Assembly (NCBI RefSeq): GCF_009914755.1
Contig: NC_060944.1
Reading direction: 5' to 3' (one strand)
Length of the DNA stretch: 64,000 nt
Source of the DNA: the human T2T-CHM13v2.0 reference genome, Homo sapiens
Numbering within the stretch: position 1 is the stretch's first letter; every line of letters starts with the position of its first letter. This document shows positions 1-64,000 of the stretch, piece after piece. The position numbers and the translations under genes were made by a program. The notes beneath the pieces are model-generated. The model worked only from the letters and a program-made list of their open reading frames with translations. It searched no databases and was not told the origin of the DNA.

Positions 1-429
1 TTATCCATTAAGATCTTTTTTTCAGATCTGCTATTACATTTTTATACCATTCTTGACTAAAATTCTTAATGCTACAGGACTGTTCTTCTTGTCTGTTTCT
101 TACTGATTCTCATGTTGCCTTTTTATGGACTAGACACTGTAGTTTTAAAATTATTTATAGAAATGACCTGAGACCTATGATATATTTTTCAAGAGAGGAT
201 TTACGTTTGTTTCTAGCTTTGCCTAGGAGTCTTCAATCATTTTAATTCAGTTTCAGGGACTGATTTGCTTTTAAGCAGGGCTGTAGTCCCTACAGGGGTG
301 GTCAACTTCATTTCACTACCTAATATACCTATTATGTGTGGAGTACTTTGCTAGATGTTGGGTAGGTCTTGTGAGCAGAGCAGACCTCTCTTTGGTCTGT
401 ATGGAGCACGGAGCTTGATTATAATTGGC

Positions 430-431
<2 letters not shown>

Positions 432-461
<30 letters not shown>
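432..461. repeat. (GT)15 microsatellite
   Basis: Read directly. Confidence 0.95.
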
Positions 462-465
<4 letters not shown>

Positions 466-495
466 AAATAAATATTTATTTATTTATTTATTATA

Positions 496-840
<345 letters not shown>

Positions 841-1416
841 GCTAAGTAATTAATAAATATATTAAGTTCTATGAAAGCAATGAGTAGGCTGCTATGGTTG
901 TGAATATTTGGACTACACAGGGGATAAGAATGGGTCTACCATAATTAGCAGGGACAGGTTTTGTTTAAGCCAAAAACTAAGAGGGCTTAGAACAGAAACC
1001 GCCAGGCAGAAGCAGTTACCAGTGTGAAGACTAGATGACAACCAAAAAAGTATGTGGGAGGAGGGAGGGGAGGTTGCGCAGTGGGGAGTTGAGATTGACT
1101 TAGAACTGTATTAATGAGCTTTCCCCCCAACCCCCATTTTTCTCCCATTTACCTTCAGAAAAATTAGTGATTTGGCTACCAGTGAATCTAGGCTCCAGGT
1201 GTAGCTCTGTAGTTTTGGACTAGTTACCTAATTCTTCATTCACAACAAAACAGAAGGAGAGAGGAAAAAGAGAGCAAACATGGAATTGGGATGGGAAGTA
1301 AGAGAGCACATGAGGAGAGAGACTATGTCAAGTTTCTTCGTATTCCTTTTTTAATTACAGAAGAAAAGATGGGATAAAAATATTCCATCTTATTTCTCTG
1401 TTTAAAAGAAAGAGTA

Positions 1417-1795
<379 letters not shown>

Positions 1796-2831
1796 TCATT
1801 GATGAACCTGAAATGTTTTGGTTAACATGAGAAAGGAGGGTGAGAAGATGCCTGAGATGTGAGCTCCTTGAGGACAGGAGCTGCTTTCTCTCTCCAGCCT
1901 GGCACAAGACAAGGAACTTAGTTGAATGAATGAGCAAATAAGTGGTTCTCTGCTTTGAAGGAACTTGGACTGTCATTACCTTGCAAATCAGGTTTACCAG
2001 TTATTTGCTTTATATAAGTTCCAGAAAGAAACTATTTCCTCTCATAATATTACTACCCTAAACTTCTGGTCTGATCTATGGATTGTAGAGCTTAAATTTC
2101 CTCAAACCCCAACAGTCAGAGATTGTTACACCAAGATAAATAGCATATTTCTCAGCGCCTTGTATTTTCTGTCTTTGGCCACAGACCTTAGGACTTAGGC
2201 TGATATTTGAGAAGGAAAAACTGGAATTTAGTAGAATTATACTTCCTGTATCTTAATTTTCCAACTCTTATATAAGGTTTGCTTTTTCTAGAGAGAGACT
2301 AATCTGGAATGAGAATGAATTCTCATCAGTAAAGGCAAAGCTTTAAGTGGGTCATCTGACTTTGCTTTTGTGCTCTACATTCACCCTGCTCATAAAAGGT
2401 CCTTTCATGAGTTTTCTAGGCTTTCATCACTGCCAGCGTCTCCACAGGCATTGTGAAAGTATTAAACTTCCTACCCTCCCCCATGCTTGTCTCATGGACT
2501 CTTTCGTAGAGTGCACAGTGGACTGTGTTTAGCTCAGCAGGAACTCTTTGCAAACACTGAATACATGAACAACCCCCCTGGAAAGATAAGAGATTTCAGT
2601 ATTGCTTGGTGTCATAGCCGCAGAAGTTAGTGTCTGCCAGTATCTGATGAATATGGTGACTTGCAGCCTAATTTTTGTGAAATTATGAGGCCAAAGTTTA
2701 AGAAGTGTTCATGTTAAAGTTACTTATATATAAAATTTGCCTATCGATAATTTCTGTCAATAGGAGGTTGATGAATGCTTCACATAACCTAGATACTCCT
2801 AATTAACTGTTTTTTATTTCTTTTTTTCTAG

Positions 2832-2874
2832 GACACATGTTCAAAGAGCATAATTAACTTTTTAAAAGAAGCTA
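2832..2874 (+). other. PTPRA: Non-coding 5'UTR exon (43 nt) containing a short uORF
   Basis: Long polypyrimidine tract ending ttttctAG at 2830-2831, with ctaat/ttaac branch-like motifs upstream. Donor CTA|GTAAGT at 2875. Joined to 19122 it places an in-frame TAA six codons upstream of the main ATG. Confidence 0.8.
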
Positions 2875-3521
2875 GTAAGTACTGAAATAGTTTTTTAAGT
2901 TTTTTCTACAAGAATAGAGGAAGAAAGGAAACATGGAATTCTGAAGGGCTACTTAGCAAGCTGCTTATGGCATAATCTGGGGTGGGGGTGCATAGTAAAG
3001 GATTTGCATTTTACTGAGACCGATACATGTCAAGGGAATGGTATTTAAAATTAGTGATATGTGTTGATTTTTCAAGGACTATAGCCCATCAACTACAATA
3101 GGCTCCAAAAAATTCTGGTGAAATTAGCTTCTTGGAGCCTTCCAGTTTACCTACTATGTTATTCCCACTATAAAATATTCTCAACTTTTGGGGTTTTAGC
3201 CACTTAAGTTTTTTATTTTCTCTAATGTCTCTAGTATCTGCTTTAGTTTCCTGTCAATGCTAGACTCTGTGGTTCAGCAGTTCATCCATTCTCTTCCCAG
3301 TACTCAACCTCGTTGCTTATAGTTTCATTACATTCATCTAGCAAAACCTTAATTCTGTATGTTTGCCATACCATTAGTGCTTAGAGCATTTTTTCAGAAA
3401 AGAATCCTGGAAAAATGGATCTTATCTCACCTGGGCCCTCAGGACTGCTGGGCTGCCTGGTGTCAGCACTTCCCGCCATTTTCTATAGCACCAGTATTAT
3501 TCTTAATACTTTAAAAAACCA

Positions 3522-3896
<375 letters not shown>

Positions 3897-4199
3897 TTAA
3901 GATGTCAGATTTCAGTTCTCTCACTTTTCTACAACTTCTCCCACTTTTGCCTTTCTTATGTACCTTCCCTTCCTTCCCATCTGATTCCTTATCAGTATTT
4001 ACACATGATTAGTTCTTGCCTAACCTAATAGACCCTTTCTTGAGTGCAAATCAGTGGCTATTTTTGCTAGGGTATAAAAATTACCTATCTAATCACCTTG
4101 ACAAAGTTACCCTGTTATTTCCAATAACTTACTTCCTATGGATTCTTGTAGATTTTCTTTTTTTTTTTTTTAATTTTTTTATTTTCAGATGTTTTCTCG

Positions 4200-5920
<1,721 letters not shown>

Positions 5921-5924
5921 CATG

Positions 5925-6248
5925 TGTTTGTTTGTTTGTTTGTTTCTTTCTTTCTTTCTTTTTTTTTTAGACGGAGTCTCGCTTTGTCACCCAGGCTAAA
6001 GTGCAGTGGGGCGATCTCGGCTTACTGCCAGCTCCGACTCCGGGGTTCACACCATTCTCCTACCTCTGCCTCCCGAGTAGCTGGGACTCCAGGCGTGCCC
6101 GCCACCACGCCCAGCTAGTTTTTGTATTTTTAGTAGAGACGGGGTTTCACCATGTTAGCCAGGATGGTCTCGATCTCCTGACCTCGTGATCCGCCCACCT
6201 CAGCCTCCCAAAGCGCTGGGATTACAGGCAGGAGCCACTGCGCCCAGC
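5925..6248 (-). mobile_element. AluY-like, antisense
   Basis: Poly-T/(TTTG)n tail, then AGACGGAGTCTCGC...GTTAGCCAGGATGGTCTCGATCTCCTGACCTCGTG. Confidence 0.9.
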
Positions 6249-6249
6249 A

Positions 6250-6988
<739 letters not shown>

Positions 6989-7384
6989 CTGTCAAATGAT
7001 ACTCCAAAATGGTTGTACCATTTTATATTTGCAACAACAATGTCTGAGGGTACTGATTGCTCCATATCCTTGACAGCACTTGGTATAGCTGATCTTTTAA
7101 TTTTAGTCACTTTAGTGGGCATATACTGGTATTTTATGTTTTACTTTTTATTTTCCTAATGATTAATAGTTTGCAGCATCTTTCATGTGCTTATTTCCCT
7201 TTCATATATCTTCTTTGATAAAAATATCTGTTCAAATATTTTGCCCATTATTTTGTTGGAATACTTATTTTCTTACTGTTGAGCTTTGAGAGTTCTTTAT
7301 ATATCTGGATACCAATCCTTTGTCAGATATATTTTTTGCAAAATTTTTTCCCAGCCTGTGATTTAGTTTGTTATTCTCATGTCT

Positions 7385-9990
<2,606 letters not shown>

Positions 9991-10699
9991 GTCACTGGTT
10001 TGTTTTTATTTTTTACTTTATGCAGATAATCTGTACTATACTTTGGTTTCATGTATCAAGTAGTTTGTTCCAAGTTGTGCTTTAAGCAGAACAAATAAAT
10101 TTTCATATTGTTCTTTGTGTTAATCTGCAATATAAACCTATACCAAATTCTATTTTGTGTATTTGTTTATTGTAGTAATCTGACTGACTCTTTTGCCTCC
10201 AGACTCATCTCTTTCAAGGTCCCCAACTGAATCTTGTTTTAGGTGGAACTTAGAAGCAGTAGAAGTTAAGAATCTATTTCACAGCCTTAGTAGTCTAGTT
10301 TCATTCTCTATATAATGTTGTCTATGCAAGTGAGCTGCTCTCCAGTGCCTTAGTTTCACTAATGTTGGGGAAGGTCTCTTCTCTTGTTTTGGACTTCTCT
10401 ATCACATTGCCTTTCTCAAGAGAAGACATATAATGAAAGTTGATATCTGGTGTTCTAGGACTTCTTCAGAAGCTTGCCAGTTTTTCAAGCTGATTTCTCT
10501 CACTGGCAACTCTTCAGAGTGCTGTTCCTACTCCACCCTCCCCTGGTGGTATGTATCAGTTTTCTACTCATCAGCACCCACCTACTCCTGCCTACTGTGT
10601 TTCTCAGATGTCTGCTGCCTGGCTAGCTCATTGCTGCTTTTGTCACTCATAGAGCTGTCTTCTTCCCTTTTTTTGGCTTTCTGCCTGACTTCCAGGGCA

Positions 10700-13980
<3,281 letters not shown>

Positions 13981-14399
13981 ATAGTACCTGTTAGTGACAT
14001 GGATCTTCTTAACTTCTGATGTGTCTTTTCCTCCCTAGTGTACGCATACCAATTCTCTCCACAGCTTCCATCACCATGCATTTGTTCTTTTCCCTTGTTC
14101 TTGTATTACCTTTCTGGAAAGGAATTTTTATTGTAGGCTAATTGTTACTCCCACCAGTATTTAACCACTGGATATTTCATATGATTGATCTCTTCTGATT
14201 TGGAAAATAAAAATGTAATCTCATTATATTCATTTGATTAGTGGGGACAGTCAACACTTCTTTGTGTATTTTCTTAGCTGTTCGTTTTTCTCGTCTGTAA
14301 ATTATCTGTTTAGGTCCTTCAGATTTTTCAAAATTGGACTGTTATGTTTTCAGTATTGTTATGAGTTCTTGTTTCAATTATTTATGACAGTTCATTTTC

Positions 14400-17075
<2,676 letters not shown>

Positions 17076-18168
17076 TATTTATGATGGGCTTCTTCTTTAT
17101 GTTTAGGAGCTTTTGTTTTTTCTGTCAGATATTCCACTTCTACCTTTATGATTTCTTAATTGCCTTTTATGCTTAGAAAGTTTTTCCTCATCCTGAGCTC
17201 ACATATTCATTTATTTTCTTTTAAAATGTGTTTTCAAGCATTTAATTTTTAAACCTATGTGGAATTTATTTTGGTATATGGAATGAGGTGGTGGTCTAAC
17301 TCCCTCCTCTCAAATATGTAGTTATTTTTCCCAAAACCATTTTCTATTAATTTATCAAGAATAGACATGTATACATATACATATATAATAGTCAGCCTTC
17401 CACTTGTTGTTTGACCCTTGTGAAGGAAATTGTATGAGTTTCCAATTTTGGATTAGGCTCAGGTAGTAATTGAGCTGGGTTCTGCCAGAGATCCATGTTA
17501 ATTCACTATCCAAACAGAGTTATAAAATGTAAGTTTTATGAAAATCTAACAGTATATCACTGGTTTAATGATCACAGCCTAGGAAGAATGGGGAAATTGT
17601 CAAAATCTTCTGTGGATGCACCTGAAGGCCACTGCTGAACCCATTTCCCTGCTAGGCACGGCTGCTGGTACCAGGGGCAAACTCCTGGAGTATATATGAA
17701 CCACCTACATCTCCTTCTCTTCCCCCCCTACCCTTGAGATTTTCATGTGTCCCTTAAGGATGTGTGTCCTACTTCCCTTGGAGAGTCACTACCACATTGA
17801 ACACTTTAGACTGTGAGTCCTGTGAAGATGGGGCTCATGAGTGTATTGCTCCCCAGTTGTTTCTCTAGCACTAGCTCAGTATAGGGCATAAAAATCTGAA
17901 TGGATGAACAAACCACTATTACTGGTGGGGACATGCTACTATCTTACATGGTTCGAGGTGGAATAAAGGTTGAGAACAGCTATATAATGTGTTCCTTGAA
18001 GGGCAGCAGTACATCAGTGCAATCAGCCTACCTTCTCCATACTTCTCACTCTGAAAACTGTAAAGCTGCACCTAGCAATCAACTTGGGAGCTTTAAAAGG
18101 GACTGCTCCCTAGCTCTCACCCACAAAGCTGTAGTCTAGCACAGGTGACTTTTTTAAAAAAGTTTTTT

Positions 18169-18459
18169 GGTCCAGATGTGATGACTCACGCCTGTAATCC
18201 CAGCACTTCGGGAGGCTGAGGCTGGGAGGTCACCTGGGGTCAGGAGTTTGAGACCAGCGTGACCAACATGGAGAAACCCCATCTCTACTAAAAATTTGCC
18301 GGGCATGGTGGCACATGCCTCTAATCTCAGCTACTCGGGAGGCTGAGGCAGGAGAATTGCTTGAACCCGGGAGGCGGAGGTTGCCGTGAGCCAAGATCAC
18401 ACCATTGCACTCCAGCCCGGGCGACAGTGCAAGACTCCGTCTCAAAAAAAAATAAAAAA
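18169..18459 (+). mobile_element. AluS
   Basis: Dimeric Alu consensus with A tail. Confidence 0.9.
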
Positions 18460-18483
18460 GGAGTCCTATTAAGACTTATTTTT

Positions 18484-18945
18484 ACAGGTTGGATATCTCT
18501 AATCCCAAAATCTGAAATGCTCCAAAATTTGAAACTTTTTGAGCGCAGACATGATGCTCAAAAAAATGCTCACTGGGACATTTTGGATTTCAAAATTTGG
18601 ATTAGGGACTAGGTGTGGGAGCTCACACCTGTAATCATAGCACTTTGGGAAGTTGAAGCAAGAGGATCAGTTGAACCCAAGAGTTTGAGAGCAGCCTAGA
18701 CAACATAGTGAGACGCCGTCTCTACAGAAAATTTTAAAAATTAGCCAGGCATCGTAGTACATGCCTATAGTCCCAGCTACTCAGGAGGCTGAGACAGAAG
18801 GATCACTTGAGTCCAGGAGGTAGAGGCTGCACTGAGCTATGATCATAACCACTGTCTCCATCCTGGGCAACAGAGCAAGACCCTATCTCTTAAAAAAAAT
18901 CTGAAACACTGCTAGTCCTCAAGATAAGGGATAGTCAGTCTTTAT
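18484..18945. mobile_element. MER46/Tigger4-type TcMar MITE interrupted by an AluJ (~18610-18899, +)
   Basis: Degenerate TIRs taCAGGTTGGATATCTCTAATC ... GATAAGGGATAGTCAGTCT, with internal AAATGCTCCAAAATTTGAAAC. Confidence 0.7.
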
Positions 18946-19127
18946 AAAGACTCAATTAGTTATTGGATATCTGAGGAAGCATGCATATCAGGCTCCCAAA
19001 AGATCATTGGTTTAGGCACACATTTTAATAGCTTGGAAATCCAGAATACTCTTCTGGTGACCAGCTCAGACATAGTCCTGATAATATAGGACCTCATCTA
19101 ACATGACTCCCTATTTTCCAGATAAGC

Positions 19128-19200
19128 ATGGATTCCTGGTTCATTCTTGTTCTGCTCGGCAGTGGTCTGATATGTGTCAGTGCCAACAATGCTACCACAG
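19128..19200 (+). CDS. PTPRA: First coding exon (exon spans 19122-19200): signal peptide MDSWFILVLLGSGLICVSANNATT
   Basis: Acceptor ttttccAG (19120-21). Strong Kozak context aagcATGG. Donor CAG|GTAAAT at 19201, phase 1. Confidence 0.97.
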
Positions 19201-19710
19201 GTAAATTGTCATTTGATAAGGCTGCTATTTGAAATGAAATTTTGCTTTCACATTTAATGAGCCACATTTGAAAACCGAGATGGTATTTGAAGAAAGGAAT
19301 ATAAAAATTTTATTCAAAGTGATGGTAAAATAGGTGTCTTCAGAAATCTTGGAATTGAATGCTCAGCATTGTTTTTCATACATACATAACTGCTTTAAAT
19401 AAATCAAAGAGATTATGTGTTCTTTCCTGAAAAGTAAAATAAATTGTTGACATTTACAACTCTATATATGGTTTCTGAGGAACTAAGTGAAGAATCTTGT
19501 GTCTTTCTCCCTTAAACCGTAGTCCTTTGGAGGAGGTAGGAAAGGTCCAGCATGAGATAAAAACGTAGGGGGTGGGTGGTGTTGAGGGGGATTGGTCTTT
19601 GCTTGGTCTCCATATGTTTGAGAGTTTATTAAGGCTTGCTGCTTTGTGTCTCACAGCTTTTTAGCCTCACATTCTTCATGTGCTATTTCCTTGTTTTTTG
19701 GTGTTTGTAG

Positions 19711-20052
19711 TTGCACCTTCTGTAGGAATTACAAGATTAATTAACTCATCAACGGCAGAACCAGTTAAAGAAGAGGCCAAAACTTCAAATCCAACTTCTT
19801 CACTAACTTCTCTTTCTGTGGCACCAACATTCAGCCCAAATATAACTCTGGGACCCACCTATTTAACCACTGTCAATTCTTCAGACTCTGACAATGGGAC
19901 CACAAGAACAGCAAGCACCAATTCTATAGGCATTACAATTTCACCAAATGGAACGTGGCTTCCAGATAACCAGTTCACGGATGCCAGAACAGAACCCTGG
20001 GAGGGGAATTCCAGCACCGCAGCAACCACTCCAGAAACTTTCCCTCCTTCAG
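19711..20052 (+). CDS. PTPRA: Ectodomain exon (342 nt): Ser/Thr-rich, multiple N-glycosylation sequons
   Basis: Acceptor tttgtAG|TTGCA, donor CAG|GTACTA, phase 1-1. Encodes [14 protein letters not shown]...TPETFPPS with sequons NSS, NIT, NSS, NGT, NGT, NSS (ORF track 19680..20090). Confidence 0.97.
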
Positions 20053-20368
20053 GTACTAGAGATGATTCTGTTTGTTCTTTTGCTCTTTGAGTTTAGTCTT
20101 CCTTTTATTATCTTGTTTGTGTTTTCTAGCCTTAAAATTTCTTCAAATAAGTAAAATTGCTCAAGTGAAGTAATGAAACCTGTATGTGGAATTTTTGGGT
20201 TAGCATGAGTGAAGAGGAAAGAAGAAAGATTCTGGAGAATATCTTTCTGCTAGGTGGGATCCTGGTTAGATTGAGAGGACTTAAATGTGTTTAAAGGTAG
20301 AGAAGAAGGCTTAAAAAGACAAGAGAAATAGAGGAGCTCATTGACGATGCAAGAGACTGAAGATGAAA

Positions 20369-20570
20369 AGATACAGAGAATGAGTAATAAGATTAGGTTT
20401 GGAAAGGGAGGGATCCGTGGAGACCATGGAAAGGAGAATGGGTATTGATGTCCATGACAGTTAGATGTGAGATACAGAGAATGAGTAATAAGATTAGGTT
20501 TGGAAAGGGAGGGATCCATGGAGACCATGGAAAGGAGAATGGACATTGATGTCCATGACAGTTAGATATG
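20369..20570. repeat. Direct tandem duplication, 2 x 101 bp (4 differences)
   Basis: AGATACAGAGAATGAGTAATAAGATTAGGTTTGGAAAGGGAGGGATCC...CCATGACAGTTAGAT starts at 20369 and again at 20470. Confidence 0.95.
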
Positions 20571-21054
20571 GAGTGGCAGGCCAGTGGCCAGGGGTGGCAT
20601 CAGGCTCTGGGAAATGGTTACATTGCAGTGCCAGTTGTTCAGGGCCTCAGGTTGAAGCAGTAGTCCCAAGGAGAAAATCAGAGACGTGGATCTGAGACCA
20701 GGGCAGGTAAGACAAGTTTCTGACCTCTTTGAACCTTAGGTACCTTGTCTGTAAAAGAGGATTAGAGATACCCTCAAAGGGCTTCTATGAGGAGTAAAGG
20801 AAATAATCATTACCTGATTGCTATGTAACTGTCATCCCTTTTCTAGCAAAAATCACTCTTTCCTCTTCTGTGTTCCCAGTTAGATGGTGAGTGCCCCTAA
20901 GCAGAATCACATCTCGCTCATGTGGAACATTCAGGAACTGTTTGCTCAGTTGATTCTCATTTGTTACTACAGATGATATCTTTTACTGCGCCTTATAACT
21001 CAGACCCTTCACCTGCCAGCTTTTCCCCATATTTTCTACCGTAAAGACAAGACA

Positions 21055-21325
21055 GCATTTGCAGTTAAGAGCACAGTCTTCAGTGCCACACTGAGTTTGA
21101 ATCCCAGCTCTTCCATAAACCAGCCATGTTTATGGCATAGCTGGCTTACTTTATCTCTCTACCTCGGTTTGTTCATCTGTGAAACAAGAATGAGTGATAG
21201 TAATAGTTCTTACCTCATAGAGGAGATATTAGGATTAAACAAGTTAATATGGGTAAAGCACTTATAAAGGTGCCTACACATGGTAAGCACTATTTTTAAG
21301 TGTGAGCTGTTAGTATTGTTGTGGT
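21055..21325 (+). mobile_element. MIR
   Basis: GTTAAGAGCACAG...GAGTTTGAATCCCAGCTC...CTCGGTTTGTTCATCTGTGAAA...ACCTCATAG...GTAAAGCACTTA core. Confidence 0.85.
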
Positions 21326-22428
21326 TATTGCTCTGATAGTTACCAGTAAAATATATGAAGGTACCTTTAATGCAGATGGCATCCCACTATTCTTGATGAG
21401 ATAGGGGACTGCAGACAAATAATGTCTGATACTTGCTTTGTGCTTTAGAGTTAATGTAGTTTTGTCATAGTTATTACTGTGTGCTAGGCATCGTACTAAG
21501 AGTTTTCTAGAATAATCCTATGAATTAAGTTCTATTTTATGTTTTATAGGTGAAAGTATTTTACAATGATGAAACCATAATTTGTGGAATGTTTTTCAGT
21601 GTACAGGTCATGACACAATTCATGAAATCACTTTAGCAGGCCACCACTAGTTGTTTGTTTTGTTTTATTTTAATGGATGATCCAGTTCCATGTTTATTCT
21701 TTTAATGTTACATACAATTTTTTGAAATTTTAGTAACAACATAAAATGTTGGGTTGTGGCCATTGCTTAGGGAGAAAGGCAGGATAACTTGTACAAACTG
21801 TATGAGTGAATGGAAAAGGTGGAGACTGTAACACAGGCCTGACTGACTGAACAGCCCATGTTCTATTGTGTACTGTCTTTCATTTAACAGTTCTGTGACA
21901 TGACCATGGATAATCATCTCCTTTTAACAGATGCTTGATTTCAGACTGTATATAGAGGTTAAATGATTTGTTTTAGATCTCAAGGCTGACAAATTAGGCC
22001 TATTTCTCACTTTTGCGGTCTTTCCACTCTGCTTGTAGGGAACTTAGTTTTCCATAAACTGACTTAGGTCCAAATTGTGCCACAGCTAAGAATCTAGTTA
22101 TTGTACATTTAACACAGTTCACGTCATAGGAGGCTGAGACTATGTTTCTCTAGTGGCGTTTATTCAAGATGAGTAAAACACAAGAAACCATTATCGCACA
22201 TGGGAATTTCATAGTCTTAAACCCCACATCCCACTTATCACCACCATTTACCAGTCCTCCTGTAACAGTTACAATTTTTTATTAAATCAGTATTTGATGT
22301 ATATTATTGTAATTATGAAATATTCATTGCTGAGCTATAAGTATAAATGGATTGTTTTTCTTGTACAGTTTTTTTTCTGGATTTAATACTTACCTTATTT
22401 TTTGTTTATTTAGTTTTCTATTTAGTCA

Positions 22429-22734
<306 letters not shown>

Positions 22735-23477
22735 TTACCATGCTCTCCAGAGCCTCTCAAAACAGCTTTCTACAAAGTGAGATCTGTTAGATAATCTATT
22801 TCTTTTTTACCTCTAGAAATTCCTCCTGAGCCCTCCATTGTCTTATTCCAGTCTAGGCTTGTCGATCTCTAGGGCTACTACACAGATACATCAGCCTGAG
22901 ATTTCCCTTCTCTGTCATTCTGGGAATTCCCCTTGCTGCTGCTTCCTGACTTCCATATTGTCTTCCTTTTTGTCTTCTCATCATTCGGTAGATTCCTGAG
23001 AAAAGGGGTCCATGGGAGGCAAATTGCATCCTTACATATCTAAAAATATCTTTAGGGCTGTGCATAGAATTTGAGGAATATTTTTCCCCCAGAATTTTTA
23101 AAGTAATGCCCTAACTGACACCTGTTTACCAGGTTTGGAGGATTTTACTGCTATCTTAATCCCTAATTGTTTGTATGCTTTCTAGGATCTTCTCTTTATC
23201 ATCAGTATCCTGAAATTTCACAGAGATGTATCTTGATGTGGGTCTTTTTCGTTCATTATTATGGATACTTAATAGGCCCTTTAGAGCCTTGATCTTGCAT
23301 TTCTGAAAATTTTCTCCCATTTCTTTGAAACCTTCTCCCCCTCTTCCTTTTTTTTTTTTCTCAAATTCTTAATATTTGGATATTGGATGTATCCTGAATT
23401 AATTCTTTAATCTTTAAAATTTTTCCTTTCTGTTGATCTTTGCTTTGAGTCTTTTTCTCCTTTTAAAAATAAACAAA

Positions 23478-24744
<1,267 letters not shown>

Positions 24745-24749
24745 ACTCC

Positions 24750-28160
<3,411 letters not shown>

Positions 28161-28165
28161 GGCAG

Positions 28166-28635
28166 TTGTATTAGGATGCGCTATAAGCTGCTCTGACAAA
28201 GATACCAAAATTCAGTGACTTAAATAAGACCAAAGTGTCTTTCTCTCCCCAGTTACATTCCAGAGGTAGACAGGGCCTTCGTCTCAGTAGGGACCAAATT
28301 CCTTTCCTCTTGTGGCCCTGCCATCCTAACAATATTGCCCTTATCTGTTTGGTTAGAGATAGTTCTCACCATTGGGTTCTAGTTCCAACCACTGCGAAGG
28401 ACAAACAAAGGGAATAGGGGCCATTTCTCTTCCAAAAGATGTGACCTGGAAGTTACTCACATTGCTTTAGCTCACATCCCGTTGGCTAGAATTCATCACA
28501 TGACCACACCTAGCACAAAGGAGTCTCAAATATAGTCTGCCAGGAGAGCTTGGTGCTCAGCTAAAAAACAAAGGTTCTGTATCAAGGCAAGAAGAGAAAG
28601 AGACTGATCTGAGGGGAGGAGAGTTGGCAGGTTCT
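28166..28635 (-). mobile_element. MLT1-type MaLR LTR
   Basis: TGTATTAGG...GCTGCTCTGACAAA...TCAGTGACTTAAATAA and CATCCCGTTGGCTAGAA...CACATGACCACACCTAG, typical of antisense MLT1. Confidence 0.65.
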
Positions 28636-28701
28636 GTCACAAAACTTCTCGTCATTGTTATTTTTAAGGTATTTTTCCATTTTGGGTTTTTTGTTTGTCT
28701 G

Positions 28702-29447
<746 letters not shown>

Positions 29448-29964
29448 TGATTTTTATTTTCAAATGTTTTCTTACTTTGTCAATTTCTAATTTTATTGCA
29501 TTGGGACAAAAGAATATTGTACTCTTTCTACTGTTGGGGTTTATAAGGGCTGTGGATATTTCACTCGCCTTTGAAAAGAAGGTTTTCTCTGTTAGTCTGT
29601 AGAGTTTGGTATGTACCAATTAGATTTTATTACTTATCATTTTGGTCTTTTGTATCCTTACTTAATTTTGTCCTCTTGAATTTTAATGGAGCAAAAGACA
29701 TAAAGTCCTCTAATAACATGCGTTCTGTTTGCATTCTCATACTTTTTATGAATATTGATGCTGCACTATTTGTGTACCCAGGGAGAAGGCCAGACCACTG
29801 TCCAAAGTTTAGTGAATCTGGGCAGCCTTGTTTCCCAGTTGTTGGAGGATGCCTCATGGAGGAAAGCATTCCTAATCCTGGAGCTTGTTTTGTTGTACTC
29901 TAATTGAATTGTAATGTGTTTCTTTAACCTGAATGAATGTTTCTATTTTTTACTTATTACACAG

Positions 29965-29991
29965 GTAATTCTGACTCGAAGGACAGAAGAG
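29965..29991 (+). CDS. PTPRA: Alternative 27-nt microexon adding GNSDSKDRR (long vs short RPTP-alpha isoform)
   Basis: Acceptor ttattacacAG, donor GAG|GTGAGC, symmetric phase 1-1. Matches the known 9-aa extracellular juxtamembrane insert. Confidence 0.93.
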
Positions 29992-31746
29992 GTGAGCTGC
30001 TCACCTTATATCTGTTGTTCCTTTTACACAGTGTACAGTATTCATTTATTTCCTCTGCTCACAGTCTGTGGTAACCGTGTGCATCTGTGGCTGTGTTGTT
30101 TGTTTACTTTCCCTTAAGTTATTTCCATGTTAATCTCATGGAGAAGAGCAATAGAAACAAGTACTGTATTCAGTATGTTTTTTAATATAGACTATGGATT
30201 CTAACAGCTATGATGTATTTTAACAAGTAACAAAATATATCTTACTTTGACATGTCACTTTGTTAACATTACTTTTTGGTGATATTAGGTCATAATTTCT
30301 ATACCATTAGTTACTTCTGATTTCTAGGCCACAGTTCCCTTTAAATATTCTTTGTGTTGTTTTTCCCCTAGTGTATAAAATGTCAACCCTTTGTGGCTTT
30401 ATATGGATTTTATGGATTTTCAGCCCTTAAATGTAAAGTCTCTATGGCCTGAGATGTTGTGTCTGTGGTTTAAGCTGGACTGCTGAGTCCCTGGTCACTA
30501 GAGAGTAGGGGGACATGGGTACTTGTCTGCAGAAGTGTGGCACATTTTGCCTAGAATGACAGTAAGGCTGCTATCAAAGAGCATGAGAGAAAGAGAAAGA
30601 GATCATCTAACATTCTAAGAAGTGATTATTACATTTGAGTTTTAAAAATGTTACTATTCGAAGCAGTGTTTTTATCATAATTTTCTATTTTATCAAATCA
30701 GACTTGAGTTTTTTTTCTGATTCTGTTATTTAACCATACACAATTTTCCCTGTGTAATTAAGTAATGGAACACTTGGAGGCATATGAAGTCCCACTAAGT
30801 AGGGAGCATTTGAGTCAGAAAAGTGGGTACTCTCTTCCTTTATGTGATGTCCATCTGCCATTGTATTTGGTAAGGAATAGTGAGGTGTTACCATACTGTG
30901 TACAGATTTCCCTCACTTTTCCACCTCTCACTTTCCTAAACTTGGGAACTAAACATTGGATTAATACAGTGTCTTTGCTGTTCAGATTCACTTGCCAGAT
31001 TTTATCAAATGTAGACTTAAATAGGTTTTATTGTGATAGATATTTACTTGCTCCCTAAAACTGCTCTCTTAACCAGCCTTACAATAAAGTCAAAAGTCAA
31101 AGTGGTAGGCTTCAAGATGAAACATAAGATCTGTTGACTCCTTCCTCTATTTAGTATATATTTTCATAATATTCAGCCTTTTCTTGCCCCAGATATCATA
31201 TCTATTTTACCTACCCAATATTTAAGTAGTTTCCATGTTGTGATTAAGAAAACAAAATTACCATAATTACCTAGATTATTGCTAATTGTGACATATGTAA
31301 AGTCTATTAATGTAATAAATCTCCTTTCTTAAGTCAAAAAATAATTTTGTGTAATTCCAAACAGGAAACTGAAAAGGCATAGGTATTCTCAGCAGTCTCT
31401 AAAGTCCCAAAATCTAATGGCAATTTTACCAGAGCAGATCTTTAGAAGTATTGCTATAAATTTGGATATCCCATTCTAATTTTAAGCCAAATGCTTTTTG
31501 AGAAATAAGCCAGCTGTTTGGAAATGCTTGTATTATAATCGGTTTGATAAGCAGTTATGTCTTATGCAGATGAATTAGGGGCTACCTGTTTTTATGCACT
31601 GGTCTTTGGGGTGCTTTTGAACAGTAGTGTCTGATGTTTTAATTGTCAAAGCAAAAAGAAATGAGAGGGAGGGCAACTTTTCTTCCTCTTCTGAAGTCCA
31701 GGAAACTGGTTATTTTCTCATGCATATTATTTTAAAATATATTCCA

Positions 31747-32414
<668 letters not shown>

Positions 32415-33467
32415 TTATCATAGTGCCATTATTATTATGAGTTTATGATGGCTTTCTCTAAGCACCTTTTACATTCGGCATTTATTCAGTACCTATTAAG
32501 CATCAAGGAGTCCAGAAAAAATTTTATATATAAATATATATAAAATATGTAAATATATATATGCATATGCTTCCCTATCTCAGGAAGGAAATATGTGAAC
32601 ATCAGGAACCGAAGTCTACTCAGTTACATGCCATTGGATATATCACACAAAGTGCTGAGGGAACTCAGAAGGCTCATTATATCTGGGGAGTGGGAAGGAG
32701 GCACAGAGATGTGCTTTGGGAAGTTTAAATTAAAATAGCAAATGGGGAAAATGAAGACACACCAGACAGGGCACAAGCAAAGAGACATGAAAGAGTAAGT
32801 CATGTGTTTGAGGATCTGTGCGCAGTTGACATGTGTGAGGTGTGGGGAGTGATCAGAGGTGGCCTCAACAGAATGGGTGTGGTGGTCCACTGAGTTCAGG
32901 AGTTGGAGCATCTCCTGAAGATGATGGTGAGTAAGGAAGTAACATAGTCAGATTTTGGTTTTAGAAAGATATTCCAGAGGACTTAGGGGAGATAGATGGA
33001 CAATAGAAATTTAGGTTTCTGAATAATTTGGCTCAAAACAACGGTGATTGGGCTCAACCCAGTGGTTAGATTCTAGAGGCAATCCAATGAATATTGCTGT
33101 TTTTAGAGCCAATAGGAAACATTTAAAACAACATTACAACCTTGCCTTTGAGAGCTGATAAATACTTGTACCAAAAAGTGTGGCAATAGGTAAATGGGCC
33201 ATAGGAACTGGGGCTATAGGACTATGGCTATTCCTTTACTGACTAGTTTGTAGTTGACCAGTGTGTGTCTGAAGTCCTTAAGTCACTCACCTGTTTAGAG
33301 GTGAGCCCTTCAATTAATATGGCCCTTTGTTTTCAAGGAAAGAAGTTATAGCAAGTAGGTATCTGTTGTCCCGGGACACCATTTTAGTGGTTTTCATTTT
33401 CATGCTTGCTCCCTGGCCTGAATCTAGAAAGTAAAACTTTGCTGGAATGAAGTTGGGGTTGAAACAG

Positions 33468-33642
33468 TTTCGGTTTGTAACCATACTGTCTCTGTCTCAT
33501 CTACTCAGCTCTGCCTTTGTAATGTAAAAGCAGCCATAGATGGTATGTAAATGAATGAACATGGCCATGTTCTGATAGCATTTTATTTACAAAAACAGGC
33601 AGTGGGCTAAATTTGGGCTATAGTTTGCCGACCCCTCTTCTA
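33468..33642. mobile_element. MER58A-like hAT-Charlie MITE
   Basis: CTACTCAGCTCTGCC...AAAGCAGCCATAGA...TTTATTTACAAAAACAGGCAGTGGGC...TAGTTTGCCGACCCCT. Confidence 0.8.
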
Positions 33643-34271
33643 GGCAAAGAACTGCCTGAGCGTAGGAAGCTGGACTGAGGTTCTCTGCTAGTGTGTGAAC
33701 TTGTGGATGCCAAAGCCAATCTCTTCCCTTCATGTCAGACACTTTGCAAATGTTACCTCTTTTAGATCTCCCATTAACTCTAAAAGGTGGAGGGTGCTAT
33801 TATGCTTCCATTTCATACATTGTTCTAAGAGATTATCACACTACTAGTAAGTTAGGATAGTAGGAATTTGAACTTCAGGTCTGTCAGACCCTAAAACCCC
33901 ATGCCCTGGAAATGGTTTTCTAAGGCTGGCCTGTGGTTCGTTGGTTGATTTCAATTAGAATTTAAGAATTTTTTCAGAATACATCTAGGTGTAAAGATTT
34001 TTTTGTCAATATTACTCCACAAACTAGATTATTTCTTTTGGCCTGATAACTCAGGAACTTTCTTGTATTACTTCTCTCCCTTCTTACTGGTTTCTTCTTT
34101 GGACTCTCCTGTTGCACAGGTATTGGATCTCCTGGACCTATCCAGTTCCTTTCTTTTCTATGCTGTCATATTTTTCATCTCTTATTGCTCTGTGTTCTGG
34201 GAGCTTCCAGGACAGTTGCTCTTTCACACAACTAATTTGGTTTTCAGTTATATCAGTTCTCCTATTTAGCC

Positions 34272-35460
<1,189 letters not shown>

Positions 35461-36115
35461 AATTTTTTTAAATCAATATGGCATCCTGTTGCACAAATTG
35501 CAGTATATTTTGAAAGATTTATTCTGTTTCTTTTGTCACCTCCATTTCCCAGGGCTACTGTTGCTCTGTTTGAGCTATGCCCTGGACCATTGAGTGGCTT
35601 AGACTGTGCTCACAATAGGTGTCCCTTCATCCCTTCAGAAGACAAACATGGACATACGTCCTAAACCAGGAAGGGGTTCAGTGATGGCTCAGGAAAATCG
35701 GGGCAGGGTGCAGTTATCCTCTAGGCGAGCTGCCGTTTTCTTTTTCCTTTCCTCTCTTGTGGTTGCCTAGAATTAGCTTGGGCACTACTATGGTTTTTTT
35801 CTGTCTGCAGGCCCCAGGAGACCTTCTGTGGACCCAATATACTTAACAATCATATGCAGTGTAGACCTGCTCTGGTGTCAATTCTAACCAAAACAAAAAA
35901 AAAGCATTTATGAGACACTCAGGGAAATTCAAGCAGTAACTGAATAATATTAGATGATACTAAGGAATTAGTGTTACTTTTTAAATTGGATAATAGTATT
36001 ATGTTTATGTTAAGAATCTTGATCTCTTGGTGATACATACCTAAGTAATTGCATTTGAAATGCTAGGTCTCGGATTTGCCTTAAAAGAATTCAGTTAGAA
36101 TGGCGTGAGTATAGA

Positions 36116-36322
36116 CCAGTGGTTCCTTACTGGGGGCTATTTCCCCCACAAAGGCATTTAGCAATGCTTGGAGATACTTTTGGTCATCAAAATTGGGAAT
36201 TTGCTACAGACATCTAATAATTAGAGGCTAGGGATATTGTTAAATGTCCTACAGTGCACATGACAGACCCACATAACAGAGAATTGTATAGCCCAAAATG
36301 TCATTAGTGTGACGTTGAGAAA
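36116..36322. mobile_element. MER20 hAT-Charlie element
   Basis: CAGTGGTTC...GGCATTTAGCAATGCTTGGAGATACTTTTGGTC...CCTACAGTGCACATGACAG...CCCAAAATGTCATTAGTG...GTTGAGAAA. Confidence 0.85.
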
Positions 36323-36777
36323 ATATATATGCAGCATATGTTTTGTAAAAAAGAAGCCCTTACCAGTCTCTGTGACAAACTCTCTACTCTGTGTAGAGCA
36401 CTGTTTTTCCAGCTGAGTCTAGATGGGAAGCCCCGCTTGTCATTTGGGCTGTGGGTGTACTGGTGCTGGGTTGGCAGGCCTTTGCTTAAGTACCATCCTG
36501 GTACCTCAAGGTCCACTTTCAACCCCAGTCCCAATTCCCTCTGAGCTTGAGGTGTTTCCAGGCCCAAACTGGTAGAACTAGTACTTAGTTTTCAGCTGGA
36601 GGCTCTTTGGCTCTGTTTGATCTCTTGGACATCGAGTCTGGTCTGTTTTGTCTTCCAGAAATCTCTCAAAGATTCTGATCTACATATGCCACCGTTTGCT
36701 GCCTTTCAGATATGCTGTTGATTCATTAGTATTTTTATATTTCTTCTACCATGTCAGTGTGCTTTGGGGGAAGATGA

Positions 36778-37109
<332 letters not shown>

Positions 37110-37219
37110 GTGCCTAATTACTTTCTTATAATACCTGATATACTGCCCCCTGTTGTTGGAATTTAACAAAGACATTTAGTGATAAATTACTATTTTTTTT
37201 TGTTCTTTGGCTCAACGTA

Positions 37220-40200
37220 ATCCATTGTTTGTTTTGTGCCTGTTATGTGTGAGACCCTGTGCTAGGTTTTAGGTGTACAGTGAGAATGAAGCAGACATGT
37301 AATCCTTGCTCTTGTGGAATTTATGCTATAAAGGAGGGATATTCATTAATCAACAAAGTCAAATATGTAATTATAAAGTGTGAGAGGTATTATCAAGGAA
37401 AATAATAAGGTCCTTGCCTTACAAAAATAGTATAGGAAATAACAGCAAATTTTTTTTTTTTTTTGAGACAGAGTCTCGCTCTATTGCCCAGGCTGAAGTG
37501 CAGTGGCGCAATCTCGGCTCACTACAACCTCTGCCCCCCAGGTTCAAGCGATTCTCCTGCCTCAGCCTCCTAAGTAGCTGAGATTACAGGCATGTGCCAC
37601 CACACCTGGCTAATTTTTTTTGTATTTTTAGTAGAGATGGGGTTTCACCATGTTGGCCAAGCTGGTCTCGAATTCTTGACCTCATGATCTGCCCACCTCG
37701 GCTTCCCAAAGTGCTGGGATTGCAGGCGTGAGCCACTGTGCCTGGCCGTAACAGCTAAAATGAAGTACACACTGTGTGCTAGTTACTGTGCCAACAACTT
37801 TACATGAAAGATCTCATTTAATACGCAGAATAACTTATTTCAGAAATGAGGAAACTGAGACTTATGATCCTAATTTAGTATTAGGAAGTCAGAGAAGACC
37901 TGTGTGGGAAAAGTGACACACAGAGAACCAGACAAGTAGGAGATAACCAGGCAAAGAACAGAGAGAGGCTGTGTAAAGCAGAAGGAATAACATGCTCAAA
38001 GGCCTGAGGATGAATGAATGAAAGCATGGAAGGACACCAGTGGCTGAAATTGAGTGAGCAAGGAAAGAGTGCAAGAGATAGGGCAGGTAGGGGCTAAATC
38101 GAGGGGGTTGTTAGAGTCCAGGATAAGGAGATTAGATTTCATTCTGAGGCATGAGAAACTGTTGGAGGGTTTTACCTAAGAGTGGGACACAACCTGAGTT
38201 GCTTTCCTAGAGATCACTCTGCTTTGTGGAGAATGGATTGGCAGGGGCAGAGGCTTACTGTGATCCAGGTGAGAGAGGATGGAGGTTGGGACTACACTGG
38301 TGGCAATAAAAAAAATGCAAAAAAAAAAAAAAAAAAAGGCAGACAGATTTGAAGTTTTAGATATATCTCCAAAATATATTATTTGCAGCTGTGCTAGATA
38401 TAGAAGATAAGTGTGAGGAAGAAATCAAGGGGGTTTCCACATTTCTTACTTGAGCAACAGGGTGGGTTGGAGTACTAGCTACTGAATGGTGAGGGAAAGG
38501 TTTTAAACACAGAAAGCTTGTGTTGCCTATGAAATTTAAAGTGGAGGTGGCAAATAGGCAGTTGAGAATCTGGAACTCAGAAAAGAGGTCTGATCAAGCA
38601 AAGCAACTGTGGGAATTGCTAGCATGGCATTTATATTTACAGTCATCTCTCTGATCAGATTAACTAGATATAGAGAAGAGTGCCAAGGACAGAGCCCTGA
38701 GGAATTCCCACATTTAGAGATCTGGTGTTGGAAGAGGAACAGATAGTGAGGGAAACTGAGATGGGCAGACGAGATAGAAGGAAAATCAGAGGAGTGTTTC
38801 GTTGTGGAAAGCTAAGAGAGGAAAGTGCTTCAGAGAGGAAGGAGTGATCAGCCAGTCTGAACACTCATTTTAAGGTGAGAGCCACATACCACAGTATGTT
38901 TGAAACTTACCATTAACAAAGAAGCGTCATGTAATGTCTTCCATCTCTAAAAACAAAACCAAAAAAAACCCATCTGTCCACCTCACTCACATCTCCCTCC
39001 ATCTGTCATTCCTTTCCTCTGCATCCCTTAATGTTAAAAGTCCCCACGAAAGGACCCAGTGTCTCACTGTCCTTTTTCTATCTTTATTTCACTCCATTTA
39101 GGCTTTCTCACCCATATTCAACTGAAAATACTCTTGGAAAGGTCACCAGTAGCCACCGTCTTGTCAAATCTGGTTTCACTTCTCTGTCTCATCCTTCTTA
39201 AGTCTGTAGGCAGTATTTGATTGAATTGATTGCTCCCTCCTTGAAAAACTCTGCTCTTGGCTTCTATGACACTACATTCTTAGATTAACCTCTCACCTCA
39301 TGGCTACTGCTTATGGGTCAGTTTAGCTTTTAACAGAATGTAAATCCAGTTATATATCTCCTCTGTTCAAAGCCCTTCGATGACATAGTGTTTCTCATCA
39401 CACTCAGAATTAAATCCACAATCATTACAATGGACTCCCAAGTCCTAAGTCTGCTGGCTTTTGCCCACCTCTCTGGCATCTTATATTGAACTGGCCTTTG
39501 TGCTGTTTCTTGAACCTGCCAAGCTCCTGAGAGCTACCATGCTTGCTGTTCCCAGTGTCTAGAAAGCTCTTCACCCAGATCTTTGCGTGGTTCACTTCAC
39601 GTTATTTAGAGCTCTGCTTGTATATTACTTCCTCAGAGAGACCTTCCCAGACCACTGTATCACTGCTCCCCAACCTGTCACTTTCTCTCTCCCCACCCTG
39701 CTTTTTATTCCTCATAGCACTTGTCCCTGTCTAAAATTAAGTATTGACTTGTTTATAAACAGTGTCTTCCTTCCTCCCCACAGAATGGAAGCTTTCTATC
39801 ACTTGTCTCCTTGAACACTTCTCTGTTCCTAGTGTCTCAAACAATGGCATGCAATTGCTGGCCCACAGATATTTGAATGAATGCTGCTAAAAGGTTGAAT
39901 CAGATGAGGATGGGAATGTTCCTGTTGGATTTGGCAATATGCCATTTGTTGGTGTTCTGGCTGAGCAGTTTAAACAGAGCACTGAGGGTGGGAGTCAGGG
40001 CAAATAGATTAAGGAGAACCTGAAGGTAAGGAATTAGACAAGACGAATTAGACAACTGTGTTTCGGAAAGTCAGCTGAGAAGAGAGACGCGAGGCTGGTG
40101 GTAGCTGGGGGAGGGTAAATGAGGTCAAGAAGACAAGTCTTTGAGTTGACAGCAGTGGATGTAATCCAGAGCACACATGACAGGATGGAAGAGACTTGTC

Positions 40201-41290
40201 TTCCCTTTTAGCAGGTAGGAAAATGGTGAAGATAGTTACCAAGCCACTCTGATGGTGTAGTTCATGGAGTCGGGTGGAGGGTGAGAGTGGAGGCGGATGA
40301 GTCAGTGCCTGGCCAGCTGCATGAGAAAACAAGGCTAGGTATTGGGTGAAAGGGAGCCAGGCCCTGTGGAATGAGGTGGGATTGCCATGTCTTCAAACCA
40401 GATGTTGCCATGGTTGGGGTCCTGGCAAAAGGTGACTAAGGGAGCAGGGTGTGGAAAGAGGAAAAAAGAAGCAACCAGCAGTTTTGTTACATGGTGGCTG
40501 AGGATCTAATAATGTCTCCTTGTTTTATTTTATTTTTATTTAGCTGGTCTCAAATTCCTGGCCTCAAGCAATCCTTCTACCTCAGCCTCCCAAAGTGCTG
40601 GGATAGGCATGAGCCGCCACACCCAGCTGTCTCCTTGTTTGTTTGTTTGTTTGTTTGTTTGTTTGTTTGTTTGTTTTGAGACAGGGTCTTGCTCTGTTGC
40701 CCAGGGTGGAGTGTAGTGTACAGGCCCGGCTCACTGTAATCTCCATCTCCTAAGCTCCAGTGATCCTCCTACCTCAGCCTCCTGAGTAGCTGGGACTATA
40801 GGCGCACATCACCACACCGGCTATTTTTTTAATTTTTAGTAGAGATGGAGTTTTACCCTGTTGCCAGGCTGGTCTCGAATACCTTGGCTCAAGCAATCCA
40901 CCCGCTTTGTCCTCCTAAAATGCTAGGATTACAGGCATGAGCCATTGTGCCCTACTTGTCTCCTTGTTTTAATTAGGAACAGTATTCTCTGTGCCCGGAA
41001 ACCATTTGGGTTTATGATAGGAAAACTGTCTTTTTCCCTTCCTCTCCCATCTTCCTCTAGATGGAACCCATTGAGGCTGAGAGAGTGTACAGTGTTGGCC
41101 CTGCATACCTAACTTGCCATCAGAATTGAATGTGTTCATGCCTCCAGATATTCCAGTGCTTTTTATGTGCTAAGTACTGTTTTAGGCTCAAAGGATATAG
41201 CAGTGAGTAAAACAAAGTGTCTGCCTTTAAACAGCTTTTATTCTAATGCAGGGAGACAGAGTAAATAAATGTATGATAGTCAGAGATGGG
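37220..41290. mobile_element. L2 segments (antisense, with a nested sense L2 ~38940-39885), plus Alu - (~37449-37747), a MIR fragment (~37760-37865) and Alus - (~40520-40628; ~40635-40953 with (TTTG)n tail)
   Basis: L2 motifs (GGACAGAGCCCTGAGGAATTCCCACATTTAGAG; ACTTCCTCAGAGAGACCTTCCCAGACC; ATATTTGAATGAATG). Confidence 0.7.
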
Positions 41291-41514
41291 GTGAGCATGT
41301 CATCCTGGGCCCCATGCTCTCTCCCCACCTCACCTCAATAGCCCTGGCATGGCAGTGGGAGGTGCACACTCATACTTTCTTCTCTGTTTCCATTTCCTGG
41401 CATCTGCAGAAGGACTGAATGAGCTCTTCCTCTTCAGGGTGTTGCCCTGAATGGCTGACTTAAGCCCTCCATTGCACAACACAGTAATGACTTGTTCTGT
41501 TGTCTTGATTTCAG

Positions 41515-41599
41515 ATGAGACACCAATTATTGCGGTGATGGTGGCCCTGTCCTCTCTGCTAGTGATCGTGTTTATTATCATAGTTTTGTACATGTTAAG
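41515..41599 (+). CDS. PTPRA: Transmembrane exon DETPIIAVMVALSSLLVIVFIIIVLYMLR
   Basis: Acceptor gatttcAG, donor AAG|GTGAGC. 85 nt, phase 1-2, long hydrophobic stretch. Confidence 0.97.
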
Positions 41600-42781
41600 G
41601 TGAGCCTACTAACACTTCACATTCTCTTAGATTCTGTTTCAATATCCCAGTGTCCCAATGAACCCACACAGTCCAGTAGACAGTAGGATATACACAATGA
41701 ATAGGATAGAGGGGGAATGACCCATGATAGTGCTAAAATTGAAGTTCTACTTAGAAATTATTTAAAAGCTCTACATAGTCTTCCTTAAGTCCTAAGCCCT
41801 CCCTCTTTCTTCCATCTGTCCAAGCCCAGTCTCCCAACTCCAGTGCAAGCTAAAGCCCAGAATGGTAGTTTGGAGGTTGAGGTAAGAAACCGCAGTTTGT
41901 TATTAGTGACAGGTGTTACAGGATCTCTAGGTCTAGCCCTGCTGAAGCAACCCCTAAAAGGGCCCCAGTAAGATTACATGCTCAACAAAAGCCTACTGTA
42001 TTTCTGGCTGGGGCTTTGTCCCCAGACCCTTCTGGGACCCCTGGCCCTGGCATGTTGAGTTGAGCCATGTGAGTTGTGAGTTACAGGATCCCTCTTTCTA
42101 ACCTTCTTTCAGGGTCCTCTAGACGTTACCACTCAAGCAGAAGCAAGGAAGGGGAACCCAAGGGAGAGAAGAGGGTGGTGCATTTATTCTCTTCCTGCTA
42201 AAGCTACTGCCCTGACTAATTGGATTTAGCCCTGCCTTATCTTTGGCCTAACCAAAGATGTTCTGTGCTCCCTCTGTTCTTCTGCAGGGATAAAGAGAGA
42301 GGAATCATGTGCCCCCTATAATTTGTCATGTGTCTCTATCATTCTGCAGGAGACTTGTGGCCAGGACTGTGTCCACCCAATCCAAAGCTCTGGGCTTCTC
42401 CCTGGGTCTCCCAGGCTACACTGAGGAAATACCAAGATTTTTGTTTGATATATATTGTCTGTCTCCCCCAGCTGTATTCCACCCACTCACCCTCTCTCTA
42501 CCTGGTGTGGCTGTGCTCTGCAGTGAGCCACATGAGCCTGAATATACTGTTGGGGTTCCCTGGTTGGATTCCAGTGTGCCAAGGGTAAACAGGAGTATCC
42601 CGAGGTACTCGGTCACCCCAGCATGCTGCTGCCTCAGGGTGTGCATGACCTGTCTCTAAAAAAGCCCGATTATTTTTAAAGGCGATTTAGAAAGGCTGAA
42701 TTGATGAGCAGGAATACAGAGGTGTGATTTGCCTCTCCCACCTCTGTGCTCCATTCTTCACTGTGATCATTTTCTCATTAG

Positions 42782-42855
42782 GTTTAAGAAATACAAGCAA
42801 GCTGGGAGCCATTCCAATTCTTTCCGCTTATCCAACGGCCGCACTGAGGATGTGG
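42782..42855 (+). CDS. PTPRA: Cytoplasmic juxtamembrane exon [24 protein letters not shown]
   Basis: Acceptor tctcattAG, donor TGG|GTAAGG. 74 nt, phase 2-1. Confidence 0.97.
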
Positions 42856-43087
42856 GTAAGGCATTCCTTAATGTCATGGGGAACCTTCACAAGGAAGGAA
42901 ATCAAGAAATTAGGAGTTTCTCCATCCTTTTAAAAGAATAAGACAATAAAAAGAGGAAAAAAGATTTTTGAAGAAAACAGTCCTAGTTCTTACAGGCTTG
43001 GTCCATGAGGTAGAACCCCGTTTAGCCTCCAGAAGAGGGGCTAGGTTCTCAGGGTACCTGACTGACCTTCTCCCTTGTGTACTGCAG

Positions 43088-43224
43088 AGCCCCAGAGTGT
43101 GCCACTTCTGGCCAGATCCCCAAGCACCAACAGGAAATACCCACCCCTGCCCGTGGACAAGCTGGAAGAGGAAATTAACCGGAGAATGGCAGACGACAAT
43201 AAGCTCTTCAGGGAGGAATTCAAC
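43088..43224 (+). CDS. PTPRA: Juxtamembrane/wedge exon [46 protein letters not shown]
   Basis: Acceptor actgcAG, donor AAC|GTGAGT. 137 nt, phase 1-0. Contains the helix-turn-helix wedge preceding D1 (ORF track 43075..43275). Confidence 0.97.
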
Positions 43225-43902
43225 GTGAGTACTTTGTTGAGGCTGGTGTATCAGCAGGGAAGAAGGCAGACCTAAAGTCAGACCTTTCAGATCTTTGGAG
43301 TCATGAAGTAAAAAATGGGCTTTTAATGTTTAAGAGGTGAGAAATGTTTTACCAAGTTTATCTGACTCCCTGTATGATCATGGATAGGAAATGAAGTGAG
43401 ATTTGCCTCACCTCCCTAATCTACCCATCCATTCAGTCATCATCACATCTCTTACTTCTTTTGTTTAATAAATACTTAGCAAGCATCTAATATTTGTCAG
43501 GTAATATTCTAGTTGCCAGTGATATGATGAGGAGCAGAAACAGATCCAATCCCTATTCTCAAGGAACTCACTGTCCAGGAGGGAAACCTCACAAACAAGA
43601 ACAAATATAACTGTGTAAGTTCAAACAGCAGTACAGCACATGAAGGACTGGTGCATATTTGTAGGCATCCATATTAAGAGGTTGCCTTTTTGAGTCTAGA
43701 GCAGGGGTGTCAGTGTTTAAAGTAGACAGTGGGATAGATCAGTGTGGGAAATGACGACCATGGGAGACTGCAGAGCACAGGTCTCATCTTGAGTATTTAG
43801 ATTCACATTTTTTATAATTCCCACAAGGAAGCAGAATATGTTTTTAATCCACCAGTTGGTGATCCTAGCCTACCAGTTCTGATCCCAGATCAGAAGAGCT
43901 TC

Positions 43903-44843
<941 letters not shown>

Positions 44844-44989
44844 TTAGGGGTTACAGGTGTTAATATCAGAAGTGCTAGTAGATTGACCTAATGTCATGAC
44901 TAGGAAATGGGGGATGGATTTAAGGACACAGAGGAGCAGTTCCAGAGTTGGTAAATACATCAGCTGGGGCATTGCTAAACCATCAGTTT

Positions 44990-51180
<6,191 letters not shown>

Positions 51181-51184
51181 GAAT

Positions 51185-52100
51185 AATATTTTTAGTAACC
51201 ATCAGATGGGGAAGGCCTTTCTAAGCTACTTAGAAGATTTAGATGCCAGAATGGAAAAGTTTGAAAGATAGCAAATATATTAAAATGTGAAACATCTTTG
51301 TGACAAATGATGTCGTAAAAAAGTGGCCAACTGGGAGAATCTATTTGCCATAGGTAGACAAAGAATGTTCCAGAATATACAAACCTGTGAGTAAAAGGTA
51401 AACAATCCAGTCAAGAAACTGGCAATTTACAGAAGAAATACAGATGGTCTATAAAGATATGAAAAGAAGATCAACTATATCTAGTAATCAGGGAAATACA
51501 GATTAAAGCTAACCATTATTTTGGACCTATCAGATTTGAAAATTTAAAAAGCTTTATATCAAATGTGGACAAAAGTATGGGGCTGCAGAGACTTACAGGT
51601 GGGGGAGTTTAAATTGGTATTGCATTGGAGGGATGATTCTGGCAGTACCAATCATTATTTAAATGTTTGAGTTTTCTGACCAAGCTTCTGAGATTCTTAA
51701 CAGAAAAAGCCATGTACAAAGATGTTTATGACAGCATTATTTATAATAGCAAAGAAGATAAAAACGCAAATATCTGTCAAATAGAATGGCCAGATGATTT
51801 CTTATATCCATTATGATATTCTATACTATCATTAAAATAAATGTGTTCACATAGATCTCTAAGTTATATTGTTATGTGAGAAAACATATGTGGGATAATT
51901 TCATTTTTGTTTTCAAAAATATGTATATCTGTGTGTGTTTGGGTATGTTAATGCTTTTTTTTTTAAGTCTGAAAGACTACAAATTGTCAACAGTGGCTGC
52001 CTACAAGGGGGCTGGAAGAGAGGAGAGACATAATAGGGAACTTTGTTTTCTACTAAATTATTTGACTTAAAACAAGCATATTCTTTTTATAATATTTTTA
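51185..52100 (+). mobile_element. Old L1 (L1ME-like) 3' portion, sense
   Basis: CAACTGGGAGAATCTATTTGC, CAATTTACAGAAGAAATACAGATGG, CAAAGATGTTTATGACAGCATTATTTATAATAGCAAA. Confidence 0.7.
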
Positions 52101-52597
52101 AAGCAGATTTTTTTGAATATGGGAAATAAATCTAATGGACTTAGTTTGCTTCGATGGATATATAACATCTAGAATAAAGAAGTTCCTATGCCTAGTTTGA
52201 ACTGTGTCAGGAGTCTTGTGGTCAGGTCTCTATAAAAAGGGATATCACCAAATGGGATGTTGTTCTGGAGAGAAACTGGACCATGGGGGTGAATAACTAA
52301 AGGAACAACACTCATAGGACATGACAGCTGTTTTCAGATATGTGACAGGCTAAAAGGAGACTGTAGCATTTCCGTGAATGCCCACCTGATTAGAAGTTCT
52401 AGGCTGTGGCTTTCATCCTAATTACAAGCTGGAGCTTTTTTGTTCACCAGCATTTGTCTTTCTAGGAATCATTGAATTTATTCAAAAGAAATACTTTGAA
52501 AAACCACTCAGAAGCCCCCATTTTCAGGGAAAATTGAGGTCTTTAAGGCATTATCAAGGTTTAAAAAGAAACAAAAAGATAAAATTGTGTTAGCTTC

Positions 52598-52946
52598 TGG
52601 CTGGGTGCAGTTGTTCATGCCTGTAATCTAGCACTTTGGGAAGCCAATGCGGGAAGATTGAGGCCAGGAGTTTAAGACCAGCCTAGGCAATGTAGCAAGA
52701 CCTTATCTCTACAAAACAATTTTTTTTAATTAGCCAGGCGTGATGGCACATGCCTGTAGTTCTAGCTACTCAGGGGGCTGAGGTGGGAGAATCATTTGAG
52801 CCCAACACTTGGAGGCTACAGTGTGAGCTATAGTGCTAACTTTATAGAGCTGCAGGAGCTACAGTGAGCTACAGTGATCACCGCACTGCCCTCCAGCCTC
52901 CTGGCTACCAGAGTGAGACTCTGTCTCAAAAAAAAAAAAAAAAAAA
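52598..52946 (+). mobile_element. AluJ with a reiterated insertion in the right arm
   Basis: Alu consensus with repeated GCTACAGTG motifs at 52815-52876. Confidence 0.85.
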
Positions 52947-53499
52947 GGCTTAGCTCCTGAGAGGAATGGGATAGGAGAGAAAGAAAAGAGGGAAAGAGGT
53001 GAAGCCAGTGAAATAGTCAGAATCTGTGCGACGTGAGATGTGACCTTCCTCAGGACCTCACATCTCTTAGATTGCCAGGTGAAGAAGGCATGTGTGTGTC
53101 ACTAGTGATGGGACTGAGTGTGGCATCTGAGTTGAGATGGGTGAAATCGCCTCTACATTGATGAGTTGTCCCAAAATAAGTGAATCAGAGTCACAGTCCT
53201 GTGGGAATTAGCAGGAACTGTGACAAGGGCTTTGGAATTCCACTGTCCAGAGAGTTGGGAGTTTGCGTTTTGCAAGGGGCAGAAAAGATGCCCGCTGACA
53301 TCTGGGTTTTACATTGCTTAGTACGAGGGAAATGCAAAAGAAATTGTGTGTCTGGGTGTTGGGTCGTTTTAAACAGAACTGTTCCAAGACCTACCTTGGA
53401 AGGTAGTAAATTTCCCATCACTCTAGTGTTCAGTCACTGGTGACTATTGGGTGAGAGTATTGAAAGGAGATTCAGACTTAAAAGTGAATGAGATTCAGA

Positions 53500-55750
<2,251 letters not shown>

Positions 55751-55842
55751 AAATTTTTTTTTAACCGACATGTCTTTAAAAAATGAATGAGTACTTAGCC
55801 TTGGTTCCAGTTAAGGCTTAAACAAGAGATGAAACGGTCTTC

Positions 55843-55860
55843 GATGCCACCTAGTGTTTC
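55843..55860 (-). promoter_or_regulatory. Candidate CTCF motif
   Basis: Minus strand reads ACACTAGGTGGCATC, close to CCASYAGRKGGCR, in a stretch with no obvious repeat. Confidence 0.35.
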
Positions 55861-56686
55861 TAGAGAGTTTAACATTTTATAGACTTCTGCTCTAGCTGCT
55901 CCTTCCTAGCTCTGTGAGCTAGGTTTTTCAGAGTAGAAACCAAAAGGAGTAGGATTCACCTTGTTTTCATCCGTGACGCAGGCTCTTCATTCTGAACCTT
56001 TGCATCTAGCGCTGTGTTCTCCAGGGCAAGCCCTTTCTTCTCTCTTGTTAAACAATGGCTCCTGTTTCTTCCTGACTCTTTTTAGGAGCCTTAGTCCACC
56101 TGGAGACCTAGTTTTTCTTTATCATGACTGAGGGAGCTAGGGATGCTGATAGGGCTGTGAGATGTAGTCTTTGTTATTCCTGACATTTTTGTATTGAAGA
56201 CTGTTTTCAAGAGTCTTGCTGTCCCTACGTCTGTTCTACATTTTAGAGAAGGGATGCACAGGAAAACTAGTGCCTCTGGATTAGCCATCAGGGCTTAAAA
56301 AACTGACATCTCATCCTGCCCTGTACTTGGGTGGAAACCTGTGGAAATCTTATGTGAAGGAAGAGAATGCAAACTGTGGGTGAACTGAGAAATTCTGATC
56401 TAAAATAATGGTCTCTACTGCGTGTGTAAGAGTCCAGCCCAGGAAAATCTTTTCTTCCTTTTGTGGTATTCACAGCATAGGGTCAGGGGTAATTGCCTCT
56501 GTTAGTAAAATAACATGCAGAACCTCCAGGGTTTTAATCTGAAAGGAAATCTCTTGAGTAGGTGAGGGCAGATGGATTTTGAGGTCCTAATTTCCCTATC
56601 TTTGGGTCTTTCACTTTAATTTCTCCTATCACTGTCATGCTGGTTTCCAGTAAATATATTTGCTCCTTTCTTAAAGCTCTTGCTTC

Positions 56687-59066
<2,380 letters not shown>

Positions 59067-59803
59067 CAATTTTACAGATGAGGAAACTGGACCTAGAAAT
59101 TTTAACAGATGTGCTCAAGTTCATACAAACACAGACTATCTCATGTCAGATCATTGTGTGATAACCTCCCTGCACTAACTAATCTACATTTGCTCCAGAA
59201 CTGCTGCAAATTTAATGTCACCTCACCCAAATCTTCTGCTTCTTAACTGCTGCATCTATATGAATGCCCTCCCACCCACCCACCAGTCCTTGCTTCCTTG
59301 CCACATGATGCTAGAGGCTGGGGTGCCATGCCCCCTTAGATCCCTAGGAAGAGATTAAATCAGCTGGCCATCCAGAACCTTCCTGTGTGGTTCACTCTGA
59401 GATGCATGTCATCTTTGTGTGGTGGTAATTAGCATGAGGATAAATGGCCCATTCCTTCAGGTATGTCCCCATTCCAATTTACAAGGGTAGGCCCTTTTGG
59501 CCCAGTATCATAACAACAGGCTGCTAACCACATAGTAATCATGGAAAGAGCATGCTATACTTACATAACAGAAAGGGCATTCTGCCCCCTGAGGATTCTT
59601 GTGTTGTTGAACTCTAAGGAGCTTGTGGCTGTTTCGGGGGAGAGGAGCATTCTCTGTGTTAGGCTGCAGGTATTCACCTGGGCCCATGTTTTTCCCCCCA
59701 GGAAAAGGTAGAACATGCTACCAGGTCAGGGTTTGGTGCAGCAGTTTGCATGTTTGATGTTTATCCCTGCTAATAATTCCTCTAATTTCTCTTAACCTTT
59801 CAG

Positions 59804-59894
59804 GCTCTCCCTGCATGTCCTATCCAGGCCACCTGTGAGGCTGCTTCCAAGGAGGAAAACAAGGAAAAAAATCGATATGTAAACATCTTGCCTT
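59804..59894 (+). CDS. PTPRA: D1 exon [30 protein letters not shown] (KNRY pTyr-recognition loop)
   Basis: Acceptor cctttcAG, donor CTT|GTGAGT. 91 nt, phase 0-1. Classical PTP motif 1. Confidence 0.97.
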
Positions 59895-60014
59895 GTGAGT
59901 GTCTTTAGTGTTTCTTGGGATGTAACCTGAAATTACATCTCTGGAGGGATTTTCTGAAGATGGAAAGAATCTTGCAATTGGGCACAGCAGGGTGAATAAC
60001 AAGAGTGCGTTCAT

Positions 60015-61678
<1,664 letters not shown>

Positions 61679-62091
61679 TGTCTTCTTATTTATGTGCACA
61701 TGTTGGAGGAGGGGGATGTGTGTATGTGTGTGGGTGTGGGTATGTGTATATATAATACATATTTTTTAATATGATTGGTATACTGTACACATTTCTCTCT
61801 TTTAATAGTATATATTGTCAGTTCATCTGTCAAGAAACTTTCTTTTTTCTCAACTACTTAGTATTCCACATTGTAGATGCATCTTAATTTATTTAACTAG
61901 TCCCCTAATGATACTTAAGGTATTCCCAATTTTTTGCTGTTATACTGTTGGAGTTATATTGTTGGAGTGGCATCTTTATACAAGCGTGAGTCTGTGCACA
62001 TAGGCACAGATGTCTCAACTGTCCTGGTTGCGTCAGGTTCTGTGAGAAATAAATTTTGATTTTACTGAAATATTGTTGGTTTGTTTCCTAG

Positions 62092-62168
62092 ATGACCACT
62101 CTAGAGTCCACCTGACACCGGTTGAAGGGGTTCCAGATTCTGATTACATCAATGCTTCATTCATCAAC
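62092..62168 (+). CDS. PTPRA: D1 exon [26 protein letters not shown]
   Basis: Acceptor tttcctAG, donor AAC|GTAAGG. 77 nt, phase 1-0. PTP motifs DxSRVxL and DYINAS. Confidence 0.97.
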
Positions 62169-62530
62169 GTAAGGATCGGGTGCTTTCCCTGTCACTTCCC
62201 TGCCTGACCATTGCCACTATCTGTTGGCTCCTCCCCAGCTGTGTGTTAGGAGAAATATTTGTCATTTCATGTTTTCCCTGACAAGTCTGGTTTTTTTAAG
62301 TGACTGAATTTTTTTTTAAGGTCAGTCAAATAGTTTTAATCATTTTCTATATTTACCCTGTCGTCATTCCCTATGGTTTCCCATGTAGAAATCTGTGTCT
62401 AAATATGTATTTTGTGATAAGAGTCAGTGAATCCTTTATTGAGCTGATTCTAATTACAAACAAAAGCAGGCCTTGCCCTCAACAGTAAAAATAAGGGAGA
62501 ACAGGACAAGAATACCTGACATGACACCAG

Positions 62531-62603
62531 CTATATTATATATGTGTGTGTATGTATATATGTGTGTGTGTGTGTCTGTGTGTGTGTATATATATATATA
62601 TAT
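62531..62603. repeat. Compound (TA)n/(TG)n microsatellite
   Basis: Read directly. Confidence 0.9.
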
Positions 62604-62914
62604 GACTATCTGGTTAGCCATATATGAACCAAGGCCTGAGGGAAGAGCTGATACTAAGAGGAGGTTTTTAAAGATGATTTAGAGAATGTTTATAGAACAG
62701 TCTGTATGAGAGATTTGAGGTTTTTGTTTGGTTGGTTTTGTCTTTGGCAGTAGCCTGAAAAAACACATAAAGAGTTAAGAATATGTTTTATAGGTTTGGG
62801 GGAAGCATCCTGTAGAGAGAGTGAATTTGAACAGAAAAAAGAGAGAGGGAAAGCTGGCAAAAGCAAGTCTGACTCCTGATGCAAAATGCATGAGAAGACT
62901 GGATAAAATTTCCA

Positions 62915-63728
62915 CTTGCATGTTTATAGCAGCATTAATCCTAAAAGCCAGGTGGGAGCACTCCAAGTGTCCATTGACGGATGAGTGAATAAATTAAATG
63001 TGGTACATGCATACAGTGGAATGTTATTCAGCCTTTAAAAGGAAGGAAATTCTAATACATGCTACAACATGGATGAACCTGGAAGACATCATGGTAAGTG
63101 AAATAAGCCAGTCACAAAAGGACAAATATTGTATGATTCTACATATAGAATATAAACTATATATACATATGTAGAGTAGTCAAATTCACAGGGACAGAAA
63201 GTAGAATAGTGGTTGCTGGGGGAGGGAGGAATGAGGAGTGGGTACAGAGTTTCATCTGGGGAAGATGAAAAAGTTCTGTAGACGGATGGTGGTGATGGTT
63301 GCACGACAGCGTGAATATACTTAATGCTACAGAACTGTACACTTAAAATGGCTAAAATCAGCCGGGCACGGTGGCACACCTGTAATCTCAGCACTTTGGG
63401 AGGCCAAGGCGGTGGATCACTTGAGGTCAGAAGTTTGAGACCAGCCTGACCAAGATGGTGAAACCTCATCTCTACTAAAAAAAAAAAAAAAACAAAAAAA
63501 AAAAAAACAACTTAGCCGGGCGTGGTGGCAGGCGCCTGTAATCCCAGCTACTTGGGAGATTGAGGCAGAGAATTGCTTGAACCCGGGAGGCGGAGGTTGC
63601 AGTGAGCCGAGATGGCGCCACTGCACTCCAGCCTGGGCGACAGGGTGAGACTGTCTCAAAAAAAAAGAAGAGTCAAAATGGCTAAAATCGTAAATTTTAT
63701 GTTGTATTTTACCACAAGAAAAAAAAAG
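62915..63728 (+). mobile_element. L1MB-like 3' end, sense, interrupted by AluS (63361-63670)
   Basis: ATGTTTATAGCAGCATT...GCTACAACATGGATGAACCT...GTGAAATAAGCCAGTCACAAAAGGACAAATATTG. The Alu has TSD AAAATGGCTAAAATC (63345-63359 and 63675-63689). Confidence 0.88.
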
Positions 63729-64000
63729 GACACTGATGGAGAGATTAGTGTGAACATAAGAAGGGCTGTTTCTTCCTCTGAGAGTGAAGATAAAGGAGAG
63801 GACAGAATGGATAGAGACGACTCGTAGGTGTGGGTAAAGCAAGTTGAGGCAACTCACCCGTGTGCTCATGGTTGTGTACTGAACAAATGAGATGGGACTG
63901 TGACATGAGAGCTTCGAAAGTTTAGAACAGCTTCTGAGGTCCCTGAGAAAAGGATACCAAAGAGAGAAAGCAAAGGACATGTCTAGTGGGATGTCATTGA

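What the first reader, a model, noticed from the sequence alone, without database searches (positions are those of the whole stretch)
29955..29997. The microexon begins with a regenerated 5' splice site: candidate recursive-splicing isoform switch
Seen: the acceptor is immediately followed by GTAATT (acAG|GTAATT). The upstream exon ends in CAG, so after the first splice the junction reads CAG|GTAATT. This is closer to the CAG|GTRAGT consensus than the upstream exon's own donor (CAG|GTACTA). Re-splicing from it to 41515 gives exactly the short isoform. The site splits a 21.5-kb interval into 9.9 and 11.5 kb. Established: RS-exons are removed when the reconstituted donor outcompetes the exon's own donor, and the exon junction complex suppresses this. 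Inference: the long/short RPTP-alpha choice may be made by recursive splicing rather than direct skipping.
Basis: partly seen in the sequence, partly recalled or inferred. Interest (0 to 1): 0.75.

Follow-up and report, generated by a model that had tools for sequence, protein, structure and literature searches.

The report
PTPRA microexon starts with donor-like GT
The 27-base alternative exon of the human PTPRA gene really does begin with a sequence that could act as a second splice donor once the exon is joined to its neighbour, which places it in an already described class of exons, but nothing available here shows that this is how the cell chooses between the long and short protein.

Summary
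The exon 29965-29991 starts with GTAATT. The upstream exon ends in CAG. The junction therefore reads CAG|GTAATT, and re-splicing from it to 41515 would give exactly the short isoform.

This 9-mer has a published MaxEnt score of 8.55. That is above the 5.52 cut-off by which Blazquez et al. 2018 define "putative RS-exons". The class covers 3.6% of human exons, 93.8% of them constitutive, and that paper already proposes recursive splicing as a route to physiological exon skipping.

On paper it is about as strong as the recursive site. However, it lies in a predicted 8-bp hairpin.

I found no direct evidence for or against recursive splicing at this exon. One catalogue excludes annotated exons by design, and PTPRA is absent from the lariat tables I could read. 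Ordinary default skipping of a very short exon remains the more likely mechanism.

Verdict: a new member of a known kind, with the mechanism untested. Interest is modest.

The parts
19711..20052 (+). Upstream coding exon (342 nt). It ends in CAG, and its own donor CAG|gtactaga is weak.
   Evidence: 6/9 match to the consensus, U1 duplex -7.1 kcal/mol.
29942..29964 (+). Acceptor region of the microexon: polypyrimidine tract and CAG. The nearest upstream AG is at -83.
   Evidence: 15/20 pyrimidines at -23..-4; branch-point-like motifs at -62, -38, -13 and -9.
29965..29991 (+). 27-nt alternative exon that encodes the GNSDSKDRR insert. Its 3' half is purine-rich.
   Evidence: the insert is conserved in mammalian protein models.
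29965..29970 (+). GTAATT, the intron-side half of the candidate recursive donor. With the upstream CAG it forms CAG|GTAATT. The same 9-mer is already contiguous in the unspliced RNA at 29962-29970.
   Evidence: 8/9 match, -8.1 kcal/mol; MaxEnt 8.55 for cagGtaatt in PMC8085517 Table 3.
29989..29997 (+). The microexon's own donor, GAG|GTGAGC. This is the competitor of the recursive donor.
   Evidence: 7/9 match, -9.7 kcal/mol. Donor score 87.02 for GAGgtgagc against 87.83 for CAGgtaatt in the PMC7175933 table.
29978..30020 (+). Predicted hairpin that buries the microexon's own donor. The apical 8 bp pair 29989-29996 with 30000-30007, and the loop is 29997-29999.
   Evidence: -10.6 kcal/mol, z -3.2, 3 of 200 shuffles as good; the extended stem is -21.6 kcal/mol, 1 of 200; perfect 8-nt inverted repeat; unpaired probability 0.12.
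41515..41599 (+). Downstream exon (start of the transmembrane segment). Its acceptor is the target of both direct skipping and the proposed second step.
38873..38880 (+). Published candidate recursive site in the same interval (AAG|GTGAGA), with junction reads from the exon that ends at 20052.
   Evidence: Zhang 2018 S1 and S2 tables, hg19 chr20:2964770. I mapped it to the window by its offset from the microexon and confirmed the sequence.

Best explanation
The 27-nt PTPRA exon is a sequence-qualified 'putative RS-exon' in the sense of Blazquez et al. 2018. Once it is joined to the upstream exon, the junction CAG|GTAATT is a competent donor. I think the long/short choice is nevertheless most likely made mainly at the stage of exon recognition. 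A 27-nt exon is hard to define, and here its own donor is predicted to be locked in a hairpin. In most cells it would therefore simply be missed, and the 20052 donor would be spliced across the interval to 41515. Some transcripts use another intronic intermediate at 38875. In brain and muscle, factors that open or activate the exon's own donor would give inclusion. Recursive re-splicing from the junction donor is possible and may remove the exon from some transcripts that had first included it. I rate it a contributor, not the switch. Shown here: the sequence anatomy, the splice-site strengths and the predicted hairpin. Inferred: which route the transcripts take.
For: The anatomy is confirmed. 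The junction donor is above the published cut-off (8.55 against 5.52), but 93.8% of such exons are constitutive because the EJC represses the site. On paper the own donor is about as strong as the junction donor. It is predicted to be 88% paired within a hairpin that 3 of 200 shuffles match. That would weaken exon definition whichever route is used. HEK293T cDNA yielded the short form (PMC9333306, passages seen). In PA1 and a second cell line, junction reads link 20052 directly to 38875. This shows the 20052 donor does reach past the microexon. Blazquez reports that EIF4A3 and MAGOH mRNA levels are lower in brain and muscle. That predicts more recursive skipping in those tissues. By my recollection of Kapp et al. 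2007 (only its citation was seen), those are the tissues where the long form is found. The softshell turtle has long and short protein models with the insert GLGRR. Its codons (GGN then CTN or TTR) cannot give a purine at donor position +3, so alternative use of this exon there does not need a good junction donor.
Against: The features that Blazquez links to recursive skipping are all present: a strong acceptor, an effectively weakened own donor, and time for the upstream intron to be spliced first. That paper also shows that raising junction-donor strength causes skipping even with the EJC present, and 8.55 is a strong site. The usual neuronal-microexon signals were not found: no GCATG within 300 nt and no TGC nearer than -115. 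The ordinary regulated-definition model therefore has no identified activator here. The hairpin is only a prediction, and the constitutive donor at 42855 has a similar predicted pairing (0.11). The turtle entries are gene models, not transcripts.
Confidence: 0.55

Rival explanations
1. The microexon's acceptor is used in most or all cells. The exon is then removed in a second step from the reconstituted donor CAG|GTAATT to 41515. The isoform ratio is set by competition between that donor and the exon's own hairpin-buried donor 27 nt downstream, under repression by the EJC.
For: The junction donor has MaxEnt 8.55, an 8/9 match, and a predicted unpaired probability of 0.37-0.54 in the part-spliced RNA, against 0.12 for the own donor. 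The acceptor is strong. The mechanism and its EJC control are established for other exons, including physiological skipping. The first insert residue is Gly in mammals, birds and a turtle, as a GGT codon requires.
Against: There is no direct read-out. PTPRA is not among the 287 high-confidence RS-lariats of Blazquez Table S6. It is also absent from the 3 supplementary files of Hoppe 2023 and the 2 of Duan 2024. All of these have low power. Most such exons are constitutive. The tissue pattern runs opposite to EJC dosage (plus recall). Gly conservation also follows from the generic preference for G after an acceptor, and it says nothing about the wobble T. When two donors lie close together and both are bound, the downstream one is usually used (recalled, not checked here).
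Confidence: 0.27
2. Decoy or dual-specific site. In the unspliced RNA the sequence is already CAG|GTAATT (29962-29970). U1 bound there could clash with recognition of the acceptor AG and so silence the microexon. This gives direct skipping that still depends on the GT.
For: The 9-mer is contiguous in the window before any splicing. AGGT sites that can act as either splice site are described, and they are 4.7-fold under-represented at annotated acceptors. That fits a cost of carrying one (Duan 2024 abstract).
Against: There are no data on U1 occupancy here. Many exons with such starts are spliced constitutively.
Confidence: 0.1
3. Coding by-product. GTAATT exists only because the conserved peptide starts Gly-Asn-Ser (GGT AAT TCT), and it plays no part in splicing choice.
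For: Gly-Asn fixes G, A and A at donor positions +1, +3 and +4. GNS is conserved in 15 mammalian and 17 avian long-form models. Only the wobble T at +2 is free. GT-start exons are common: 3 of 11 in this window.
Against: A donor of MaxEnt 8.55 at a junction is found in at most 1.7-3.6% of exons. Functional pseudoexon donors with this exact 9-mer exist in DMD, so the site is unlikely to be inert if exposed.
Confidence: 0.08

Closest known systems
Annotated 'putative RS-exons' repressed by the exon junction complex (Blazquez et al. 2018, Mol Cell, PMC6224609)
   Same: It is an annotated internal exon that begins with GT. Its junction with the preceding exon scores above the paper's MaxEnt cut-off of 5.52 (8.55). 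It has a strong acceptor, and its upstream intron is likely to be removed first. The paper already states that incomplete repression gives physiological alternative splicing.
   Different: This exon is alternative, whereas 93.8% of the class is constitutive. It is only 27 nt long, so the two competing donors are 27 nt apart. Its own donor is predicted to sit in a hairpin. No EJC sensitivity, PRPF8 crosslinking or lariat has been shown for it.
Intronic recursive splice sites of long vertebrate introns (Sibley et al. 2015, recalled and cited; Zhang et al. 2018, PMC6110456)
   Same: It has the AG|GT motif and a strong acceptor, lies in the middle of a long (21.5-kb) interval, and is followed by an 'RS-exon' with its own donor.
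   Different: Those catalogues deliberately exclude annotated splice sites and cassette exons. The interval is short next to the sawtooth introns (median 328.9 kb). Zhang's own candidate in this interval is a different site, at window 38874|38875.
Dual-specific AGGT splice sites (Duan et al. 2024, PMC10809524)
   Same: The same AGGT can in principle serve as acceptor and as donor.
   Different: That work concerns mostly unannotated intronic sites and the UBC repeat array. PTPRA is not in its 2 readable supplementary files.
Neuronal microexons defined by SRRM4/nSR100 (Irimia et al. 2014, recalled; mentioned)
   Same: The length of 27 nt is at the upper limit of the class, the insert is in frame and conserved, and inclusion is reported in brain (recalled).
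   Different: No UGC lies close upstream of the acceptor and there is no GCAUG within 300 nt. A full-text search for PTPRA together with 'microexon' found no paper.
Donor-sequestering hairpins that tune exon inclusion (MAPT exon 10, SMN2 exon 7 TSL2; recalled)
   Same: A local stem covers positions -3 to +5 of the donor of an alternative exon.
   Different: It is predicted only. It has not been tested for conservation or function, and a constitutive donor in the same window has similar predicted pairing.

Membership tests
Putative RS-exon (Blazquez 2018) | Annotated internal exon whose junction with the preceding exon reconstitutes a 5' splice site with MaxEntScan >= 5.52 | tested here: met
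   The junction is CAG|GTAATT. MaxEnt is 8.55 for the same 9-mer in PMC8085517 Table 3. I did not run MaxEntScan myself.
Putative RS-exon (Blazquez 2018) | Skipping increases when EIF4A3, RBM8A or MAGOH is depleted | not testable with these tools
   No RNA-seq access. Tables S1-S4 of the paper are in a PDF that could not be read. A search for PTPRA plus EIF4A3 gave 20 papers, and by their titles the 15 listed are mostly circRNA papers and reviews. I opened one; it only lists PTPRA in gene tables.
Putative RS-exon (Blazquez 2018) | Spliceosome assembly on the junction donor, or a lariat whose 5' end is the first base of the exon | tested here: inconclusive
   PTPRA is absent from Table S6 (287 high-confidence lariat pairings) and from Hoppe 2023's 3 supplementary files. 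Lariat reads are rare, so absence carries little weight.
Putative RS-exon (Blazquez 2018) | Upstream intron removed before the downstream intron; stronger acceptor and weaker own donor | tested here: inconclusive
   The acceptor has 15/20 pyrimidines and CAG. The own donor is strong on paper but predicted to be paired. Splicing order cannot be measured here.
Intronic recursive splice site (Zhang 2018 pipeline) | AGGT in an intron >= 5 kb with acceptor strength >= 5 and PhastCons >= 0.5 | tested here: inconclusive
   The AGGT motif and intron length are met. The acceptor MaxEnt and PhastCons values were not obtainable.
Intronic recursive splice site (Zhang 2018 pipeline) | No overlap with any annotated splice site or cassette exon | tested here: not met
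   The site is the acceptor of an annotated exon. The pipeline removes such sites, and the S1 table rows for this intron list 2951284 and 2964770 only.
SRRM4-type neuronal microexon | Length 3-27 nt | tested here: met
   27 nt. The length definition is recalled.
SRRM4-type neuronal microexon | UGC-containing enhancer just upstream of the acceptor | tested here: not met
   The nearest upstream TGC is at -115. The motif definition is recalled.
Donor-sequestering hairpin | A stable local stem that includes the donor, beyond the composition-matched expectation | tested here: met
   -10.6 kcal/mol, z -3.2, 3 of 200 shuffles. Perfect 8-nt inverted repeat. Accessibility lies in the lowest ~5% of 400 random GT sites.
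Donor-sequestering hairpin | Conservation or compensatory change of the stem, and an effect on inclusion | not testable with these tools
   No vertebrate genomic DNA other than this window is available.

The most novel reading that the evidence does not exclude
The PTPRA long/short choice is made after the first splice, on the part-spliced RNA. Two donors 27 nt apart compete: the exposed junction donor CAG|GTAATT and the exon's own donor held in an 8-bp hairpin. Tissue factors that open or stabilise that hairpin, rather than EJC dosage, would decide whether the microexon is kept or recursively removed. This would be a structure-gated recursive-splicing switch for a conserved receptor isoform.
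Probability: 0.15. Interest if true: 0.6.

Novelty: new member of a known kind. Interest (0 to 1): 0.3.

Why it matters
The nine-residue insert sits next to the membrane in the ectodomain of RPTP-alpha, a Src activator, and the two isoforms differ in signalling read-outs (PMC9333306). If recursive splicing set the ratio, PTPRA would be a concrete, conserved, protein-coding example of that mechanism producing a tissue-regulated isoform. EJC insufficiency would then be expected to shift RPTP-alpha isoforms. The class and the idea are already published, and about 1 human exon in 30 shares the defining feature. The finding therefore adds a candidate, not a concept.

Tried and rejected
Literature:
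- A full-text search for PTPRA plus 'recursive splicing' found one paper, and the co-occurrence is incidental: a gene list and a reference.
- PTPRA plus 'microexon' found no paper.
- PTPRA plus EIF4A3 found 20 papers. By their titles the 15 listed are mostly circRNA papers and reviews. I opened one, and it only lists PTPRA in gene tables.
- The search for the isoforms' tissue pattern did not reach Kapp et al. 2007. That paper and Wong et al. 2018 and Sibley et al. 2015 are not held.

Splice-site scores:
- MaxEnt scores for GAGGTGAGC and CAGGTACTA were not found.
- For those two sites I rely on match counts, U1 duplex energies and one published donor-score table whose scoring tool I did not identify.

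Other checks:
- Rfam gave only a sub-threshold chance hit over the hairpin (17.7 bits against a gathering score of 62).
- Nucleotide-level conservation of the GT and of the hairpin could not be tested, because no vertebrate DNA other than the window is reachable. Only protein models were compared.
- Earlier findings of this scan were not open to the session.

Full report
**What is in the sequence**

The window shows ...ttattacacag|GTAATTCTGACTCGAAGGACAGAAGAG|gtgagctg at 29965-29991. The upstream exon ends ...CCTTCAG|gtactaga at 20052. The next exon starts ttcag|ATGAG at 41515.

Joining the annotated coding exons in a script gives open frames with and without the 27-nt exon. The junction is in phase 1, so G|GT encodes Gly. 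The long form reads FPPS-GNSDSKDRR-DETPIIA and the short form FPPS-DETPIIA.

The interval 20053-41514 is 21,462 nt. It is divided into 9,912 and 11,523 nt.

**How strong are the three donors**

| Donor | Match to CAG\|GTRAGT | Predicted U1 duplex |
|---|---|---|
| Junction donor CAG\|GTAATT | 8/9 | -8.1 kcal/mol |
| Upstream exon's own donor CAG\|GTACTA | 6/9 | -7.1 kcal/mol |
| Microexon's own donor GAG\|GTGAGC | 7/9, including the +5 G | -9.7 kcal/mol |

- I could not run MaxEntScan. A published table gives MaxEnt 8.55 for cagGtaatt, where it is the donor of a pathogenic DMD pseudoexon (PMC8085517, Table 3 passage).
- A review table of DMD pseudoexons gives donor scores of 87.83 for CAG|gtaatt and 87.02 for GAG|gtgagc (PMC7175933, table passages). 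I did not identify the scoring tool.
- MaxEnt values for the other two 9-mers were not found.

It is not the relevant one, however. After the first splice, the competitor is the microexon's own donor, and on paper the two are about equal.

**Is this more than chance**

- Three of the 11 annotated exons in this window begin with GT. Only this one yields a good junction donor. The other GT-start junction among consecutive exons, AAG|GTTTAA, matches 4/9.
- Blazquez et al. 2018 (PMC6224609; sections 8, 10, 14, 17 and 42 read, plus passages) define a putative RS-exon as one whose junction scores at least 5.52. This covers 3.6% of human exons (6,837), of which 93.8% are constitutive. A stricter cut-off gives 1.7%.
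- Duan et al. 2024 (abstract) report that AGGT dual-specific sites are 4.7-fold under-represented at annotated acceptors.
- The feature is therefore uncommon but far from unique.
- Within the 21.5-kb interval there are 98 AGGT sites, and 10 would give at least 8/9. Only 29965 also has YAG and at least 14/20 pyrimidines. That simply reflects its being a real acceptor.

**What is already known**

Blazquez et al. show three things:
- the EJC deposited by the first splice blocks the junction donor;
- raising junction-donor strength causes skipping even with the EJC present;

What would be new is its application to PTPRA.

- Full-text searches for PTPRA with 'recursive splicing' found one incidental paper. 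With 'microexon' they found none.
- PTPRA is not in Blazquez Table S6, which holds 287 lariat pairings. It is also absent from the 3 supplementary files of Hoppe et al. 2023 and the 2 of Duan et al. 2024.
- Tables S1-S4 of Blazquez are in a PDF I could not read. They may name validated exons.
- Zhang et al. 2018 (PMC6110456; passages and S1/S2 tables) removed every site that overlaps an annotated splice site or cassette exon. This exon could not appear there.
- Their tables do list a candidate recursive site in the same interval, at hg19 chr20:2964770. It has junction reads from the exon ending at 20052 in PA1 cells: 15, 23, 82 and 12 total reads at 120 min, 4 h, 16 h and steady state. A second cell line shows 7 and 9 reads.
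- By offset from the microexon this site is window 38874|38875. The sequence there is ttttaag|gtgagag.
- So the 20052 donor does reach past the microexon to another intermediate.

The microexon's own donor lies in a perfect 8-nt inverted repeat, AGGTGAGC/GCTCACCT.
- As RNA it folds into an 8-bp stem with a 3-nt loop covering donor positions -3 to +5. The energy is -10.6 kcal/mol, z -3.2, and 3 of 200 shuffles fold as well.
- An extended stem spans 29978-30020 at -21.6 kcal/mol, with 1 of 200 shuffles as good.
- The predicted unpaired probability of the own donor is 0.12 in all contexts tried. For the junction donor in the part-spliced RNA it is 0.37-0.54.
- The value 0.12 lies in the lowest ~5% of 400 random GT sites in the window. 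The constitutive donor at 42855 scores 0.11, however, so predicted pairing does not by itself prevent use.
- The hairpin cuts both ways. It would help the junction donor win a competition. It would also weaken definition of a 27-nt exon in the first place.

**Regulatory context**

- The acceptor has 15/20 pyrimidines and a long AG-free zone, with the nearest upstream AG at -83.
- There is no GCATG within 300 nt on either side and no TGC nearer than -115. The usual neuronal-microexon signals, as I recall them, are therefore absent.
- HEK293T cDNA yielded the short form (PMC9333306 passages).
- By my recollection of Kapp et al. 2007, the long form is found in brain, skeletal muscle and differentiating cells. 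That paper is not held, and only its citation was seen.
[quoted passage not shown] This would predict more recursive skipping there, the opposite of the recalled pattern.
- If recursive splicing operates here, EJC dosage is not the switch.

**Conservation at the protein level**

Two protein searches returned 129 vertebrate PTPRA models. Sorting them on the sequence before the DETPIIAV anchor gave the following:

| Group | Models |
|---|---|
| Mammalian long (GNSD..RR) | 15 |
| Mammalian short | 18 |
| Avian long (GNSDRR) | 17 |
| Avian short | 7 |
| Other tetrapod ending in RR | 19 |
| Other (fish, some frogs, evident model artefacts) | 27 |
| No anchor | 26 |

- In the three lineages where long and short models sit side by side, the insert starts with Gly, as GGT requires. 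These are mammals, birds and the softshell turtle (GLGRR against none).
- Gly also follows from the generic G after an acceptor, and the wobble T cannot be seen in proteins.
- In the turtle, Leu after Gly puts a pyrimidine at donor position +3. A good junction donor is therefore not needed for this exon to be alternative there, if the models are right.
- Nucleotide conservation could not be tested.

**Verdict**

The exon is a member, by sequence, of a known and numerous class. Whether recursive splicing sets the PTPRA isoform ratio cannot be decided with these tools. My estimates are:
- about 0.55 for ordinary regulated definition with mostly direct skipping;
- 0.27 for recursive splicing as a substantial route;
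- 0.10 for a decoy or occlusion effect of the same GT;
- 0.08 for a pure coding by-product.

The proposed GGT>GGA/GGC mutation would not separate the second and third readings. A part-spliced reporter, lariats starting at 29965, or nascent-RNA junction counts would. Interest is modest (0.3). The boldest reading still open is a structure-gated competition between two donors 27 nt apart on the part-spliced RNA.

Noticed in passing
window 29978-30020: The microexon's own donor is buried in a predicted hairpin built on a perfect 8-nt inverted repeat (AGGTGAGC/GCTCACCT). The apical stem is -10.6 kcal/mol, and 3 of 200 shuffles fold as well. The loop and adjoining stem base read UGCU (29998-30001), a YGCY motif.
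   Followed up: partly
window 38873-38880: A published candidate recursive site (Zhang 2018, hg19 chr20:2964770) maps here as ttttaag|gtgagag. It has junction reads from the exon ending at 20052 in two cell lines. It could equally be the start of an unannotated cassette exon.
   Followed up: partly
window 54081-54175: This alternative exon of other transcripts begins with GTTTTT. By exon counting it is probably the conserved '94-nt' poison exon 8a of PTPRA reported in EJC-bound RNA by Kovalak et al. 2021 (PMC8091538, passages). The annotation gives 95 nt.
   Followed up: partly
window 42782-42855: This constitutive exon also begins with GT (GTTTAA), but its junction AAG|GTTTAA matches the donor consensus at only 4/9. 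In all, 3 of the 11 annotated exons in the window start with GT.
   Followed up: yes
window 20053-29964: The upstream intron is 9,912 nt here (T2T) but 10,012 nt in the hg19 coordinates of Zhang 2018. There is therefore a 100-bp length difference between the assemblies somewhere in this intron.
   Followed up: no
window 29983-29991 and orthologous protein models P0035-P0097: The insert ends in a dibasic Arg-Arg directly before the membrane-proximal DETPIIAV in mammals, birds, reptiles and several amphibians, while its interior varies. The fish models lack it. The RR could be a processing or shedding site. This is speculation.
   Followed up: no
protein P0028 (pig model): One pig model carries a 4-residue insert, GTRD, in place of GNSDSKDRR. 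It is probably a different donor choice or a gene-model error.
   Followed up: no
window 20050-20058: The 342-nt exon's own donor CAG|GTACTA is the weakest consensus match among the coding-exon donors that begin with CAG in this window (6/9). It has to pair across either 9.9 or 21.5 kb.
   Followed up: partly
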